The notes under the pieces: generated by a model | Databases searched by the model: none | Told to the model about the DNA's origin: nothing | Seen by the model: only the letters and a program-made list of their open reading frames with translations | Program-made: the position numbers and the translations under genes | In this document: piece by piece, positions 1 through 63,895 of the stretch | How the letters are laid out: every line of letters starts with the position of its first letter | Position numbering within the stretch: position 1 is the first letter of the stretch | Assembly (NCBI GenBank): GCA_947630035.1 | Contig: CANRFW010000001.1 | Location: 1 to 63,895 of the forward strand | DNA length: 63,895 bases | DNA from: an uncultured Clostridia bacterium | GTDB taxonomy: Bacteria > Bacillota > Clostridia > Christensenellales > Borkfalkiaceae | Direction: 5' to 3'

Positions 1-900
1 AGGGGGGTGGGCACCGAGGAAAGGGCGGTTCCAAAGAAAGCCCTCCCCCTGCGTCAGGGGGAGGGGTAGGGGTGAGGGTCCGCCCTCGAATACCGCTTAC
101 CTCTTGGCCTCTCCTCGAGGACGCCGTAGGCGTGCCTTGCGCTGAAGCTCCGCCGTTTTCGGCGGTGATGAGGCGGTAGAAATGGGGTACACCTTTTTAT
201 ACACCTCATCCGTCACGGCAAGGGCAGCCGTGACACCTTCCCCTCACAAGGGGAAGGCAAGGACGGGCGCCCGCCTCCACGTCACCCCGAGCGTAGTCGA
301 GGGGTGACCGCATTACCGCACGTCATGTCTCGACTACGCTACTTCGCCTATGGCTCGTGCCGCCCTTGGATAGCATTCATAGCTGCGGGCGGGGCGACAT
401 GACGTGCGTCCTGTGGCGTCCTCGAGGAGAAGACGAGGGCAGGGCGGGGTCCTCATTCCGAACGGAGCCGTAGGCGGAGTGAGTGAATCTTCCCATGAAA
501 GATACGCTCCGCCGCTATGCGGCGTCGGTATGAGGAGAAGGGTGTCGCGTAACACCGGCCCCCTCCGCGGGAGGGGGGTAGGGGGGTGGGCACGAACCGC
601 TTATATACGTCATGTCGTCCCGACTGTATACGTCATGTCGAGCATCGTCGAGACATGACACGTTTATACCACGTCACCCCTCGACTGCGCTCGGGGTGAC
701 GTGGCGGGACGGGGTGACGTGCGTTCCGCCCGCATGTACAATACGTCATTCCGACGCCGCGCCTTTTGCGGCGGAGGAAACTCATCTTATTGAACGACAC
801 GGAGGACACCTCATCCGTCACGGCAAGGGCAGCCGTGACACCTTCCCCTCACAAGGGGAAGGCAAGGGCGGGGCGTAAAAATTTGTGCAGTTTGTACAAC
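1..900. repeat. Noncoding mosaic of GC-rich hairpin-forming repeat modules (REP/BIME- or MITE-like)
   Basis: No credible ORF. A 61-bp module at 202-262 recurs identically at 807-867. The hairpin at 281-308 recurs inverted at 673-700. Modules at 41-101 and 451-508 recur at 30011-30071 and 32237-32293. Confidence 0.75.
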
Positions 901-930
901 TTGCAACCCCATCTTTGTAGAGATTTTTAC

Positions 931-959
931 TTGAATTTTCCCCCCGTTTCGTGTACAAT
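931..959 (+). promoter_or_regulatory. Sigma-A type promoter for the ABC ATPase gene
   Basis: TTGAAT (931-936), 17-nt spacer, TACAAT (954-959), followed by SD GGGAGGAAG and the ATG at 998. Confidence 0.55.
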
Positions 960-997
960 AATATCATAAAATCAAGCTTTCCAAAAGGGAGGAAGTT

Positions 998-2407
998 ATG
1001 TCCGGTCTGTTACTCAAAGGCATCAACAAAATCTACCCCGGCGGCAACCAGGCAGTCTTCAATTTCTGCCTCGACATCCGGGACAAGGAATTCATCGTCT
1101 TCGTCGGTCCTTCCGGCTGCGGTAAGTCTACGACCCTCCGCATGATCGCCGGCCTCGAAGAGATCTCCTCGGGCGAGCTGTATATCGACGGCAAGCTCGT
1201 GAACGACGTCGTCCCCAAGGACAGAGATATCGCGATGGTCTTCCAGAACTACGCGCTCTATCCCCACATGTCCGTGTACGACAACATGGCGTTCGGCCTC
1301 AAGCTCCGCAAGGTCCCGAAGGACGTCATCAACGAAAAGGTCAAGGCGGCTGCCGAGATCCTCGGTATCACCGATTACCTCTCCCGCAAGCCGAAGGCTC
1401 TTTCGGGTGGTCAGCGCCAGCGTGTTGCGCTCGGCCGTACGATCGTCCGTGAACCCAAGGTCTTCCTTCTCGACGAGCCTCTCTCCAACCTCGATGCGAA
1501 GCTCCGTGCGCAGATGCGTACCGAAATCTCCAAGCTCCATGTCCGCCTTGCGACGACGTTCATTTACGTCACGCACGACCAGATCGAGGCCATGACGATG
1601 GGTACCCGTATCGTCGTCATGAAAGACGGGTTCATGCAGCAGGTCGATACCCCTCAGAACCTCTACGATTACCCGATCAACCTCTTCGTTGCGGGCTTCA
1701 TCGGCACGCCCCAGATGAACTTCTTCAAGAAGTCCACCATCACGCAGGATGCGAGCGGCAAGGTCTATGTCAACTTCATCGGCGGCAACAAGATCGTTCT
1801 TCCCAAGTCCATGGTCGCGAAGATCAAGAACTTCGAAGAATACGTGAACACCGATAAGCTCGTCACCCTCGGCGTCCGTCCCGAGGATATCCATGAGGAC
1901 GATCTCTTCATCTCCAACTCGCCCGAGACCGTTGTGAAGGCGAAGATCGAAGTCATCGAGAAACTCGGCGCCGAGACGCAAATCTACTGCGACCTCGACT
2001 ACGAGAGCGACAAGAACTCCGTCGTCGACAATGCGGCGCAGATGATCGCGAAGATCTCCTCCCGTGCGACCGTGGAACTCGGCGAGATCGTGGAGCTTGC
2101 GTTCGACGCACAGCACATTCACCTCTTCGACGACTACACCGAAGCGACGATGCTGGAGCGCGACGAGCATTACGACGTGATCCCCGAGAATGCAGAGGGT
2201 GCGGCGTTCGTACCTCCTACACCTCAGGAGATGAAGGAAATGATCGACAAGGCGCGCGTCGTCACCAAGGAGATGAAGCGCGAGGCGAAGCGCCAGGCGA
2301 AGTTCGCCGCGAAGAAGGCGGAGGCCGAAAGAAAGGCCGCCGAGGAAGCGGGCGAGGTCGAGGAGACCGAGACGCCTTCCGACGACGAACCCAAGAGCGA
2401 AGAGTAA
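998..2407 (+). CDS. MsmX/MalK-type sugar ABC transporter ATP-binding protein with a Lys/Glu-rich C-terminal tail
   Basis: 469-aa ORF with Walker A GPSGCGKST, signature LSGGQRQR and Walker B FLLDEPLS. A MalK-like regulatory C-domain is followed by a roughly 90-aa charged low-complexity tail. Confidence 0.9.
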   Translation: MSGLLLKGINKIYPGGNQAVFNFCLDIRDKEFIVFVGPSGCGKSTTLRMIAGLEEISSGELYIDGKLVNDVVPKDRDIAMVFQNYALYPHMSVYDNMAFGLKLRKVPKDVINEKVKAAAEILGITDYLSRKPKALSGGQRQRVALGRTIVREPKVFLLDEPLSNLDAKLRAQMRTEISKLHVRLATTFIYVTHDQIEAMTMGTRIVVMKDGFMQQVDTPQNLYDYPINLFVAGFIGTPQMNFFKKSTITQDASGKVYVNFIGGNKIVLPKSMVAKIKNFEEYVNTDKLVTLGVRPEDIHEDDLFISNSPETVVKAKIEVIEKLGAETQIYCDLDYESDKNSVVDNAAQMIAKISSRATVELGEIVELAFDAQHIHLFDDYTEATMLERDEHYDVIPENAEGAAFVPPTPQEMKEMIDKARVVTKEMKREAKRQAKFAAKKAEAERKAAEEAGEVEETETPSDDEPKSEE

Positions 2408-2421
2408 AACTCCGTAACACA

Positions 2422-2457
2422 AAAGAGCGTTTGCCGCGCGGCAGGCGCTCTTTTTTT
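2422..2457 (+). terminator. Rho-independent terminator
   Basis: GC-rich hairpin (AAGAGCG...CGCTCTT) followed by a T7 run, about 15 nt after the stop codon. Confidence 0.7.
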
Positions 2458-2476
2458 GGCTTTTTCCGCGAAAGGA

Positions 2477-2505
2477 TTGACAAAACCCGCGGAAACGGCT
2501 ATCAT
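2477..2505 (+). promoter_or_regulatory. Sigma-A type promoter
   Basis: TTGACA (2477-2482), 17-nt spacer, TATCAT (2500-2505), 32 nt upstream of the ATG at 2538. Confidence 0.55.
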
Positions 2506-2537
2506 AGAGGGAAGAACAGAAAGGGGAGGGAAGCCGC

Positions 2538-3503
2538 ATGTGGTGGAACGTGATCGTTGATGCGCTCTTGGATACGCTCTGGCTTTTTCCTTTTCTCCTT
2601 CTCCTCTATATCCTCATCGAGCTGATGGAGCATAACACGCGGCTCGGGAAGCCCTTCAAGGCGCTCTCTGGCAAGTGTGCGCCCCTCATCGGCTCGGCGG
2701 CGGGGCTTGTCCCCATGTGCGGATTTTCGGTGATGGCGGCCAAGCTCTACCGTCACCGCCATATCACCCTCGGCGCCCTCTTCGCCGTCCTCATCTCGAC
2801 GAGCGACGAGGGGCTGCTCGTCCTTCTCCTCTCCACGGCGGGGGGGTTCGGCTGGGCGGACAAGGGCATCGCGATAGGGCTATTATGCGGCATCAAGCTC
2901 CTCTTGGGCATTCTCATGGGGTACGCGGTCGACCTCGTCGGTGCGCGGAAACGCCACGTCGCCCCCCTGCCCGAACCCGCCGAACATGAACACGAACATG
3001 AACACGGCCACGACCACGATGAGGACGAAGAGGACCACGAACACGGCAACTGTGAGTGTGCGGAGCTTTCGGTGTGCGAGCATAAAAAGGTAAGCACCTT
3101 GCGGCTCTACCTCCTTTCGCCCCTCCTGCACGCCCTGCAAGTGGCGGCGTTCGTCCTCCTCGCCAACCTCATTTTCGGGTTCCTCATCTACGGGATCGGC
3201 GAGGACAGGCTCGTTGCCTTTTTGCAGGCGGACGGCTTCTATTGGGCACAGCCCGCCGTCTGTGCGCTCGTGGGGCTTATCCCCAACTGCGCCTCCTCCG
3301 TCCTCCTCGCGGAGACCTATGCCCTCGGCGGCATCGGCTTCGGCGGCCTCCTCGCGGGGCTTACGGTGAACGCGGGGCTTGGCTATCTCGCCCTCTTCCG
3401 CGGGAAAAAGGAACTCGGGCGGGCGTTTGCGATCGTGGGCGGCATGCTCGCGCTCTCCCTTGCGGCGGGGTACGCCGCGAATGCAATTTGGCTTTTGATA
3501 TAA
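2538..3503 (+). CDS. Polytopic membrane protein with a His-rich loop, ArsP_2-like putative heavy-metal exporter
   Basis: 321-aa hydrophobic ORF with SD GGGGAGGG. The central loop reads EHEHEHEHGHDHDEDEEDHEHGNCEC. The N-terminus resembles the putative 10TM heavy-metal exporter family. Confidence 0.6.
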   Translation: MWWNVIVDALLDTLWLFPFLLLLYILIELMEHNTRLGKPFKALSGKCAPLIGSAAGLVPMCGFSVMAAKLYRHRHITLGALFAVLISTSDEGLLVLLLSTAGGFGWADKGIAIGLLCGIKLLLGILMGYAVDLVGARKRHVAPLPEPAEHEHEHEHGHDHDEDEEDHEHGNCECAELSVCEHKKVSTLRLYLLSPLLHALQVAAFVLLANLIFGFLIYGIGEDRLVAFLQADGFYWAQPAVCALVGLIPNCASSVLLAETYALGGIGFGGLLAGLTVNAGLGYLALFRGKKELGRAFAIVGGMLALSLAAGYAANAIWLLI

Positions 3504-3531
3504 ACGGGGCAGCAGCCCCTGCGGAGGAACC

Positions 3532-4599
3532 ATGCGATTTTATCCTTCCGTACCGAAGAGAAACCCCGGAGCGGGGGACGGAAGGATTGGATTTTGCACG
3601 GTGGAGGATGGGGTCCGCGAGACCCTTTCGCGCACGGCGGGCAGGGCGCTCTTCGTGACGGACGGCACGGCGCTTGCCGCGTTCTCCTCCGTCTCCTCCC
3701 CCCGCGCGACCTTCCTCGTTTACGACGGGGACGCCCTCCCGCTCTTCTGCCTTGCGGACGGGGTGGGGTGCATCCTCGTTGCGGGGAGCGGGGAGACCGT
3801 CCGCGCCGCGCGGTACTTCGCGGAGGCGTGTTCCGTACCCTGTGCGATCTTCCCCGCCGAGGCCGCCTCGGACGGCGTTTTTGAGGACATGGGGTGCGTT
3901 TTTTTGGACGGAGCGCCCCACACCGTCCCCCTGAAAGCGGGGGAAGTATACTACGATCTCACCCTCTCGGAGAAGAGCGCCGCCGAGGGTTATGCGCGGC
4001 TCCTCGTAAGCCGCCTTGCCCTCTTCGAGGAGAGGATGCTCGCGGGCATTCTCCGCCGCGAGCGCTGTCCCCGTTTCGAGGAGGGGTACGCCGCCCTCGC
4101 GGGAGCGGGGGAAGATGTTGCCTCGATCGTCCGCGCGAACGCCGCCCTTCGCCTTGCGGAGGCGGGGGGACTGTGTACGGGAGAGGGGACAGTCCTCTCC
4201 CGCGGACTTGCGGGCGCCGTCCCCTCATGGCGGGCCTACCGCGCCCTCCTCGGGCTGTACCTCGCCTTCTTCCGTTTCGGCAAGCCGCGGAAATACGTCG
4301 TCCCCGACTATGCCGCCCGCGCACGGGAGGCGGGAACGGAGTACGGGAAGCTCGTCATCCCCACCCCCATGGAGAATAGGTCCCGCGCCCTCTCTTTGGA
4401 GAGCATGCGGGCGGAGGCGCTGCGGGAGCTTGTCCCCCTCGAGAGGCGGGCGGAGCGCGATCTGCGCGTCCTGCGCACCCTCCACGGCTCCCTCTTTCCC
4501 GAGGGGTGCGGCAAAAAGGAATGGAAATATCTGCCCGAACGCTGTCCGCGGTCTCTGACGGCGCTCATGCGCGATTTCGGGCTTCTGGAGCAGTTATGA
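3532..4599 (+). CDS. Hypothetical protein, distant glycerol-1-phosphate dehydrogenase / iron-ADH (AraM/EgsA)-like
   Basis: 355-aa ORF with SD GGAGGA. The N-half (LFVTDG, ILVAGSGETVRAARYFA) is reminiscent of G1PDH/DHQS-like folds, but the canonical metal-binding motifs are not obvious. Confidence 0.45.
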   Translation: MRFYPSVPKRNPGAGDGRIGFCTVEDGVRETLSRTAGRALFVTDGTALAAFSSVSSPRATFLVYDGDALPLFCLADGVGCILVAGSGETVRAARYFAEACSVPCAIFPAEAASDGVFEDMGCVFLDGAPHTVPLKAGEVYYDLTLSEKSAAEGYARLLVSRLALFEERMLAGILRRERCPRFEEGYAALAGAGEDVASIVRANAALRLAEAGGLCTGEGTVLSRGLAGAVPSWRAYRALLGLYLAFFRFGKPRKYVVPDYAARAREAGTEYGKLVIPTPMENRSRALSLESMRAEALRELVPLERRAERDLRVLRTLHGSLFPEGCGKKEWKYLPERCPRSLTALMRDFGLLEQL

Positions 4600-5381
4600 C
4601 CAAGGAAGAGATCCTCGCCTCCGCCGACCTGTTTCTTCTCGATCTCGACGGCACCCTCTATCTCGGCGGGCGTCCGATCGGGGCGGCGAAAGAGACGCTT
4701 GCGCGCCTGCGGGACATGGGGAAGAAGCTCGTCTACCTCTCCAACAATTCCTCCCGCACGGAGGCGGAATACCGCGAAAAGCTCACCCATATCGGCTTTT
4801 TCGACGAAAGGGACGGCATTTTCACCTCCGCCACGGCGACGGAGGCGTACCTCAAAGAGCATCATGCGGGGAAGAAAGTTTTCCTCCTCGGGACGGAGAA
4901 GCTCCGCGAAGAGTTTGCGGGGCGGGGGATCGCGCTCGACGGGGAGGACCCCGACCTTCTCGTCCTCGCCTACGATGTGGAGCTTACCTTCGAAAAGCTC
5001 CGCCGCTTCGATAAGTTTTTGCGCCGCGGGAAGCCCTATCTCGCGACCCATCCCGACGACGTCTGCCCCACGGAGGACGGTTCCATGCCCGACATCGGCT
5101 CCTTCATCGAGCTGTTCGCCCGCTCCTCGGGGAGACGCCCCGACCTCGTGATCGGCAAGCCGTACCCCCTCATGGCGGAGGAGACGGAAAAAATTTACGG
5201 CGTCCCCCGCAGCCGCATGTGCGCCGTGGGCGACCGCATGTACACCGATATCCGCTTCGGAAACAGGAACAACATAAAGACCGTTCTCGTCCTCTCGGGG
5301 GAGACGACGGAGGAGAATATGAAAAATTTTCCCGACCGTCCCGATCTCATCCTGCCCGATATCAACGCGATCTTGCCGTGA
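4596..5381 (+). CDS. HAD-IIA family hydrolase (NagD/AraL-like sugar phosphatase)
   Basis: Motifs LLDLDGTLY, YLSNNS and VGDRMYTDI. The ATG at 4596 overlaps the upstream stop (ATGA). The part of the tracked ORF upstream of 4596 is a read-through artefact. Confidence 0.85.
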   Translation: MTKEEILASADLFLLDLDGTLYLGGRPIGAAKETLARLRDMGKKLVYLSNNSSRTEAEYREKLTHIGFFDERDGIFTSATATEAYLKEHHAGKKVFLLGTEKLREEFAGRGIALDGEDPDLLVLAYDVELTFEKLRRFDKFLRRGKPYLATHPDDVCPTEDGSMPDIGSFIELFARSSGRRPDLVIGKPYPLMAEETEKIYGVPRSRMCAVGDRMYTDIRFGNRNNIKTVLVLSGETTEENMKNFPDRPDLILPDINAILP

Positions 5382-5445
5382 CCCGTTTGAAAACCGCTCC
5401 TTTGCGGTATGAAATAAAAAAGCCGCTTGTGCGGCGGAGGAAGAA

Positions 5446-5754
5446 ATGAAGGAAGTTACGTTCGGCGGGCGCACGCCCGCGCTCACAGTCACCCTCACGG
5501 GGATCATCGACTCGGGCAACGCGGATGAGTTTTACGAGGAGGTCGCCGCGGAATACCGCAAGGCCCCCGCGGATCTCGTCTTCCGCTGTGTCGGGCTGGA
5601 GTTCATCGACTCCACGACCCTCGGGACTTTCGTAAAACTCATGAAAGTCGCCGAAGCCGAAGGGCACAAGGTGCGCCTCGAGGGGCTTCGGCCGAGCATC
5701 CGCAAACTCTTTGTGATCTGCGCGCTCGACACCATTATGGAGATACCGGAATGA
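5446..5754 (+). CDS. STAS-domain anti-sigma-factor antagonist (SpoIIAA/RsbV-like)
   Basis: 102 aa. FIDSTTLG matches the phosphorylatable Ser/Thr loop of anti-anti-sigma factors. It is the first gene of a translationally coupled four-gene set. Confidence 0.8.
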   Translation: MKEVTFGGRTPALTVTLTGIIDSGNADEFYEEVAAEYRKAPADLVFRCVGLEFIDSTTLGTFVKLMKVAEAEGHKVRLEGLRPSIRKLFVICALDTIMEIPE

Positions 5755-6110
5755 AAGAGCTGCTTTCGCTGCGGTTCCCTTTGGGAAACGAGGGCATGAC
5801 GACGGTCCGCCTCGCAACGGGCGGGGTCTGCTCGCAGGCGGGGCTCGATCTCGATGCGAGCGAGGACTGCAAGGTCTGCGTAACGGAGAGCCTTCTCCTC
5901 CTGTGGCACGCGGGTTACGGGCGGGCGGAGCTTGTCTTCTTTGAGGAAAACGGGCTGTGTGCGCGCATCGCGGGCGAGGAGAGCGGAGAGGGCAGGGCAT
6001 GTGCGGAGGACGAGATCTCTTTCGCCCTTCTCGGTGCGCTCGCCTCCGACGTGTGTACGGAAAAGAGGGAGGGGAGGCTTTCGGGCATCTCCTTCCGCTT
6101 CGGGAAGTGA
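5751..6110 (+). CDS. SpoIIAB/RsbW-like anti-sigma paralog lacking ATP-binding motifs (putative pseudokinase)
   Basis: 119 aa with an ATGA overlap with the STAS gene. Its layout resembles GHKL anti-sigma kinases, but the N-box reads VTESLLLLWHAGYG (no Asn) and no G-boxes are present. Confidence 0.55.
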   Translation: MKELLSLRFPLGNEGMTTVRLATGGVCSQAGLDLDASEDCKVCVTESLLLLWHAGYGRAELVFFEENGLCARIAGEESGEGRACAEDEISFALLGALASDVCTEKREGRLSGISFRFGK

Positions 6111-6111
6111 T

Positions 6112-6834
6112 ATGACGGACGCGGAACTTTTTCGGAAATACCGCGAGACGGGGGACTCTGCGATACGGAACGAGATCGCGGAGAAGTATCTCTATGTCGC
6201 GAAAGTACTTGCGAAGAAGTTCGTCGGGCGGGGAGTGGAGTACGACGACCTCCTACAGGTCGCCTCCCTCGCCCTCATCAAGGGGATAGACCGCTTCGAC
6301 GAGACCAAGGGGATGCAGTTCTCCACCTTCATCACCCCCACGATCACGGGGGAGATCAAGAACTACTTCCGCGACCGCTCCCGCCTCGTCCACCTGCCGA
6401 GAAAGGTGGCGGAACTCCGCAGTGCGGTGAAGCGCGTCTCGGACGAAATGCTCGCGGAGAGCGGCAAAAAGGCGAGCGCGAGGGAGATCGCGGAGAGGCT
6501 CGGCGTCTCGGAGGAAGAGGTCGTACGGGCGGCGGAGGCGGGCATCGTCGTCTCCCTCGACCGTCCCGCGCCCACCGAGGACGGAGGGGGGTATTACGAC
6601 GTGATCCCCTCCCGCGACGATTCCTTCGAAAAGCTCGAATCGCACGACGAACTCCGCTCCGCCGTGGAGATCCTGAACGACCGCGAGCGCGAACTCGTGC
6701 GCTGCCGCTTCGGGGAGGAACTCTCCCAGACGGAGACGGCGCGGCGCATGGGGGTCTCGCAGATGTACGTCTCCCGCCTCGAGCGCAAGATCCTCGAAAA
6801 ACTGCGGGAACGCATGGGAGAGGGCGCGGTATGA
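6112..6834 (+). CDS. Group 3 sigma-70 family sigma factor (SigB/SigF-like)
   Basis: 240 aa from the ATG at 6112. Region 2 reads DDLLQVASLALIKGIDRFD and TPTITGEIKNYFRD. Regions 3 and 4 include MGVSQMYVSRLERKILEKL. Confidence 0.9.
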   Translation: MTDAELFRKYRETGDSAIRNEIAEKYLYVAKVLAKKFVGRGVEYDDLLQVASLALIKGIDRFDETKGMQFSTFITPTITGEIKNYFRDRSRLVHLPRKVAELRSAVKRVSDEMLAESGKKASAREIAERLGVSEEEVVRAAEAGIVVSLDRPAPTEDGGGYYDVIPSRDDSFEKLESHDELRSAVEILNDRERELVRCRFGEELSQTETARRMGVSQMYVSRLERKILEKLRERMGEGAV

Positions 6835-7190
6835 CGGAGTGGATCGAAGACTTCGCGGCGCTCCGCAGGGCGCTCGAAAGGCTGTGCGCCGCCCTCGAGG
6901 GACTTCCCGAGGAGACGGTATTCGACAGCCGCCTCGTCGCAAACGAGCTGCTCTCCAATGCGCTGCAATACGGCGGCGGGCGGGCGAAACTCACCTATCG
7001 GCTCGGCGAGGGGGAAGTGCATATCAGCGTGAAGAGCGCAAACGGCTTCCGCCCCCCCGAAAAGACAGCGCTCACCGCCCCCTTATCGGAGCGCGGAAGA
7101 GGGCTTTTCCTCGTGGACGAACTCGTCTCCTCCCGCATTTTCAGCGAGGCGGAGGGGATCTGCGTCGTCCTCAAATTCGGTCAAAATTGA
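6831..7190 (+). CDS. Anti-sigma factor serine kinase (SpoIIAB/RsbW-like, HATPase_c)
   Basis: 119 aa with N-box ANELLSNALQYG and G-box GRGLFLVDE. ATGA overlap with the sigma gene. Confidence 0.75.
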   Translation: MTEWIEDFAALRRALERLCAALEGLPEETVFDSRLVANELLSNALQYGGGRAKLTYRLGEGEVHISVKSANGFRPPEKTALTAPLSERGRGLFLVDELVSSRIFSEAEGICVVLKFGQN

Positions 7191-7201
7191 TATATGGGGT
7201 C

Positions 7202-7239
7202 AAAAAAAACGGCCTACCTGCTCGGGTAAGCCGTTTTTT
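7202..7239. terminator. Bidirectional hairpin terminator between convergent genes
   Basis: An A8 run, the stem CGGCCTACC/GGTAAGCCG, then a T6 run. It lies between the stops at 7190 (+) and 7248 (-). Confidence 0.7.
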
Positions 7240-7247
7240 GTATCCTT

Positions 7248-8996
7248 TTAACTATTCTTACTTACAAACTCGTAGAGCTTGTTGAGAAGCCCCGCGGAGA
7301 TGTTGTTGCGGAATCTTCCGAGATAGATGAACACCTTGTTGAAGAACTCCTTGTTGTTGCCGCCGATGACATAGGTCGGGAGGTAGCCGATCGGCCCGAA
7401 CTTGCCCGCGATGAACAGGTCGCCGAACTCGTTCTTCTCCTGCGGGGTGAGGCCGTTGATGAAGGGGTCGTAGGTGTACTGCACGTCCATGCCGTAGGCG
7501 GCGGGGGATTGGTACCCCGCGGGCATGGGCGCATAGGGCTGGACGGGCTGGCGGTAGGGCTGCCCGTAGGGATCGTAGGGCTGCGCCTCATACGCGGGCG
7601 CGGGATTGGGTGCGGGTGCGGGCGGTACGCCGTGCGCAAGCGCCTCCATCGAGCGCTCGAATTCGCTCATCGGCTCCTGCGGCTCCGCAACGGGCGCGGG
7701 AGCGGGAGCGGGTGCAGGTTCGGGAGCAGGGGCGGGCGCAGGCGCGGGTGCGGGTGCGGGCGCGGGTTCTTCCGCCTTCTCCTCGGCGGGCGCGGGTTCT
7801 TCCGCCTTCTCCTCCTCGGGTTCCTCCGTCTCGCCGAGCAGACCCTCTTCCTCCTTCTTCGCGTGCGCGCCTTCCTTTTTCTTACGGGCGACGCCGAGGA
7901 TGGTCGCGATCATCGCGACGAAGAACGCCGCAAAGCTCGCCGCGAGGAGCAAAATGACGGGAAGGGTCGCGAAAATGCCCCACGAGGGCGAACCGCTCAC
8001 GGGTTTCAGTGCGAGGATGAGGGCAGCCGCGGCGGAGAACAGAAGCTGCAGGATCGCGCGGACGAGGTCGAAGGGGTAGAAACGGTCGCTCGCGAGCCTC
8101 GCAGCCGAGATCGCGAGATTGATGAGAATGAAAAGCTGCGCGGGGATGAGGATGAGACGGTGGAGCAGGGTAACGGTTTCGAGACCCGAGTAAGCAAAGA
8201 TAAAGGAGGCGGCAAACTGCGTATCCTTCCCGGGGTAATAGGTACCGAAGAAGGCGAGGGCGAAGAGGACGAAGAGGACCGCATTGAGTACGCCGTATTT
8301 TTTCTTGCTTGCGATCCCCGCAACGATCAAGGCTCCCGCGAGCAAAACGAGCGTTACAAGAGAGGTAATATCAAACGCAGCCAAGAGATTGTCCGCCGTG
8401 CCGCTGTAGACTACCCCGTAAAGAAGAGAATATTGCGCACAGTAGATGGCGCCGTAGGCGAAGAGGGGAAGGGCGACCGCGGCATAGGCGCAGCGCTTTA
8501 CGTTCTCGGGCTTTTTCCCCGCGAACGCGGCGATCGCCGTGCCGACGGTGGCGATGAGGGCTGGAATGAGGAGCCAGCTCAGCCAATAGATGGCCACGAT
8601 CGACTGGTACATGAGACCGTATTCGGCGATATTGGAAAGGAGTACTTTGATGTTTGCGTACGTTTTCAGTTCCGCTGCGCCGTTTTTGAAGAGGTCCCAG
8701 AAGATATAGACGAGGTTCCCGAAATGGCTCCCGCTCCACTTGGAGGAGGTGGGGAGGGCGGGAAGGAAGGCGATCTTGGGAAGGAGTTTCCCGAGATAGC
8801 CGATGAAAAGCCCGAGGATCCCGAACACGATGCCGAAAGCGGCGAGTGCGCGCCAACCGGGGGCGACCTTTCCGGCCTCCTCCTTCTTGCCCGCATTTTC
8901 CTGTTCCGTATCCTCCTCGGAGGGTACCATGTCCGCGTTTGCGCGTTCTTCGGCGTAAGTTGCTTCGGCTTCTTCGAGTTGAACGATATCCGACAT
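7248..8996 (-). CDS. Polytopic membrane protein with an acidic N-terminus, (Pro-Ala)n linker and conserved C-terminal domain
   Basis: 582-aa ORF with many TM segments. A low-complexity PAPAPAPAPAPAPEPAPAPAPAP linker is encoded at about 7690-7800. The family was not recognised. Confidence 0.7.
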   Translation of the reverse strand: MSDIVQLEEAEATYAEERANADMVPSEEDTEQENAGKKEEAGKVAPGWRALAAFGIVFGILGLFIGYLGKLLPKIAFLPALPTSSKWSGSHFGNLVYIFWDLFKNGAAELKTYANIKVLLSNIAEYGLMYQSIVAIYWLSWLLIPALIATVGTAIAAFAGKKPENVKRCAYAAVALPLFAYGAIYCAQYSLLYGVVYSGTADNLLAAFDITSLVTLVLLAGALIVAGIASKKKYGVLNAVLFVLFALAFFGTYYPGKDTQFAASFIFAYSGLETVTLLHRLILIPAQLFILINLAISAARLASDRFYPFDLVRAILQLLFSAAAALILALKPVSGSPSWGIFATLPVILLLAASFAAFFVAMIATILGVARKKKEGAHAKKEEEGLLGETEEPEEEKAEEPAPAEEKAEEPAPAPAPAPAPAPAPEPAPAPAPAPVAEPQEPMSEFERSMEALAHGVPPAPAPNPAPAYEAQPYDPYGQPYRQPVQPYAPMPAGYQSPAAYGMDVQYTYDPFINGLTPQEKNEFGDLFIAGKFGPIGYLPTYVIGGNNKEFFNKVFIYLGRFRNNISAGLLNKLYEFVSKNS

Positions 8997-9194
8997 ATAT
9001 TTTTTGCTCCCGAGCGGTTTTCAGCCTACCATGACCGAGGTTCGCCCGATTTTTTGCACGGCTTTATTATAACACGCATACTACGCGCTGTCAACTCTTA
9101 TGCAAAAATTTCCGAAAGTTCTTTCTTATTTTTCCTTTTTTTCGCACATAACGGGCACGGAAAAGGGGAAAAATTTTGAAAAAAGAAAAAACTC

Positions 9195-9223
9195 TTGCTA
9201 TTTTCCCTCGGACATGGTATAAT
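9195..9223 (+). promoter_or_regulatory. Sigma-A type promoter (extended -10)
   Basis: TTGCTA (9195-9200), 17-nt spacer, TGgTATAAT (9215-9223). This rules out the TTG at 9195 as a start codon. Confidence 0.55.
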
Positions 9224-9266
9224 CATTTTGTCTGAAATGCGCAAAAATCATGCGCGGGAGGGAAAC

Positions 9267-10223
9267 ATGGATTCGGGAACGGGATCGGAGCTTAAACGCA
9301 TCTTCGGGGATATCCGCGAACGGACGGGCACGGAGATCTCTTTGGAGCCTTTCGGCGGCGAGCAGACGCCGTTCACTTTCGACTACGGCGGCAAGAAGCT
9401 CACGGCGTATCTGAAGGGCACGGGGGAGGCGGCGGAAGCGGGCGCGCGTCTCGCGGGGTACCTCCTCTCGAGCGGCGACCTCGGCTCGGGCGACAGGGAC
9501 AGCCGTCTCAAGAGCATCCTCCTCGGCGAGGGGGGCGCGTGGAACGCCTTCCGTTTCCTCACCAAATACAACATTGCCGATAAGCCGTGCTATGCGATTG
9601 ACCTCCGCCCCGAGCGGCATGCGGAGGAGGCCGTCCGCCATGTGGAGCGGTGCCTCGAGGGCACGGGGGACCTCGTCGTCAAGATGGACGATACCCGCCT
9701 TGCCGTCGTCAAATTCGAGGAGGAGGGGCCGTCCCCCTACGAGTTCGGCGCCTTCCTCTCCCAATCCCTCTTCGAGGAACTCGGCGTGAAGACGAGTGTG
9801 GGGGTGGGGTGCGAAATGCAGTCCTTTTCGGAGATCGCCGTATCCTATAACCAGGCGGCGACGGCGGTGCGCATGAGTGAGACCTTCCACTCCGAATGGG
9901 AAGTCCACTCCTACCGCGAGTACCTCCTCGTCCGTCTCCTCGAAGACGTGCCCGAGGCCCGTCTCAAAGATTACATGGAGCAGTTCCGCATCACGGACGC
10001 GGCGGAAGTGTTTGCCGACGAGGACATGATGGCGACGGCGGAGGCCTTCCTCGAGAGCAGTCTCAACGTCTCGGAGACTTCCCGCAATCTCTTCATGCAC
10101 CGCAATACCCTCGCCTACCGTCTCGACAAGATCGAGCGCATCACGGGGCTGAATATCCGCAAGTTCTCGGACGCGGTCACCTTCCGCGTCATCACCATTC
10201 TCTATAAACTTCTCAACCGTTAA
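9267..10223 (+). CDS. PucR/CdaR-family transcriptional regulator
   Basis: The C-terminal PucR-type HTH reads SETSRNLFMHRNTLAYRLDKIERITGLNI. The ATG at 9267 is preceded by SD GGGAGGG. Confidence 0.75.
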   Translation: MDSGTGSELKRIFGDIRERTGTEISLEPFGGEQTPFTFDYGGKKLTAYLKGTGEAAEAGARLAGYLLSSGDLGSGDRDSRLKSILLGEGGAWNAFRFLTKYNIADKPCYAIDLRPERHAEEAVRHVERCLEGTGDLVVKMDDTRLAVVKFEEEGPSPYEFGAFLSQSLFEELGVKTSVGVGCEMQSFSEIAVSYNQAATAVRMSETFHSEWEVHSYREYLLVRLLEDVPEARLKDYMEQFRITDAAEVFADEDMMATAEAFLESSLNVSETSRNLFMHRNTLAYRLDKIERITGLNIRKFSDAVTFRVITILYKLLNR

Positions 10224-10232
10224 GGAGGACCT

Positions 10233-11546
10233 ATGAAAGGACCGGACCGTCCCCATCCCAACAAAACGGCGCTGCGGGTAGGACTTGTCTTTCTCGTCAT
10301 CGCCCTCGTCGTCGGCGCCTTCCTTGCGGGCTGGTACGGGCGGTATGCCGCCATCGACCCCCGCATGCGCGGATTTTTGTGGGCGCTCGACGTCACCGAA
10401 AAGAATTACGCGGGGGACCTCGACGAGGACGCCCTCTACGAAGAGATGTTCGGGCTTCTCTCGCCCGACCCCTACTCCCGCCACTACACCGCCGCGGAGT
10501 ACAGCGAGGAGGAGAAGGCCTCGGCTGGGGAGAACGAGGGGTACGGGTTCGCCCTCTCCGCAACGGGGGAGGAGGCCGTCATCGCCCTCGTCGTCGGCAA
10601 TTCCCCTGCCATGCGCGCGGGCCTTCGTGAGGGGATGCACATTTACGCGTGGTCCTCGGGCGGAGAGACGAAGGACGTGACCTCCGTGGACGAGTTCCTC
10701 GAGGAGGTGCGCAAAAGCTCCTCCTGCACGTTTACGGCGGGGTATTCCCCCGAAGAGACAGGGGAGTATTCCGTCTCGCGGAAGGCGTACCTTGCCTCCT
10801 ATTGCCGCTATGCGGACTCGGAGGGGAGCTTCGCCTTTCTCTCGGAGAGCGGGGAGCCTGTTCTCACGGAAGTGACCGAAAGGGAGGGCGTCCTCGCGGG
10901 GGCGGACGGGAAGACCGCCTATCTCCGCCTCGACGAATTCAGCGGGAGCGCCGCGCGCGAAGTGCGGGAATGTCTCCTCAAAATGAGGGAACGAGGCAGG
11001 GAAAACCTCGTACTCGACCTCCGCTCCAACGGCGGCGGCGCCCTCGACGTCCTCGTTCCCATCGCGGCGCACCTCTCCAAAAACGCGCCCGCGCGGAATA
11101 TGCTCGTCACCATCGCCCGCTATAAGGGAGGGCAGACGGCGCGCTTCTCCGCCTCCGCGGGGGACTACGGCGCCTACTTCACTTCCTCCTCCAAGGTAAT
11201 GGTGCTGGCAGACGAGAACACCGCCTCCGCCTCCGAGTGCCTCATCGGCGCGATGATCGACTACGGCACCATAGGCTACAGCGGCATCGTCGTGCGGGAG
11301 GAGACGGGCAGAACTTACGGGAAGGGCATCATGCAGTCCTTCTTTACCAACGACGGCGCGGGCGGAGACGGCGGCGTGATGAAACTCACCGTGGCAACCG
11401 TCCATTGGCCCGTTACGGGGCGGTGCATACAGGGGGAGGGGGTCGGCGTGAAGGACGGCGCCCATGCCGTGGACGCCCCCCTCATCCGCGGCAAAGAGGA
11501 CGCCATGCTTGCCTACGCCCTCGGAAGGTTATCCTCTCCGCTTTAA
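10233..11546 (+). CDS. S41 family C-terminal processing peptidase with an N-terminal TM anchor
   Basis: 437 aa with motifs LVLDLRSNGGGAL and VLADENTASASE (Ser nucleophile region). SD AAGGAGG. Confidence 0.85.
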   Translation: MKGPDRPHPNKTALRVGLVFLVIALVVGAFLAGWYGRYAAIDPRMRGFLWALDVTEKNYAGDLDEDALYEEMFGLLSPDPYSRHYTAAEYSEEEKASAGENEGYGFALSATGEEAVIALVVGNSPAMRAGLREGMHIYAWSSGGETKDVTSVDEFLEEVRKSSSCTFTAGYSPEETGEYSVSRKAYLASYCRYADSEGSFAFLSESGEPVLTEVTEREGVLAGADGKTAYLRLDEFSGSAAREVRECLLKMRERGRENLVLDLRSNGGGALDVLVPIAAHLSKNAPARNMLVTIARYKGGQTARFSASAGDYGAYFTSSSKVMVLADENTASASECLIGAMIDYGTIGYSGIVVREETGRTYGKGIMQSFFTNDGAGGDGGVMKLTVATVHWPVTGRCIQGEGVGVKDGAHAVDAPLIRGKEDAMLAYALGRLSSPL

Positions 11547-11798
11547 GAATTCTTCGAGAACGCTCGCGTTCCCCGCTCCCTCAAAGGGGCGGGGTTTTTC
11601 TTGTCCCTCCCCCTGCGGTTTCTCGCATTTTGGGGGAATGGGGTCGGTTTTTTGCTCCTCTGCCTTAGCGGAAGAGGTAATAATGGAGATGAGTTCCCTG
11701 TTCTCGCGGTAGAAGGCGAGAAAGTTTTCGAGGGTGTGTTTGAGGTCGGAGCGCTCGTCGCTCATGAAGAGGAGGAGCGCAAAGATGAGAATTTCCAT
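11529..11798 (-). CDS. Hypothetical small protein
   Basis: 89 aa from MEILIFALLLFMSDE. Codon usage (C-ending codons) matches neighbouring genes. The 3' end overlaps the S41 gene convergently by 18 nt. Confidence 0.45.
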   Translation of the reverse strand: MEILIFALLLFMSDERSDLKHTLENFLAFYRENRELISIITSSAKAEEQKTDPIPPKCEKPQGEGQEKPRPFEGAGNASVLEEFLKRRG

Positions 11799-11861
11799 AT
11801 CCCCATCGTATGCCGCGCACGCAGCCCGCGTGTTCCGCATAGAATGGAGGGAGAGGTGACT

Positions 11862-12119
11862 ATGAGAGATTTTGCGCAGTTCGGCGGAAAGAGCGAAGAG
11901 GATTGGGCGAAAGAGGTGCAGGCGATCGCGGAGAACTACCGCGGCAAGAGCGAGAGCGAGCTTGTGCGGGCGATCTATGCCCGTGCGGAGGAGGGACGGC
12001 GGGAGGGGACGCTCACCGACGAACAGATCGATGCGTTCTACGCGCAGTTCTCCTCCCTCCTCGACGAGCCGAAGCGGCGGAGATTGAAGCGCATCGTCGA
12101 ACAGCTCAAGAAGAGCTGA
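11862..12119 (+). CDS. Hypothetical small acidic protein
   Basis: 85 aa with SD GGAGGGAGAGG before the ATG at 11862. Coding-like codon bias. The upstream part of the tracked ORF is a shadow of the minus-strand gene. Confidence 0.5.
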   Translation: MRDFAQFGGKSEEDWAKEVQAIAENYRGKSESELVRAIYARAEEGRREGTLTDEQIDAFYAQFSSLLDEPKRRRLKRIVEQLKKS

Positions 12120-13232
12120 TCACATGGCGCGGAGGGCGGCAAGGAGGGCGTCCGCTTCCCGCATGCCCTGAAAGGGGGAGAAGGAGGCGCGCACCAGCCC
12201 GTCGGGGAAGGTGCCGAGCGCCCTGTGCATGAGGGGCGCGCAGTGCAGTCCGCCCCTCACGGCGATGCCGAAGCGTTCGGAGAGAATGCCCGCCGCCTCC
12301 TCGGAGGGGATGCTCTCGTGTTCGAAGGAGACGATCCCGCACGGATTGGGGGAGAATCTCACCCGCACGCGGGGGATCGCCTGCATCGCGGAGTGGACGG
12401 CGGCCGTCACCGAGAAGAGTTTCTCCGCCCATTCGCGGCGGTGTTCCTTCACGAGGAGCGCCCCCTCGAAGAGGGAGACGACCGCGGGATAGGAGAGGGT
12501 GCCGCTCTCGAGGCGGTCGGGGTAAAAATCGGGCATGCCGAGATCGAAGCTCATGCTGCCCGTCCCCCCATAGAGAAGAGGGCGGGGCGAGACGCGCTCC
12601 GAGAAGAGGAGGGCGGCGGCGCCCTGTATCGCGCACAGCCCCTTGTGCCCCGCGAGGGCAAGCCCGTCGATGCCCGTCTTATCCATGCGGAGGGGGATGT
12701 GCCCCGCCCCCTGCGCGCCGTCCGCAAAGAGGAGAACGCGCTCGGGGAGGAGGGAGCGGATCGCGGCGAGGTCGGGGGTCTCCCCCGTCACGTTGGAGGC
12801 GGAAGTCACGACGGCCGCCCTCGTCTCCTCTCTTACGAGCGCGGCGACCGATTCGGGCAGGAGCCTTCCGTTTACGAGGGGGGCGACGTCGTACTCGATG
12901 ATCCCCGCCCGCGCGAGCGCCTCGAGGGGACGGAGGACGGAGTTGTGTTCGAGACAGGTCGTCACCACATGGTCCCCCTTGGAGAGGGTGCCGAAGAGGA
13001 GGATATTGAGTGCCTCCGTACAGCTTGCGGTGAAGACCACCCGCTCGAAGGAGGGGCAGCCGAAGAGTTCCGCAAGGAGGATGCGGCAGTCGAGGACGCG
13101 CTGCGCAAGGGCGAGGGAGAGGCGGTGCCCGCTCCTCCCGGGGTTGGCGCACGATTCGAGCGCCGCCGCAACGGCGCCCTTTACGGAGGCGGGTTTCTCG
13201 CCGCCCGTCGCGGCATTGTCGAGATAGATCAT
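12120..13232 (-). CDS. Class V aminotransferase-fold cysteine desulfurase family protein
   Basis: IYLDNAAT N-terminus, PLP-lysine region LAGHKGL, GGTGS motif. The start at 13232 is preceded by SD GGGGAGGA. Confidence 0.85.
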   Translation of the reverse strand: MIYLDNAATGGEKPASVKGAVAAALESCANPGRSGHRLSLALAQRVLDCRILLAELFGCPSFERVVFTASCTEALNILLFGTLSKGDHVVTTCLEHNSVLRPLEALARAGIIEYDVAPLVNGRLLPESVAALVREETRAAVVTSASNVTGETPDLAAIRSLLPERVLLFADGAQGAGHIPLRMDKTGIDGLALAGHKGLCAIQGAAALLFSERVSPRPLLYGGTGSMSFDLGMPDFYPDRLESGTLSYPAVVSLFEGALLVKEHRREWAEKLFSVTAAVHSAMQAIPRVRVRFSPNPCGIVSFEHESIPSEEAAGILSERFGIAVRGGLHCAPLMHRALGTFPDGLVRASFSPFQGMREADALLAALRAM

Positions 13233-13282
13233 AGCAGTCCTCCCCGAAGTCATTTCATATATACGAAGGCAGGAAAGAAAAC

Positions 13283-13525
13283 ATGACGATACTTGCGGTT
13301 TTTCGTTCCCGTGCGCAGACGCTCGCCTATGCCGCCGCGCTACGGGGGACGGGGGTGCCCGTGCAGACGGTCTCCACCCCCAAGGAGGCGGGAGTCGGCT
13401 GCGGCATCTCGGCGAAGTTCGAGGAGCAGTTCCTCCAGCGTGCGAGGAGGGCGCTCGCCGCCCGCCCGTATTCCTCTTTTTCGGGATTCATGCGGAAAAG
13501 CGGGAGCGGATTTTCTTATTTTTAG
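13283..13525 (+). CDS. DUF3343-like putative S/Se carrier protein
   Basis: 80 aa. The pattern FRSRAQTLAYAAALRGTGVPVQTVSTPKEAGVGCGISAKF matches the DUF3343 layout with a conserved Cys-Gly. It is divergent from the desulfurase gene. Confidence 0.6.
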   Translation: MTILAVFRSRAQTLAYAAALRGTGVPVQTVSTPKEAGVGCGISAKFEEQFLQRARRALAARPYSSFSGFMRKSGSGFSYF

Positions 13526-13562
13526 GGTTGCCTTTTGGGGACGCCTGTGGTAAAATAGGTGC

Positions 13563-14189
13563 ATGGATGCGAATATGCACATGCTTGAGGAACTCAAAAA
13601 GCTCTATCCCGACGCCCGCCCCGCCCTCCGTTTCCGCTCTCCCTACGAACTGCTCGTTGCGGTCATCCTCTCCGCCCAGTGTACGGACGAGCGGGTGAAC
13701 AAGGTGACGGAGGTCCTCTTCCGCGAATACAACACCCCCGGGAAGATGGTCACCCTCTCCGCGGAGGAGCTTGAAAGGTATATCTTTTCGTGCGGGTTCT
13801 ACAGGAACAAGGCGGCGCACATTCTCTCCGCCTCGCGCGATATCCTCGAAAAATTCGGGGGACAGGTCCCCGATACCCTCGAAGAGCTGCGCACCCTCGC
13901 GGGGGTGGGGCGGAAGACGGCGAACGTCGTCTATTCGGTCGCCTTCGGCGGGGACGCGATTGCCGTGGATACCCATGTCTTCCGCGTCGCCAACCGCACG
14001 GGGCTTGCCAAGGGGAACACCCCCGAAAAGGTGGAGGAGGGGCTGATGGCGGTCATTCCCAAAGAGGAGTGGTCGAAAGCGCACCACCTCCTCATCTGGC
14101 ACGGGCGGCTGGTGTGCAGATCCCAAAAGCCCGCTTGCGCCTCCTGCGCCCTTCACGAATGGTGCGAATACGCGAAAGGCAAAGCGTAA
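13563..14189 (+). CDS. nth: Endonuclease III
   Basis: The HhH-GPD region reads LAGVGRKTANVV, with ILSAQCTD. The C-terminal 4Fe-4S cluster is CRSQKPACASCALHEWC. Confidence 0.92.
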   Translation: MDANMHMLEELKKLYPDARPALRFRSPYELLVAVILSAQCTDERVNKVTEVLFREYNTPGKMVTLSAEELERYIFSCGFYRNKAAHILSASRDILEKFGGQVPDTLEELRTLAGVGRKTANVVYSVAFGGDAIAVDTHVFRVANRTGLAKGNTPEKVEEGLMAVIPKEEWSKAHHLLIWHGRLVCRSQKPACASCALHEWCEYAKGKA

Positions 14190-14242
14190 GCGGTATAAAG
14201 AGAAACTCCTTCGTCAACAATCGTGGCGAAGGAGGTTTTTTT

Positions 14243-14437
14243 ATGACCAATCTGACGGTGAAGGACCTCGACGTCCTCACACACATTCTCACGGGAGAAG
14301 AGATGGCATGCAAGAAGGCGAAGCTGTATGCGAACACGCTCACGGACGCCGCGCTCGCACAGGAGATGGAGCGGGTCGCCGCCGAACACGGGGCGCGCTT
14401 TTCGGCGCTCTACGCGGTTTTGGGAGGGAAGAAATGA
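14243..14437 (+). CDS. Small hypothetical protein co-transcribed with a CotF-like gene
   Basis: 64 aa with SD GAAGGAGG upstream. The stop overlaps the next ATG (ATGA). Confidence 0.5.
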   Translation: MTNLTVKDLDVLTHILTGEEMACKKAKLYANTLTDAALAQEMERVAAEHGARFSALYAVLGGKK

Positions 14438-14727
14438 AACAGTCGAAAAGGGATACCGCGCTCTGCGAAAAGGACGCCTTGCAGGACATGCTCGATTGCG
14501 AGAAACTTCTCATGGGTTACTACGCGGCCGCCCTCCTCGAGGGGAGCTGCAAGCCGTTGAGGAAGGAGGTTTTGAAGAATTACACCTCACAGGCGGAGAC
14601 GCAGTTCTCCGTCTTCGAACAGATGCTCTCCCGCGGGTATTACGAGGTACAGCCCGTGCAAAAGCCCATGCTCGACGGGCAGACGGAGAAGTTCTCCAAG
14701 GTACAGAAACAGCTGAAAGCGGAGTGA
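14434..14727 (+). CDS. Coat F domain spore coat protein-like
   Basis: 97 aa. EKDALQDMLDCEKLLMGYYAAALLEGSCKPLR matches the typical Coat_F helix pattern. Confidence 0.6.
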   Translation: MKQSKRDTALCEKDALQDMLDCEKLLMGYYAAALLEGSCKPLRKEVLKNYTSQAETQFSVFEQMLSRGYYEVQPVQKPMLDGQTEKFSKVQKQLKAE

Positions 14728-14735
14728 GGGAAGAG

Positions 14736-14876
14736 ATGAAAAAGAAACAGAAAGAGGGGACGGGCAAGAAGGGCGCGGGCACGAAGAACGAAGTGCATGC
14801 GAAGCCGAAGTATTGCATGATCCGCCCCGACCCGTCGCGGGAAGAGGACGGCGTGATTTCCCCGAGTAGCTCGTGA
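14736..14876 (+). CDS. Possible small basic protein
   Basis: 46 aa (MKKKQKEGTGKKGAG...) with SD GAGGGAAGAG 5 nt upstream. No family recognised. Confidence 0.25.
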   Translation: MKKKQKEGTGKKGAGTKNEVHAKPKYCMIRPDPSREEDGVISPSSS

Positions 14877-15033
14877 CGGCTCTCCGCACGGGTTTTCTCA
14901 CGCGGTTTTGCCGCCCGCCCGCGGTTGCGGGCGGGCGGCAAAACCGGTTCGGAATGACGTCCAAGGGCGTAGCCGCGTTCGCTCCGTTCATGCGCATGTC
15001 CCTTTCGCAAGGGGCAGGCTTTTCTCCGAAAAC

Positions 15034-15057
15034 AAAACCCGCCGAGCGGCGGGTTTT
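15034..15057. terminator. Bidirectional hairpin terminator
   Basis: AAAACCCGCC-gagc-GGCGGGTTTT between the plus-strand coat operon and the stop of the minus-strand NERD gene. Confidence 0.65.
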
Positions 15058-15066
15058 CGTATTCAA

Positions 15067-15864
15067 TCAATTCTTTTTCACGAATTTGCACTTGGGGTAG
15101 GAAGAGCATCGCATGCCCCCGTCGCAGCGTTCGAGGCGGCAGCCGCAGAGGGGGCACACCCCCAGCTCTATCATCCGTGTCCGCCGCTGCACGCGCGCCG
15201 CGTGTTCCTCCTTGGTGATGCCGCCCTGCGCCTCCGCGATCCCGCGCGCCACGCCGCGGATCTCCCCGCGGTCGAGCTTCCCCGCGGGGAAGGATGCGAT
15301 CGCCCCCTTGAGGAGGGGGAGGGAGAACACGAAGGGGCAGTTGAGGGAGGAGATGTCGCCGTCCGCAAACACGACGAGGGGGTACACGGGCACCGCCTTC
15401 GGGAGGATGCGGCGGATGACTTCGGCGTGCTTTCTGCTCTGCATGAGGGGATTGTAAAAGGTATGTACGTTGCCGCCGCGGGTCACGCACCGCCACTCCC
15501 GCTCCTCCTCCGAGCCGTAAACGGTGCCCGCATAGGTCTTCGTCTCGATGACGAAGACGCCGCGCTCCTCGACGAGGATATGGTCGATCTCCGCCGAGCC
15601 GTTCTCCCACGCGATGAGGTAATCCGGGAAGACGTACCGCACCCCGTCCTCGTCTTTGCCGAGCAGTTCGTTTACGGCCGATTCTCCCGCTTCGCCCCGC
15701 CTCTTTGCATAGCTTTGGGGGACGGGCCCGCCAACCGTATAGGGTACGTCGTCCGGGGGCCTTTGCCCCTTTTTCTTTGCCGCGAGGACGATAGCGAGGA
15801 CGATAGCGAGTACGCCGACGAGGACGATACTGCCGAGGACTGCGGCGAGAATGAGATACGGCAT
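15067..15864 (-). CDS. NERD domain protein with an N-terminal TM segment and a C-terminal topoisomerase-type zinc ribbon
   Basis: 265 aa. The NERD core reads GESAVNELLGK...EIDHILVEERGVFVIETKTY. The C-terminus is CPLCGCRLERCDGGMRCSSYPKCKF. Confidence 0.8.
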   Translation of the reverse strand: MPYLILAAVLGSIVLVGVLAIVLAIVLAAKKKGQRPPDDVPYTVGGPVPQSYAKRRGEAGESAVNELLGKDEDGVRYVFPDYLIAWENGSAEIDHILVEERGVFVIETKTYAGTVYGSEEEREWRCVTRGGNVHTFYNPLMQSRKHAEVIRRILPKAVPVYPLVVFADGDISSLNCPFVFSLPLLKGAIASFPAGKLDRGEIRGVARGIAEAQGGITKEEHAARVQRRTRMIELGVCPLCGCRLERCDGGMRCSSYPKCKFVKKN

Positions 15865-15865
15865 T

Positions 15866-16966
15866 TTACACGTTGAAGCGGAAGAGGACGACGTCGCCGT
15901 CCTTCATCACATAGTCCTTGCCCTCCGAGCGCACCTTGCCCTTTTCGCGCGCCCCGTTGAGACCGCCGCACTCGAGGAGGGTCTCATAGTCCACGACCTC
16001 GGCGCGGATGAACCCCCGCTCGAAATCGGAGTGGATCTTCCCCGCCGCCTGCGGAGCCTTGGTGCCCTTTTCGATGGTCCACGCGCGGGTCTCCTTCTCG
16101 CCCGCCGTGAGGTAGGAGATAAGCCCCAAGAGGGAGTAAGACGCCTTGATGAGTTTGTTGAGACCGCTCTCTTCCAGCCCGAAGTCCTCCAAAAACGCCG
16201 CCGCCTCCTCGGGGGGAAGCTCGGAGAGTTCCTCCTCCGTCTTGGCGCAGACGACGATGACCCCCGCCCCGTGTCCCGCGGCGTAGTCCTTCACCGCCTT
16301 TACGCGGGGGAGGGAGTCCTCCTCTTCGCCCATCTCCCTTTCGGAGATATTCGCACAGTAGACGACGGGCTTGGAGGAGAGGAGGAAGAGGCTGTTTAAG
16401 AGAAGTTTTTCCTCTTCCGTTACGGGAAGGGCGGAGGCAGGCTCCCCCTTTCCGAGATGGTCCGCGAGTTTTTCGAGGAAGGCGTACTCCGCGGCGGCGC
16501 CCTTGTCCGCCCCGCCCCTCGCGGCGTTTCTAATGCGATCCTGTCTCTTTTCCACCGCCTCGATATCGGCGAGGATGAGTTCCTCGTTGATGGTCCCGAT
16601 GTCCCGCACGGGGTCTACGGAACTTTCCACATGGGTCACGTTCTCATCCTCGAAACAGCGGACGACGTGGACGATCGCGTCGCACTCGCGGATATGGGAG
16701 AGGAACTTGTTGCCCAGCCCCTCCCCGCGGCTCGCGCCCTTCACAAGCCCCGCTATGTCTACGAATTCGACGACGGCGGGCGTCACCTTTTTGGAATTGT
16801 AGAGGGCGGCGAGCTTTTCGAGGCGCTCGTCGGGGACCGCCACCACGCCCACATTGGGCTCGATGGTGCAGAAAGGATAGTTCGCCATATCCGCACCCGC
16901 GTGGGTGATGGCGTTGAAGAGGGTGGATTTGCCTACGTTGGGCAGGCCGACAACTCCTAATTTCAT
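15866..16966 (-). CDS. ychF: Redox-regulated ribosome-binding ATPase YchF
   Basis: MKLGVVGLPNVGKSTLFNAIT start at 16966, with the TGS-like C-terminus DGDVVLFRFNV. The upstream 19 codons of the tracked ORF are unlikely to be translated. Confidence 0.93.
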   Translation of the reverse strand: MKLGVVGLPNVGKSTLFNAITHAGADMANYPFCTIEPNVGVVAVPDERLEKLAALYNSKKVTPAVVEFVDIAGLVKGASRGEGLGNKFLSHIRECDAIVHVVRCFEDENVTHVESSVDPVRDIGTINEELILADIEAVEKRQDRIRNAARGGADKGAAAEYAFLEKLADHLGKGEPASALPVTEEEKLLLNSLFLLSSKPVVYCANISEREMGEEEDSLPRVKAVKDYAAGHGAGVIVVCAKTEEELSELPPEEAAAFLEDFGLEESGLNKLIKASYSLLGLISYLTAGEKETRAWTIEKGTKAPQAAGKIHSDFERGFIRAEVVDYETLLECGGLNGAREKGKVRSEGKDYVMKDGDVVLFRFNV

Positions 16967-17032
16967 GGGTTTGCTCCTTGTACTTTCGCCCGCTATTTTA
17001 CCATAATTTTCCGCATAACGCAACCGAAAGAC

Positions 17033-17061
17033 TTGCCGTAATCCCCAAAAAGTTATATAAT
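17033..17061 (+). promoter_or_regulatory. Sigma-A type promoter of argS
   Basis: TTGCCG (17033-17038), 17-nt spacer, TATAAT (17056-17061). The leader to the ATG at 17083, which includes SD AAGGAG, is only 21 nt. Confidence 0.55.
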
Positions 17062-17082
17062 GGAGAAAGTTAAGGAGCAGCT

Positions 17083-18768
17083 ATGGATTATAAGGCTTAC
17101 ATTGCGGCACGGATTCCCGACTGCGGGATCCCCGCGGAGGAGATCGCGGAGAGCATCGTTATCCCCCCCGATCCCTCCATGGGCGACTACGCCCTGCCCT
17201 GTTTCAGATTCGCAAAACTTCTGCGCAAGTCTCCCGCCCTCATCGCGGAGGACCTCGCCGCGCGCTACCCTTTGGACGCGATCGTCGTCGGGGCAAAGGC
17301 GGTGAACGGCTATCTCAACTTCGGGATCGGCCGCAAGGGGCTTGCGGAGGAGACCCTCTCCGCCGTTCTCCGCGAGGGGGAAAGATACGGCTCCTCCAAC
17401 GAGGGGGAGGGTAAGACGGTCTGCATCGACTATTCCTCCGTCAACATTGCCAAGCCCTTCCACATAGGGCACCTCTCGACGACCGTCCTCGGCGGTGCGC
17501 TCTACCGTATCTATAAGTTCCTCGGCTACAACGCGGTGGGCATCAACCACCTCGGGGACTACGGCACCCAGTTCGGCAAACTCATCTCCGCCTACAAGCA
17601 TTGGGGGAAGAGGGAGGAGGTCGAAGAGGGGGGCATCCACGCCATCAACGAGCTTTACGTCCGCTTCAACAACGAGGCGACGGAGGAGATGGAGAGGGAG
17701 GCCCGCGAGTACTTCCGCCTCATCGAGAGCGGGGACAGGGAGGCGAACGACCTCTTCGAGTGGTTCAAGTCCCTCACGATGGCGTATGTCGGCAAAATTT
17801 ACGATAGGCTCCACGTCTCTTTCGACAGTTACGCGGGGGAGAGGTTCTACCTCGACAAGATGCAGCCCGTCATCGACGAACTCAAAGAAAAGGGGCTTCT
17901 CGTCGAGAGCCAAGGGGCCAAGGTCGTCGACCTCGAAGCATACGGCATGCCCCCCTTCATCGTCCTCCGTTCGGACGGCGCGTCCCTCTATGCGACCCGC
18001 GACCTCGCCGCCGCGTTCTACCGCAAGAAGACGTACGATTTTTATAAGTGCCTCTACGTCGTCGCCTATCAGCAGAACCTCCACTTCAAGCAGCTCTTCA
18101 AGACGATCGAACTCATGGGCAAGGATTGGGCGAAGGATATGGTCCACGTCGCCTACGGCATGGTCTCTTTGGAAGACGGCGCCATGTCCACCCGCAAGGG
18201 GAAAGTCGTCTGGCTGGAAGACGTTCTCAATCGCTGTGTGGAGAAGGCGCGCGCGGTGCTTGCGGAGAAGAATCCCGACCTTAAGAACGGGGAGGAAGTC
18301 GCCGAGAAAGTGGGGGTGGGGGCGGTCATCTTCGGCGCCCTCTACAACAGCAAGATCAAGGATATCACCTTCTCCTACGACAGGGCGCTCAACTTCGACG
18401 GGGAGACGAGCGTCTATGTGCAGTACACCTGCGCCCGCTGTGCCTCCGTCCTTGAAAAACTCAAGGGGCTTCCCTTGGGGGACGCGGACAAGGTTCAGCC
18501 GAACGGGGAGGAGTTCGCCCTCGTCAAGGCGATCGCCGACTTTCCCGAAGCCGTCCGCGGGGCGGCGGAGAACTACGAGCCGAGCGTCGTCGCCCGCTGG
18601 TGCGTGGATACGGCGCAGAAGTTCAATAAATTTTACATTGCCTGCCCCATCGCACAGGCGGAGACGGAGGACTTGCGCGCCTTCCGTAAAACGCTCACCT
18701 ATGCCGCGCTTTGCGCGATGAAAAACGGCATGGGGCTTCTCGGGATCGGCGTCCCCGAGAAAATGTGA
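17083..18768 (+). CDS. argS: Arginine--tRNA ligase
   Basis: 561 aa with HIGH-type motif PFHIGHLST, AMSTRKG in place of KMSKS, and a DALR anticodon-binding C-domain. Confidence 0.95.
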   Translation: MDYKAYIAARIPDCGIPAEEIAESIVIPPDPSMGDYALPCFRFAKLLRKSPALIAEDLAARYPLDAIVVGAKAVNGYLNFGIGRKGLAEETLSAVLREGERYGSSNEGEGKTVCIDYSSVNIAKPFHIGHLSTTVLGGALYRIYKFLGYNAVGINHLGDYGTQFGKLISAYKHWGKREEVEEGGIHAINELYVRFNNEATEEMEREAREYFRLIESGDREANDLFEWFKSLTMAYVGKIYDRLHVSFDSYAGERFYLDKMQPVIDELKEKGLLVESQGAKVVDLEAYGMPPFIVLRSDGASLYATRDLAAAFYRKKTYDFYKCLYVVAYQQNLHFKQLFKTIELMGKDWAKDMVHVAYGMVSLEDGAMSTRKGKVVWLEDVLNRCVEKARAVLAEKNPDLKNGEEVAEKVGVGAVIFGALYNSKIKDITFSYDRALNFDGETSVYVQYTCARCASVLEKLKGLPLGDADKVQPNGEEFALVKAIADFPEAVRGAAENYEPSVVARWCVDTAQKFNKFYIACPIAQAETEDLRAFRKTLTYAALCAMKNGMGLLGIGVPEKM

Positions 18769-19409
18769 TGAGGGCGGTCTTCTTCGATCTCGACGGCACC
18801 TTGCTCGACACGGTGCCCGAGATCCGCCGTACCCTCAACGAGACCCTTTCCCGCTTTTCCCTCCCTCCCGTCTCCCCCGAGGAGGCGAGGCGGTTCGTGG
18901 GCAACGGCGCGAAAAAACTCATCGAGCGCGCCACGCCCGAAGGGGCGCCCCGCGGGGAGATCCTCGCCGATTTCCGCGCCCGCTACGCCGAAAGCGACAA
19001 CACCGCGACCCGTCCCTACGATGGGGCGGCGGAGTGCCTGTCCTTCCTCAAAGAGCGGGGGTGCCTCCTCGCCGTCATCACCAATAAACCGCAGGAGGCG
19101 ACGGGCAAGACCCTCTCCGCCTTCTTCCCCGCGGGGACCTTCGATTTTGTCGGCGGGGACGACGGGAGCTTTCCCGTAAAACCCGATCCCGCTCTCACCC
19201 GCTATGCGGCGCTCACCCTCCGCGTCCCCATGCGCGAGTGCGTCTTCGTGGGGGACGGCGAGACGGATATCCTCACGGCGACGGGTGCGGAAATGAGGCC
19301 GGTTGCCGCCCTCTGGGGGTACCGCTCGCGGGAAGAACTTGCGGCGGCGGGGGCGAGGGAGTTTGCGGAGGACTTTTTCGCTCTACGAAAAATCCTCACG
19401 AATTTTTGA
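18768..19409 (+). CDS. HAD-IA hydrolase, phosphoglycolate phosphatase-like
   Basis: Motifs FFDLDGTLLDT, ITNKP and VGDGETDI. The ATG shares its A with the argS TGA. Confidence 0.8.
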   Translation: MRAVFFDLDGTLLDTVPEIRRTLNETLSRFSLPPVSPEEARRFVGNGAKKLIERATPEGAPRGEILADFRARYAESDNTATRPYDGAAECLSFLKERGCLLAVITNKPQEATGKTLSAFFPAGTFDFVGGDDGSFPVKPDPALTRYAALTLRVPMRECVFVGDGETDILTATGAEMRPVAALWGYRSREELAAAGAREFAEDFFALRKILTNF

Positions 19410-19416
19410 AAAACCA

Positions 19417-19445
19417 TTGAAAACCGGAAACGGTTGTGGTATAAT
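19417..19445 (+). promoter_or_regulatory. Sigma-A type promoter (extended -10) with an inverted repeat in the spacer
   Basis: TTGAAA (19417-19422), 17-nt spacer, TATAAT (19440-19445) with TGg. The spacer contains AACCGgaaaCGGTT. Confidence 0.55.
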
Positions 19446-19472
19446 CTCAAAAGAAATTTATGGAGGTATCCT

Positions 19473-19997
19473 ATGAAAAGATGTGCAATTTGCGGCGAGA
19501 TCGTCGAGGACGATGTGGCCGTGTGCCCCGTCTGCGGGGCGAAGAAATTCGAGCCTGTCGAGGAGGCGAAGTTCGCCTGCGAACACCATGTCGGCGACGG
19601 CAAGGTGGAGGACAAAGAGGTAACGGAGGGGCTTCACGCCAACTTCACGGGCGAATGCACCGAGGTCGGCATGTACCTTGCGATGGCGCGCGTCGCCGAG
19701 CGTGAGGGGTATCCCGAGATCGCCGAGGCCTACAAGCGCTATGCCTATGAGGAAGCGGAGCATGCGGCGAAGTTTGCGGAACTTTTGGGCGAGGTCGTCA
19801 CCGACAGCACCAAGAAGAACCTCGAACTCCGCGCGGCGGCGGAAGCGGGCGCCTGCGAGGGCAAACTCAAGCTCGCCAAGCGCGCCAAGGAACTCGGGTA
19901 CGACGCCATTCACGACACCGTCCACGAGATGGCAAAAGACGAAGCCCGCCACGGCGCAGGTTTCAAGGGCCTTCTGAACCGCTACTTCAAGGCGTAA
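19473..19997 (+). CDS. rbr: Reverse rubrerythrin (N-terminal rubredoxin-like CxxC pairs plus a ferritin-like diiron domain)
   Basis: N-terminus CAICGE...CPVCGA. Diiron motifs are [18 protein letters not shown] and DEARHGAGF. Confidence 0.88.
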
Positions 19998-20120
19998 GCG
20001 TCGCCCGCGAGAGCTTTGAGGCCCTCGCCCCGCGGGGGTACTTTGCATGAGGCCCTCGTCCCGCGCGGGCGCTTTGTATGGCTCTCTTTTTGCCGAAAAG
20101 TTTGTTTTGAATTTCCGTAA

Positions 20121-20157
20121 CAATTCGGGCGTGCTTCTGCGCGCCCGAATTGTTTTC
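20121..20157 (+). terminator. Rho-independent terminator
   Basis: Hairpin CAATTCGGGCG...GCGCCCGAATTG followed by TTTT. Confidence 0.6.
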
Positions 20158-20361
20158 CTATTAGAAATTATAAAGCCGTACGGAAACCGCACGGCTTTAT
20201 AAAAATATTGGAGAGTGAAAAGCGTTCGCAGCTGGGACTGCGCCCGCTGATCGGCGAATTGTTCGGGGGGCTTTTCCGTTCCCCGTCGCAATCATTATAC
20301 CCCGCGCCCCGCCGCGTTGTAAACCTACTCTTTCGTCCCGCCCCTCTATTCTCGTAAAATA

Positions 20362-20433
20362 GTGAGTAGAGTTGAAAAAATCCTCTCTACTCACAGTAGA
20401 ACTATTGACTTTCCCCGCAATATGCGCTATACT
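20362..20433 (+). promoter_or_regulatory. Promoter with an upstream 10-bp inverted repeat (candidate operator)
   Basis: The IR arms are GTGAGTAGAG (20362-20371) and CTCTACTCAC (20385-20394). The promoter is TTGACT (20405-20410), 17-nt spacer, TATACT (20428-20433). The ATG lies 6 nt after the -10. Confidence 0.5.
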
Positions 20434-20439
20434 TGGGGC

Positions 20440-21090
20440 ATGGACGATAAAATCAAAACCGAGGAGCAGGAAGATCTCGCCGTCATCATCGGCAGAAATC
20501 TCACACGTCTGAGGAAGGCTTCGGGGATGACCCAGCTCGATCTTGCGGAAAAGCTCAACTATTCGGATAAATCGGTCTCCAAGTGGGAGCAGGGCAACGG
20601 CATTCCCGACGTGCGCATCCTCCTGCAGCTCGCCGATCTCTTCAACGTCTCTTTGGACGATCTCGTGCGCGAGCCGCCCAAGGGGAAGAGCGTCGTGCCC
20701 AAGCGGGAGCGCAAACTCCGTCACTTCATCATCACCGTCTGTTCGGTGGGGATCTGCTGGCTCGTCGCCGTCGTCTGCTTCGTTCTCGGCGGCGTCGCGA
20801 ACCCCTGGCTTGCGCAGAAAGTGACGGGCATGTGGCTCTCTTTCGTGTACGCCGTGCCCGTTTCCGCCATCATCCTCGTGGTGTTCAGCACGGTGTGGCG
20901 CTGGAAATGGGTGCGCATCGTCTCCCTCTCCGTCCTCATCTGGACGGCGATCGCCTGCGTCTACCTCACCCTCTATGTGTGCGGGATAACGGAGGGCATG
21001 TGGCTCCTCTTCCTCATCGGGATCCCGCTGCAGGTACTCACCCTCTTCTTCTTCCTCTGGTGGAAGCGGGGGCGCAAACAGAAGAATTGA
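20440..21090 (+). CDS. XRE-family HTH regulator with a C-terminal multi-pass membrane domain
   Basis: The HTH reads LRKASGMTQLDLAEKLNYSDKSVSKWEQG, followed by about 4 TM helices. The start at 20440 was chosen because the promoter overlaps the earlier candidate starts. Confidence 0.8.
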   Translation: MDDKIKTEEQEDLAVIIGRNLTRLRKASGMTQLDLAEKLNYSDKSVSKWEQGNGIPDVRILLQLADLFNVSLDDLVREPPKGKSVVPKRERKLRHFIITVCSVGICWLVAVVCFVLGGVANPWLAQKVTGMWLSFVYAVPVSAIILVVFSTVWRWKWVRIVSLSVLIWTAIACVYLTLYVCGITEGMWLLFLIGIPLQVLTLFFFLWWKRGRKQKN

Positions 21091-21091
21091 A

Positions 21092-22168
21092 ATGAAAACG
21101 GAAAATCTCGGCCGTATCGCCGAACGCTCCAAAAGGAGCTGTGCCGCAAGCGGCGCATTCTGCCTCATCTTCGCCATCTTCGCGATCCTTCTCCTCTTCG
21201 GGGTGGTGATCTGCGCCGTCCTCTCGGAGACGGCGTTCTCCTCCTCGGAGAAGCACACCCTTCTCTATATCCTCGCCGGCTCTTTCGGCGGGGGCGCGGT
21301 CCTCTTTTCCCTTGCGGCGTACGGTATGGGCACCCTTTCCCGTCTCTACGATCTCCGCGGCAAGGACGCGCGCGAACGCGCCGATTCGCCCGACTCCTTC
21401 TTTGTGGGCGAAAAGGTCCTCGCGACCTTCGCGGAGACCGCCCTCGAACTGCATGAGGAGGGGAAGGAGGGGCGCATCCGCGTTCCCTACCCGCAGCTCA
21501 CCCTCTATTCGGTGTGCAGCCGCACCCGTCCCCGCGAAAAGGGGGAGTGGAAGATCGTCCTCGGCATCCCCGCGAAATACCTCAACAAGAGACCGGAAAA
21601 GGGGGAGGGAGTCGTCCTTGTGGAGACGGACTATAAGTCCCGTCTCGCGGAAACGGCGGAAAAGCGGGGGCTTGCGATCCTCGGCGAAAAAGAGCGAAAA
21701 ATAGAACATGGGGTGCGGTTTTCCCGCATGCAGGTCTTCAAATTCCCCCTCGACGCCCGCAGGAAACGGGCGATCGCGCTTGCCGCGGCGGGGGGCGCCG
21801 TTACGGCGGCGGGCATCGCCGTCGCCTTTCTCCTCTCCGTCTTCATAGGGGCGGTCATCACCGTGTTCGGCGCGGCGTTTGCCGTCCACACGCTGTGGAG
21901 GGCGGTGACTTCGGGGCGGGCCATCGAGGTCTACCGCGAGGGGATCTATTGGCGGGAAGAGAGGCGGGAGGAGCGCGTCTTCCTCAAATGGGAGGAGATC
22001 GTGTGCCTTTCCGCCGTGGAGGGGGAGACGGGTGCGGGACTTCGCGCCGAATGCACCTGCGGGTCCTACGTCTTCCCGCTTCCCCGCGGCGCATATGAAT
22101 ATCTTGCCGTGCATTTTCCCGAAAAGTGCGAAGGGGGGCAGGATGGAAGACCGGCGCAGTCCGATTAA
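21092..22168 (+). CDS. Hypothetical membrane protein (2TM-soluble-2TM-soluble), paralog A
   Basis: 358 aa. Its architecture and C-terminal motif (...YEYLAVHFPEK) are shared with the next gene. Confidence 0.65.
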   Translation: MKTENLGRIAERSKRSCAASGAFCLIFAIFAILLLFGVVICAVLSETAFSSSEKHTLLYILAGSFGGGAVLFSLAAYGMGTLSRLYDLRGKDARERADSPDSFFVGEKVLATFAETALELHEEGKEGRIRVPYPQLTLYSVCSRTRPREKGEWKIVLGIPAKYLNKRPEKGEGVVLVETDYKSRLAETAEKRGLAILGEKERKIEHGVRFSRMQVFKFPLDARRKRAIALAAAGGAVTAAGIAVAFLLSVFIGAVITVFGAAFAVHTLWRAVTSGRAIEVYREGIYWREERREERVFLKWEEIVCLSAVEGETGAGLRAECTCGSYVFPLPRGAYEYLAVHFPEKCEGGQDGRPAQSD

Positions 22169-23117
22169 AAAATTGTTTTATGTGTGGGCCGCCCTCTCCC
22201 TTGCGGGGCTTGCCCTCTCCGTCGCGGGAGTCATCGGGATGGAGCGGGAAGCAAGCTGGGGGGCCCCGCTCTTCTATTCGGGGCTTGGGGCCGTCGGCTT
22301 CGCCTTTCTCGCCCTCTGCGTCTGCGGCGTCGTACACGACCGCGCCCTCAAGCGGGCACGCGCAAAGACGGCCGCCGCCCTCGCCGAAAACGAGGGGCTT
22401 CTCTTCGACACCGTCGTGCGGTTCACGGAGCGGGGCATGGAATTGCCGCAGGAGGACGAGGTGTTTTCGGAGGAGACGCTCTGTATCCCCGCCGAGAGGT
22501 TAAAGGTCTACCGCGTTCTGGAATATGCTTCGCCCAAGGGCAAGGCAAGGGAGGGGAACTACCTCGTCTTTCCCGTCCCCGACGGGGGAGAAGAGGAACT
22601 CGTCTCCGCCCCGCTCGACGAAAAGACGGAGCGCCTCGCCCTCGCGCACGGCGCGGAGGAGAAGGACAAACGCTTTCCCTCCGCGGCGGGGAAACGGGTG
22701 CATGTCTTCCGTTTCTTCGGAAGGACGCAGCGCAGGTGGGTGATCGCCCTCTCCGTCCTCTTCGTCCTCCTGCTCGGGGCGGCGGTCGGGTTCGGCGTGT
22801 GGCTCTCCGTCACGGCGGAAAACTTCTCCGCGGGGGCGTGGGGCGGCGTGTGCGGCGGGGCGGCGGTGCCCTTCGCGCTCGCGTGCGGCTCCGTGCTGCG
22901 GCGGGACGGCATCTTTCTCTATGAAGGGGGCGTCTGCGCCCGCTTCACGGCGCGGGGCGGATTCTATCTCCCGTACGGCGCGATCGAATTTGTCTCGCGC
23001 GGGGAGAGGACGGTCGAACTGCATGCGGGCTATTGCGTCTACTACTTGCCCGAATGCGGCGGGCTGTATGAGGCGTTGCGGGCACGGTATCCCGAAAAAA
23101 AGGAGGAGGAAGCATGA
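22143..23117 (+). CDS. Hypothetical membrane protein, paralog B
   Basis: 324 aa from MEDRRSPIKKLFY. It has the same 2TM-soluble-2TM-soluble layout and the C-terminus ...YEALRARYPEK. It overlaps paralog A by 26 nt. Confidence 0.65.
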   Translation: MEDRRSPIKKLFYVWAALSLAGLALSVAGVIGMEREASWGAPLFYSGLGAVGFAFLALCVCGVVHDRALKRARAKTAAALAENEGLLFDTVVRFTERGMELPQEDEVFSEETLCIPAERLKVYRVLEYASPKGKAREGNYLVFPVPDGGEEELVSAPLDEKTERLALAHGAEEKDKRFPSAAGKRVHVFRFFGRTQRRWVIALSVLFVLLLGAAVGFGVWLSVTAENFSAGAWGGVCGGAAVPFALACGSVLRRDGIFLYEGGVCARFTARGGFYLPYGAIEFVSRGERTVELHAGYCVYYLPECGGLYEALRARYPEKKEEEA

Positions 23118-23341
23118 GAGAACTCGTCGTCCACGGCGTCTACCGCCATTTCAAGGGCAACCTGTATTATGTGGAGGGGCTTGCGAAAGACAGCGAGACG
23201 GGGGAGGATACGGTCGTCTACCGCGCACTTTACGGCGACCGCGCACTGTGGGTGCGCCCCCTCTCCGTATTCCTCTCCGAGGTAGACCGCGAAAAATATC
23301 CCGAAGCGGGGCAAAGGTACCGTTTCGAGCAGATCGGATAA
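23114..23341 (+). CDS. DUF1653 domain protein
   Basis: 75 aa. YRHFKGNLYYV...VVYRALYG...WVRPLSVF is the characteristic DUF1653 pattern. ATGA overlap with the upstream gene. Confidence 0.8.
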   Translation: MRELVVHGVYRHFKGNLYYVEGLAKDSETGEDTVVYRALYGDRALWVRPLSVFLSEVDREKYPEAGQRYRFEQIG

Positions 23342-23351
23342 AGGAGAGAGC

Positions 23352-23837
23352 ATGGTCTGTACCGTCTGCGGCCGAACGACCGCGATCGAATACGACGTAA
23401 AATCGGAGGGAAAGGCCCTTCGTCTCACGCTCTGCAGGGACTGTTACGAGCGCCTCTATGTGGCGGGAGACAGCCCCCTGCCCACCTTTTTCGGGACGGT
23501 GCCCGACGTAGACAAGGCCTGTCCCGACTGCGGCACCCGTCTCAAGGATTTCAAGGCGACGGGCATGCTCGGCTGTGCCTATTGTTACACGGCGTTCCGC
23601 AACGAACTCAAGTCCGCCATCCTGTATGTGCAGGGCAACCTCATCCACGACGGGAAGGTCCCGAGCGCGGATGCGGAGGAGAAGTACGAGCGGGTGCGCG
23701 GGCTTGCCTTTTCGCAAGAAAAACTCTTGGAGCGCATCCGTGCCGCCGAGCGTGGGGGGAACGCCGCCGAAGCGCGCATGCTCAAGATCCAATTACAGAC
23801 GGTCAACCGTAAACTGAACGGGGGGGACGAGGAATGA
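23352..23837 (+). CDS. mcsA: Protein-arginine kinase activator McsA
   Basis: CxxC zinc-finger pairs (CTVCG, CRDC, CPDCG, GCAYCY) and a UVR-like C-terminal helix. It lies directly upstream of mcsB. Confidence 0.85.
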   Translation: MVCTVCGRTTAIEYDVKSEGKALRLTLCRDCYERLYVAGDSPLPTFFGTVPDVDKACPDCGTRLKDFKATGMLGCAYCYTAFRNELKSAILYVQGNLIHDGKVPSADAEEKYERVRGLAFSQEKLLERIRAAERGGNAAEARMLKIQLQTVNRKLNGGDEE

Positions 23838-24883
23838 AAGTCAGCCACCGTTTCGAGAGCGTCGCCGCCTCTTCGCGCATACGGCTTGCGCGCAACTTCA
23901 AGGATTATCCCTTCCCGGGCATGCTCCTCCGCGATCCCCATGCGGAGGAACAGGCGCAGGAGATCATCCGCCTCATCGCGGCGGAACTCATGAGTATGGA
24001 CGAATTCGACCTCTACGACATGCGGGAGATCGGAGACGACCAAGCGGAGTTTTTGAAGGATGCGGGGCTTATCAGCCGCGATCTTCTCCGCCACCGCCCG
24101 ATCGCCGCGGCGCTCGTCTCGCACGACGAGAGCGTCTCCGTCATGATCAACGAGGAGGACCATGTCCGCGAACAGTACTTCGTAAAGGGGTTTGACCTCG
24201 GGCGCGCCTACGAGCGCATCTCGGGCATCGACGACGCGATCTCCGAGTCCATTCCCTTTGCCTTCGATAAGAAGCTCGGGTATCTCACCGCCTGTCCCAC
24301 CAACCTCGGGACGGGGTTGCGCGCCTCCGTCAAGCTCTTCCTCCCCGCCTGTTCGCGGCGGTGGAAGATGGACCTCATCGCAAAGTACCTCACCCACAAG
24401 GGGCTTACCCTGCGCGGGGCGTTCGGCGAGGGGAGCGCGGCGGAGGGGGAGTTCTATCAGGTCAGCAACGAGGTGACCCTCGGCCCCGCCGAAGACGTCA
24501 TTTTGGAGGAAGTGGAGCAGGCGGTCCTCGGCGTCGTGGACATGGAGATCCGCGAGCGGGAGCGCATGAAGGCGGAGGGCGGGCTTGCCCTCTGCGACAA
24601 GATCGCCCGTTCCTACGGCATCCTCACCAACTGTTTGCGCATCGACGGGCAGGAATTCACCAAGCGGGTCTCCGACGTCAAGCTCGGCGTTGCCCTCGGG
24701 TATTTCGCCCTCGGCGAGGAGGAGATCACGGAGACGATGGCGGACCTCGACGGGCTTGTCTTCACCATGCGTCCCTCGAGCATGAAGAGGCAGAAGGGGG
24801 AGCTTACGGAGGAGGAGGCGGACGCCTACCGCGCCATCAAGACGGCGGAAATTTTACGCCGCATGGACCTGCATTTCGCATAA
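23834..24883 (+). CDS. mcsB: Protein arginine kinase McsB
   Basis: ATP:guanido phosphotransferase motifs NEEDHVREQ and LTACPTNLGTGLRASV. ATGA overlap with mcsA. Confidence 0.92.
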   Translation: MKVSHRFESVAASSRIRLARNFKDYPFPGMLLRDPHAEEQAQEIIRLIAAELMSMDEFDLYDMREIGDDQAEFLKDAGLISRDLLRHRPIAAALVSHDESVSVMINEEDHVREQYFVKGFDLGRAYERISGIDDAISESIPFAFDKKLGYLTACPTNLGTGLRASVKLFLPACSRRWKMDLIAKYLTHKGLTLRGAFGEGSAAEGEFYQVSNEVTLGPAEDVILEEVEQAVLGVVDMEIRERERMKAEGGLALCDKIARSYGILTNCLRIDGQEFTKRVSDVKLGVALGYFALGEEEITETMADLDGLVFTMRPSSMKRQKGELTEEEADAYRAIKTAEILRRMDLHFA

Positions 24884-24898
24884 AAAAGGAGGCAGCCT

Positions 24899-27334
<2,436 letters not shown>

Positions 27335-27344
27335 ACAGACAAAT

Positions 27345-27560
27345 TTTACGATAGATTCCTCGACAAGCTCGGAATGACGTCGGAGGGCGCACGGGCGAGG
27401 CGGCGGAATGACGTCGGAGGGCGCTGCGCCGCCCTTCGGCGTTTTTATGTTGCGTTTTCCGCGACTTGCCCTCTCGGTTACAGTCTCTCTCGCCCCCTCC
27501 GCGGGAGGGGGTGTCCCGCAGGGACGGGGGTGGGCAAGGGCAGGGCGTTTTTCCTACCCC
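27345..27560. repeat. Intergenic cluster of GC-rich repeat modules
   Basis: Tandem CGGAATGACGTCGGAGGGCGC at 27368-27390 and 27402-27424. A CCCCCTCCGCGGGAGGGGG hairpin module is related to 559-600. Confidence 0.7.
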
Positions 27561-27617
27561 ATTCCCGCATTTTGCAAAAAAAGCGGCGGAATTTTTCCGT
27601 GTTCCGAAAAAAAAGTC

Positions 27618-27646
27618 TTGAAATTCTCCGATCGGCATGCTATAAT
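27618..27646 (+). promoter_or_regulatory. Sigma-A type promoter (extended -10)
   Basis: TTGAAA (27618-27623), 17-nt spacer, TGcTATAAT (27638-27646). Confidence 0.6.
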
Positions 27647-27675
27647 AATTGACAAATTCAAGGGGGAAAAGAAAG

Positions 27676-29970
27676 ATGAAACAGGGGAAAATCGTGTTTG
27701 CGGCGGTTGCGGTCTGCACGGCGCTCGTGTGCGGCGCATGCGGCGGCGGGGCGAAGTACGACAGGGAGGCGCCCGCCCTTTCGTCGCCCGATGCAACGCT
27801 CACTCTCTCTCCGCCCGCGGAGGGAACGGCGATCTCGGGGGACCTCTTCGGGGTCTTCCTCGAGGACATCAACTACGCGTCGCAGGCGCTCGACGACAAC
27901 ATGGTCGAGAACGGCTCCTTCCAATCGGATGCTGGCCTCTCGCTCCAAAATAAGAGCTTTTCCGCGACGTACGGCTGGACGGCGGGCGGGGGCGCGAAGC
28001 TCTCCTCCGTCACGGCAGACAGCCCGCTCGGCGATCTCTATTCCTACGGGACGAACACGGTCGCGGAGCATGCCCTCGTGGAGACGGAGGCGGGCGGCAC
28101 CCTTTCGAACAGCGGCTATGTGCCCGTACCCATGGCGGTGGAAAAGGGGACGGGTTACAAGTTCTCCGCCTTCCTCAAGACGAGCGCGGACCTCACCCTC
28201 ACGGCGGAGATCACGGACGGGGAGACCGTTTACGCTTCCCTCTCCATCCCCGTCTCGGGCGGGTGGAAAAAGTACGAGCGCACGGTACAGGCGAGCGGCA
28301 CGGCGGACGAGGGCCTCTCCCTCAAGCTCACCTTTTCCGCGGCGGCGACGGTGCAGCTCGACGGCGTCTCCTTCGAGACGTCCGACAGCACGGTCGGCAT
28401 CAAAAACTATCTCTATGAGGCGGTGAAAGAGCTTTCGCCCGCCTTTGTCCGCTTCCCGGGCGGGTGCGTCACGGAGGGGGAGAACATTTCCCAGACGTAC
28501 GATTGGAAGAACTCGGTCGGCGCGGTGCAGACGGGGAGAAACGCGGGGGACGACGGCGTTCCCGCCTTCACCTATACCTTCGACGACGGGAACGGGGAGA
28601 GGGAGGTGACGACCTACGGCGAGGCAATCACGCGCACGCCCAACGTCAACCTCTGGCAGAACAACGGCTCCGAGTACTATCCCATGGATTACGGCATCGG
28701 GTTCTACGAGTACTTCACCCTCTGCGAGAGCCTCGGCGCCAAGGCGCTGCCCGTCGTAAGCTGCGGGCTCTCCTGCCAAGGTCAGGCATTCCCCGGGGCG
28801 CCCCTCGCGGGCAGACACAACAAGGGCGTGGAGGACTATATCCGCGACGCCGCCGACCTTATCGAGTTTGCGAAGGGGGACGAAAATACGACATGGGGTA
28901 AGATCCGTGCGGACATGGGTCACCCGAAGCCCTTCGAAATGGACTACCTCGGCGTGGGGAACGAGCAGTGGGACGGCGGCACGGCGTCCTCCGACTACTT
29001 CACGGGGTACTACGAAAAATTCCTCGAGAACGAGTACTTCACGGAGAAGTGCGAGGAGTACGGCATAACCCTCATCGTCGGCAATCACCAACAGCTCGTC
29101 CACTGCGAGGGGTCCATCGACTTTACGTCGGACACGCCGCGCACGACGGGCATCGCGAAGGACGCTGCTCTCGCCTACAGGACCAAGGGCAAGATCGAGA
29201 GCCTCGGCGATTACGGCGTGCAGGACCATCACTACTATAACAGCCCCGTCGATTTCCTCCTCCACACCCATATGTACGACGGCTACACCCGCGAGGGTGC
29301 GGACCGCTACGAGGTGTTCGTCGGCGAATATTCGGCGAACAATGCGTATGCGGAGGCTGGGAACTTTGCGAGCCTCTACAAGATCAACGGCTGGCTCTCC
29401 GCCCTCTCGGAGGCGGCGATGATGACGGGCTTCGAGCGCAACGGCGACATCGTGAAACTCGCGGCATATGCGCCCATGTTCGCGCCCGTCAGGGAGAATT
29501 ACCGCCACTGGGCGGTGGACATGATGCTGTTTACGAATACGCAGCTCGTCCGCACCGCCAACTACTATGTGCAGCAGCTCTTCATGCAGAATGCGGGGAC
29601 GAAAGTTTTGCCCGTTTCCGCGGAGTATGCGGAGGACTTCGAACCCGCCTGCGAATACGCCGCGGGGGGCGTGAAGAGGAATGTGGAAAAGCTCTCCTAT
29701 GTTGCGAGCGTGGATGAGGAGACGGGGGACGTCATCGTGAAAGTCGTCAACGCGGGGGAGGATACCGTCGGCATCAACTTCAAAACGGAGGGGATCAAGG
29801 CCGCGGGCACGGCGGACCTCATCGAGCTTTACGAGGAGCTTGACGCCGTGAACACCCTCGGGGACGAGATCGTCGCGCCCCGCACGCACGTCCTCGGCAA
29901 GATCGGAAGCACGGTCGGCTGCCGTGTGCGCGCCCACAGCGTGACGGTGTTGCGCATCCACACCAAGTAA
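27676..29970 (+). CDS. GH51-type alpha-L-arabinofuranosidase with an N-terminal CBM, probable lipoprotein
   Basis: 764 aa with signal peptide MKQGKIVFAAVAVCTALVCGAC. Motifs are VRFPGGCV, LGVGNEQWDG, FVGEYS and the C-terminal RTANYYVQQLFMQN. Confidence 0.75.
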   Translation: MKQGKIVFAAVAVCTALVCGACGGGAKYDREAPALSSPDATLTLSPPAEGTAISGDLFGVFLEDINYASQALDDNMVENGSFQSDAGLSLQNKSFSATYGWTAGGGAKLSSVTADSPLGDLYSYGTNTVAEHALVETEAGGTLSNSGYVPVPMAVEKGTGYKFSAFLKTSADLTLTAEITDGETVYASLSIPVSGGWKKYERTVQASGTADEGLSLKLTFSAAATVQLDGVSFETSDSTVGIKNYLYEAVKELSPAFVRFPGGCVTEGENISQTYDWKNSVGAVQTGRNAGDDGVPAFTYTFDDGNGEREVTTYGEAITRTPNVNLWQNNGSEYYPMDYGIGFYEYFTLCESLGAKALPVVSCGLSCQGQAFPGAPLAGRHNKGVEDYIRDAADLIEFAKGDENTTWGKIRADMGHPKPFEMDYLGVGNEQWDGGTASSDYFTGYYEKFLENEYFTEKCEEYGITLIVGNHQQLVHCEGSIDFTSDTPRTTGIAKDAALAYRTKGKIESLGDYGVQDHHYYNSPVDFLLHTHMYDGYTREGADRYEVFVGEYSANNAYAEAGNFASLYKINGWLSALSEAAMMTGFERNGDIVKLAAYAPMFAPVRENYRHWAVDMMLFTNTQLVRTANYYVQQLFMQNAGTKVLPVSAEYAEDFEPACEYAAGGVKRNVEKLSYVASVDEETGDVIVKVVNAGEDTVGINFKTEGIKAAGTADLIELYEELDAVNTLGDEIVAPRTHVLGKIGSTVGCRVRAHSVTVLRIHTK

Positions 29971-29984
29971 CCGTACAACCGCTC

Positions 29985-30135
29985 CCTCCTTGGCTCTCCT
30001 CCGTAACTTGCCCTCCCCCTGCGTCAGGGGGAGGGGTAGGGGTGAGGGTCCGCCCTCGAATATCGCTTACCCCTTACAACCGCATGAAACCTTTGTGCCG
30101 CCCGACCGCATATTGCGGTCGGGCGGCACAATCTT
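29985..30135. repeat. Intergenic repeat modules plus a strong bidirectional hairpin
   Basis: 30011-30071 matches 41-101 with one mismatch. The hairpin GTGCCGCCCGACCGC/GCGGTCGGGCGGCAC at 30095-30129 lies between convergent genes. Confidence 0.8.
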
Positions 30136-30176
30136 GTCTGTAAAAAATTTGTCTGCCGAAAAGAGCGCCGCGGCCG

Positions 30177-30842
30177 TTACGCAAGGCTCCAATCGATGGG
30201 CGCAATGCCGTGGGCGATGAGGTATTCGTTCGTCTTGGAATAGTGTCTGCACCCGAAAAACCCGTTGTACGCCGAGAGCGGCGAGGGGTGGGCGCACTCC
30301 AGAACGAGGTGCTTGCCCGTGTCGATCAGCGGCTTCTTGCGCCGCGCGTTGCCTCCCCAGAGGAGGAAGACGAGATGCTCCTTTTCGCGGGACAAAAGCT
30401 CGATCACGCTGTCCGTAAACCAGCTCCAGCCGCAATTCGCGTGGCTGTTTGCCTGATGCTCGCGCACGGTGAGGGCGGTGTTCATCAAAAGAACCCCCTC
30501 CCTCGCCCACTTTTCGAGGTTCCCGCTCTTGGGCGGGGGGCAGCCCAAATCGTCCTTGAGTTCTTTCAGCATGTTTTCGAGAGACGGGGGCTTGGGCACC
30601 CCCTCCTTCACCGAGAAGCACAGCCCGTGCGCCTGCCCCGGTTCGTGGTAGGGATCCTGTCCGAGGAGGACGGCCTTCACCTTTGCGTACGGCGTAAAGC
30701 GGAAACAGTTGTAGAGGTCGTACATATCGGGGTAGACGACGCAGTGCGAGTACTCATACTTCAAAAATTCACGGATCTTTTTGTACCGTTCGTCCGCAAA
30801 GAGGGGAGCGAGCGGCTCCTTCCAATCGCCCAAATCGATCAT
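30177..30842 (-). CDS. ung: Uracil-DNA glycosylase
   Basis: Motifs LLGQDPYH and AHPSPLSA. 221 aa from MIDLGDW. The upstream part of the tracked ORF overlaps luxS and is discounted. Confidence 0.93.
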   Translation of the reverse strand: MIDLGDWKEPLAPLFADERYKKIREFLKYEYSHCVVYPDMYDLYNCFRFTPYAKVKAVLLGQDPYHEPGQAHGLCFSVKEGVPKPPSLENMLKELKDDLGCPPPKSGNLEKWAREGVLLMNTALTVREHQANSHANCGWSWFTDSVIELLSREKEHLVFLLWGGNARRKKPLIDTGKHLVLECAHPSPLSAYNGFFGCRHYSKTNEYLIAHGIAPIDWSLA

Positions 30843-31264
30843 ACATTCTCCAAAATTGCAAGGTAACTGCGCAGTTCCTCTTTCGCGCCTTCCATATCGT
30901 GTTCGAGGTAGTTGCCGCACTCCTTTCGGGTGGCGCCGGGAATGGCGTCGAGGGCGAGCGCGGCGCGGATGCCCTCCTCGATCAGCGCCTTCCCCTCCCC
31001 GTAACTTCTCCGCAGCGTGAGGAGGTAAAACCCCGTGCGGCACCCCATGGGGCCGAAGTACACAATGTCGTCCCCGCCCAATTCGCGCAGGGTCGTCGCG
31101 AGAAGATGCTCAACGGTGTGCAGCGCCTTGGGGGCAATGTAGTCCCCCGCATTGGGCTTTTTGAAGCGGAGATCGAAGGTGGTGATTTGGTTTGCGTCCG
31201 TCCGCGCATGCAGGCCGGGCTGCAGGTTGTCGTGGTCCTTTTCGAAGGACGGGATCTTTTTCAT
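30839..31264 (-). CDS. luxS: S-ribosylhomocysteine lyase LuxS
   Basis: Motifs HTVEHLLAT and GPMGCRTGFY. 4-nt overlaps with ung and mtnN. Confidence 0.92.
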   Translation of the reverse strand: MKKIPSFEKDHDNLQPGLHARTDANQITTFDLRFKKPNAGDYIAPKALHTVEHLLATTLRELGGDDIVYFGPMGCRTGFYLLTLRRSYGEGKALIEEGIRAALALDAIPGATRKECGNYLEHDMEGAKEELRSYLAILENV

Positions 31265-31914
31265 AGGCTCTCCAGAATTTCCTTGAGACTTGCTTTGAGT
31301 TCGAGAAGGGCGAGTTTGCAATTTTTACGGAATTGCTCGGTCGTTGACCCCGAGCCGTAGACGTCGGAAATGGCTTTCACGCTCACGAAGGGCACGCCTG
31401 CATACTTGCACACCTGCGCAATGGCGGCGCCCTCCATGTCCCGCACGTCGCAGCCGAGGCGGAGGAGAAGGGCATGGTCGGCGGGGGAATCGTCGAACCT
31501 GTCCCCCGTGCCGAGCGCGCGGCGGGGGTAGGGGAGAGACGGGAGTTCGAGGGGCAGAAAATTCTCCGTTTCGCCGGGGAGGGTGCCCACTTCCTTGCCC
31601 GAGAGCTGCCGGAGGTCGAAATCGTACTGCACCGCCCGTTCGATGAGATACACCTCGCCCACGGCGGTATTTTCGGGCGCAAGCCCGCCCGCCACGCCGA
31701 AGTTCAACACGACGTCCGCACCCGCGGAGATGGCGGCGCACGCACCCGCGGCGGCGTTGACCTTGCCCTCCGCCGAGATGACGAGGGCTATGTCCTTTCC
31801 GAACGCCTTGCCGAAGTGTACCGTCTTCCCGTACAGCGTTCCGATATTTTCGACTTCCATTTGGTCGAGGAGGATCTCCGCCTCGCTGTCCATGGCAATG
31901 ACGCAACCGATCAT
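31261..31914 (-). CDS. mtnN: 5'-methylthioadenosine/S-adenosylhomocysteine nucleosidase
   Basis: MIGCVIAMDSEAE N-terminus, FGVAGGL and VRDMEGAAIAQV motifs. Confidence 0.88.
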   Translation of the reverse strand: MIGCVIAMDSEAEILLDQMEVENIGTLYGKTVHFGKAFGKDIALVISAEGKVNAAAGACAAISAGADVVLNFGVAGGLAPENTAVGEVYLIERAVQYDFDLRQLSGKEVGTLPGETENFLPLELPSLPYPRRALGTGDRFDDSPADHALLLRLGCDVRDMEGAAIAQVCKYAGVPFVSVKAISDVYGSGSTTEQFRKNCKLALLELKASLKEILESL

Positions 31915-31929
31915 AATATTCTCCTTGTT

Positions 31930-32300
31930 TGAATGGGCTTGGTTTGAGACCCCCTCGCTTCGCCTTACGGCCCGTGCCGCCCGTAGCCCGCACGTGTCGG
32001 AATGACGTCGAACAGCGAAAGGCCTACCCTTTTCCAAAGGGGAGGCTCCGCCGTAGGCGGTGGTGGGGATTGTCGATTATCACATGCCCATCCCCATCCG
32101 TCACGGCTACGCCGTGCCACCTTCCCCTTCCCGAGGAAGGGTAAGGCTTTTTCTGCGGCGTCCGAGGAAGGGTAAGGCTTGGGGCGGGGCGTAGGGCAAC
32201 GCGACAGGGCGCCGCGGGAGAGTGTTGCAGTCAGTCCCTCATTCCGAACGGAGCCGCAGGCGGAGCGAGGGAATCTTTCCCTTAAAAGATACGCCGCTTC
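31930..32300. repeat. Intergenic cluster of GC-rich repeat modules
   Basis: TCGGAATGACGTC at 31997-32009. A degenerate copy of the 202-262 module lies near 32088-32150, followed by a tandem CCGAGGAAGGGTAAGGC. A copy of 451-508 lies at 32237-32293. Confidence 0.7.
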
Positions 32301-32409
32301 GCCCTCCTCCCTTGCGCCGCCCTTCTATTGTAACAACTTTTTCCGAAAAAAGCAAGAGCGGAATACTTCTTTTTCTTCTCGTCCATAAAGGTTGCACAAG
32401 GAGGATCAA

Positions 32410-33657
32410 ATGAATCCGTTTGATTTGAAGCCGCAAAAGGCGGACAAGATTTTTACCTCATGGAAGAATGTACTCGTAAAGCCCTACGATAAGAACGCCG
32501 TCGATCCCTACACGCGCCTCCGCGTCATCCTCATGTCGGGCACCGAGTTCGAGAGCGTGCGCTTCTCCAATTCGTTTACCCGCCACTGTCCGAACAACGA
32601 CGTGAGGCGGCGGCTCGCCGTCATGCGGAGGGGGGAGCAGATCCAGCAGAAGCGGGTCGCAGCGTTAAAACCCGCGAACGAGAGTATTTTGGAACACACC
32701 ATAGGGTACGAACAGCTCGCCGTCGATCTCACCGCGAACCTTGCCGTAACCGAGAAGAATTCCTATGTGAAAAAGCAGCTCGACTTCGCCCTTTTGGAGG
32801 ACTTCGACCACCTCTACCGCTACGCCGACCTCATGGAACTCGAGAAGGGGGGAGACCCCAAAAAGCTCGTGGGGGACTACACCGAGATCATGCCGGGGCG
32901 GCCCACCGTCGCCGAGTACCGCCACCCGCACGACGACGTCAACTTCTGTCTCAACTGCTACCTCAACGACCTCAAGACCAAGCTCAACGTCAACATTATC
33001 ACGGCGGCGGAACAGCAGACGATGAACTTTTATATGAACGTCGCCAACCTTTACACGACCCCCCTCGGCAGAAAGCTGTATAACGAGATCGCGATGATCG
33101 AGGAACAGCACGTCACGGGGTACGGGTGCCTCAAAGACCCCATGATGACGTGGTGGGAGGGGCTCCTCATGAACGAGTACACCGAGTGCTATCTCTACTA
33201 TTCCTGTTACGAGGACGAGAAGGATGCGCGCATCAAGAAGATTTGGGAGATGCACTTCGAGGAGGAGGTCGCCCACCTTCACGAGGCCGCGGCCCTTCTC
33301 AAGACGTACGAGGGCAAGGTGTGGCAGCAGGTATTCCCCGAGGGCGGGGAGTTCCCCGAACTTCTGAAGTTCCGCTCCCAAAAGGAATATGTACGCGAGG
33401 CCTTGAAGAGCGTGCGGCTCACGGGCGTGGAGGAGGGGTGGGAGCCTCTCGACAAGGTGCCCGATACCTTCCGCTATTTCGGGTACAACGCGAAGATCAA
33501 CGGCAGTCCCACGGCGGTGGGGACGCACGCCGTCATCGAGCGCGCGATCGCGGAGTTCAGGCAGGATTACCGCATCCAGCGGGGCGAGCATCCCATAAAG
33601 GCGCTTTCCGACAGAAAGAAGGACAATGTGGACATTGCCCGCGTCAAAGGAAAATAA
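32410..33657 (+). CDS. Ferritin-like (di-iron carboxylate superfamily) protein of unknown function
   Basis: 415 aa from the ATG after SD AAGGAGG. Repeated E...ExxH-type helices are present (IEEQHV, EEEVAHLHE, LEDFDHL). No specific family recognised. Confidence 0.55.
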   Translation: MNPFDLKPQKADKIFTSWKNVLVKPYDKNAVDPYTRLRVILMSGTEFESVRFSNSFTRHCPNNDVRRRLAVMRRGEQIQQKRVAALKPANESILEHTIGYEQLAVDLTANLAVTEKNSYVKKQLDFALLEDFDHLYRYADLMELEKGGDPKKLVGDYTEIMPGRPTVAEYRHPHDDVNFCLNCYLNDLKTKLNVNIITAAEQQTMNFYMNVANLYTTPLGRKLYNEIAMIEEQHVTGYGCLKDPMMTWWEGLLMNEYTECYLYYSCYEDEKDARIKKIWEMHFEEEVAHLHEAAALLKTYEGKVWQQVFPEGGEFPELLKFRSQKEYVREALKSVRLTGVEEGWEPLDKVPDTFRYFGYNAKINGSPTAVGTHAVIERAIAEFRQDYRIQRGEHPIKALSDRKKDNVDIARVKGK

Positions 33658-33733
33658 TATTTTTTGTTTAAGCCGTTCCGTTTTGCGGTATATAATAAGT
33701 GTTCCCCGAGGGGGACGAAAAGGAGAAAAAACC

Positions 33734-34147
33734 ATGAAAACGTATCTGCAAAGAAGAAATTCGGATGACCTCTTCGACGCATTCAACGACTTTTTCAAGC
33801 CCATGTTCTATGACGAACATCTCGACAGCATGCGGACGGATATCCGCGAAACGGACAAGGAATACCTCTTGAACATCGAGCTTCCGGGCTTCAAGAAGGA
33901 GGAGATCAAGGTCTCTTTGGAGGACGGGTATCTCACCGTCTCCGCCGAGCGCAAGGAGGAAAAATCGCAGGATGGGGTGCGGTTTTTGCGCAAGGAGTGC
34001 AGCGTAAGCTGCCAGAGAAGCTACTACGTCGGCGAGAATGTGGAGGAGGCGAACGTGAAGGGACGCTACGAAAACGGCGTGCTTTCTCTGACCCTTCCCA
34101 AGATCCCGCCCAAAAAGCCCGCATTAAAGACCATCGCGATCGACTGA
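33734..34147 (+). CDS. hsp20: Hsp20/alpha-crystallin family small heat-shock protein
   Basis: 137 aa with the alpha-crystallin core DIRETDKEYLLNIELPGFKKEEIKVSLEDGYLTVSAER and ...ENGVLSLTLPK. Confidence 0.9.
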   Translation: MKTYLQRRNSDDLFDAFNDFFKPMFYDEHLDSMRTDIRETDKEYLLNIELPGFKKEEIKVSLEDGYLTVSAERKEEKSQDGVRFLRKECSVSCQRSYYVGENVEEANVKGRYENGVLSLTLPKIPPKKPALKTIAID

Positions 34148-34176
34148 CGGCCCTTTTGCAACCGAACAAAATAAGT

Positions 34177-34210
34177 GGCGCCCCGCGGCATTTGCCGCGG
34201 GGCGCCTTTC
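34177..34210. terminator. Bidirectional hairpin terminator
   Basis: GGCGCCCCGCGG-loop-CCGCGGGGCGCC followed by TTT, between convergent hsp20 and the ABC-F gene. Confidence 0.7.
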
Positions 34211-34215
34211 GTATT

Positions 34216-36054
34216 TTATATCAATTCTCCGTACTCCTCGTAGAGGGCGTCTATCTCCGCGCGCACCTCCTCCTGCCGCGCCGTAATGCGCCGCGCTTCG
34301 AGGAAGTCTTTCGCCTTTTCAAAGAGTTCCGCGTCGAGGGCGGCCGCCTCTTCCTCGAGAAGGGCGAGCCTTTTCTCGATCTCCGAAACGCGGTTCCTGC
34401 GCTGTGCTTCCCGCGCCCGCTCCTCCTTGCCGCGGTGGCTGTCCGTCTTCTTTTCGCGTTGCACGGGCGGCTCGCGGCGGGCGGCGAGGTAGTCCCCGTA
34501 CTTCCCCTCGAACCAAACGAGTTTCCCGTTCTCGAGGGCGCACACGGTGTCTGCGAGGGTCTCGATGAACCGCCTGTCGTGCGAGACGAAGAGGAGGGTG
34601 CCGTCGAAACTCTTGAGGGCCTCCTCGAGGGATTCGCGGGCGGGCAGGTCGAGGTGGTTGGTCGGCTCGTCGAGGACGAGGAAATTCCCCCTCCGCCCCT
34701 CGAGCATCGCAAGCCCCAACTTTGCCCTGAGGCCCCCCGAGAGTTCGCCCACTTTCTTTTGGACGTCCTCCGCGTTCAGCCCCGCGCGGGCGAGGGTGGC
34801 TCTCGCCTCCGTCTGCGTGAGGCGGGGGAACCGCCCCCAAAACACGTCGAGGACGCGCTCCTCCTTGGGCAGGTCGGCGTTCTCCTGGTCGTAATACGCC
34901 GCCCGCACGAACCGCCCGAGGCTCACTTCGGGCGCTCCCGAGAGGAGGAAGCGGAGGAGGGTACTCTTGCCCGTGCCGTTGTCCCCCACGATCGCGCACC
35001 GCTTCCCCCGCGCAAGGGTGAAGGTCTCCCGCGCAAGGAGGATCTTGCCCTCCGCCGAGAGGGTGAAGGGGGAAGTCTTCACGACCGTCTCATACGGCCT
35101 CTCGTCGTAGGTAAAGCGGAAGCGGGGAGGCGGGGGAGGAGGGAGGGGCTTTTCGAGAAGCTCCATCCGCTCGAGCTTGTTCACGCGGGAGAGAGCGCCC
35201 GAAGCCGTCGTCGCGCGGACAATGTTCTTGTCCACATAAGTCTGCAGCTTGCGGATCTCCTCTTGCTGCTTCTCGTAGGCACGCGTCTCCTCCTTGAACT
35301 TCTCCTCTTTGAGGACGCGGTACTTGGTGTAATTGCCCTTGTAAGAAGTCACCCTTCCCCGCTCCGTCTCGAGGGTGCGGGAGGTGAGTTTGTCGAGAAA
35401 ATACCTGTCGTGCGAGACGACGAGGACGGCCCCCTTGTAGGCGGTAAGATAGTCTTCGAGCCAGAAGAGGGTCTTGAGGTCGAGGTGGTTGGTCGGCTCG
35501 TCGAGGATGAGAAGCTCGGGCGCTTCGAGGAGGAGGCGGCAGAGCTTCAGCCTCGTCTTCTCCCCGCCCGACATGGTGGAGACGACCTGTTCGTACATCC
35601 CCTCGAATCCCATGCCGTTCAGAACGGTCTTGATCTTCACGTCAAAGCGGTAGCTGTCCCGCGCGGCGATGCGCTTTGCAAGGCTCTCCGCCCTCGCCGC
35701 AAGCACCCGCATCTCCTGCTCCCCCGCTCCCGTCATCGCGCTCTGCGTCTCCGCGAGGGAGGCGAGGAGACGCTTGTCCTCTTCGAAGACCCGTTCGAGG
35801 ACGGCGTAGGCGGTTTCCTCCGAAGAGAAGTCCGCGCCCTGCTCGAGATAGCCGAGGGTGAGGGAGGAGCGCCGCACCACGCTCCCCTCCTCGGGCACGA
35901 GTTCCCCCACGAGGAGTTTTAAGAGGGTGGACTTGCCCTCGCCGTTCCCGCCGATCAGCCCCACCCGCTCCTTTTCGTGCAGCGCAAAGGAGACGTTCTT
36001 CAGGATGGGAACGCCCGTGTAGGAGAAGGTGAGGTTTTTGACTTCGATCAACAT
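34216..36054 (-). CDS. ABC-F family ATPase (two ABC domains, coiled-coil C-terminal extension)
   Basis: 612 aa with Walker A GGNGEGKST and GDNGTGKST, signatures LSGGEK and LSGGLR, and no TM domain. Confidence 0.9.
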   Translation of the reverse strand: MLIEVKNLTFSYTGVPILKNVSFALHEKERVGLIGGNGEGKSTLLKLLVGELVPEEGSVVRRSSLTLGYLEQGADFSSEETAYAVLERVFEEDKRLLASLAETQSAMTGAGEQEMRVLAARAESLAKRIAARDSYRFDVKIKTVLNGMGFEGMYEQVVSTMSGGEKTRLKLCRLLLEAPELLILDEPTNHLDLKTLFWLEDYLTAYKGAVLVVSHDRYFLDKLTSRTLETERGRVTSYKGNYTKYRVLKEEKFKEETRAYEKQQEEIRKLQTYVDKNIVRATTASGALSRVNKLERMELLEKPLPPPPPPRFRFTYDERPYETVVKTSPFTLSAEGKILLARETFTLARGKRCAIVGDNGTGKSTLLRFLLSGAPEVSLGRFVRAAYYDQENADLPKEERVLDVFWGRFPRLTQTEARATLARAGLNAEDVQKKVGELSGGLRAKLGLAMLEGRRGNFLVLDEPTNHLDLPARESLEEALKSFDGTLLFVSHDRRFIETLADTVCALENGKLVWFEGKYGDYLAARREPPVQREKKTDSHRGKEERAREAQRRNRVSEIEKRLALLEEEAAALDAELFEKAKDFLEARRITARQEEVRAEIDALYEEYGELI

Positions 36055-36203
36055 GATTTTCTATCGGCGTGGCATACTTGCGGTATGAGAAAGGGGACCC
36101 TTGAAGAGATACGCCTTCTCGAGGAGAAGCTGAAGGGCGCCTCGCCGCCCGCGTGCGCGAAGCTCACGAAGAAGCTCGTGAGGAGGAAGGACGCGTTCTT
36201 CCG

Positions 36204-37055
36204 CTAAAGATCCCATTGGGGGACGAAGCTCTCCTCCGCGCTCTCCCTATCCTGTGCGAAGACATTGGTAAAGCCGAGGGAGACGGCATAGTCGAGGAGG
36301 CGGTCATACTCCCTGTCCGTCACGCGGCGGTCAAGCTCGGGGAACTTTCCCGCTTCGCCCATGGGGACGTACTGCCGCATGAGGGAGAGGGGAGCCGCGG
36401 GCGGGAGAATGCCGCGGAGGAAGTCGAGCGCCCGCTTGCCGTCCGCCGTGCAGGCGGGGAGGACGAGGTGCCGCACGAGAATGCCCGAGAGCAGCCGCCC
36501 TCCCTCCCATACGACGGGCTTTTCCGCCATGAAGGAGAGGGCCTTGCTTGCGACCTCGAAGTAGTCCCTTCTCCCCGTGTATCTCTCCGAGAGGACGGGG
36601 GAGACGAACTTTAAGTCGGGGAGCCACACATCCACAAAGGGGGCGACCTCTTTGAGGGCATTTACCTCCGCATACCCGCTCGAATTGTAGATAACGGGCA
36701 CTTTGGGGCGGTACAGGGCGAGAGCTTCCGCAAGGAGGGGGGAAATATGGTCGGGCGTCACGAGATCGAGGTTCTCCGCGCCCATATCCTCGAGTTCGCG
36801 GAAGATATCGGCAAGTTCTCTATAGGTTACCGCCTTTCCCCGCCGTGCCCGCGAAACTTCGTAGTTCTGGCAAAAGATACAGCGGAGATTGCACCCTCCG
36901 AAGAAAACCGCCCCGCTTTTGCCGCCCGGGGAAAGGCAAGGCTCCTCATAGGGGTGCAAATAGTATTTGGCGACGGTAATTCCGCGTGTTCCGCACGCTC
37001 CTGCCCGCTTTTCTCTGTCTGCCCCGCACTTCACGGGGCAAAGGGTACAGTTCAT
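36204..37055 (-). CDS. Radical SAM protein, PflX/YjjW-like activase family
   Basis: 283 aa from MNCTLCPVKCG, with the CxxxCxxC motif GGCNLRCIFCQN. Confidence 0.82.
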   Translation of the reverse strand: MNCTLCPVKCGADREKRAGACGTRGITVAKYYLHPYEEPCLSPGGKSGAVFFGGCNLRCIFCQNYEVSRARRGKAVTYRELADIFRELEDMGAENLDLVTPDHISPLLAEALALYRPKVPVIYNSSGYAEVNALKEVAPFVDVWLPDLKFVSPVLSERYTGRRDYFEVASKALSFMAEKPVVWEGGRLLSGILVRHLVLPACTADGKRALDFLRGILPPAAPLSLMRQYVPMGEAGKFPELDRRVTDREYDRLLDYAVSLGFTNVFAQDRESAEESFVPQWDL

Positions 37056-37061
37056 GGTTCG

Positions 37062-37090
37062 ATTATAGCATAACCGCTTGAAAAATGCAA
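37062..37090 (-). promoter_or_regulatory. Sigma-A type promoter (extended -10) positioned for a leaderless transcript
   Basis: The minus strand reads TTGCAT (37090-37085), 17 nt, TGcTATAAT (to 37062), then cgaacc and the ATG (37055). No SD is present. Confidence 0.5.
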
Positions 37091-37220
37091 CTTTACGCAC
37101 GGAAATAGGGGATTTACGGCGAAAAATTTCCATTGACAAAGGATCGGCCGTGCAACGTCCCCAAACCCCCGTAAACCGCACAAATCGCTCCTAAACTCTC
37201 ATATTTTAGCCTTTTGCATA

Positions 37221-37260
37221 GTATTATGTCAGACATAAATGCCGTATTATGTCAGACATA
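37221..37260. promoter_or_regulatory. Two direct copies of a 17-bp element containing the palindrome TATGTCaGACATA (candidate operator pair)
   Basis: GTATTATGTCAGACATA occurs at 37221-37237 and 37244-37260, a 23-bp period, in the divergent radical-SAM/metK intergenic region. Confidence 0.5.
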
Positions 37261-37382
37261 GTATTTCTTTTTGCGCCTTTTGCCCTCTTTTCCGCCCGTT
37301 CCTCCCGCTCCGCCCCGCGCCCTTTGCTACATGGCGGGGCAGCTTATTTCCTTCCTTCCCCGATTCCGATCGCCGTAATCGG

Positions 37383-37411
37383 TTGACATTTCCCGCGCGG
37401 TTCGGTATAAT
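37383..37411 (+). promoter_or_regulatory. Consensus sigma-A promoter of metK
   Basis: TTGACA (37383-37388), 17-nt spacer, TATAAT (37406-37411). A 27-nt leader with SD AGAGGAAG follows. Confidence 0.7.
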
Positions 37412-37438
37412 AGAAAAGATCGACAAGAGGAAGTACAT

Positions 37439-38602
37439 ATGAGAAGATTTTTTACGAGCGAGAGCGTGACGGAGGGTCACCCCGATAAAGTGTGCGACAA
37501 CATTTCGGATGCCGTCTTGGACGAGCTTCTTCGCCGCGACCCCATGACGCGTGCGGCGGTGGAGTGCTGTGCGGCGTACAACACCCTCATGATCGCGGGG
37601 GAGGTCACGAGCAAGGCGCAGGTGGATTACGAGGCCATTGCGCGCGATGTCATTCAAAAGATCGGCTACTACGCGGGGGACTTCGCCTACGACAAGTGTC
37701 ATATCAACGTCCTCATCCATGCGCAGTCGCCCGACATTGCCCTCGGGGTAGACAGTTCCCTCGAGAACAAGGCGGGCGGGGAAGAGAAGGATCTCATCGG
37801 TGCGGGCGATCAGGGCATGATGTTCGGCTACGCCTGCCGGGAGACGGAGGAGCTTATGCCCCTGCCCATCGTCCTCGCGCACAAACTCGCAAAGCGCCTC
37901 GCCGATATCCGTAAACAAAAAATCGTGGACTATCTCCGTCCCGACGGCAAGACGCAGGTCACCGTCGAGTACGAGGGCAAGACCCCCGTCCGCGTGGACA
38001 CGGTGGTCATCTCCGCCCAGCACAACACCAAGGTCTCCCACGGGCAGATCGAGAGGGACATGAAGGAGCTTGTCGTAAAAGAAGTCATCCCCGCCTCCCT
38101 CCTCGACGGGAACACCAAGTATTTCATCAACCCCACGGGCAGGTTCGAGATCGGAGGTCCCGAGGGGGACTCGGGGCTTACGGGCAGGAAGATCGTCGTC
38201 GATACCTACGGCGGCAGGTGCGCCCACGGCGGCGGGGCGTTCTCCGGAAAGGACCCCACCAAGGTGGACAGGAGCGCCGCGTATATGGCGCGCTATATCT
38301 GCAAGAACCTCGTTGCGGCGGGGCTTGCGGACGAGGCCGAGCTGCAGATCGCCTATGCGATCGGCGTCGCCAACCCCGTCTCCGTCTTCGTCGATACCTT
38401 CGGCACGGGGAAACTGCCCGACGATAAGCTCGCCTCCCTCGTGCGGGAGAAGTTCGATCTCCGTCCCGCGGCGATCATCGATGCCCTCAACTTGCGCCGT
38501 CCCATCTATTCGGAGACGGCGGCTTACGGCCACTTCGGGCGGGAGCAGTTCCCTTGGGAGAAGTGCGACCGTGCGGAAGAACTTGCAAGGCTTTTGAAAT
38601 GA
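37439..38602 (+). CDS. metK: S-adenosylmethionine synthase
   Basis: 387 aa with motifs [25 protein letters not shown] and [16 protein letters not shown]. Confidence 0.96.
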
Positions 38603-39155
38603 GAGCGGCCGGAAAGGCAAGGAGCGCTGCAAAGGACCTTGCCGTTGTGGGACTCGGGACGGCGATCGTCACCGTCTGCGCATGGATCTCCATCCCCATA
38701 GGCACGGTGCCCTTTACCTTGCAGACCTTTGCGGTCGCGGCGGTAGGGGGGCTGCTCGGGTGGAAGCGGGGGAGCCTTTCGGTGCTTGCCTATCTCCTCT
38801 TGGGGCTTGTGGGCGTGCCCGTCTTTGCGGGATTCAAGGCGGGGCTTGCCGCCCTCATGGGGCCCACGGGCGGCTACATTTTGGGCTGTCCGTCGCCGTT
38901 TCGGGCTTTGCCAAGCTCCTCCCCGTGAAGGGCAGGGCGGCGCGCACGGCTCTTTTTTATGCCTTCATGCTTCTCGGCCTTGCCCTCTGCTACTTTTTCG
39001 GCACGGTGTGGTTCGTCACCGTATACGGCGGCGGGTCCGCGGTCACGGCCCAAGCGGCGCTCCTTATTTGCGTCGTGCCCTATATCTTGCCCGACCTTAT
39101 AAAACTTGCGCTCGCCGCCTTTCTCTCGGTGCGGCTCGAGCGGTTTGTCCCGTAA
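38599..39155 (+). pseudogene. bioY: BioY-family biotin transporter S component, frameshifted in a T-run
   Basis: The N-part (frame of 38599) reads PFTLQTFAV...VPVFAGFKAGLAALMGPTGGYI. The C-part continues in the frame of ORF 38682..39155 (FGLSVAVSGF...VPYILPDLIKLALAAFL). The frames switch at TTTT 38879-38882. Confidence 0.75.
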
Positions 39156-39172
39156 AAATTTCAAAAAAACGC

Positions 39173-39213
39173 TTGCCTTTCGGAACCGTTCGTGCTATCA
39201 TTATCGGTAATCA
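39173..39213 (+). promoter_or_regulatory. Ferritin promoter with an overlapping Fur/PerR-box-like half site
   Basis: TTGCCT (39173-39178), 17-nt spacer, TGcTATCAT (to 39201). The reverse complement of 39193-39213 contains GATAATGATA, matching the first 10 nt of the classical Fur box. Confidence 0.4.
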
Positions 39214-39228
39214 AAAGGAGGCATTTGT

Positions 39229-39747
39229 ATGTTGGATAAAAAAATTGCGGATCTTCTGAACGATCAGATCAACAAGGAACTCTACTCGGCGTATCTCTAT
39301 CTTGATTTTGCGGATTATTACGCCGACGAGGGGCTGGACGGCTTTGCCCATTGGTACGAGGTACAGGCGCAGGAGGAGCGGGACCACGCCTTCATGATGC
39401 GCAGATACCTTCTGAACAACGGCGTGAAGGTGGAACTCAAAGAGATCGCCGGGCCTGATAAGACGTTCAAAAACCATCTCGCACCCCTCGAGGCGGGGTA
39501 CGCGCACGAACAGTATGTGACTTCGCTTATAACCGCCATCTACCACGAGGCGTTCGGGCAGAAGGACTACAAGACCATGCAGTTCCTCGATTGGTTCATC
39601 AAGGAGCAGGGGGAGGAAGAGACCAACGCCGAGGATATGATCAAGAAGATGAAGCTCTTCGGCGGGGACGCCAAGGGACTTTATGCCCTCAACCGGGAGC
39701 TTGCGGGACGGGTGTACGCCCCCTCCGCGACAGGCCCCGCCATGTAA
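39229..39747 (+). CDS. ftnA: Non-heme ferritin
   Basis: 172 aa. LNDQINKELYSAYLYLDFA and EERDHAFMM are ferroxidase-centre motifs. Confidence 0.92.
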   Translation: MLDKKIADLLNDQINKELYSAYLYLDFADYYADEGLDGFAHWYEVQAQEERDHAFMMRRYLLNNGVKVELKEIAGPDKTFKNHLAPLEAGYAHEQYVTSLITAIYHEAFGQKDYKTMQFLDWFIKEQGEEETNAEDMIKKMKLFGGDAKGLYALNRELAGRVYAPSATGPAM

Positions 39748-39772
39748 CTTGCCGTTTGCACGGAAAAGCGTG

Positions 39773-39806
39773 AAAAAACGTCCGCCCATACGAGCGGACG
39801 TTTTTC
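39773..39806. terminator. Bidirectional hairpin terminator
   Basis: An A-run, the stem ACGTCCGC/GCGGACGT, then a T-run, between convergent ferritin and the glycan-locus genes. Confidence 0.7.
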
Positions 39807-39817
39807 TATGCTGTTTT

Positions 39818-40678
39818 TCAGACGGCGGGGGAGAAGAGCAGGCCGAGGACGCGCTCGATCTCCCTCTCCGCGCCGCCTTCGTCCACGCCCTCCGCGACGG
39901 TGAACTTCCCGTCCTTTGCGGGGGAAAAGCGCATTCCGCCCTTGCCGTCCGTCACGATATTCCCCCGCGGGGAGAACGTGAAGAGATCGGGGCGGAAGAC
40001 GGTGAGAGCGGTGAGGGGGTCCCAGCTCTCGCGGAGGATATCCTCCGTCTTCCCGAACGCGCGGGCGGCGAGCGCGAGGCACATGCCGATGGGCCGCTCC
40101 CGTCGGGTGAGGTAGGTCCTGCCCGTAAACACGCGGTTCCCCGTCTCATAGGGGAGGATGACCCCCTCGCAGGGGAGATGCGCGAAGACGTAGTCGGTTG
40201 CGGCGGCGTCGGCAGCGGCGTTGAACTCCGCGAACGGTTCCGTGAAGGTGCCCGCCATGAGGTGGACGCGCTCCGTCTTTGCGGCAAAGAGTTCGGGTTC
40301 CGCCCGCAGAAAGGCCGCGAGGTTGGTGAGAGGCCCCACGATGACGGGGACGACCTTCTCCGCCTCTTCATAGAGGGCGCGCCAGCTTTCAAGCACCTCT
40401 CCCGCACCGTCGCCGGCGGAGAACGTAGTGCAGACCTTGGTGGCGTAATGGTCGAAGGCGTCGCTCGGGAGGGGAATCTCCATGCGGCAGAGGGCGGGCT
40501 GTTTGCCGTATTCCGCGGCAATGGCGCGCACCGTGCCCGCCGCACCGGGCCTTGCCGTACTCAGGGAGACGAGAGGGAGAACGCATTCTCCCTCCCGCTC
40601 TTTGCCGAGCAGATAGCCGAGGGCGACGGCGTCGTCGCTGTCGGCTCCGATATCCGTATCGAGCAGAACCGTTGTCAT
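39818..40678 (-). CDS. Nucleoside hydrolase-like (IUNH superfamily) protein
   Basis: 286 aa. The N-terminal acidic cluster is LLDTDIGADSDDAVALGYLL. ATGA overlap with the upstream gene. Confidence 0.75.
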   Translation of the reverse strand: MTTVLLDTDIGADSDDAVALGYLLGKEREGECVLPLVSLSTARPGAAGTVRAIAAEYGKQPALCRMEIPLPSDAFDHYATKVCTTFSAGDGAGEVLESWRALYEEAEKVVPVIVGPLTNLAAFLRAEPELFAAKTERVHLMAGTFTEPFAEFNAAADAAATDYVFAHLPCEGVILPYETGNRVFTGRTYLTRRERPIGMCLALAARAFGKTEDILRESWDPLTALTVFRPDLFTFSPRGNIVTDGKGGMRFSPAKDGKFTVAEGVDEGGAEREIERVLGLLFSPAV

Positions 40679-43551
40679 GATACCTTGGTGATCCTGACGT
40701 TGTCGATGATGACTTCGCCCGCCTGATGTGTCCCGATGAGGAGGTAGTAGTCGCTCGCATCCCCGACGGTGGCGGTGACGGTCATGTGGTAGACCGTGTT
40801 GAGTTCAAAGGTCTTCCCAAGCTCGTTGGTGACCGCGAAGTTCGTCGCGCCCACGTCGCCCGCCGAGCCGCGGAGGAGGCAATAGCAGTTGCCCGGGGTC
40901 CCCGTCACGGGGTTGCGGCACTCCTTTATGACCTTGTAATCGAACTCGATCGTGTAGGTCGCGTTCGCCTCGAAGGTGACGAAGCGGGGGTTGCTGTAGA
41001 GGAACTCGAACCATTCGAGATAGTCCTCCACCTCGGCGCGGTAGGTCGTGTAGTAGTCCTCGATGAGGGAGGTCACCGAGCGCTTGCCCGAGATCACCTT
41101 GTCGGGATCGGAGGTGTAGCTGCCCCAACGGTTGAAGCCGTAGGTCATGAGGCTGCCGTTCATCGGCTGATCCTCGAATCCCTCGAGGATGCCAAGCCCC
41201 TTGTCGATCGTCGGGCGGGTGTTCACGACGCTCGCGTGCGCCTCGCCCGCAACGGTCTTGACGCCGTCGAGCTGGGTGAGGAGGACGTTGTCGAGCATGT
41301 AGGCGCCCGTACTCTTCATGCCGAACGTGAGAACATAGTCTCCCTCTTCGGGCACGGTGAAGACGTAAGTGTATCTCTGCACGCCCTCGTCCTCGCGGTT
41401 GAGCCACTCGCCGACGGGGATGCGCTCCTCACCGCGGACGAGCATGAGGTAGAAGAAGGCGCCGTTGCCGCCCGCCTGGGTGACTTTGGTCTCGAAGGAG
41501 ACGCGGTAGGAAGCTCCCTTTTTGAGGGTGAACACGTTGGGGTCCACCTGAAGGAGATCGTTCCAATCGCTCGAAAGGCCCACAAGCTCCACGCTCGAGG
41601 CGCCCGCGATCCCGCCGTCCTCTTGGGAGACGAGGTTGGTCTGCTCGAGGTAGAGGGGATAGTAGACGGCATCGGACTTGGTGAAGTCGTAGTTGTCGAA
41701 GCTCTCCGCGTAGCCGCCGACCGTCGTGATATACACCTTTTCCACCTTGGCGGAGCCGAAGTTCTCGCTCCCCACCGTGATGCCGTTCGCATCCGTGAGG
41801 GCGGTGAAGGAGACCGACTTCTTGCCCGTAAGCCCCGAAACGTCCTGCCAGCGGAGGAGTTCTCTCGGCTTGCTCTCGTTGAGGGTCAGGGTAAGCCCGT
41901 CGTTCGTGCCGTATTTGAAGTCGGCAAGGTCGAAGTCGGGGGTGTAGTCGAAGGTGACGGTATAAGACTGTCCCTTCTTGAATTTGTACGAAGCAAGCCC
42001 CGCGGCGTCCGTTGCGGTGAAGAGCTTGGAGGGAGCCTTCACGGAGTCTGCGACCTTGATTGTCCCTACTTTATACACCTTGCTCTCATACTCTTCCGCC
42101 GTGCCCATTGCCATGCGGATGGCGGGGGCGCCGCTCCCGTCTACGATGGCATAGGCGAGGGTGTATTCGCCCGCGGGAAGGTCGGGAGTGAGTTCGGTGT
42201 AGTAGTTGACGGGTGCGCCGTTGAGGACGGTATGTCCCGCAAAGTTGCCCGTAAGGCTGCGGCAGACTTCCTTGCCCTGCCCGTCGAGGAGGAGGACGGC
42301 GAGGTCATATCCCTCCATCCAGAACCTGCCGAGGGCGGAGTTGGAGAGGGTGGTCTCCACCGTAAAGCTCTTGCCCTTCTGTACCGTGTTGGGGAAGCGC
42401 GCGCTGTCCACCGCAAAGCGGTAGCCGAGCTTCTCGTTGCCGCGGTCATACATGCGGTTGCCCTCGATCTCGATGAGGCGGGCGACTTCGCTGTTGATAT
42501 GCCCGAGAACGGTGCAGTAGTTGGGGCGCATGGTGAAGAGGATATCCTCGATGCTCCCCACGGTGTCCATGCCGTATTGGCGGTTCAGGGCGGGGTCTAC
42601 GCCGTCCATGAACTCCCCGCAGATGGGCAGGTTCTTGCCCGAGCGGAAGAACTCGGCAATGAAGCGCCCGTCCTGCGTGTAGCGGATGATATTGCCCGCA
42701 CCGCCGTCGCGGCGGATGGAGACGTTCTCGTGCGCGGTCGTCGCATAGTCGAGCGCCTGCCATGTGTAGTAGTCCTCATAATTTTTGGCGACGGCATGGG
42801 GGGACATTGTCTCGTCGAACTCCCACGTCGCGGAGAGGAAGAGGACCTTCCCGCTCTCCGTAAAGGCTTCCGCATAGGTATCCACGATCTTCTCGAGGGT
42901 GGAGATGCGCTCGTCCATATCGGCGAAGTCATGCCCCGAGTGCCACTCGCCCCACTTGCCGTAGCCGCGGATATCCACCGTCTCGACATAGGGGTTGTCG
43001 CCGTACTTTTCGGCGAGCGCCGCCATGAAGCGCTTGAAATAGAGTTGGTACACGGGATCGGTGAGATCGGCGAGCAAACAGTCCTTTTCCGCGCCCCACT
43101 CATAGTCTACGCCGTACTTTTCACGCAGCCAGAAGGGGCTTCCCGCATGGGTCTCGGGGAGGGTCTGCGAGTCGGTGCAGATACGCAGGTTGATGCGCTT
43201 GCCGCGTGCCACCCAATAGTCGATGACCTCGTCGATGCGCGACCAGTCGTATACGCCCTCTTCCTGTTCGATCATGCCCCAGGTATCCTGAATGCCGATC
43301 ACGTCCACCTCGTCCATTTGTCCCGAGACGCCGAGGTCGGGCTTGCCCTCCCAGCTCGTCTCTTCGAGGGTGATCCACCCCATGCCGGGGTTATGGAGGT
43401 TGCCCGAGATCTTTTCGGGCTGTACCACGGTGTAGGAGGAGGGGACGGTCTCGACGACCTGTTCGGAGGGGGTCGCTGCCCCGCAGCCCGCCGCCGTAAG
43501 GCCGACGGCGAGCGCGCAAGCGGAAGCCAACGCTTTCGTTGCTTTTTTCAT
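40675..43551 (-). CDS. Large secreted lipoprotein, TIM-barrel glycoside-hydrolase-like (GH42/DUF4832-like) with C-terminal CBM-like modules
   Basis: 958 aa from MKKATKALASACALAVGLTAAGC (lipobox). The region HNPGMGW...YDWSRID...YGKWGEWH is typical of DUF4832-type putative glycosidases. The C-terminus holds beta-sandwich-like repeats. Confidence 0.6.
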   Translation of the reverse strand: MKKATKALASACALAVGLTAAGCGAATPSEQVVETVPSSYTVVQPEKISGNLHNPGMGWITLEETSWEGKPDLGVSGQMDEVDVIGIQDTWGMIEQEEGVYDWSRIDEVIDYWVARGKRINLRICTDSQTLPETHAGSPFWLREKYGVDYEWGAEKDCLLADLTDPVYQLYFKRFMAALAEKYGDNPYVETVDIRGYGKWGEWHSGHDFADMDERISTLEKIVDTYAEAFTESGKVLFLSATWEFDETMSPHAVAKNYEDYYTWQALDYATTAHENVSIRRDGGAGNIIRYTQDGRFIAEFFRSGKNLPICGEFMDGVDPALNRQYGMDTVGSIEDILFTMRPNYCTVLGHINSEVARLIEIEGNRMYDRGNEKLGYRFAVDSARFPNTVQKGKSFTVETTLSNSALGRFWMEGYDLAVLLLDGQGKEVCRSLTGNFAGHTVLNGAPVNYYTELTPDLPAGEYTLAYAIVDGSGAPAIRMAMGTAEEYESKVYKVGTIKVADSVKAPSKLFTATDAAGLASYKFKKGQSYTVTFDYTPDFDLADFKYGTNDGLTLTLNESKPRELLRWQDVSGLTGKKSVSFTALTDANGITVGSENFGSAKVEKVYITTVGGYAESFDNYDFTKSDAVYYPLYLEQTNLVSQEDGGIAGASSVELVGLSSDWNDLLQVDPNVFTLKKGASYRVSFETKVTQAGGNGAFFYLMLVRGEERIPVGEWLNREDEGVQRYTYVFTVPEEGDYVLTFGMKSTGAYMLDNVLLTQLDGVKTVAGEAHASVVNTRPTIDKGLGILEGFEDQPMNGSLMTYGFNRWGSYTSDPDKVISGKRSVTSLIEDYYTTYRAEVEDYLEWFEFLYSNPRFVTFEANATYTIEFDYKVIKECRNPVTGTPGNCYCLLRGSAGDVGATNFAVTNELGKTFELNTVYHMTVTATVGDASDYYLLIGTHQAGEVIIDNVRITKVS

Positions 43552-43564
43552 AAAATCTCCTTTA

Positions 43565-45673
43565 TCAGTGTTTCTTGCGGACAAAGAGGACCGCGGAAAC
43601 GCCCGCAACGGTGAGAGCGGAGAGGATCGCCGCGCCCGTGCCGATCACGCCGCCGCAGCCGCCCTTCTTCTCGGGCTCGGGATCGGTCGTGCCGGGATCG
43701 GAGGGTTCGGGTTCGGTGGTACCGGGATCGACGGGGTCGGTCGGGATCTTCTCAAACTCCACTTCGAGTTTGCCGTTCTTCTCGACGTTCTCGGCGACAT
43801 ACTTTCCGCCCGTGAGTTCCACGGCCTTGTTGTTGTACTTCACCGACTTCACGCGGTAGCCCTCGGCGGGGGTGACGGTGTAGGTCGCCGTGCCGCCCTC
43901 TTGCACGCTCGCCGCATCCACGGTGACGGTGCCGCCGCCGTTGGGGGTGACGGTGTAGGTCATGGTGTAGGTGGGGATAGCGGCCGCGATGACGGCAACG
44001 GTGATATCGCCCTTCGCCTCTGCGATGACATACTGCCCGTCGGTGAGGGTGACGGTGTCGCCGTTGACGCGGACGGTCAGAATGCGGTAGCCTTCTTCGG
44101 CGGTCACGGTGAGGGTGACGGTGTCGCCGTATTTGTAGCTGTTGATATCCTTGTCGGTGGTGACGGTCGCGTGTTCTTTCGTGACCGAGATCGTGATGGG
44201 TTTCTTCTCGAATTCGGCGGTGATGGCGTGATCGGCCTCGACGTTTTCGAACTTATACTTCCCGTCCGTGAGTTGGGCGTCCTCGCCGTCCACCTTGAAG
44301 CTCTTGAGCTGATAGCCTTCCTCGGGCACGACGCTTACGGTGAGGTCGTTCCCCTTGTAGGGATTGAACGTCTCGGCTTCGATTTTGCCGTGACCGCTCT
44401 CCGACTTCGCGGTGATCGTATGGTTGACGCGCTCGATTTTCAGATTGTCGAGGATGATTGCCGCTTCGGTACCGACAGAAGCAGACTGTGCCACAAACTT
44501 AGGTTCCTGATGGTTCCCTAATTGGACAAATTCGAAAGAGAGTTTTCCTTTCTTCGCACCCTCGCCCTCGTACTCGCATTTAAGATTGGTGATACGCGCA
44601 AGCAAATCTTGCCTAACGTTTTCAGGTTCGGCGTAACTATATTTATTAACTCCTTCGGTACCGGCAATGATTGCAATTCCGATAATATCGGTATCGTTCG
44701 TCATCTCGCCATACTGTCCTTTCCAGCAGAGGTAGAACTTTGCAATATTTTGGAGATCGAAATCAAAGGAAATCCGATAGTTTGCTTCCGGGCAAAGAAG
44801 TCCGAGGCGGTTAATATAGAACTCATCAATCCATTCTCTGTTTACATCCGAATTGCTGAGTTTGAGCGCATGGTTTCCCGCTTCCCCGTACGCAATATTT
44901 TCGGCGGTAAAATGATCCGACTCTTTTACATAAATGTGACTTTCAGCTTCCTCGTATTTTCCCGTATCTTTGTTTTCAAAATCGTAGTTGATTACAGCGG
45001 GCGTCTCCTGGACAAGGATATCGTCCACGGTGAGAGTGGTGCCTTCTTTCGCCCCTTCTACTGAAAATCTAATAAATCCGGGTCCGTTATCCTCATTGCT
45101 GTGGTTTGCCGTAAAGGTCATGCGGAATTCATGAGTTTCGGGAATATAGCGGATATTCGAGATATTTTTACTTCCACCTTGAATCAAAACCTTGTTGTCG
45201 GGATAGACGTTTGCGCTTCCCCAACCCTCGATGGAATGTCCGCCATCACTGACATATTGCACATAGATGAAATCCGCATTTTCGAATGTCATTTTCATCG
45301 AGAGGTCGTAGGATACCCCGAGAACGGAGCCAGGCAGGTGTACGCCCCCCAAGTTCGAAGTACCGGTACTGCTCGCGGTGAATCTGTACGCTTTGCTTCC
45401 GCCGAAAGCCTCCTCGTTGACGACTTGTCCGAGAGTATAAGACAAATCCCACACTAAATTGTTTGTAGCGTTTAAGATGCTATGTGCTTCCGTGAACGTC
45501 TCGCCAACCGTGAGATCTTCGAAATCGAGAGAAACAATCGGCTTCACCGAGCCGATATCCGTCTCCGCGGGTTCCGCGGCGATCGCGGCGACGTTCCCCG
45601 CAAGCCCCGCAACCAATCCGAGCGAGAGAGCGAATACGCCCGCACCCGCCATTGCTTTGTACAGTTTCTTCAT
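43565..45673 (-). CDS. Cell-surface glycan-binding protein: signal peptide, two CBM-like modules, three InlB B-repeat-like domains, Pro/Thr/Asp linker, C-terminal TM anchor
   Basis: 702 aa with three tandem repeats of about 75 aa (EEGYQLKSFKVDGE.., EEGYRILTVRVNGD.., AEGYRVKSVKYNNK..). The C-terminus reads GAAILSALTVAGVSAVLFVRKKH. Confidence 0.7.
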   Translation of the reverse strand: MKKLYKAMAGAGVFALSLGLVAGLAGNVAAIAAEPAETDIGSVKPIVSLDFEDLTVGETFTEAHSILNATNNLVWDLSYTLGQVVNEEAFGGSKAYRFTASSTGTSNLGGVHLPGSVLGVSYDLSMKMTFENADFIYVQYVSDGGHSIEGWGSANVYPDNKVLIQGGSKNISNIRYIPETHEFRMTFTANHSNEDNGPGFIRFSVEGAKEGTTLTVDDILVQETPAVINYDFENKDTGKYEEAESHIYVKESDHFTAENIAYGEAGNHALKLSNSDVNREWIDEFYINRLGLLCPEANYRISFDFDLQNIAKFYLCWKGQYGEMTNDTDIIGIAIIAGTEGVNKYSYAEPENVRQDLLARITNLKCEYEGEGAKKGKLSFEFVQLGNHQEPKFVAQSASVGTEAAIILDNLKIERVNHTITAKSESGHGKIEAETFNPYKGNDLTVSVVPEEGYQLKSFKVDGEDAQLTDGKYKFENVEADHAITAEFEKKPITISVTKEHATVTTDKDINSYKYGDTVTLTVTAEEGYRILTVRVNGDTVTLTDGQYVIAEAKGDITVAVIAAAIPTYTMTYTVTPNGGGTVTVDAASVQEGGTATYTVTPAEGYRVKSVKYNNKAVELTGGKYVAENVEKNGKLEVEFEKIPTDPVDPGTTEPEPSDPGTTDPEPEKKGGCGGVIGTGAAILSALTVAGVSAVLFVRKKH

Positions 45674-45725
45674 AATATTCCTCCGTTTTTTATTTTTTGT
45701 CCGCTCTGCGGACACGATTCCTTTT

Positions 45726-46610
45726 TTATTCCTTGATCCCCGTCATCACGATGCCGTTCGTAAAGGCCTTCTGCGAAAAGGCGTACACGGCGATCGAGGG
45801 TAGGGAGAAGAGGACGCAGCCTGCCATGATCTCATTCCACCGCGGTGCGGTGAACATACTGCTCTTTGCCTGCAACAGTCCGAGCGAGAGGGTGTATTGC
45901 GCCGTGTCCTTAAGGTACAGGCTCGGCCCGATATAGTCCGACCACTGTCCGTTGAAGCTGAACACGAGAATGGTTACGAGAATGGGCACGCAGTTGGGCA
46001 AGATAATGCGGAACAGAATGCCGACTCTCGAACACCCGTCTATAATGGCCGCCTCGTCGAGGCTCCGCGGGATGCCGCGGTAGAACTGCACGAGCATGAA
46101 CACGTTGAACGCGCCGCCCCCGATGGAGGGGAGCATCAGCGGCCACTTGGTGCCGATAAGCCCCACCTTGCTCCAGATAATGTAGGCGGGGACCATGGTC
46201 ACCACCCACGGGAGCATCACCGTCGAGAGCAGAATGGAGAAGCATATCCCCTTGCCCTTCGCGTTGAAGCGGGCGAAGCCGTACGCCACGAGGACGGAAC
46301 TCAACGTCCCCACGATCACATTGAAGAGCAGGATCTCAAACGTGTTCCCGAGGAGCCGCAGCACCTCGATTTGCTTTAAGATCGCCCCGTAGTTCTCGAA
46401 GTGCAATCCCCGCGGGAGGCGGAGGGGGATCTGAAAGATCTCCGCCGAGGTGCCGTACATGGAGCAGATGAACATCCACACAAAGGGGAGGGCGACGAAC
46501 GCGCCGAAGAAGAGGGCGAGAACGGTATTGATGATGCCGAACACGGTCTTCTTCGTCTTGGTCCTCGTCCGCATTTTCGGTTCGGGACGTTTTGCCTGTT
46601 TCTTTCCCAT
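45726..46610 (-). CDS. Carbohydrate ABC transporter permease (MalG-like)
   Basis: 294 aa with 6 TM segments and the EAA-type loop SLDEAAIIDGCSRVGILFRIILP. Confidence 0.88.
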   Translation of the reverse strand: MGKKQAKRPEPKMRTRTKTKKTVFGIINTVLALFFGAFVALPFVWMFICSMYGTSAEIFQIPLRLPRGLHFENYGAILKQIEVLRLLGNTFEILLFNVIVGTLSSVLVAYGFARFNAKGKGICFSILLSTVMLPWVVTMVPAYIIWSKVGLIGTKWPLMLPSIGGGAFNVFMLVQFYRGIPRSLDEAAIIDGCSRVGILFRIILPNCVPILVTILVFSFNGQWSDYIGPSLYLKDTAQYTLSLGLLQAKSSMFTAPRWNEIMAGCVLFSLPSIAVYAFSQKAFTNGIVMTGIKE

Positions 46611-46611
46611 C

Positions 46612-47535
46612 TCAATCCCCTCCGTAATACACCTTGCGGTTGATTACCTTGAAGAACAGCCCCGTGAAGAGCAGGATGATGACGAACATGACCCATGCCT
46701 GCGCACAGGCGTAGCCCATCGTCTTGTTGCCCGTCGTATTGAAGGCGTTCGTCACGACGCTCATCGCCATGCTGATCGTACTCTCCGTGCCGAACCCCGT
46801 GAGGAGGACGATCTGCGTGTAAATTTGCAGCCCCCCGATGAATCCCACCACGAGCTGATAGAAGAGGGTGGGGGAGATAAAGGGGATGGTGATCGTAAGG
46901 AGCCGCCGCACGGGTCCCGCGCCCTCCAGCTCCGCCGCTTCGAGAAGCTCTTTCGGCACCCCTTGGAGGGCCGCGATGAAGAGGATCATGTTCGGCCCGA
47001 GGGTGGTGACGGTATTCATGAACATGATGGACCAGAGCGCGTTGTCGTAAGAGAGATACTCGATGGGGGGGATATGAAACAGCCCGAGGATGGTGTTGAA
47101 CAGGGAGCAGTCGTTGCTGAACAGTTGGAGCCACACGAGCGCGCCCGCCACTCCCGGGATGAGAGCGGGGAGATACACAAGCACGCGGACGAACTTGTTC
47201 GCAACAAACTTGCGGTTCAGCCACACCGATACGAGCAGGGCGGGGATGATCCCGAGGAGGGTCCCGACGATGGCATACAGGAAGGTGTTCCCGATGGATT
47301 TCACGAAGAGAGTATCCGCTGTGAACAGTTTGACGTAGTTGGTCACCCCGACCCATTTCTGCGAGTTGTTCGCAATGTTCAGGATGCTCATCTTGTTGAA
47401 GCTGTAATAGAGAGAGGAGATCATCGGGATAAGCGTAAAGAGCAGCAGCCCCACAAGGAAGGGGGAGATGAACAGGTAAAACCCGATGGTTTCTCTCGTA
47501 CTTTTTTTCAGCGGTTTCTTCATGCGGTTCACCAT
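46612..47535 (-). CDS. Carbohydrate ABC transporter permease (MalF-like)
   Basis: 307 aa with the EAA loop ELLEAAELEGAGPVRRLLTITIP. The start could instead be the ATG at 47523. Confidence 0.88.
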   Translation of the reverse strand: MVNRMKKPLKKSTRETIGFYLFISPFLVGLLLFTLIPMISSLYYSFNKMSILNIANNSQKWVGVTNYVKLFTADTLFVKSIGNTFLYAIVGTLLGIIPALLVSVWLNRKFVANKFVRVLVYLPALIPGVAGALVWLQLFSNDCSLFNTILGLFHIPPIEYLSYDNALWSIMFMNTVTTLGPNMILFIAALQGVPKELLEAAELEGAGPVRRLLTITIPFISPTLFYQLVVGFIGGLQIYTQIVLLTGFGTESTISMAMSVVTNAFNTTGNKTMGYACAQAWVMFVIILLFTGLFFKVINRKVYYGGD

Positions 47536-48929
47536 TCTTCAAGTTCTTCCTCTACGAGGTCGCAGAACTCCTTGAGGGTTGCGTTGAAATCCTGCTTGTC
47601 GCCGAAGTACTTCGCAAAGGGCGGCGAGAGGAGGGCGCTGAAGCGGTTGTAGGAGAGGAGGGGACTGAAGCGGAGCGGCTCGATGGTGTTCGCCTCGTTC
47701 GTCACGAACTCATACATATAATTGGTATAGGGTTCCATCTTCTCTACGCGGGGGTGCAGGAAGGCATCGCTCGCGGCAACCGATTTCAGCCCGGGCAGGT
47801 TGTAGCCCATGCCCACATACTCCGAAGAGCCGGCCGTCATGTAGTACTTGATGAACTCGAAGGCGACGTCGGGATACTTGCACGTCGCGCTGATCGAGTG
47901 CCCGACCATGGCGGACGTTGCGGCGTAGGCGCCCTTCGTCTTGTCGTACACGGGCGGCGGCGCAATGCCCACCTCGAAGGTTGCGTCGTAGAGCGCGTAC
48001 TGCGGGAAAGCATAGAGACCGTTCCACACCGACCAGATGGAGCCGTTCAGAAATTTCTCCATCCCGCCGCTCTCCGTCGCGCCCGTTGCATTGGGAGCGG
48101 GAGAGTTTTTCCCCTTTTGCAGTCTGCAGAAGTAGTTGAACGCCTTCGTCACGCCGCTATCGGGGTTGGGCACATTGCCGTTGAAGGTGAGGTTTACCTT
48201 TGTCCCGTCCGCCGTGAAGAGGGATTCGCCCGTCATCTGCACGAACTCCATGAGGTGCTTGTAGGGGACGAAGTCCATCGTCGTGCCCTGCACGCCCTTG
48301 TAGCCCGCGATCTTCATCGCAATGTCGTAGTACTCCTCCCAGCTCATCGGCTCCGTCTCGCTGATCGTGATAGGTTCGCTCGAATGGGCGGCATTGTACT
48401 CGTTGACGTAGGTCTTGTTGTAGATCAGCATGAAGTCGGGGGACCAGTCCTTCACGAGGGAATAGATCTTCCCGTCCTTGCTGTTCAATCCACCGCTTTC
48501 CGACCACTTGAACCAGTCGTTCACCTGCCACAGGTCGTCCTTTGCGATCCCGCCCTCCTTGCCGAGATAGCCGTCGAGGGGGAGAAGGTATCCCTGTTCG
48601 AGGTAGGAGGCGATCGTCCCCACCTCTTGCAGAACGATATCGGGGGCGCGGCTTCCTCCTGCGGCGTAGTCGGAGTCGAGGGACTGGTAATACTCGCTGC
48701 CCGTCGTCTCCACCTTGATCTTGTAGCCGTCCTCTTTGTGCAGGTCGTTGAAGGCGTCAACGATGCGCTGCACCCATGCCATCTGCGTTGCGTCGTTGCT
48801 GATGCGGTAGCGGAGTTCCTTGCCGCTCTTGCCGAACGTCTTCCCGCCTCCGCCCGAGTCGCATCCCGCGAGGGGAACGCACAACATGGTTACAGCGAGG
48901 GCGGCTGCGATCCAATGTTTGGGTTTCAT
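47529..48929 (-). CDS. Extracellular solute-binding lipoprotein of a sugar ABC importer
   Basis: 466 aa from MKPKHWIAAALAVTMLCVPLAGC (lipobox) after SD AAGGAGG. The upstream 48 codons of the tracked ORF are discounted. Confidence 0.85.
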   Translation of the reverse strand: MKPKHWIAAALAVTMLCVPLAGCDSGGGGKTFGKSGKELRYRISNDATQMAWVQRIVDAFNDLHKEDGYKIKVETTGSEYYQSLDSDYAAGGSRAPDIVLQEVGTIASYLEQGYLLPLDGYLGKEGGIAKDDLWQVNDWFKWSESGGLNSKDGKIYSLVKDWSPDFMLIYNKTYVNEYNAAHSSEPITISETEPMSWEEYYDIAMKIAGYKGVQGTTMDFVPYKHLMEFVQMTGESLFTADGTKVNLTFNGNVPNPDSGVTKAFNYFCRLQKGKNSPAPNATGATESGGMEKFLNGSIWSVWNGLYAFPQYALYDATFEVGIAPPPVYDKTKGAYAATSAMVGHSISATCKYPDVAFEFIKYYMTAGSSEYVGMGYNLPGLKSVAASDAFLHPRVEKMEPYTNYMYEFVTNEANTIEPLRFSPLLSYNRFSALLSPPFAKYFGDKQDFNATLKEFCDLVEEELEEW

Positions 48930-48951
48930 GGTTTCCTCCTTTTTTGGTTTT

Positions 48952-50718
48952 TTATTTCGAACGGTCATCCGATTCCATGTTTTCAAAGGGCTGTTCCCTG
49001 TATTCCTTGGGGGACATGCCGTGATATTTACGGAAAATGCGCGCGAAACTCGTGTAGTCCTCATACCCCACAAGCCCCGCGATCTGGTCGAGAGAATACT
49101 CCTTGGAGCGCATAAGCCCGAGCGCCTTTTCGAGGCGGACGCTCGTCAAATACTCCTTGGGGGAGACGCCCATCTTCTCGACGAACTTCTTGTAGAAGTG
49201 GCTCCGCGTGAAGCCGATATAGCTCGCAAGGTCCTCGATATGCAGTTCGGACATGTAGTTGGCGTGGATATACTCGACGGCGCGCTTTATCGCGCTGTTG
49301 TCGATGCCGTCGCGGGAGCCGGAGGGCGTCTCTCCCATCAGGGTGGAAAGGATGAGGTATAAATAGCCCATCATCTCATACTCGGCTGCGTCGCTCTTGC
49401 CCCGCCGCTCCACGATGGAGAGCATGTATTTCATGATCTGCTCGGGGTGGCGGACGCCCGAGACCCAGTGTCCCGCGCCGAAGCCGCACCGCTCGGCGAC
49501 CTCTTTCGCCTCCACGCCGCCGAAGCCCACCCAATAATATTTCCACGGGTTCTCGGGATTGGCGCCGTAAACGGTCTCCTCGCCCGGTTTCAGGAGGAAC
49601 ACTTGGTTTTTGTTGATATTGTAGCGCTCGTTGTTGACGGTGAGATACCCCGCCCCCGATTCGACGAAGTGCAGCACATAGTAGTACCGCTTTGCGGGGC
49701 CGTAACGGTGGAAGGGCGCGCACCGCTCCCAGCCGCACTCATGGATGGAGAGATCCATGTTGGGCCGCTTGGGCGCAAAGAAGAGCTGATAATCGTAGAC
49801 GGGGATATCCCCGGGTTTCAGTTCGCCGCACAGCGCCGCGACCGTGAACTCCTTCATCTGCCCCGTCTTGGCAGTCTCGAGGGCGCAGAGGACCTCTTTT
49901 CCCTCTCGGGTCTGGATGAGGCGCCCCTCGCCGTCCACCTCGAGTTTCAGGCTCGAAACCTTGAAGTGGAGGGGGAAGAAGAGCATCCACACGCAGATGA
50001 CGTCATAGAGAATGCTGCTGCTTACCTCGGCGTCGAACTTCTTGGCGGCGCTCCTGTCGCAGGCGTCCCAGATGCGGTACTGTTCCAACACCAGCCGCGC
50101 AAGACGGCTGTCCGAATCCTTCAGCCGCGCATACTCCTTCCCGTCGAGGATGAGGCCCCCGCACACGTCGAGGGGCAGAAGCACGATATTGAGATCGGCG
50201 GAGAGGAACTTTCTCGCCGCTTCGATATCGGTGACAATGTTGCACTCGGGCTCGGGGCCGGGGCGCCCGAAATACCCCTGCGCAATGCTCCCCGCCATCG
50301 CGATGATCTTCAGCGCGGCGTGCTTTTCGAAGAGATCGAGAACGTCGCAGAGGGAGGTGAAGGGCGCCATGCAAAGCACGGTCAGCTCCCCGTCGTCCGA
50401 AAGCACGTCGGCGTATGCGCCGCGGTAACTCTCGTATACCTTCCCGCGGTAGGAGGAGAGATCGTACCCCTCCGTGTAGCCCGCCATCGGGGTCGCGTCG
50501 TACCCGTAGGAGCGTCCGACGGCGATCGGGATATCGTCCCTGCCCGCCTCCGTCAGGAGTTTGGCGAGGAGGGCCGCCTTGTGCGGCGCGTTGCCCACCG
50601 TTACGGAAATCAGCCGGATGCGGACGTTGGGCAGGGCGAGCAGGGTGAGGATCGCCCACGTATCGTCGATATCGCCGCCGATATCCGTATCCACGATAAT
50701 GTCGTAAATTTTAGCCAT
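48952..50718 (-). CDS. Fusion protein: N-terminal nucleoside-hydrolase-like domain plus an AraC-family cupin/HTH regulator
   Basis: One 588-aa ORF. The N-terminus is IVDTDIGGDIDDTWAILTLL. The middle is cupin-like (YYYVLHFVESGAGYL). The C-terminus is a double AraC HTH (...GYEDYTSFARIFRKYHGMSPKEYR). Confidence 0.75.
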   Translation of the reverse strand: MAKIYDIIVDTDIGGDIDDTWAILTLLALPNVRIRLISVTVGNAPHKAALLAKLLTEAGRDDIPIAVGRSYGYDATPMAGYTEGYDLSSYRGKVYESYRGAYADVLSDDGELTVLCMAPFTSLCDVLDLFEKHAALKIIAMAGSIAQGYFGRPGPEPECNIVTDIEAARKFLSADLNIVLLPLDVCGGLILDGKEYARLKDSDSRLARLVLEQYRIWDACDRSAAKKFDAEVSSSILYDVICVWMLFFPLHFKVSSLKLEVDGEGRLIQTREGKEVLCALETAKTGQMKEFTVAALCGELKPGDIPVYDYQLFFAPKRPNMDLSIHECGWERCAPFHRYGPAKRYYYVLHFVESGAGYLTVNNERYNINKNQVFLLKPGEETVYGANPENPWKYYWVGFGGVEAKEVAERCGFGAGHWVSGVRHPEQIMKYMLSIVERRGKSDAAEYEMMGYLYLILSTLMGETPSGSRDGIDNSAIKRAVEYIHANYMSELHIEDLASYIGFTRSHFYKKFVEKMGVSPKEYLTSVRLEKALGLMRSKEYSLDQIAGLVGYEDYTSFARIFRKYHGMSPKEYREQPFENMESDDRSK

Positions 50719-53098
50719 GTTGTTTTTCTCCGTTTGCTCTTCCGAGGTCGAGGATCATCCCCTCGCGCGGGCCGTTCCCGTCGCAGAGATAGACGTCTGC
50801 GGGGACGGCGTTCTCCGCAAAGAGCGCATAAATTTTTACCGTCTTGCCCTCCGAATCGGGGGAAAGGGGCAGGAAAAACGTGTAATTCCCCTCGACGGGA
50901 TGGACGGGATATTCATAGGGATTCGCGTAATACGCGGGCGCGCGGGAGGGAAAGGCGCGGCGCACGCCCGCGATCTCCGCACAGCACACAACGTTCTCGT
51001 TGCCCGTCTTTCCCTCGATCGCAACCGCGAGGTAGGGATGGAGGGGGAGCTTCGGGAGGACGAATTCCCCGAGGGAGACCGCCTTCGGCTTCTTCCTTCC
51101 GTAAGGGGGGAAGAGGTTGTTGAGACGGGGCGCGGGGGGAAGAAGTTCCTCCTCGCCGCGGAACACGCGGACGGAGAAGATATGGTCGACGGGTTCGGGG
51201 ATGCGCAGGTAGCGGAAGGGCGCAACGCGGTACGAGATCAGCTTGCGCAATCCCGTCGCGCGGCATAACTCGTCGCGGTAAAAGGCGAAGTAGTTGAGTT
51301 CCTGGTCGCGGAGGACGGTCACGCCGAGAAGGGGCGCGCCCATCCAATCCCGGAGATTGGCCGAGATCTCGGCGTTATCTTGCACCGTCTGCGGGTCGAA
51401 GTGGCCGCCGTAGCTCCCGTCCGCCTCGAAGTATTCGATCTCGACGCGGTCGGCGTCCATCATCCCGCCGAAGTCGGCGCGCAGGCCCCCGCCCTCGATG
51501 CGGCACCCCCGCGAGAAGGCGATATAGGTGCGGGACTTGGTGTCGTACACCGTCTCGGGGTCCCCGTCAAAGGGGATATCCCCGTCCAGCCCGCGGAGAA
51601 CATAGGAGGGCTGGCGGAAGAAGGCCTCGCGCGCGGCGCGCACTTCGGGAATGCGCGACTGCCCCGAACGGCGGAGGGACCGCTTTTCCAGGGAATCGTT
51701 GTCCGCCCCGAAATACGCCGTCTCGCAGAGCGCCTCCGCATCCGCGGGAATCGCCCCGCCCGCAAGACTGCCCAGCTTCAGGGGGGGAAGGAGGGTCGTG
51801 TCGAAAGGGGCGGGGCGGGCGATCTCGCGCATACTCCCGTCCGCGGGGCCGAGCATGCACACGGGGCCGGAAGCGGAGAGGAGGTTGACGCGGTCGGGCA
51901 TGCCGTCCGTCTCATGGAGAACGGCATACTCGCAGCCGGTGAGTTGAGGATCGGCGATCGCCGCATCGCACAGTTCGATGAGGACGACGCGGAAGGCGGG
52001 GATCTCGATCTTTGCGCTCTCTCCGTAGGAGAAGGTGCCGATATATTTTTCGGTGGGGAAGCGGCGGGTCACGCACACCCGTCCGCATCTCTCAAGCCCG
52101 AGGGTCTTATCGAGTTTCAGGGAAATAAGAAGGGGCTTCCAGCTCGCGTTGCCCGCCGAGAAAAAGCGGCGGCGGCCGTCTCCCCGCACGGCGGGGTTGT
52201 TGCCGAGGTCACCCGCGGGGAGCATGCCGTCCACGAGGATCTCGCGGTGGCGGCGGTGGAAGTTGAAGATCCGCGCAAGGAGGGGAAGCTCGTCGTCCCG
52301 CAACAGCCACGGGTTGCCGTAGATCTCGGGCGCAAGGATGAGGGAGCGGTTGAAGGCTTGGTAAACGAGGTCGTCCTCGAAATAGTCCAAAGAGGCGGAG
52401 AGACTCACGCCGTGGTCCTCGGTGAGGCGGTTGAGGTTGGGGGTATGCCCGCGGAAAAAGGTGTAGGCACGGTTGTGGGGAGCGGTGACGGGGTTGTAGG
52501 CATGCACGTCCACATAGGTCTCCTGCCCGTCCCAAAGGCTGGTTGTGGCATACACGTCCGCCTCGCCGAAATCCCCGCGGTGGTTCAGAAGGATGAGATC
52601 GGGGGAGTGCATACGGCATTCCCGCATCGTCTTGGCGAACTCCTCCCGCATGGGCGCGCGGAGGGAATCGCACACCGTATCGAATTTGAAGAGCGCCCAG
52701 TGGTAGTCCCTGCACAGGGAGACGAGCAGATCCCGCCGCGCCTCCGCCTCCTCGGGGGTGGCGCCGTACCCGTCGGGACCGCCCCACACACCCATGCGGA
52801 TCTCGGAGGCCGCCGCCGCTTCCACCACGGGGGAGTAGCCGTTCGGGTATTGCTTGCTCAATTTCTCCCCGTCGGGCCGCTCGTAGGAGCCGCACGCCCC
52901 GTCCAAATTGCCCGCGTCCCACGCGTAGATATCGAGCTGCATCCCGTAGGTCTCTTTCATGTAGCGGAAAAACGCAAGGTTGACGAGGGATTGCGCTTCC
53001 GTCGAGCCTTCGTTCGTGTTGTTGATCCAGGAAAAGTATTCGCTCCGCGAAGGCGTCCTCTCGTCCGCACCCGCGGTCAGCCTTGTCTTCTCGGCCAT
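50711..53098 (-). CDS. Large cytoplasmic glycoside-hydrolase-like protein, family not recognised
   Basis: 795 aa with SD AAGGAG and no signal peptide. The N-terminal SEYFSWINNTNEGSTE...LDIYAWDAGNLDG looks like a TIM-barrel glycosidase. It is the first gene of the locus. Confidence 0.5.
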   Translation of the reverse strand: MAEKTRLTAGADERTPSRSEYFSWINNTNEGSTEAQSLVNLAFFRYMKETYGMQLDIYAWDAGNLDGACGSYERPDGEKLSKQYPNGYSPVVEAAAASEIRMGVWGGPDGYGATPEEAEARRDLLVSLCRDYHWALFKFDTVCDSLRAPMREEFAKTMRECRMHSPDLILLNHRGDFGEADVYATTSLWDGQETYVDVHAYNPVTAPHNRAYTFFRGHTPNLNRLTEDHGVSLSASLDYFEDDLVYQAFNRSLILAPEIYGNPWLLRDDELPLLARIFNFHRRHREILVDGMLPAGDLGNNPAVRGDGRRRFFSAGNASWKPLLISLKLDKTLGLERCGRVCVTRRFPTEKYIGTFSYGESAKIEIPAFRVVLIELCDAAIADPQLTGCEYAVLHETDGMPDRVNLLSASGPVCMLGPADGSMREIARPAPFDTTLLPPLKLGSLAGGAIPADAEALCETAYFGADNDSLEKRSLRRSGQSRIPEVRAAREAFFRQPSYVLRGLDGDIPFDGDPETVYDTKSRTYIAFSRGCRIEGGGLRADFGGMMDADRVEIEYFEADGSYGGHFDPQTVQDNAEISANLRDWMGAPLLGVTVLRDQELNYFAFYRDELCRATGLRKLISYRVAPFRYLRIPEPVDHIFSVRVFRGEEELLPPAPRLNNLFPPYGRKKPKAVSLGEFVLPKLPLHPYLAVAIEGKTGNENVVCCAEIAGVRRAFPSRAPAYYANPYEYPVHPVEGNYTFFLPLSPDSEGKTVKIYALFAENAVPADVYLCDGNGPREGMILDLGRANGEKQHG

Positions 53099-53395
53099 GA
53101 CCGCTCCTTAAATGTACTTTTTTCACAATTCATTATAAATTCAAACAAGAGCTTTGAACAGAACTTTTTGTTGCGAGGAGTATGCAAAATGTTTCCTGTT
53201 CCTTGGTTTTTGTTTTCAAAAAAATCAAAAGTTCGGGTAAAAAGAACACATTGTTACCTATTTTGCCTTTTTTACGGGGGAAGGGGAGGGGAAAATGTGT
53301 CATGAAACAAAATGTAAAGTTTTGACGAAAACACGGGGAAATCAACAATATGTAATTTTTTTGATACTTTTGTTGCATCGTCTTTGTTGCAAGCA

Positions 53396-53429
53396 AAAGA
53401 AAAACCCCCGCGTCCTTGGGACACGGGGG
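53396..53429 (-). terminator. Rho-independent terminator of the ADP-ribosylglycohydrolase operon
   Basis: The minus strand carries the hairpin CCCCCGTGTCC/GGACGCGGGGG followed by a T-rich run, 14 nt after the stop. Confidence 0.7.
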
Positions 53430-53442
53430 AGCTTCGGAATTT

Positions 53443-54387
53443 TCAGAGGGATAAAAGTTTTTCGCAGAAATTTTGCGCGGTTTCTTCGAGGTATTCCTTT
53501 CTGCAGAGGGCGTTGCGCCACTCTTCGGGGATGCCCTCATAGCCGTAGAGAAGGCCCGCAAGGCTCCCCGCCACCGCCCCGACCGAGTCGGTGTCCAGCC
53601 CGAGGTTCACGGCTTTTAAGATGCAGCTGCGGAAGTCGTCCGCCGTGAGTACGCACCAGAGCGCGGCCTCCAACGTATCTGCCACATACCCGCTGCTCGC
53701 GATCTCCTCCCGCGCAAGGGAGGGGAAGTTTTCTCCGAAGAGACGGCGGTAGGCTTGGAGTTCGGGTTCGTCTCCGTAATATTTTTCGGCAATTTTCAAA
53801 CCCTTCTTTATGCTCTCCTTCGCGGGGTTTTCGAGGAGTTCCCACAGGACGAAGGAATAGATGCCGCACCCGACGCAGCTCCGCGGGTGGGCATGGGTGA
53901 GGGCGGACGCGCGATGAATACGGGAGATCTTCCCGTCCAACGGGAAATCGGAACAAAAGAGGTAGAGGGCGAAGGGGTAGATGCGCATGAGCGACCCGTT
54001 GCCGTTCTCGTCTTCCCCGCGGCATCCGCACGCCTCCGCCTCCGTCCCGCGGCACGAGCGCTCGATCGCTTTGCGGCAGGCGCCGCCCACGTCGAACGCC
54101 CTGCCCGTCGGCGTAAATTCGCCCCCATATAGCCATTTTCGGAAATTTTCCATCACCGCTTCGAAGTCAAGCCCGTGCTTTGTGAGGGCGTCCATGGCGC
54201 AGAGGGACATGCTCGTATCGTCCGACCACGCCCCTTTGGGCAGTCCGCAGCCGAACGCCGTCATATCGGTTACGGGCCGCCTGTCGCGCTCCGCCCGCTC
54301 TTCGAACTGCGCCGGTCCTCCCACGGCATCCCCCGCCGCATGCCCGAAGACGATTGCCCGCACTTTCTCCGGGAGTTCTTCTTTCAT
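53443..54387 (-). CDS. ADP-ribosylglycohydrolase family protein
   Basis: 314 aa with motifs GHAAGDAVGGPAQF, WSDDTSMSL and GLDTDSVGAVAGSLAG. Confidence 0.88.
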   Translation of the reverse strand: MKEELPEKVRAIVFGHAAGDAVGGPAQFEERAERDRRPVTDMTAFGCGLPKGAWSDDTSMSLCAMDALTKHGLDFEAVMENFRKWLYGGEFTPTGRAFDVGGACRKAIERSCRGTEAEACGCRGEDENGNGSLMRIYPFALYLFCSDFPLDGKISRIHRASALTHAHPRSCVGCGIYSFVLWELLENPAKESIKKGLKIAEKYYGDEPELQAYRRLFGENFPSLAREEIASSGYVADTLEAALWCVLTADDFRSCILKAVNLGLDTDSVGAVAGSLAGLLYGYEGIPEEWRNALCRKEYLEETAQNFCEKLLSL

Positions 54388-54417
54388 ATCGCTCTCCTTG
54401 TCGTTTTCAGCCGCACC

Positions 54418-55176
54418 TCAGCCGATTGGCACCGCGCGGAAGGCAATGTCAACGTCCCTGTAGCCCGTCATGTATCCGAAACGGAGGTCGCCGTTGCCCT
54501 TTTCCGCCTCTTGATACGGCTCGCCGTCAACGTACATAACGACCTTGTATCCCTCGGGTGTATCAATATAATAAATCAACTCCGTCGCCGCCATGAAGGT
54601 GTCCTCCGTCTCAACGGTGAATCGGATATTTTCATCGGCGGTCACGCGGCAGTTGTATTGAAAACGGTGATGGGGAACGGGGCTTTCCGTCCCCGCCGAT
54701 AAAAACGCAAGGGTCGCGCTGTCCGCCTCGCCGCCCAATCGGTACCCGATCTTCAGTTCGTCCGCCGTGCGGTCGCCGTCGCGGTCGATAAGCTGCAGCG
54801 TAACGTCGGAAAGCCCAAGCTCGCTCTTCGGGTTTTTCATTTTGTAAGTATCCGTCGTGCGGGCGTCCTTTGCGACCAATTCCGTAAACGCCGCAAGGTC
54901 GTTCCCGTTGCCCTCGCTGAAGACAAGGTTGACGTGGTAGGGGGTGAAGAACTTCGTATCGATCGTGGAAAGATCCTTCACGCAGTCCTCTTTCGTCTTG
55001 ATATACTGCCCGCGGTCCATCTCCGCGAATTCCACGCTGATCGTGAGGCCGGGGTCATGCTCCGCCGTCCCCTGAAAGAGGCCCTCCTTCAGGGAGATTT
55101 CAAATTGTTTGGGCGCCGCACAGCCCGTAAGCATAAGCCCCAGGGCGAGCGGGAGACACAGAAACGCCTTTTTCAT
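54418..55176 (-). CDS. Hypothetical lipoprotein
   Basis: 252 aa with signal/lipobox MKKAFLCLPLALGLMLTGC and SD GGAGGTG. No family recognised. Confidence 0.7.
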   Translation of the reverse strand: MKKAFLCLPLALGLMLTGCAAPKQFEISLKEGLFQGTAEHDPGLTISVEFAEMDRGQYIKTKEDCVKDLSTIDTKFFTPYHVNLVFSEGNGNDLAAFTELVAKDARTTDTYKMKNPKSELGLSDVTLQLIDRDGDRTADELKIGYRLGGEADSATLAFLSAGTESPVPHHRFQYNCRVTADENIRFTVETEDTFMAATELIYYIDTPEGYKVVMYVDGEPYQEAEKGNGDLRFGYMTGYRDVDIAFRAVPIG

Positions 55177-55287
55177 ACCCCACCTCCGCCTCCATTATAC
55201 CACGGGGGACGGCGCAAATCAAGCCCTGCGCGAAAAATGCCGCGCAAAGCCGCTTGCCCCGCACCCGCCGCGGACTCCCGCCCGCGG

Positions 55288-55316
55288 TTGACAAATGGGG
55301 GAAAGCGTGCTATGAT
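55288..55316 (+). promoter_or_regulatory. Sigma-A type promoter (extended -10)
   Basis: TTGACA (55288-55293), 17-nt spacer, TGcTATGAT (to 55316). Confidence 0.6.
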
Positions 55317-55376
55317 TAGGAGAAAAAAAGCCGCCGTGCGGGGAAGCGGGCGGCGCGCCATGCAAAGGAGAGGGAG

Positions 55377-56522
55377 ATGCGAGTTACGGGCATTGAGGTC
55401 GGGGAGCGAGAGAAAAAGGCAATCGAGAGTATCTATCGGTACCTGAAGGAAGCCTTCCCGCTTGCGGAATATGACGACCGCGGGGAGATCCTCGGGATCG
55501 GGGAGCCGGGCAGGCGGCTTCTCTGCTATTTCTCCGTGGACGCGGGGGGACTGCGCATCAAATTCAAGGATAGCAAGGCAGTTCACCTTTCCGAAAATAT
55601 CGATTGGGTCCCCATGGCGGACAGTGCGGTCCGCCTCTTCCGCGAGAACGGTTTTGCTCTGAAGCAGGAGGGGTATGCGCCGAAGCGGGAGAGGAAGAAG
55701 GTCCCCGTAAAAGAGACGAAGATCCCCGAAAATCGCACCCCATCCGATAAAAATAAGCTGCAAGGGGGGCTGGAGGACTATCTTTACGGGCTCGGGGAGG
55801 AGATGGCGGAGATCCCCGAGAGCGCAAGGGGATGCAAATTCGGCGGCTGTTCCGTCAGGCTCTTTCATTGCCTTCAGGACCTCGGCGTCGTCACCGTCGG
55901 GGACCTTTTCCGCTACACGCCCGCGGAGATCTGCAGAACGAAAAATTTCGGCAAACAGTGCCTTGCCGAACTCTATCGCATCCTCCGCGCGGTCAACGGG
56001 AAAGCGCCTGCTCTGACCGCCCGATCCGCTCCGCCCATGATCGATTACGAAACTTCCTACGAAGATTATAAGGCAAATGAAGATAGGTATAAAGAGCTGT
56101 ATGCCGCCCTCTCCGATCTCTTCTTCCGCCTTGCCGGGACGAAGCTCGACGAGCGGATGAGAACGGTCGTGTATGCGCGGCTCGGTCTCGGCGGGAGCGC
56201 GAAAACTTTGCGGGGGATCGGCGCCGATCTCGGCATTTCGCAGGAGCGCGTCAGACAAATTTTTGTCAAATCGATGAGAAGACTGATGAATAGTCCCCCG
56301 CTCGACATGATGAAAGAACTCCGCGAATTTCAAAGCGCGGCCGAGGCATACCCCGTCGGCGGGCTTCTTGTCTGTTGCTATCTTGAGAGCGGAGAACTCT
56401 TCACGGAGTTTGTGTGCAAACGGTTTTTCCGGCAGGAGTTGCAGAAAGACGCCCTCCGCGACGCCGTCCGCAAGGGAGGTTTGAAAGAAGGGAGCGCCGC
56501 GGGGCAAAAGGTATTCAGATAG
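55377..56522 (+). CDS. Protein combining an RNAP alpha-CTD-like HhH module with a sigma-70 region 4 HTH
   Basis: 381 aa. SVRLFHCLQDLGVVTVGDLFRYTPAEICRTKNFGKQCLAELYRIL resembles RpoA alpha-CTD. RMRTVVYARLGLGGSAKTLRGIGADLGISQERVRQIFVKSMRRL resembles sigma-70 region 4. Confidence 0.7.
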   Translation: MRVTGIEVGEREKKAIESIYRYLKEAFPLAEYDDRGEILGIGEPGRRLLCYFSVDAGGLRIKFKDSKAVHLSENIDWVPMADSAVRLFRENGFALKQEGYAPKRERKKVPVKETKIPENRTPSDKNKLQGGLEDYLYGLGEEMAEIPESARGCKFGGCSVRLFHCLQDLGVVTVGDLFRYTPAEICRTKNFGKQCLAELYRILRAVNGKAPALTARSAPPMIDYETSYEDYKANEDRYKELYAALSDLFFRLAGTKLDERMRTVVYARLGLGGSAKTLRGIGADLGISQERVRQIFVKSMRRLMNSPPLDMMKELREFQSAAEAYPVGGLLVCCYLESGELFTEFVCKRFFRQELQKDALRDAVRKGGLKEGSAAGQKVFR

Positions 56523-56605
56523 GGAAGCGCTCTTCCGCGTTGTAGGCGAGAACGAAGTCTTCCGCATTTTTCCGATTTCGGATGATTTCGGGATATTGTC
56601 GCACG

Positions 56606-56654
56606 GGAAATTTCCGAAAAAAGGAAATTTCCGTTTTCCGCATGGTGTTACAAT
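56606..56654 (+). promoter_or_regulatory. Twin palindrome operator plus extended -10 promoter
   Basis: GGAAATTTCC at 56606-56615 and 56623-56632, TGtTACAAT at 56646-56654, and the ATG at 56661 after a 6-nt gap. The same arrangement lies at 59076-59124. Confidence 0.55.
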
Positions 56655-56660
56655 AGCTTC

Positions 56661-57128
56661 ATGCCTACCGTTCAGATCAAGACTTTGGAACTGCTTATCA
56701 TCCGTGAACTCCGCGGCATGAACCGTTATAACGCGAGGGCGCACGCGGCATTTGCGCAAATGCGCCTGCACTTCTCAAACGAAGAATATCTCCACGGGAT
56801 CGAGCATAGCAAGATCATCAAGAAGATCTATATCGATAACTTTTATAAATACCGCACCGCCGAGGCGCTCTCGCAGGAGCTGCATATCGACGTGAAATCC
56901 CTGCTTCTCTACCGTAAATATTATCTCCGCTTCTTTGCGAAATCCTATCTTCTTCTCTCCGTTCCGACCGAGGCCGACCTCGCTTTGCTTTACGAAGCCC
57001 TTACTTCGAACCGTGCGGAACAGCTCGAACAGACGGAGGACCCGCAGAGATCGCGGGAACCGCAAGGGGCGGGGGAGCCGCGCTACCCGGAGAAGGAACT
57101 CTTTCCCGATATCGTCTTCCGGCGATAG
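56661..57128 (+). CDS. Hypothetical HTH-like small regulator (ArpU/RinA- or sigma-region-4-like), paralog 1
   Basis: 155 aa, identical to paralog 2 through residue ~129 (..EQTEDPQ). A possible HTH is YRTAEALSQELHIDVKSLLLYRKYY. The family assignment is tentative. Confidence 0.6.
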   Translation: MPTVQIKTLELLIIRELRGMNRYNARAHAAFAQMRLHFSNEEYLHGIEHSKIIKKIYIDNFYKYRTAEALSQELHIDVKSLLLYRKYYLRFFAKSYLLLSVPTEADLALLYEALTSNRAEQLEQTEDPQRSREPQGAGEPRYPEKELFPDIVFRR

Positions 57129-57141
57129 GGCACAGCCTTCC

Positions 57142-58131
57142 TCATGAGATCTTAAAATATCTCTGATTTCTGCTTGTCGGTCTGTCGGGGCAGGTCATGC
57201 CGATCAATCCCGCCTCCAGTGCGGGGATAAGATAATTTTGCCGAAAACCGTTTCTCGACTTCAAACCGAGTTTTTCCATAAGTTCCCGTGCGGACATGGG
57301 GTAGACCTCAATGACGGACATGAGCGCGGCGATTTGATGATTGATATGATTGATATGGTTTCGCGTATCCGAAACGATCCCCTCAATTGCCGCTTTTATC
57401 ATGTCAAGCATAAATAAAATGAACCGATCGGATTTACCCTCGGAGGTCGAAAGGGAAATCGCGCGGTAATATTCTTCCTGATGATCTTTGATCAGGCTTT
57501 CAATGGGGATCCACTCAAAAATCGGTTTCCACTTTGCAAGCAATGCCGTTTGCCACAGCCTGCCCATTCTTCCGTTTCCGTCGAGGAAGGGGTGTATGAA
57601 CTCAAACTCATAATGAAAAACGCACGATTTGATGAGGATATGCGTTTTACTTGTATTGAGCCAATGAAAGAGTTCGGCAACCAATTCATGGACCATAGAA
57701 TGGGGCGGCGCAACATGAATGACTTTCCCCTGTTCATTGATTACGCCCACAGGCGCAGTACGCAGATGCCCTGCCTCCTCGACCAAATCTTTCATCATGA
57801 GTGCATGGGCTTTCAATAGATCCGATAGGGAGTACGGATTCAACTCGGGGAGGAGGGCGTACACGCTATGTGCATTCCTGACGGCCGAAATATCGTCCTT
57901 GGGCGCAAGTACCCTTTTCCCTTCGATGACATCCGTCACTTGCTCCAAGGATAAGGTATTGTTTTCAATCGCAAGGGAAGAATGAATCGACTTGATCCGA
58001 TTGATACGGCGCAGCCTGGGCAATTTATCTAAATTCCGGATGCCGTTCATCTGTCCTAAAAGTTCCATAATGTCCGACGTCAACCCGAGCATCTCCTCGG
58101 TAATCTCATAAGGGGGAATATATTGGTCCAT
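57142..58131 (-). CDS. fic: Fic family protein (class II with N-terminal inhibitory motif, C-terminal wHTH-like domain)
   Basis: 329 aa with Fic motif HPFLDGNGRMGRLW and inhibitory S-x-x-x-E-N motif SLAIEN. SD AAGGAGG. Confidence 0.9.
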   Translation of the reverse strand: MDQYIPPYEITEEMLGLTSDIMELLGQMNGIRNLDKLPRLRRINRIKSIHSSLAIENNTLSLEQVTDVIEGKRVLAPKDDISAVRNAHSVYALLPELNPYSLSDLLKAHALMMKDLVEEAGHLRTAPVGVINEQGKVIHVAPPHSMVHELVAELFHWLNTSKTHILIKSCVFHYEFEFIHPFLDGNGRMGRLWQTALLAKWKPIFEWIPIESLIKDHQEEYYRAISLSTSEGKSDRFILFMLDMIKAAIEGIVSDTRNHINHINHQIAALMSVIEVYPMSARELMEKLGLKSRNGFRQNYLIPALEAGLIGMTCPDRPTSRNQRYFKIS

Positions 58132-58337
58132 TGCGAGCCTCCTTTACAACGGTTATTATAGCATAAGCCGAAAGAAAAGTCAATATCTTACACATTATCT
58201 TATCCATTATCTTGCACATTCTGCGAAGAAGATATCCCACGGCGCCGCCTGAATGGAAAAAAGTCCTTCGTGTAAAAGCGAGGGACTTTTCCTGCGGGAC
58301 GTCATGAACGCAAGCGAACGATTTCGGCGCTTCCTTT

Positions 58338-58823
58338 CTACGGCAGCTCGGCTGTCTTCAATTTATCCTTGAACTTTTCATACGTGCTGCTTACGAAGTC
58401 GCCCGCATACTTGCGGATCTCTCCGTCATTCAAGACAAAGTAGCCGTTCTTGACGGCGTACCCGTAAAACGTAAACGTGTACTCTGCCCTGCCGTCCTTC
58501 AGGAACGTGATGACGACTTTATCCCAATAGTTTTCCGTGTCGATCTTTTGATAAGTTTCTTTGCTATACAAACTGCCGTCTATTTGTTGATAAAGCCCGT
58601 TTATGATCTCCCGCTCTTCCGACGTGCCGAAGTAATCCTCATCGGCATCGAGCGGCATCCAATCGGAATGCTTGGAGATATGATGATATTCGAGCGAAAC
58701 CTCATCGTAATTTTCGATATCCAAACCCAATTCGAGCCTCGGCCAGCCTTTCATATCCCCGCCGCAGGCGCATAAGAGAAGCAAAAGAAAGGGGAGCAGA
58801 AAATAAAAAACGTTCTTCCTCAT
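58338..58823 (-). CDS. Hypothetical lipoprotein
   Basis: 161 aa from MRKNVFYFLLPFLLLLLCAC after SD GCAGGAGGTG. The upstream part of the tracked ORF runs into repeat R2 and is discounted. Confidence 0.65.
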   Translation of the reverse strand: MRKNVFYFLLPFLLLLLCACGGDMKGWPRLELGLDIENYDEVSLEYHHISKHSDWMPLDADEDYFGTSEEREIINGLYQQIDGSLYSKETYQKIDTENYWDKVVITFLKDGRAEYTFTFYGYAVKNGYFVLNDGEIRKYAGDFVSSTYEKFKDKLKTAELP

Positions 58824-59130
58824 AAAACACCTCCTGCTTATAAAATGATCGGGGGGCAAAATGCCCCGCAAAACAACGATCCTTTCCGATTTCATTCTAC
58901 CATAGAACCGCAAAGAAATCAAGCCCGAATTTTGGGGGAGAGGAGAAGCGGCTCGAAAAGCGGCCGCCGCGTCACAAGGGATATTCTGATGGGGCAGCGC
59001 TCTTCCGTGTTGCAGGCGAGAACGAAGTCTTCCGCATTTTTCCGATTTCGGATGATTTCGGGACATTGTCGCACGGGAAATTTCCGAAAAAAGGAAATTT
59101 CCGTTTTCCGCATAGTGTTACAATAGCTTC

Positions 59131-59670
59131 ATGCCTACCGTTCAGATCAAGACTTTGGAACTGCTTATCATCCGTGAACTCCGCGGCATGAACCGTTATA
59201 ACGCGAGGGCGCACGCGGCATTTGCGCAAATGCGCCTGCACTTCTCAAACGAAGAATATCTCCACGGGATCGAGCATAGCAAGATCATCAAGAAGATCTA
59301 TATCGATAACTTTTATAAATACCGCACCGCCGAGGCGCTCTCGCAGGAGCTGCATATCGACGTGAAATCCCTGCTTCTCTACCGTAAATATTATCTCCGC
59401 TTCTTTGCGAAATCCTATCTTCTTCTCTCCGTTCCGACCGAGGCCGACCTCGCTTTGCTTTACGAAGCCCTTACTTCGAACCGTGCGGAACAGCTCGAAC
59501 AGACGGAGGACCCGCAGGGAGCGTGGGAGCCGCAGGGGACGCAGGAGTTGCAGAGAGTGTTGGAGCCGCAGGGGACACAGGAGTTGCCGAGAGTGCGGGA
59601 ACCGCAGGAGATGAGGGAGCCGCGCTACCCGGAGAAGGAACTCTTTCCCGATATCGTCTTCCGGCGATAG
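59131..59670 (+). CDS. Hypothetical HTH-like small regulator, paralog 2 with an expanded C-terminal repeat
   Basis: 179 aa. It matches paralog 1 except that the C-terminal tail carries EPQGTQELQRVL and EPQGTQELPRVR units. Confidence 0.6.
   Translation: MPTVQIKTLELLIIRELRGMNRYNARAHAAFAQMRLHFSNEEYLHGIEHSKIIKKIYIDNFYKYRTAEALSQELHIDVKSLLLYRKYYLRFFAKSYLLLSVPTEADLALLYEALTSNRAEQLEQTEDPQGAWEPQGTQELQRVLEPQGTQELPRVREPQEMREPRYPEKELFPDIVFRR
59510..59625 (+). repeat. In-frame tandem repeat (36-nt units) in the paralog 2 C-terminus
   Basis: GAGCCGCAGGGGAC(G/A)CAGGAGTTGC(A/C)GAGAGTG(TT/CG)G at 59527-59562 and 59563-59598, flanked by shorter EPQ/EPR units. These units are absent from paralog 1. Confidence 0.85.
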
Positions 59671-59979
59671 GGCACGGCCTTTGAAAAAGCCTCGGCGAAA
59701 TCTTCCCATCCAAAGTCAAATCGAACTTGTCTTTTACGGCAGCGGCTAATCTTGTTTTATCGCCAATACCATTCGCTCTTTATGGCACTTTTGCGGGTGC
59801 TTGACCGCGAAGCAGCGCGGCCAAGCACCCGCAAAACCGTAAAAACCAAAAAAAGTCATCGAACAAATAGGGATCCCGAAGAAGATTGCGGGGCAAGATT
59901 TTTTGAAAAAAAGTGCAACATGAAAAGCAGCTCTTGCCGCTTGCGGGAAGAGTGTAAAAAATTTGCGTCAGCGAAAGCA

Positions 59980-60290
59980 ACGGCGGCGCAAGGGATATTC
60001 AGATAGGGAAGCGCTCTTCCACGTTGTAGGCGAGGCCGAAGTCTTCCGCATTTTGCCAATTTTGGATGATCTCGAGACATTCGACGAATGCGTATTTCTC
60101 ACCGAGGGCGAACGGAACGTTCTCCATCCCGTTCAATTCTTCGAGATGGTATTCCAGTAGATCGATCAAAAATTGCAAAACTTCCTCTGCAGACTGTTTC
60201 ATTTGTACCACCCACTATGAAAATAGTGTAACACCCCGGCGCGCGGAAAATTTCCGAAAAAAGGAAATTTCGGTTTTTTTGCATCTTCTT
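59980..60290. repeat. Cassette copy R3 (partial, retains the intact small gene)
   Basis: 60011-60090 aligns with 56527-56600 and 58997-59070. Palindromes GGAAAATTTCC (60245-60255) and GGAAATTTCG (60263-60272) are present. The rightward 155-aa gene is missing. Confidence 0.8.
59999..60202 (-). CDS. Hypothetical 67-aa protein, the intact version of the gene remnant in R1/R2
   Basis: MKQSAEEVLQFLIDLLEYHLEELNG... with SD GGGTGG and TGtTACACT upstream on the minus strand. Its C-terminus IIQNWQNAEDFGLAYNVEERFPI matches the frame remnants EIIRNRKNAEDFVLA.N.EER in R1 and R2. Confidence 0.55.
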   Translation of the reverse strand: MKQSAEEVLQFLIDLLEYHLEELNGMENVPFALGEKYAFVECLEIIQNWQNAEDFGLAYNVEERFPI

Positions 60291-60819
60291 CGACGCAAAA
60301 AGCACCGCTCCCGTCCCTGCATTTTGTCAAGGCACCCTTGCGCAGTATTATAGCAAAGAGGAAAGACAAAGGCAAGATTCGGACGAAAAAATTTTTCAAA
60401 TCATAACAAACGCCCCGATAGCGAAGGAAGTCCACGGGGGTTTTCTTTTTATGGGAAGAAGACGACCGCGGGAAGAAATTGCCACTCTTCCGATTGCAGG
60501 CAAAGAAAAAACCTAAACCGTCACTTTGCATAAGTGTTCGATTTAGGTTGAGAGTGGTGAGGTGGACGTTAATTATCCGAACACCGTTTTTCCCGTAAAA
60601 GACGGATTTGGCTTTATGATTTGGCTTTAAAATCTATAAAAACTGCTGATTTTCCGCCAATAAATGTATGGATTCCGCGGGATTGACTGCAGTTTCATTT
60701 CAGTACATTCACATTGAAATATGTGCTAAAATTGTCTTGTGCCGCCTTAAATCACAGACGGTGCAAGAACTATTTTAGGAGGAATTTTTGAAAGTGATTC
60801 GATATATAGACGAGATGAC

Positions 60820-60848
60820 TTGATTAATTTGTAAAAAAGAATTATAAT
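60820..60848 (+). promoter_or_regulatory. Sigma-A type promoter of the ATPase gene
   Basis: TTGATT (60820-60825), 17-nt spacer, TATAAT (60843-60848). SD AAGGAG precedes the ATG at 60887. Confidence 0.6.
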
Positions 60849-60886
60849 AAAGAAAATATTCTAGCATATCCGCAATAAGGAGAAAA

Positions 60887-62376
60887 ATGAACGCAAAAGC
60901 AGAAACTTTACTTGCAATGTACGAGGCATCGAAACGCTATACAAATTTCGGGGAAGTTATTTGTCGGCTTGATATAAACGGAATTAAAGGGACAAATTGC
61001 AGCATTCCTTTTGATTTCCCCATCACGGCAATTTCGGGATATAATGGGGCAGGGAAAAGTACGATAGCGCAAATCGCATTATGCGCCTACAAGGAAGTTG
61101 ATATAGACAGCCATCGAAGTTACTTAAAAGAGATTTCTTTGTAAAAACACTTTTGGACAAGCAACCGTACTTGCCGGAAGCAAGAATCGTAGTGTCGTAT
61201 GCTTGTGAAGAACAAAGAGAACATGCTATCCAGTTGTCGATATTTTCCAACGATGAAGCAGATAGATATACCAAACAAATTCAAATGCGTTATGCGACTG
61301 ATCGATGGGCGGGATACAGGCATCAACCGAGCCGAAGAGTCTTCTATTTTGGAATGAGTTATTTCATCCCGTATCAAGAACTAAACCGCAATCTTTTAAG
61401 GGATGGCCGTGCGAATATTAGGACTAGCAAGTCTTATGACTCTCGTATCGTGAAGTTGGCGGCGGATATTTTATCCATTGCTTATACCGAATTGCAAAAT
61501 AACAAGGTTGTAAATGAAAAGCGTGAAACGCAAGTAATTTCCGCAAAAAAATCCACAGTCGCATATTCGGAGAATCACATGGGGTGCGGTGAAGGGCGTC
61601 TATTAAAGTTGATAGATGCTTTAGAGAATGCGCCTAATCAAAGTTTGTTTGTAATTGAGGAGCCGGAAACAGCACTCCATCAATTAGCGCAACATAAATT
61701 GTCCCAGTATTTTTTAGATGTTTGTTTGCGGAAGCGCCACCAAATCATTTTTACTACGCATTCTTCCGATCTGTTGACTGCATTGCCGCCGCAAGGGCGT
61801 AAATTTTTGATTCGGGGAGAATCACAATCTCAAGTGGTGAACAATCCTACAATTGCCGAAGTAACCAATTTATTATCTGGTGGGAATAATAAGGGATTAA
61901 CAATAGTTACAGAGGATAAGGTGGCGGCAGAGTATCTGAAAGAAATAATACGCAACAACGCGCACCTGTTTGACAACTGCGCCATTTATCCCTTGGACAC
62001 CAGTTATTCAGAAGTGAAAAAATATGTGGAATATGCGAGAAGATGCTCCTTCGCAGTATGCGGCATAGTGGATGAGAGCCGAAGAGCCGATGCGGAAAAG
62101 TTTATTGTAGCATTCCCGGAAGATAATCCACCCGAAAGAACTTTTTTCGGCGACGAATATATTAAAACATTTTTGCTCAATGAATATGGTTTTGATTGTG
62201 CAAAACAACTTCTGCAAGCCCATCACGAATATTTTTCCACGCTGAGTAGTGCCACAGGTGACAGTATTGATTATTTGCTTCCGCGTATTGTCAAAGAATA
62301 TGTGAGAAGCCGTCCCAAGGGATATTTTGATTTTCTTTATAATAATTTAGAAAAGTGGTTAGGTGACCTAAAATAA
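60887..62376 (+). pseudogene. OLD/PARIS(AriA-AriB)-like ABC-type ATPase with a C-terminal Toprim/DUF4435-like region, split by a frameshift
   Basis: ORF 60887..61144 carries Walker A GYNGAGKST. ORF 61153..62376 carries MGCGEGR, Walker B LFVIEEPETALH, H-loop FTTHSS, then TIVTEDKVAAEY...GIVDESRRAD. The two frames overlap at 61102-61144. Confidence 0.65.
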
Positions 62377-62384
62377 ACACGTAG

Positions 62385-62424
62385 GTTGAGGCGGTCTCGA
62401 ATTATATCGTGACCGCCTCAATTT
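62385..62424. terminator. Bidirectional hairpin terminator
   Basis: TTGAGGCGGTC (62385-62395) pairs with GACCGCCTCAA (62410-62420), followed by TTT, between convergent genes. Confidence 0.75.
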
Positions 62425-62450
62425 GCAAACTTTCAGAAATTCAATCAATA

Positions 62451-63125
62451 TCAAAGCCTTCTTTTTGAAAGGCGCTTAAAATAATTCTTATAAAAATCAT
62501 GCATCGAGCCGAAGAAGTCTCGTTCCGAGGCGCTGTTTTCCCCGCGCTCCCGTTTGAGATTGATCAGTTCAAACGTCGTGATTAGGTCTGCGATCTGGAA
62601 CAGCCGATAGTTCGCGGGCTTGATTTTGCGTCGGAAATCCACGCTTGCGTCGTGCAAAAGAGACGCCAAAATTCCCGTGAGTTGTTTTTGTCCGCCGTCA
62701 TAATAGACGACAAGTCGATCGAATCCGCCTAAAAATTGGGCATGGTCATCCAAAAAATCTTTGATCTTTTTCGAGAGCGCGCCGATAAGCTGAAATTCGT
62801 TCATTTGCTCTTCTTTTTCTACCACAAAAACGGCGTATGTAAATGGGATCTTCGCGGCAAAGTTCATGAAACTGTTGAGCAGTTGTTTCCGTTCGTCGAT
62901 TGTCCAATACTGATAGGGCGGCTCTCGGCGGATGAGCGGCGCGGTATGCAGACAATGATCTTGAAATCCCCGCGCGGAGAGATGCCCGTCAAGCCGCGAG
63001 AGTTCTTCCTTGATGCTTTCGCTTTGGTCGTGAAAGAGCATTGTCACCAAATAATACGGCGCGCGCTTGTCATATTTCCCGAAATCGCCCGATTCGTCTA
63101 TGAAAATGCTTAAAAGTTTTTCCAT
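62451..63125 (-). CDS. DUF3800 domain protein
   Basis: 224 aa. The N-terminal LSIFIDESGDFGKY is the hallmark DUF3800 start, and the gene has AT-rich codon usage. Confidence 0.75.
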   Translation of the reverse strand: MEKLLSIFIDESGDFGKYDKRAPYYLVTMLFHDQSESIKEELSRLDGHLSARGFQDHCLHTAPLIRREPPYQYWTIDERKQLLNSFMNFAAKIPFTYAVFVVEKEEQMNEFQLIGALSKKIKDFLDDHAQFLGGFDRLVVYYDGGQKQLTGILASLLHDASVDFRRKIKPANYRLFQIADLITTFELINLKRERGENSASERDFFGSMHDFYKNYFKRLSKRRL

Positions 63126-63207
63126 CGTAAAAAAATTTGGCGAGGAATACCCCCGCCGCGGTGGGCCTCGGGAATTTCAACCCAGCCCGTAATTATTTTC
63201 TACTATT

Positions 63208-63235
63208 ATTATAACCGATTTTAAAGAATTGTCAA
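63208..63235 (-). promoter_or_regulatory. Sigma-A type promoter of the DUF3800 gene
   Basis: The minus strand reads TTGACA (63235-63230), 16-nt spacer, TATAAT (63213-63208). Confidence 0.55.
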
Positions 63236-63383
63236 CCCTTTTGTGCCAAGTTTTTTACGGCTACCTGCCGAAATAAAGTAAACGGCGGGCAGAAAATTCT
63301 CTGCCCGCCGTGCCGCTTTTTATGATCGGGATACGAAGCGACGAACCCAACCGCCATCCTCGGCGGCTACATCCCTATGGTTT

Positions 63384-63572
63384 TCAATGGGATATTTTAT
63401 CGTTTTCTTTTTTATTTAGTTGTTGTTTCCGCCGCTCGGCTTGCCACTCTTCAAACTCTCTTCTTCCTTCTTCCGTTTCAAATAATTGTTGAATCGAGGG
63501 CAATATCGCGCGCGCCAGCGTTTCGATCTCATAGTCGGGGATCCCCGTCCTATTTTTGCGCCTACGTCCCAT
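63384..63572 (-). CDS. Hypothetical small protein
   Basis: 62 aa (MGRRRKNRTGIPDYEIETLARAILPSIQQLFETEEG...). There is no well-placed SD. A downstream hairpin lies at about 63283-63309. Confidence 0.4.
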   Translation of the reverse strand: MGRRRKNRTGIPDYEIETLARAILPSIQQLFETEEGRREFEEWQAERRKQQLNKKENDKISH

Positions 63573-63619
63573 CCTGTGTCAGTCGATAAAATTACCTCCT
63601 TGTAAGATTTATTCAGTTG

Positions 63620-63895
63620 TCATTTTCCGTCTTTGCCGCTGTGATTGATTCTGATAGGCGTGTAGCACGCGGCGGGGTTGAGTTTCCGTCTGGACTTGGA
63701 GAGGAGGTCTTTATACTCGCTCGGATACGCCGTTTCCATGTCCCTGATCGCGCTCGCCGCGTCCTCGTTCCTGTGCGCCCGCCGTTCCGCATCCTGCCAA
63801 TCTTGAAAGAGGTTTCCTACCTCTCTTTGAAGTCGCTTCTGTTCCACGCGGTAGGCGGCGTTCTCCGCCCGCAATCGGGTGATCTCCTGTTCGCT
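63620..63895 (-). CDS. 3' end of a larger gene (coiled-coil C-terminus), 5' part outside the window
   Basis: The frame stays open to the window edge (SEQEITRLRAENAAYRVEQKRLQREV...). The tracked M at 63874 is an internal TTG. A possible mobilisation or recombination protein C-terminus is speculation. Confidence 0.45.
   Translation of the reverse strand, partial: SEQEITRLRAENAAYRVEQKRLQREVGNLFQDWQDAERRAHRNEDAASAIRDMETAYPSEYKDLLSKSRRKLNPAACYTPIRINHSGKDGK

What the first reader, a model, noticed from the sequence alone, without database searches (positions are those of the whole stretch)
56500..60290. Triplicated regulatory cassette in three different states of decay
One module occurs three times in direct orientation. 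The inferred ancestral module has a small leftward gene, a twin-palindrome operator flanked by divergent extended -10 promoters, and a rightward HTH-like gene of about 155 aa.

- R1 (about 56500-57140) and R2 (about 58965-59682) keep the rightward gene. They retain only the last 25 or so codons of the leftward gene (EIIRNRKNAEDFVLA.N.EER), fused by an identical internal deletion to the operator.
- R3 (about 59980-60290) keeps the intact leftward gene (59999..60202) and the operator, but has lost the rightward gene.
- Even the sequence left of each copy ends similarly (..CAA(A/G)GG(T/A)ATTC(A/T)GAT(A/G)G). The stop codon of the alpha-CTD/sigma-r4 gene is therefore part of the repeat.

This looks like a repeatedly duplicated genetic-switch module of a mobile element or a cassette array.
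Basis: seen in the sequence. Interest (0 to 1): 0.7.

Follow-up and report, generated by a model that had tools for sequence, protein, structure and literature searches.

The report
Split, triplicated two-gene transcription switch
Three partial copies of a previously undescribed two-gene regulatory switch (a small acidic protein and a DNA-binding protein read outward from one palindromic control site) lie at the edge of an accessory-gene island in a gut Clostridia genome. The intact switch is conserved in related genomes and sits next to integrases in phage-like elements.

Summary
R1 (56499-57139), R2 (58969-59681) and R3 (59983-60284) are direct repeats far beyond chance. Contigs from three other samples tile 57079-60367 at 99.4-100% identity.

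The inferred ancestral module exists intact in at least 12 other lineages, mostly Christensenellaceae/Clostridia MAGs. It has a 65-71 aa acidic helical protein, a roughly 100-nt spacer, and a 121-135 aa basic helix-turn-helix (HTH) protein. The spacer holds the palindrome AAATTTCC-N7-GGAAATTT between two mirrored extended -10 promoters. The palindrome centre lies 41-42 nt upstream of the HTH gene's ATG, and the -10 ends 6 nt before that ATG, which implies a leaderless mRNA.

Neither protein matches a Pfam family. The HTH family is a distant relative of the DUF1492/LtrB phage late activators. The same gene pair sits beside a serine or tyrosine integrase in IMG/VR contigs.

- **R1 and R2:** "HTH gene plus operator" units that share a 158-bp deletion. 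Their centres have been homogenised by gene conversion.
- **R3:** "small gene plus operator". Its HTH gene has been replaced by 41% GC foreign DNA.
- **Whole genome:** one intact small gene, two HTH genes and three operators remain.

The function is inferred, not shown. No integrase or att-type evidence in the window supports a mobile cassette array.

The parts
55377..56522 (+). Neighbouring 381-aa gene (RNA_pol_A_CTD + Sigma70_r4 domains). Its last 8-10 codons and stop codon form the left edge of repeat R1.
   Evidence: Pfam hits at 1.2e-10 and 6.1e-10. The tail is repeated at R2 and R3.
56499..57139 (+). Repeat R1: left-gene remnant + operator + rightward promoter + rightward gene.
56515..56597 (-). 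R1 remnant of the leftward gene (codons 41-67 plus stop). Conserved residues are lost: E41Q, L43P, W49R, G56V.
56608..56630 (.). R1 operator AAATTTCC-GAAAAAA-GGAAATTT. Its centre is 42 nt upstream of the rightward ATG.
56646..56654 (+). R1 rightward extended -10 (TGTTACAAT). It ends 6 nt before the ATG and no Shine-Dalgarno is present, so the mRNA is predicted to be leaderless.
   Evidence: Sequence. The spacing is conserved in other lineages.
56661..57128 (+). Rightward gene, copy 1 (155 aa): basic six-helix HTH protein with a low-complexity C-terminal tail.
57142..58131 (-). Fic/DOC gene (SoFic-like) between R1 and R2, convergent with the rightward gene.
   Evidence: Pfam Fic 1.3e-21. PADLOC SoFic 2.3e-41.
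58338..58823 (-). Predicted lipoprotein gene (161 aa, MRKNVFYFLLPFLLLLLCACGG...) between R1 and R2.
   Evidence: the same protein occurs on the independent contig L054
58969..59681 (+). Repeat R2: same structure and same deletion junction as R1. It has 72 extra nt of 18-nt tandem repeats in the gene's 3' part.
58985..59067 (-). R2 remnant of the leftward gene. It has further lost Y59, F65 and the stop codon.
59078..59100 (.). R2 operator
59116..59124 (+). R2 rightward extended -10 (TGTTACAAT)
   Evidence: in register with R1 (+2470)
59131..59670 (+). Rightward gene, copy 2 (179 aa). Its first 387 nt are identical to copy 1.
59502..59613 (+). 18-nt (6-codon, EPQG-like) tandem repeats in the tail of copy 2. 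R1 has fewer units (57032-57085).
   Evidence: (family D3)
59682..59982 (.). Spacer between R2 and R3, with no convincing gene. It contains a 21-bp-arm hairpin at 59789-59836.
   Evidence: (I4)
59983..60284 (+). Repeat R3: intact leftward gene + its promoter + operator. Homology stops just before the rightward -10.
59999..60202 (-). Intact leftward gene (67 aa, pI 4.05, confident helical model).
60225..60233 (-). Leftward extended -10 (TGTTACACT on the - strand). A GGTGG Shine-Dalgarno lies 5 nt before the ATG.
   Evidence: the mirrored element is seen in other modules
60248..60270 (.). R3 operator. Its centre is about 41 nt from the predicted leftward transcription start.
   Evidence: sequence
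60285..63895 (.). 41-44% GC DNA that replaces the rightward gene of R3. It holds an interrupted HEC-04-like AAA ATPase (60887-62376) and DUF3800 (62451-63125).

Best explanation
**The unit (mechanism inferred)**
- The repeated unit is a self-contained two-gene transcriptional switch typical of Christensenellales-type Clostridia and of some integrative elements.
- The basic rightward protein is a distant relative of the DUF1492/LtrB phage late activators, with a sigma-region-4-like HTH. It most likely binds as a dimer to the inverted repeat AAATTTCC-N7-GGAAATTT.
- That site is centred about 41.5 nt upstream of both divergent transcription starts, in place of a -35 element. One bound dimer could therefore control its own leaderless mRNA and the divergent mRNA of the 67-aa acidic protein together.
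- The acidic protein most likely acts on the regulator by protein-protein contact, as an anti-activator or modulator, rather than on DNA.

**History in this genome (shown by sequence)**
- The unit has been multiplied by recombination at the boundary between 60% GC chromosome and a lower-GC accessory/defence island.
- R1 and R2 are 'regulator + operator' units carrying one 158-bp deletion of the small gene's 5' part and promoter. Their central 500 nt or so have recently been made identical by gene conversion, while both edges stay diverged.
- R3 is the complementary 'small gene + operator' unit. Its regulator gene was replaced by foreign DNA.
- The locus is therefore a split, redundant version of the switch rather than three dead relics. 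One intact small gene could be controlled in trans by either regulator copy.
For: **Shown**
- The repeats, junctions and ORFs are as described.
- Independent contigs from other samples tile 57079-60367.
- The intact pair, with a spacer of about 100 nt, occurs in L001-6, L012-27, L033-36 and L044.
- The palindrome is conserved. Its centre lies 41-42 nt before the rightward ATG, and the -10 ends 6 nt before the ATG, in 12 or more lineages.
- The operator stays with the rightward gene when the left gene is absent (L007-11, L046-52). No such palindrome was seen by eye near the left gene where it occurs without the right gene (L029).
- In distant pairs the palindrome changes together with the regulator. 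In L043 it is TTTTTCGACA-N5-TGTCGAAAAA.
- The right protein is basic (core pI 9.45) and modelled as six helices with an HTH at residues 67-97.
- The right family links to DUF1492. Family member P0055 scores 32.3 bits against PF07374 (cut-off 21.5), and hhalign of the family against P0055 gives 96% probability.
- DUF1492/LtrB proteins are experimentally shown activators (PMC3753634).
- The left protein is very acidic (pI 4.05). Its model is confident (pLDDT 94.5) and shows no HTH-like match.
- Gene conversion: R1 versus R2 differ at 11 of 46 positions at the left edge and 2 of 503 in the centre (Fisher p = 3e-11). In the left 46 nt R1 is closer to R3 (5 differences) than to R2 (11).
- The remnants have lost invariant residues.

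**Inferred**
- Which protein binds the operator.
- Whether regulation is activation or repression.
- The role of the acidic protein.
- Regulation of R3 in trans.
Against: - No experiment or solved structure supports DNA binding by the right protein.
- Foldseek gave no significant PDB match. The best hits were E about 4, to sigma region 4 and LuxR-type HTH domains.
- The window's own right protein does not match DUF1492, or any Pfam, NCBIfam or PHROG model.
- A site overlapping the -35 region of TG-extended -10 promoters fits a repressor as well as a class II activator.
- The role of the left protein is a guess from charge, size and gene order. Only one uncharacterised phage protein resembles its fold.
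- All three copies share the same left boundary, yet have different DNA immediately to the left. Plain duplication does not easily explain this, and site-specific insertion explains it better.
Confidence: 0.55

Rival explanations
1. **Tandem accretion at an attachment site.** Each unit (R1+Fic+lipoprotein; R2+spacer; R3+ATPase/DUF3800...) would be the remains of an integrative element or an integrase-less, cis-mobilisable cassette. Each inserted site-specifically into the 3' end of the 381-aa gene. Each brought its own copy of the target's last codons followed by its switch module, as happens with tandem islands at tRNA genes.
For: - All three copies begin at the same place, about 25-35 nt beyond the left gene's stop. 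Each encodes a ..AAxQG(I/V)FR* tail like the end of the 381-aa gene.
- The DNA immediately to the left of each copy is unrelated.
- Elsewhere the pair lies at the integrase end of integrative elements (L038, L043). L043 also carries DUF3800, like the window.
- The cargo is defence- or toxin-like: SoFic-like Fic and a HEC-04-like ATPase here, zeta toxin in L007, and TIR-LRR in L028.
- GC content falls from 0.60 to 0.41-0.52 across the array.
Against: - The last 10 kb of the window holds no integrase, excisionase or relaxase gene, and no fourth (attR) copy of the edge motif.
- R1 and R2 share an identical internal deletion. They therefore derive from one another, or were converted, rather than arriving independently.
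- In Christensenellaceae the module sits at conserved chromosomal positions without integrases (rnpB-module-394-aa gene in L001, L024 and L025).
- The contig ends 3.6 kb after R3, so the far end cannot be examined.
Confidence: 0.25
2. **Dead relics.** The module was duplicated by unequal or illegitimate recombination and all three copies are decaying pseudo-modules with no remaining regulatory function.
For: - The left-gene remnants in R1 and R2 are clearly degenerate.
- R3 has lost its partner gene.
- The neighbouring ATPase is interrupted.
- The right genes carry an unusual repeat-expanded tail that is absent from all homologues.
Against: - Both right ORFs are intact. They keep all 40 invariant family positions and differ only in the tail.
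- The R3 left ORF keeps every invariant residue, its promoter and its Shine-Dalgarno.
- All three operators are perfect in the 16 specified positions.
- 'Right + operator' alone is a recurrent and apparently stable form in other lineages.
Confidence: 0.12
3. **Assembly artefact.** The A-B-A arrangement (R1-Fic-lipoprotein-R2) would be produced by mis-joining across the 500-nt or so identical tract. The true state would be one chromosomal copy plus a variant strain or a circular form.
For: - The tract identical between R1 and R2 (about 500 nt) is longer than short-read k-mers.
- The independent contigs break inside or next to the repeats: L053 ends at 57079 and L054 ends at 59169.
Against: - Four distinct flank junctions exist, and three of them recur in independent samples.
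- R2 and R3 lie on one independent contig, L055.
- The edges of R1 and R2 differ by many substitutions and a 72-nt indel. At least two right-gene copies with different neighbours must therefore exist.
Confidence: 0.05
4. **Other roles for the two proteins.** The two proteins would not be a regulator/modulator pair. The small acidic protein, or a host factor, binds the palindrome. Alternatively the pair is an unconventional toxin-antitoxin or defence sensor.
For: - The left family is far larger (577 clusters against 46 representatives) and more conserved than the right family.
- The left protein also pairs with Xre-type HTH proteins, so it has a life of its own.
- The neighbours are often toxin or defence genes.
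Against: - The palindrome follows the right gene, not the left gene, when the two are separated.
- Divergent transcription is atypical for toxin-antitoxin pairs.
- Neither protein matches PADLOC models. The PADLOC scan covered the neighbouring genes only, and both proteins lacked hits in Pfam, NCBIfam and PHROGs.
- The left model has no DNA-binding-like fold match.
Confidence: 0.1

Closest known systems
Ltr super-family of phage late transcriptional activators (RinA, ArpU, LtrA/Sigma70_r4, LtrB/DUF1492, LtrC; Quiles-Puchalt et al. 2013, PMC3753634)
   Same: - Both are small (about 100-140 aa) proteins of Firmicutes mobile elements with a sigma-region-4-like C-terminal HTH.
- A borderline member of the right family (P0055) passes the DUF1492 model and PHROG 36/248 'transcriptional regulator/activator'.
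- P0055 aligns to the right-family profile with 96% hhalign probability.
   Different: - The window protein itself matches no model.
- The gene is not upstream of a terminase or late operon.
- It is divergently paired with a small acidic protein.
- It carries a palindromic site at its own promoter, which suggests autoregulation.
- It is also found at fixed chromosomal places without phage genes.
Divergent-promoter lysogeny switches of temperate phages (lambda CI/Cro; lactococcal TP901-1 CI/MOR, recalled from memory and not tested here)
   Same: - Two small genes are read outward from one short control region whose operator overlaps both promoters.
- One transcript is predicted to be leaderless, as lambda cI is from PRM (my own knowledge).
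- The pair lies next to integrases in L038 and L043.
- In TP901-1 a small (about 70 aa) modulator acts on the repressor. This is the role proposed here for the 67-aa protein.
   Different: - There is a single palindrome instead of an array of operators.
- The DNA-binding partner is Ltr/sigma-r4-like, not Xre/CI-like.
- The small partner is acidic and its model shows no HTH or Cro-like fold.
- No sequence similarity was detected.
Class II (-41.5) activator sites at divergent promoters, such as CRP/FNR-type (established knowledge)
   Same: One dyad-symmetric site is centred about 41-42 nt upstream of each of two divergent starts, at promoters that lack a -35 hexamer (sequence).
   Different: - The protein family is unrelated.
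- The promoters have TG-extended -10 elements and may be active without an activator, so repression is equally possible.
Tandem accretion of integrative elements and cis-mobilisable elements (CIMEs) at one att site (established concept, from memory)
   Same: Direct repeats of the target gene's 3' end separate successive accessory segments in one orientation.
   Different: - No integrase and no terminal att copy were found in the window.
- The repeat includes a whole regulatory module.
- Two copies share an internal deletion.

Membership tests
DUF1492 / LtrB (Pfam PF07374) late-activator family | Sequence match to PF07374 above the gathering score | tested here: not met
   - The window proteins (155 and 179 aa) have no Pfam hit at E <= 0.1.
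- Only 2 of 49 family members hit DUF1492, and only one of them (P0055, 32.3 bits) is above the cut-off.
- The relationship is distant: hhalign gives 96% probability for P0055.
DUF1492 / LtrB (Pfam PF07374) late-activator family | Gene placed just upstream of terS / the late operon of a phage | tested here: not met
   No terminase or structural genes lie near any copy in the window or in the chromosomal loci.
DUF1492 / LtrB (Pfam PF07374) late-activator family | Activates transcription from a cognate promoter | not testable with these tools
   This needs reporter assays. Only the conserved site at about -41.5 is seen.
CI/Cro-type bistable switch | Two divergently transcribed genes sharing an operator region that overlaps both promoters | tested here: met
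   The spacer is about 100 nt, with mirrored extended -10 elements and a central palindrome in 12 or more lineages.
CI/Cro-type bistable switch | Both products are HTH DNA-binding proteins of the Xre/Cro kind | tested here: not met
   - The left protein has no HTH model hit, and its AF2 model (pLDDT 94.5) has no DNA-binding fold match.
- The right protein is not Xre-like.
CI/Cro-type bistable switch | Several adjacent operator sites with graded affinity | tested here: not met
   There is only one 23-bp inverted repeat per module.
Integron-type cassette array | IntI-type integrase with attI, and attC sites bounding promoterless cassettes | tested here: not met
   - There is no integrase in 53-63.9 kb.
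- The repeats are whole regulatory modules with their own promoters, not attC-like imperfect palindromes.
Tandem integrative elements / CIME accretion | Direct repeats of an att core at every junction, including the far end | tested here: inconclusive
   Three junction copies share a tail of about 25-35 nt. No further copy lies downstream in the window, and the contig ends at 63895.
Tandem integrative elements / CIME accretion | A cognate integrase in the array or elsewhere in the genome | tested here: inconclusive
   None is present in the window. The rest of the genome is not available.
Type II toxin-antitoxin pair | Two small co-directional, co-transcribed genes, one of which is a known toxin fold | tested here: not met
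   The genes are divergent, and neither has a toxin or antitoxin model hit.

The most novel reading that the evidence does not exclude
The left/right pair would be a new, widespread kind of mobile-element switch in gut Clostridia. An Ltr-like activator sits at -41.5 of two mirrored promoters, one of which gives a leaderless mRNA. A new-fold acidic anti-activator (577 or more clusters, with no known structure) opposes it. In this genome the switch would head a tandem array of integrase-less accessory/defence cassettes (Fic, ATPase, DUF3800) accreted at one site in the 3' end of an alpha-CTD/sigma-r4 gene. The module would then double as the recombination handle and the shared control unit of the array.
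Probability: 0.15. Interest if true: 0.75.

Novelty: new variant of a known kind. Interest (0 to 1): 0.5.

Why it matters
**Two uncharacterised families.** The finding exposes two protein families that form a compact, highly stereotyped genetic switch.
- The acidic 67-aa family has at least 577 clusters at 90% identity. Its predicted fold is confident and has no solved analogue.
- The HTH family has 46 representative clusters in 1.84 billion proteins.

**A system that can be tested directly.** The 23-bp palindrome, two mirrored promoters and two small proteins are enough for experiments. Such experiments would show how regulators of the Ltr/sigma-region-4 type can be used outside phage late-gene control.

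**Where it occurs.** The switch is found in Christensenellales, an abundant and poorly studied gut lineage, and next to integrases in phage-like elements. It may therefore be a common control unit of their mobile and accessory DNA.

**The triplication itself.** It is of local interest. It documents gene conversion and module splitting at the border of a defence island.

Tried and rejected
- **Family searches.** Pfam, NCBIfam, PHROGs and PDB sequence searches of both proteins gave nothing for the window proteins.
- **Structure searches.** Foldseek of the right model against PDB gave only E of about 4 or more. Foldseek of the left model against PDB gave nothing. Against BFVD it gave one uncharacterised Siphoviridae protein, TM 0.79.
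- **tblastn of the left protein.** There was no match in the plasmid and phage record collections.
- **Viral contig scan.** The right-family scan of viral contigs found nothing.
- **Neighbouring 381-aa gene.** The exact protein look-up and the metagenome scan both found nothing. The state of this site in related strains could therefore not be examined.
- **RNA families.** Rfam found no RNA family in 56300-61000. The only hits were chance-level snoRNA matches at E of about 0.3. The window holds no tRNA.
- **A second within-genome duplication.** Loci L025 and L026 looked like one but were rejected. The two contigs overlap at 100% identity over 3066 nt at their ends, so they are one locus.
- **A conserved cargo gene.** This idea was rejected. 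The neighbours of the module differ between lineages: Fic, zeta toxin, a membrane protein, polysaccharide deacetylase, LRR proteins and sugar-nucleotide enzymes.
- **A shared terminator at the left edge.** This was considered and rejected. Only R3 has a hairpin followed by a T-run there.
- **A short left-gene remnant in L007.** The match (GCGTTGTAGCGAGG) is too short to call.

Full report
**1. What is in the sequence**

The region holds three direct copies of one module.
- A 99-nt block starts at 56499, 58969 and 59983 and is 87-88% identical. A 38-nt operator block starts at 56600, 59070 and 60240. It is 100% identical between R1 and R2 and 92% in R3.
- R1 (56499-57139) and R2 (58969-59681) are collinear throughout. 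The exception is a 72-nt difference in the number of 18-nt tandem repeats near the 3' end of the rightward ORF.
- The rightward ORFs are 56661..57128 (155 aa) and 59131..59670 (179 aa). The only intact leftward ORF is 59999..60202 (67 aa).
- In R1 and R2 the leftward gene is reduced to codons 41-67. It is joined to the operator by the same junction: 158 nt of R3 (60082-60239) are replaced by GT.
- R3's similarity to R1/R2 ends at 60284, between the operator and the place where the rightward -10 should be. From there on the DNA is 41-44% GC.
- The 26-nt operator and the left-edge motif each occur three times in the window and nowhere else. Shuffles give 0.00-0.01 expected.

**2. Is it an assembly artefact?**

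Three contigs assembled from other samples of one ENA study match the window.
- L053 matches 57079-58307 at 100%.
- L054 matches 57594-59169 at 99.9%.
- L055 matches 58982-60367 at 99.4%.
- Together they confirm the junctions R1-tail|Fic and lipoprotein|R2, and the whole R2-spacer-R3 stretch on a single contig.
- The junction between the 381-aa gene and R1, and continuity through R1, remain supported by this contig only.
- The contigs break in or beside the repeats, as expected when a repeat is present more than once.

**3. The 'ancestral module' exists elsewhere**

- The rightward protein has few relatives: 8 clusters by word search and 46 representatives among 1.84 billion proteins.
- Nearly all relatives with enough flanking DNA show the same layout. 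A 65-71 aa gene and a 121-135 aa gene are read outward from a spacer of about 100 nt. This holds for L001-6, L012-19, L021-27, L033-36 and L044.
- Named hosts are Christensenella/Christensenellaceae and uncultured Clostridia MAGs.
- The spacer has a strict design. The central inverted repeat AAATTTCC-N7-GGAAATTT matches 13-16 of its 16 specified bases.
- The repeat's centre lies 41-42 nt before the rightward ATG in at least 12 lineages. A TG-extended -10 (TGTTACAAT, TGCTACAAT or GTTATAAT) ends exactly 6 nt before that ATG, and no Shine-Dalgarno is present. The rightward mRNA is therefore predicted to be leaderless.
- A mirrored -10 serves the leftward gene, which has a Shine-Dalgarno and a leader of about 16 nt.
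- Joining R3's left half to R1's right half gives 57 + 42 nt, which is the canonical spacer.

**4. The two proteins**

- Neither protein matches Pfam, NCBIfam or PHROGs, and neither matches PDB sequences.
- *Right protein.* Its core is basic (pI 9.45). It is modelled as six helices (pLDDT 78) with an HTH around residues 67-97, in the motif ALSxELHIDxKTLLxYRKxYL. Its 30-55 residue repeat tail is disordered and absent from all homologues.
- Foldseek gave nothing significant for the right model. The top weak hits were sigma region 4 and LuxR-type HTH domains.
- A bridge to a known family exists. P0055 matched the family profile in the full HMM search at E = 4e-4 and aligns to it with 96% hhalign probability. 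It also passes Pfam DUF1492 (32.3 bits, cut-off 21.5) and hits PHROG 36/248 'transcriptional regulator/activator'.
- DUF1492 is the LtrB family of phage late-gene activators, one of four sigma-region-4-related families shown to activate terS promoters (PMC3753634).
- *Left protein.* It is very acidic (pI 4.05) and strongly conserved, with 23 invariant positions among close homologues. It belongs to a much larger family of 577 clusters.
- The left protein's model is confident (pLDDT 94.5): two long helices and two short ones. It has no solved analogue. Only one uncharacterised Siphoviridae protein resembles it, at TM 0.79.

**5. Where the parts travel**

- In IMG/VR contigs the left protein is again divergently paired with a distant right-like protein (hhalign 97%). 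The pair lies directly beside a large serine recombinase in L038. In L043 it lies beside a tyrosine integrase followed by DUF3800. These pairs have different palindromes, for example TTTTTCGACA-N5-TGTCGAAAAA.
- The most common left-family member (P0099) follows an Xre-type HTH gene in transposon-like regions with serine recombinases, RelB/ParE and TnpV.
- 'Right gene + operator' occurs without any left gene in L046-52, where an Xre gene lies upstream, and in L007-11, where a zeta-toxin pair lies downstream.
- In L028 a right-gene fragment and an inverted operator-plus-left gene lie next to a TIR-LRR gene.
- In Christensenellaceae the pair keeps a fixed chromosomal place next to the RNase P RNA gene across species.
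- The palindrome therefore follows the right gene, and both single-gene forms recur in nature.

**6. History of the three copies**

- R1 and R2 differ at 11 of 46 positions at the left edge. They differ at only 2 of 503 positions from 56545 to 57047, with none in the first 387 nt of the ORF. They differ again at 5 substitutions plus the 72-nt repeat indel in the tail (Fisher p = 3e-11).
- In the left 46 nt R1 is closer to R3 (5 differences) than to R2 (11). In the next 53 nt R1 and R2 differ once, and both differ from R3 at 7-8 positions.
- This mosaic indicates old copies whose centres were recently homogenised by gene conversion. The shared deletion lies inside the converted tract, so it may have been copied from one to the other.
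- The remnants are pseudogenes. Invariant residues are replaced (E41Q, L43P, W49R, G56V), and R2 has also lost Y59, F65 and the stop codon.
- The two right ORFs, the R3 left ORF with its promoter, and all three operators are intact.
- All three copies start at the same point, about 25-35 nt beyond the left stop codon. Each encodes a tail like that of the 381-aa alpha-CTD/sigma-r4 gene, and the DNA to the left of each copy is unrelated.
- Plain duplication does not easily explain this common boundary. It is the main argument for site-specific accretion.
- Against accretion, no integrase and no far-end repeat are present, and the contig ends 3.6 kb beyond R3.

**7. How it most likely works**

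This part is inferred, apart from the geometry.
- The right protein binds the dyad as a dimer at about -41.5 of both promoters.
- It thereby controls its own leaderless transcript and the small gene together.
- Its kinship to Ltr activators and the missing -35 elements favour activation. The TG-extended -10 elements leave repression possible.
- The acidic partner probably modulates the regulator by direct contact.
- In this genome the R3 small gene would be controlled in trans by the R1/R2 regulators.

**8. Verdict**

- The 'genetic-switch module' reading is supported. The 'mobile cassette array' reading is possible but unproven here.
- 'Three states of decay' is better described as two complementary, partly converted derivatives.
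- The switch itself is undescribed. It is a new variant of the divergent-promoter switch, built from an Ltr-like regulator and a new small acidic protein.

Noticed in passing
window 60887-62376 (+): An AAA_15/AAA_21 ATPase most similar to the PADLOC candidate defence protein HEC-04 (2.6e-39). It is split into an 85-aa P-loop ORF and a 407-aa ORF in different frames, so it is probably a frameshifted pseudogene.
   Followed up: partly
window 62451-63125 (-): A DUF3800 gene lies in the 41-44% GC segment. A DUF3800 gene also lies next to the integrase and switch pair in the IMG/VR contig L043, at 7684-8379.
   Followed up: partly
window 55377-56522 (+): A 381-aa protein combines an RNA polymerase alpha-CTD-like domain with sigma-70 region 4. 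It weakly resembles the central region of BREX PglW and MzaA. No relatives were found by exact look-up or metagenome scan.
   Followed up: partly
window 57142-58131 (-): The Fic/DOC protein with a Fic-like C-terminal domain best matches the PADLOC model for the SoFic defence system (2.3e-41). It is convergent with the R1 regulator gene, only 13 nt from its stop codon.
   Followed up: partly
window 57032-57085 and 59502-59613 (+): 18-nt (six-codon, E/P/Q/G-rich) tandem repeats form a disordered C-terminal extension of the regulator. The extension is absent from every homologue. The unit number differs between R1 and R2 by 72 nt.
   Followed up: partly
window 59789-59836: A unique 21-bp-arm hairpin (95% complementary, 6-nt loop) lies in the gene-less spacer between R2 and R3. 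No T-run follows it on either strand, and no other copy occurs in the window.
   Followed up: partly
window 56000-63895: GC content falls stepwise from about 0.60 (1-56000) to 0.47-0.53 (56000-60000) and 0.41-0.44 (60000-63000). The repeats therefore sit on a compositional boundary.
   Followed up: no
window 63384-63895 (-): A 62-aa ORF (MGRRRKNRTGIPDYEIETLARA...) and a coiled-coil ORF that runs off the contig end (..SEQEITRLRAENAAYRVEQKRLQ..). Neither has a family assigned. They may belong to a mobile element that continues beyond the window.
   Followed up: no
L001 9176-9603 (-): In Christensenella-type MAGs the intact switch lies directly next to the RNase P RNA gene (Rfam RF00010, 270 bits). 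A 33-aa 'gene' called there is inside the RNA gene.
   Followed up: no
L028 4134-6333: A TIR + BspA-type LRR protein (537 aa) is followed by a frameshifted fragment of a right-family gene. An inverted operator and left gene come next, making a second example of a rearranged module beside a defence-like gene.
   Followed up: partly
L029-L032 3632-4204: The commonest left-family protein (P0099, indexed in 838 blocks of the collection) is co-directional with a 96-aa Xre HTH gene. The region also carries RelB/ParE, large serine recombinases, TnpV, and a two-component system plus ABC-transporter cargo.
   Followed up: partly
L001 11906-13126 and L024/L026: A collagen-triple-helix-repeat protein with highly variable internal repeats lies two genes from the switch. 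It is the likely reason contigs L025 and L026 end there and overlap.
   Followed up: no

What the first reader, a model, noticed from the sequence alone, without database searches (positions are those of the whole stretch)
60530..63300. AT-rich island: OLD/PARIS-like ATPase-Toprim gene convergent with DUF3800, a candidate defence module
A roughly 2.8-kb segment is markedly AT-rich against GC-rich flanks. It carries two convergent genes with their own consensus promoters (60820-60848 and 63208-63235) and a shared hairpin terminator (62385-62424).

- **Gene 1** encodes an ABC-type ATPase with GYNGAGKST, MGCGEGR, LFVIEEPETALH and FTTHSS. Its C-terminal region has acidic motifs (TIVTEDKVAAEY, GIVDESRRAD) like those of the Toprim/DUF4435 nucleases in OLD, Gabija GajA and PARIS AriB.
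- **Gene 2** is a DUF3800 protein (IFIDESGDFG).

To my knowledge this pairing is not a named system. The composition, autonomy and neighbours (Fic, a repeat cassette, a possible mobilisation gene) fit a horizontally acquired defence islet. An untranslated 350-bp AT-rich leader (60530-60886) with a tandem 13-bp repeat (60605-60629) precedes it.
Basis: partly seen in the sequence, partly recalled or inferred. Interest (0 to 1): 0.7.

Follow-up and report, generated by a model that had tools for sequence, protein, structure and literature searches.

The report
Broken HEC-04/IbfA defence gene beside DUF3800
The segment holds two unrelated neighbours, a frameshift-inactivated copy of a known single-gene anti-phage ATPase-nuclease (HEC-04/IbfA family) and a DUF3800 RNase H-like gene with its known leader RNA motif, so it is not a new two-gene defence system.

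Summary
The described features are all present. Gene 1 (60887-62376, +) is a member of the HEC-04/IbfA family: a single-protein ABC ATPase-Toprim anti-phage system that has already been tested experimentally (PADLOC HEC-04, E=1.2e-50). It is broken here by a 2-nt GA insertion at 61130-61133. The same lesion occurs in four independent metagenome assemblies, and one of those also carries a 13-nt deletion, so this is a decaying pseudogene.

Gene 2 (62451-63125, -) is an intact DUF3800 protein with an RNase HII-like predicted fold. Its 5' leader carries a divergent copy of the Rfam DUF3800-XI RNA motif (63142-63189). That motif scores above Rfam's threshold upstream of 15 of 20 related DUF3800 genes.

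The two genes have separate histories. DNA homology to an intact relative of gene 1 ends exactly at the DUF3800 stop codon. The closest relatives of each gene have other neighbours. Among about 97 ATPase loci and about 100 DUF3800 loci, only one other locus (L027) has both genes, and there they lie in a different orientation.

Verdict: this is a mosaic, low-GC, horizontally acquired defence/MGE islet. It holds a known kind of defence gene (dead) and a known protein-RNA module of unknown function. The proposed new pairing is not supported.

The parts
60698..62451 (+). ATPase-Toprim cassette: promoter, gene and hairpin. This is the unit shared with the intact homolog contig L001.
   Evidence: blastn gives 88% identity between L001 389-2141 and window 60698-62451. 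Homology stops at the last base of the DUF3800 stop codon.
60820..60848 (+). Sigma-70-type promoter TTGATT-17-TATAAT of the ATPase gene. The SD AAGGAG lies at 60877-60882.
   Evidence: Found by the promoter scan. Both hexamers are conserved in L001. The SD was read from the sequence.
60887..61144 (+). N-terminal fragment of the disrupted gene (85 aa). It contains the Walker A motif GYNGAGKST (K57).
   Evidence: ORF list; Pfam AAA_23/SMC_N; invariant G51 N53 G54 G56 K57 S58.
61130..61133 (+). Frameshift lesion: GAGA where intact relatives have GA (a 2-nt insertion). It gives a stop at 61142-61144.
   Evidence: Alignment to L001. The identical split products occur in four ENA assemblies, L181-L184.
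61132..62376 (+). Remainder of the ATPase-Toprim reading frame (listed as ORF 61153-62376, 407 aa). It holds the ABC signature and Walker B (MGCGEGR, LFVIEEPETALH), the H-loop (TTHS) and the C-terminal Toprim-like domain.
   Evidence: Pfam AAA_15 3.7e-16 and AAA_21 8.1e-14. PADLOC HEC-04 1.2e-50. AF2 model with pLDDT 86.7, top PDB matches OLD 6p74 and GajA.
61897..62112 (+). Toprim-like core (residues 337-408 of the repaired 495-aa protein). It has beta-alpha-beta topology, invariant E342/D343 (61912-61917) after strand 1, and D395 (62071-62073) after strand 3. The second Asp of DxD is replaced (D-E-S).
   Evidence: Family alignment; model secondary structure; weak Pfam OLD-like_TOPRIM hits in 4 of 19 family members, none for this copy.
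62381..62426 (.). Strong hairpin between the convergent genes. It belongs to the ATPase cassette.
   Evidence: -31.8 kcal/mol, z = -7.7. Conserved in L001 with a compensatory pair change.
62451..63125 (-). Intact DUF3800 gene (224 aa) with an RNase HII/H2-like fold. It has an N-terminal IDESGD motif and invariant D10 E11 H32 D143 Q177 D180 E201.
   Evidence: Pfam DUF3800 3.8e-10; alignment; AF2 pLDDT 93.6; Foldseek matches to RNase HII/H2/H3, E about 3e-4.
63139..63189 (-). DUF3800-XI-type leader RNA. Hairpin 1 is GGGCUGG...CCCGAGGCCC. Hairpin 2 is GGCGGGGG-UAUU-CCUCGCC, followed by a U-run that ends 3 nt before the ATG.
   Evidence: Rfam RF02975 full-length match at 63142-63189, 25.6 bits (GA 37.8), E=0.0074. 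The same motif scores above GA upstream of 15 of 20 related DUF3800 genes. Leader alignment and folds. Terminator-like hairpin at 63157-63139.
63208..63235 (-). Consensus promoter TTGACA-16-TATAAT driving the leader RNA and DUF3800.
   Evidence: Promoter scan, 12 of 12. Conserved in L012, L014 and L015.
63282..63311 (.). Bidirectional terminator-like hairpin that bounds the DUF3800 module upstream.
   Evidence: Terminator scan, 12-13 pairs on both strands.

Best explanation
The segment is a junction of two independent modules inside a larger low-GC, horizontally acquired islet.

**Module A (60698-62451).** This is a self-contained cassette with its own promoter and terminal hairpin. It encodes a HEC-04/IbfA-family protein of about 495 aa.
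- By inference from the family, the N-terminal ABC ATPase acts as a sensor/switch, and the C-terminal Toprim nuclease is the effector that cuts nucleic acid on phage infection. Both activities are needed for defence in the tested HEC-04 protein.
- In this lineage the gene is dead. A GA insertion separates the Walker A segment (85 aa) from the rest (407 aa). A sister population carries a further 13-nt deletion.
- Loss may have been favoured by toxicity (inferred).

**Module B (62451-63235, minus strand).** This is a DUF3800 RNase H-like gene preceded by a DUF3800-XI-type structured leader: two hairpins, the second followed by a U-run.
- This is the known DUF3800 protein-RNA association, and its function is still unknown.
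- Most likely the RNase H-fold protein acts on, or is controlled by, this RNA (inferred).

The two modules were brought together by recombination or insertion. They do not form a system.
For: **Family assignment of gene 1.**
- PADLOC HEC-04 scores 1.2e-50, far ahead of NsnB, ATPase-Toprim_I-B, AriA, GajA and Old.
- Payne et al. describe HEC-04 as a single ABC ATPase-TOPRIM protein whose K62A and E319A/D375A/D377A mutants lose defence, and they note apparent toxicity.
- tblastn hits annotated ibfA on IncI1 plasmids at 28% identity. IbfA is reported as a HEC-04 homolog.
- The AF2 model's best PDB matches are OLD (6p74) and GajA.
- The alignment has invariant E342, D343 and D395.

**Gene 1 is a pseudogene.**
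- Homologs are intact at about 495 aa.
- The lesion is a GA insertion relative to L001.
- The same split ORFs occur in four ENA assemblies, and L182 carries an additional 13-nt deletion.

**The two modules are independent.**
- L001 homology covers window 60698-62451 only. L012 homology covers 63255-62473 only.
- L001 and L188 have a DUF6998 gene as neighbour.
- P0021 and P0018 are embedded in type I RM systems.
- The commonest neighbours of 83 ATPase loci are ResIII, SNF2, DEAD and DUF1156.
- The DUF3800 HMM finds only L027 among ATPase loci, and no ATPase among 80 + 18 DUF3800 loci.

**Module B.**
- Pfam DUF3800 and an RNase HII-like fold.
- Rfam DUF3800-XI in the leader and above GA in 15 of 20 relatives.
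- Weinberg et al. 2017 describe 11 DUF3800-associated RNA motifs.
- An RNase H2-like fold is also reported by Mestre et al. 2020 and Altae-Tran et al. 2023.
Against: - One other genome (L027, an Oscillospiraceae MAG) also has DUF3800-XI RNA, DUF3800 and a HEC-04-like gene (37% identity). There they are adjacent and codirectional. That makes 2 of about 11 Clostridial ATPase contexts, more than pure chance if placement were random.
- The window's leader scores below Rfam's gathering threshold.
- The window copy's own C-terminal domain has no Pfam Toprim hit, and the second Asp of DxD is replaced.
- No experiment was possible.
Confidence: 0.82

Rival explanations
1. One reading: the ATPase-Toprim gene and DUF3800 are the two components of an unnamed two-gene defence system. 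The ATPase-nuclease would work with an RNase H-like partner.
For: - The two genes are adjacent in the window and, in another arrangement, in L027.
- DUF3800 domains accompany other defence systems: retron type VII, Cas12a2/a3 and the Cas13 CASK operon.
Against: - Co-localisation is seen in 1 of about 97 and 0 of about 100 surveyed loci.
- The nearest relatives of each gene have other neighbours.
- DNA homology breaks exactly at the gene junction.
- Orientation differs between the two known cases.
- HEC-04 defends as a single gene.
- In this lineage the ATPase decays while DUF3800 stays intact, which is not expected for obligate partners.
- DUF3800 has no PADLOC hit.
Confidence: 0.04
2. A loose, non-obligate association. 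DUF3800/DUF3800-XI modules would mark or create variable slots in mobile or defence islands. Defence genes such as HEC-04-like genes would repeatedly land there, or DUF3800 would modulate adjacent effectors.
For: - There are two independent juxtapositions with divergent ATPases, in the window and in L027.
- The genes downstream of DUF3800 are highly variable: 40 unrelated clusters.
- Some DUF3800 neighbours are RM, Abi or PDC genes.
- Both families occur on IMG/VR contigs.
Against: - Most DUF3800 neighbours are ordinary or HTH genes.
- The sample of juxtapositions is n=2.
- No mechanism is known.
Confidence: 0.1
3. The frameshift is an assembly error or a programmed frameshift, and gene 1 is functional.
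For: Apart from the GA insertion, the frame is open for 407 codons and is 91% identical to intact relatives.
Against: - The identical lesion is present in four independently assembled metagenomes and in the NCBI record.
- It is a dinucleotide insertion, not a homopolymer-length error.
- There is no slippery heptamer or SD before the second ORF (sequence).
- One variant has a second, 13-nt deletion.
Confidence: 0.04

Closest known systems
HEC-04 (Hma-embedded candidate 04; PADLOC PDLC04149), Payne et al. 2024 bioRxiv 10.1101/2024.01.29.577857
   Same: - Single protein of about 495 aa, with an N-terminal ABC ATPase and a C-terminal Toprim-like domain.
- Strong HMM match: 170.6 bits, covering profile positions 92-401 of 494.
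- Relatives are embedded in helicase/methylase (Hma-like) and type I RM systems.
- The Walker A Lys, the Toprim Glu and the first Asp are conserved.
   Different: - The window copy is frameshifted and non-functional.
- It is free-standing rather than embedded.
- The Firmicute clades carry D-E-x in place of the D-x-D metal motif.
- Identity to proteobacterial members is about 30-35%.
IbfA of IncI1/R64-type plasmids (PMC12111858)
   Same: A two-domain ATPase + TOPRIM abortive-infection/defence protein. tblastn matches annotated ibfA over residues 9-353.
   Different: Identity is only 28% and the match covers the ATPase part only. IbfA is plasmid-borne in Enterobacteria, whereas this copy is chromosomal in a GC-rich Clostridial (Oscillospiraceae-like) genome.
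OLD-family nucleases / Gabija GajA / PARIS AriA-AriB
   Same: - ABC ATPase plus Toprim architecture.
- The best structural matches of the model are OLD 6p74 and GajA.
- Sequence-profile matches cover the ATPase region.
   Different: - The matches are much weaker than to HEC-04.
- There is no GajB helicase and no separate AriB/DUF4435 protein next to it.
- The inserts in the ATPase differ (Payne et al.).
DUF3800 proteins with DUF3800-XI RNA (Rfam RF02975; Weinberg et al. 2017, PMC5737381)
   Same: The DUF3800 gene is immediately preceded by the two-hairpin motif with a terminator-like 3' end. The position and sequence (GGGCUGG...GG(U/C)CCACC...GGCGGGG) match the family consensus.
   Different: - The window clade (with L012, L014, L015) has a remodelled inner stem-loop and scores 25.6 bits, below the 37.8 threshold.
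- The U-run abuts the start codon with no Shine-Dalgarno sequence.
DUF3800 domains in retron type VII, TPR-DUF3800 of Cas12a2/a3 loci, and Csx32 of Cas13 CASK loci
   Same: The same Pfam domain and the same RNase H2-like fold.
   Different: There is no RT, Cas, TPR or kinase gene here. This is a stand-alone 224-aa protein.

Membership tests
HEC-04 / IbfA single-gene ATPase-Toprim defence | Significant match to the family profile over most of the protein | tested here: met
   PADLOC PDLC04149 HEC-04, E=1.2e-50, 170.6 bits. The next-best family scores 5e-18.
HEC-04 / IbfA single-gene ATPase-Toprim defence | ABC ATPase with Walker A Lys, signature, Walker B and H-loop | tested here: met
   GYNGAGKST (K57), MGCGEGR, LFVIEEPE and TTHS are invariant in 46 homologs. 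Pfam AAA_15/AAA_21. ABC/SMC-head structural matches.
HEC-04 / IbfA single-gene ATPase-Toprim defence | C-terminal Toprim domain with a Glu and a DxD metal site | tested here: inconclusive
   - Toprim-like beta-alpha-beta topology with invariant E342/D343 and D395.
- Whole-chain matches to OLD and GajA.
- Pfam OLD-like_TOPRIM is only weak, in 4 of 19 relatives, with nothing for this copy.
- The second Asp is replaced (DES).
HEC-04 / IbfA single-gene ATPase-Toprim defence | Autonomy: no conserved partner gene | tested here: met
   - It has its own promoter and hairpin.
- Neighbours differ between loci.
HEC-04 / IbfA single-gene ATPase-Toprim defence | Intact reading frame / anti-phage activity | tested here: not met
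   The frame is broken by a 2-nt insertion that is fixed in the lineage. Activity is not testable with these tools.
PARIS (AriA + AriB) | Separate AriB DUF4435/Toprim protein next to an AriA ATPase | tested here: not met
   - The AriA profiles score only 1e-16 on the ATPase part.
- DUF4435 scores E=0.09 in 1 of 19 relatives.
- There is no second Toprim gene.
Gabija (GajA + GajB) | Adjacent UvrD-like helicase GajB | tested here: not met
   - No helicase ORF lies in 58-63.9 kb.
- The GajA profiles score 5e-11 or weaker.
Pfam DUF3800 (PF12686) | Profile match above the gathering score, with the N-terminal DE motif and C-terminal QxxD | tested here: met
   41.1 bits against a cut-off of 21. D10-E11 and Q177..D180 are invariant.
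Rfam DUF3800-XI RNA (RF02975) | Covariance-model score at or above the gathering score (37.8 bits) | tested here: not met
   25.6 bits, E=0.0074, full-length alignment. The closest relatives L012, L014 and L015 also fall below GA.
Rfam DUF3800-XI RNA (RF02975) | Location next to a DUF3800 gene, conserved hairpin 1 and a terminator-like hairpin 2 | tested here: met
   - The motif lies 17-64 nt upstream of the DUF3800 start.
- The same architecture is seen in relatives that score 42-74 bits.
- Hairpin 2 shows covariation (L158, L178).
Retron type VII (RT + DUF3800) | Reverse transcriptase gene or fusion, plus msr/msd | tested here: not met
   - Apart from the two genes, no ORF longer than 125 aa lies in 60.3-63.9 kb.
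- There is no retron RNA hit in Rfam.

The most novel reading that the evidence does not exclude
DUF3800 with its DUF3800-XI RNA is itself an RNA-dependent defence or MGE-control module. It would recurrently recruit, or sit upstream of, exchangeable effectors, among them HEC-04-like ATPase-Toprim nucleases (the window and L027). This would parallel TPR-DUF3800 with Cas12a2/a3 and Csx32 with Cas13. On this reading the window preserves a decayed example of such a combination.
Probability: 0.06. Interest if true: 0.75.

Novelty: new member of a known kind. Interest (0 to 1): 0.22.

Why it matters
- The finding removes a false lead. The 'unnamed ATPase-Toprim + DUF3800 system' is really an inactivated HEC-04/IbfA-family gene lying next to an unrelated module.
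- It documents a Firmicute branch of the HEC-04 family. That branch has D-E-x in place of D-x-D, and some of its members are embedded in type I RM loci.
- It gives a natural example of a defence gene decaying in a gut Clostridial population.
- The more interesting open question it touches is an old one: what DUF3800 RNase H-like proteins do with their many unrelated leader RNAs. This locus adds a divergent DUF3800-XI variant but does not make that question newly testable.

Tried and rejected
- **Sequence-profile search of the isolated C-terminal domain against PDB.** It gave only spurious hits to designed TIM barrels. The Toprim assignment therefore rests on the model, the conserved residues, weak Pfam hits in relatives and homology to HEC-04.
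- **NCBIfam.** It gave only generic ABC hits.
- **PHROGs for neighbouring small ORFs and DUF3800.** Nothing useful was found.
- **A conserved protein partner downstream of DUF3800.** The nearest relatives have tightly coupled downstream ORFs of 162-240 aa. These ORFs are unrelated to each other and are absent in many loci, so the idea was rejected.
- **Rfam at gathering threshold on the whole window.** There were no hits; the leader motif appeared only in the E-value search.
- **cow-rumen-3 (RF03083) match at 63160-63309.** At 24.2 bits against GA 86.7, it is probably just two shared hairpins. It spans the promoter, so it was not pursued.
- **A loose regex for hairpin 1.** It is non-specific in GC-rich genomes, so the covariance-model results were used instead.
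- **Flanking repeats of the ATPase cassette.** No convincing terminal repeats were seen.
Full report
**Observation**

ORF listing and sequence reading confirm two convergent genes.
- Gene 1 is split into 60887-61144 (85 aa, Walker A GYNGAGKST) and 61153-62376 (407 aa).
- Gene 2 is 62451-63125 on the minus strand (224 aa, IFIDESGDFG).

GC content is 33-43% over gene 1 and 45-49% over gene 2, against about 60% for most of the window. The immediate flanks are not GC-rich: a lower-GC island starts near 56.4 kb and continues to the window end.

The other described features are also real.
- Both promoters are found by the scan: TTGATT-17-TATAAT at 60820-60848 and TTGACA-16-TATAAT at 63235-63208.
- The inter-gene hairpin folds at -31.8 kcal/mol, z = -7.7.
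- The 13-bp tandem repeat at 60605-60629 has 1.9 perfect copies.

**What gene 1 is**

I first repaired the frame by eye with one extra residue, then exactly by comparison with L001. The repaired 495-aa protein gives these results:
- Pfam finds only the ATPase families, AAA_15 (3.7e-16) and AAA_21 (8.1e-14).
- PADLOC gives HEC-04 at E=1.2e-50. The next hits are far weaker: NsnB, ATPase-Toprim_I-B, AriA, GajA and Old, at 5e-18 to 1e-8.

HEC-04 is described by Payne et al. [quoted passage not shown] According to that paper:
- it protects E. coli from phages;
- a Walker A mutant (K62A) and a metal-site mutant (E319A/D375A/D377A) lose defence;
- it shows apparent toxicity on induction.

The plasmid gene ibfA is reported as a HEC-04 homolog (PMC12111858). 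tblastn of the window protein hits annotated ibfA on IncI1 plasmids at 28% identity over residues 9-353.

The protein search returned 160 homologs, nearly all intact at about 480-505 aa, and the best is 91% identical. An alignment of 46 of them shows invariant ATPase motifs. In the C-terminal domain, E342, D343, D395, P415-E416 and H446 are invariant.

An AlphaFold2 model (pLDDT 86.7) has a beta-alpha-beta-alpha-beta core at residues 337-408. E342 follows strand 1 and D395 follows strand 3, which is the Toprim arrangement. The model's best PDB matches are the full-length OLD nuclease 6p74 and GajA.

Sequence-only support for Toprim is weak.
- Pfam OLD-like_TOPRIM hits 4 of 19 relatives (best E=0.0011) and does not hit the window copy.
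- A PDB profile search with the isolated domain found nothing meaningful.
- In the Firmicute clades the DxD motif reads D-E-x. In the proteobacterial, bacteroidetal and other distant clades of the alignment it reads D-x-D.

**Gene 1 is a pseudogene in this lineage**

The contig L001 carries the 91%-identical intact gene. Aligned to it, the window has GAGA where L001 has GA (61130-61133), which shifts the frame and gives a stop at 61142-61144.

The exact 85-aa and 407-aa products are on record from other assemblies. Four independent ENA metagenome contigs (L181-L184) carry the same lesion at 99.3-100% DNA identity. One of them, L182, has an additional 13-nt deletion at window 62016-62028. In all of these contigs the DUF3800 gene is intact.

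The lesion is therefore real and fixed, and decay is continuing.

**Are the two genes a pair?**

Four lines of evidence say no.

*DNA homology.* L001 matches window 60698-62451 only. This covers promoter, gene and hairpin, and ends at the last base of the DUF3800 stop codon. L012 and L013, which carry an 86%-identical DUF3800, match 63255-62473 only.

*Neighbours of the intact close relatives of gene 1.*
- L001 and L188 have a convergent DUF6998 gene.
- The 53-56%-identical relatives are embedded between hsdS and hsdR of type I RM systems.

*Survey of ATPase loci.* I examined 80 loci from one-genome-per-species contigs plus metagenome and IMG/VR loci.
- An HMM of the DUF3800 subfamily found a neighbour only in L027.
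- Pfam scanning of 150 immediate neighbours of 83 distinct loci gave ResIII (14), SNF2 (12), DEAD (12) and DUF1156 (10) as the commonest families. This is the Hma/RM-embedded pattern.

*Survey of DUF3800 loci.* None of 80 metagenome and 18 IMG/VR DUF3800-subfamily loci has the ATPase. Their neighbours are heterogeneous, and the genes downstream fall into 40 unrelated clusters.

The exception is L027, an Oscillospiraceae MAG. It has DUF3800-XI RNA, then DUF3800, then, 62 nt downstream and codirectional, a HEC-04-like gene only 37% identical to the window's. Two juxtapositions in different orientation fit co-residence in variable or defence regions better than an obligate system. I keep a loose association as a minor rival.

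**What gene 2 is**

Gene 2 matches Pfam DUF3800 (41 bits) and has no PADLOC hit.

Its AlphaFold2 model (pLDDT 93.6) matches RNase HII/H2/H3 structures at E of about 3e-4. The N-terminal IDESGD resembles, from my own knowledge, the RNase HII DEAG motif. The literature reports the same RNase H2-like fold for DUF3800 in three settings:
- retron type VII (PMC7736814);
- Cas12a2-associated TPR-DUF3800 proteins (PMC10910872), with Cas12a3 loci frequently carrying TPR-DUF3800 genes as well (PMC13594972);
- Csx32 of Cas13 CASK loci, which contains the DUF3800 domain.

Weinberg et al. 2017 (PMC5737381) found 11 unrelated structured RNA motifs next to DUF3800 genes.

An Rfam E-value search of 60300-63895 gave a full-length match to DUF3800-XI (RF02975) at 63142-63189 on the minus strand. 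This lies in the DUF3800 leader and scores 25.6 bits, below the gathering score of 37.8 (E=0.0074). At gathering threshold the same family is found directly upstream of DUF3800 in 15 of 20 related loci at 42-74 bits, including L027.

Leader alignments show a shared architecture: promoter, hairpin 1 (GGGCUGG...GG(U/C)CC), ACCG, hairpin 2 plus a U-run, then the start codon. Hairpin 2 shows covariation. The window clade (with L012, L014, L015) has a remodelled inner stem and no Shine-Dalgarno sequence between the U-run and the ATG.

**Mechanism**

*Shown.* The family membership, the motifs, the lesion and the independence of the modules are shown by the results above.

*Inferred, module A.* Before its inactivation, module A worked like HEC-04/IbfA: an ABC ATPase sensor coupled to a Toprim nuclease effector, acting alone.

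*Inferred, module B.* This is the DUF3800 protein-RNA unit. I favour an RNase H-fold enzyme that acts on, or is gated by, its leader RNA, but the function is unknown in the literature.

**Context**

Upstream of 56.4 kb the window encodes ordinary chromosomal functions: ABC sugar transport, an AraC regulator, a glycosidase and an ADP-ribosylglycohydrolase.

The island contains:
- a SoFic-like Fic gene;
- a lipoprotein-like ORF;
- duplicated modules, with 56488-56787 about 95% identical to 58958-59257 and a third partial copy at 59983-60081.

This fits a mosaic, horizontally acquired islet.

**Verdict**

Gene 1 is a new, dead member of a known kind. Interest is low.

Noticed in passing
window 63139-63189 (-): The DUF3800-XI-type leader RNA scores below Rfam's threshold. 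In this clade the U-run of hairpin 2 ends 3 nt before the DUF3800 ATG and there is no Shine-Dalgarno sequence. More distant relatives (L027, L103, L160, L178) keep a spacer with an SD. How the gene is translated is unexplained.
   Followed up: partly
window 63160-63309 (-): There is a weak full-length match to Rfam cow-rumen-3 (RF03083): 24.2 bits against GA 86.7. Its 3' hairpin coincides with DUF3800-XI hairpin 1 and its 5' hairpin coincides with the 63282-63311 terminator-like hairpin. This may mean cow-rumen-3 is an extended DUF3800-associated motif.
   Followed up: no
L027 3871-6215: An Oscillospiraceae MAG contig carries DUF3800-XI RNA (74.4 bits), then DUF3800 (231 aa), then a codirectional HEC-04-like gene (505 aa). 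It lies near a serine recombinase and XRE regulators. It is the only other juxtaposition of the two families found.
   Followed up: partly
L182 (window 62016-62028 equivalent): A sister metagenome contig has a second lesion in the ATPase gene, a 13-nt deletion, in addition to the shared GA insertion. DUF3800 stays intact.
   Followed up: yes
window 56488-57139, 58958-59681, 59983-60081 and 60240-60277: Segmental repeats of 87-95% identity include a palindrome (CGAAAAAAGGAAATTTCCGTTTTCCG) and paralogous ORFs of 155 and 179 aa with no family hits. The 179-aa copy contains an 18/36-nt tandem repeat (59502-59609). The repeats bracket the Fic and lipoprotein genes, which suggests serial accretion or recombination of related elements.
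   Followed up: partly
window 57142-58131 (-): A Fic/DOC protein with a Fic-like_C domain matches PADLOC SoFic at 2.3e-41. A 72%-identical Fic gene fragment also lies 5.7 kb upstream of a HEC-04-like gene in L008.
   Followed up: partly
alignment A1, residues 395-397 of the repaired protein (window 62071-62079): The Firmicute clades of the HEC-04 family carry D-E-x where the proteobacterial, bacteroidetal and other distant clades have the Toprim D-x-D motif. The mutated residues in the tested HEC-04 were E319, D375 and D377.
   Followed up: partly
L002-L011 (contexts of P0021 and P0018): HEC-04-like genes of gut Clostridia are embedded between hsdS and hsdR of type I RM systems. These loci also hold phase-variable hsdS/integrase shufflons and other small genes (DUF2971, DUF4268, nSTAND NTPase nearby). 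This extends the 'embedded defence' pattern from Hma to type I RM.
   Followed up: partly
window 60605-60629 and 60584-60605: A perfect 13-bp tandem repeat (GATTTGGCTTTAT x1.9) lies directly after a terminator-like hairpin. It is outside the part of the intergenic region that is homologous to the intact cassette in L001. Its meaning is unknown.
   Followed up: partly
window 59999-60211 (-): A 70-aa ORF (MVQMKQSAEEVLQFLIDLLEYHLEEL...) has a C-terminal coding end that is part of the thrice-repeated 99-nt element. It has no family hit.
   Followed up: no
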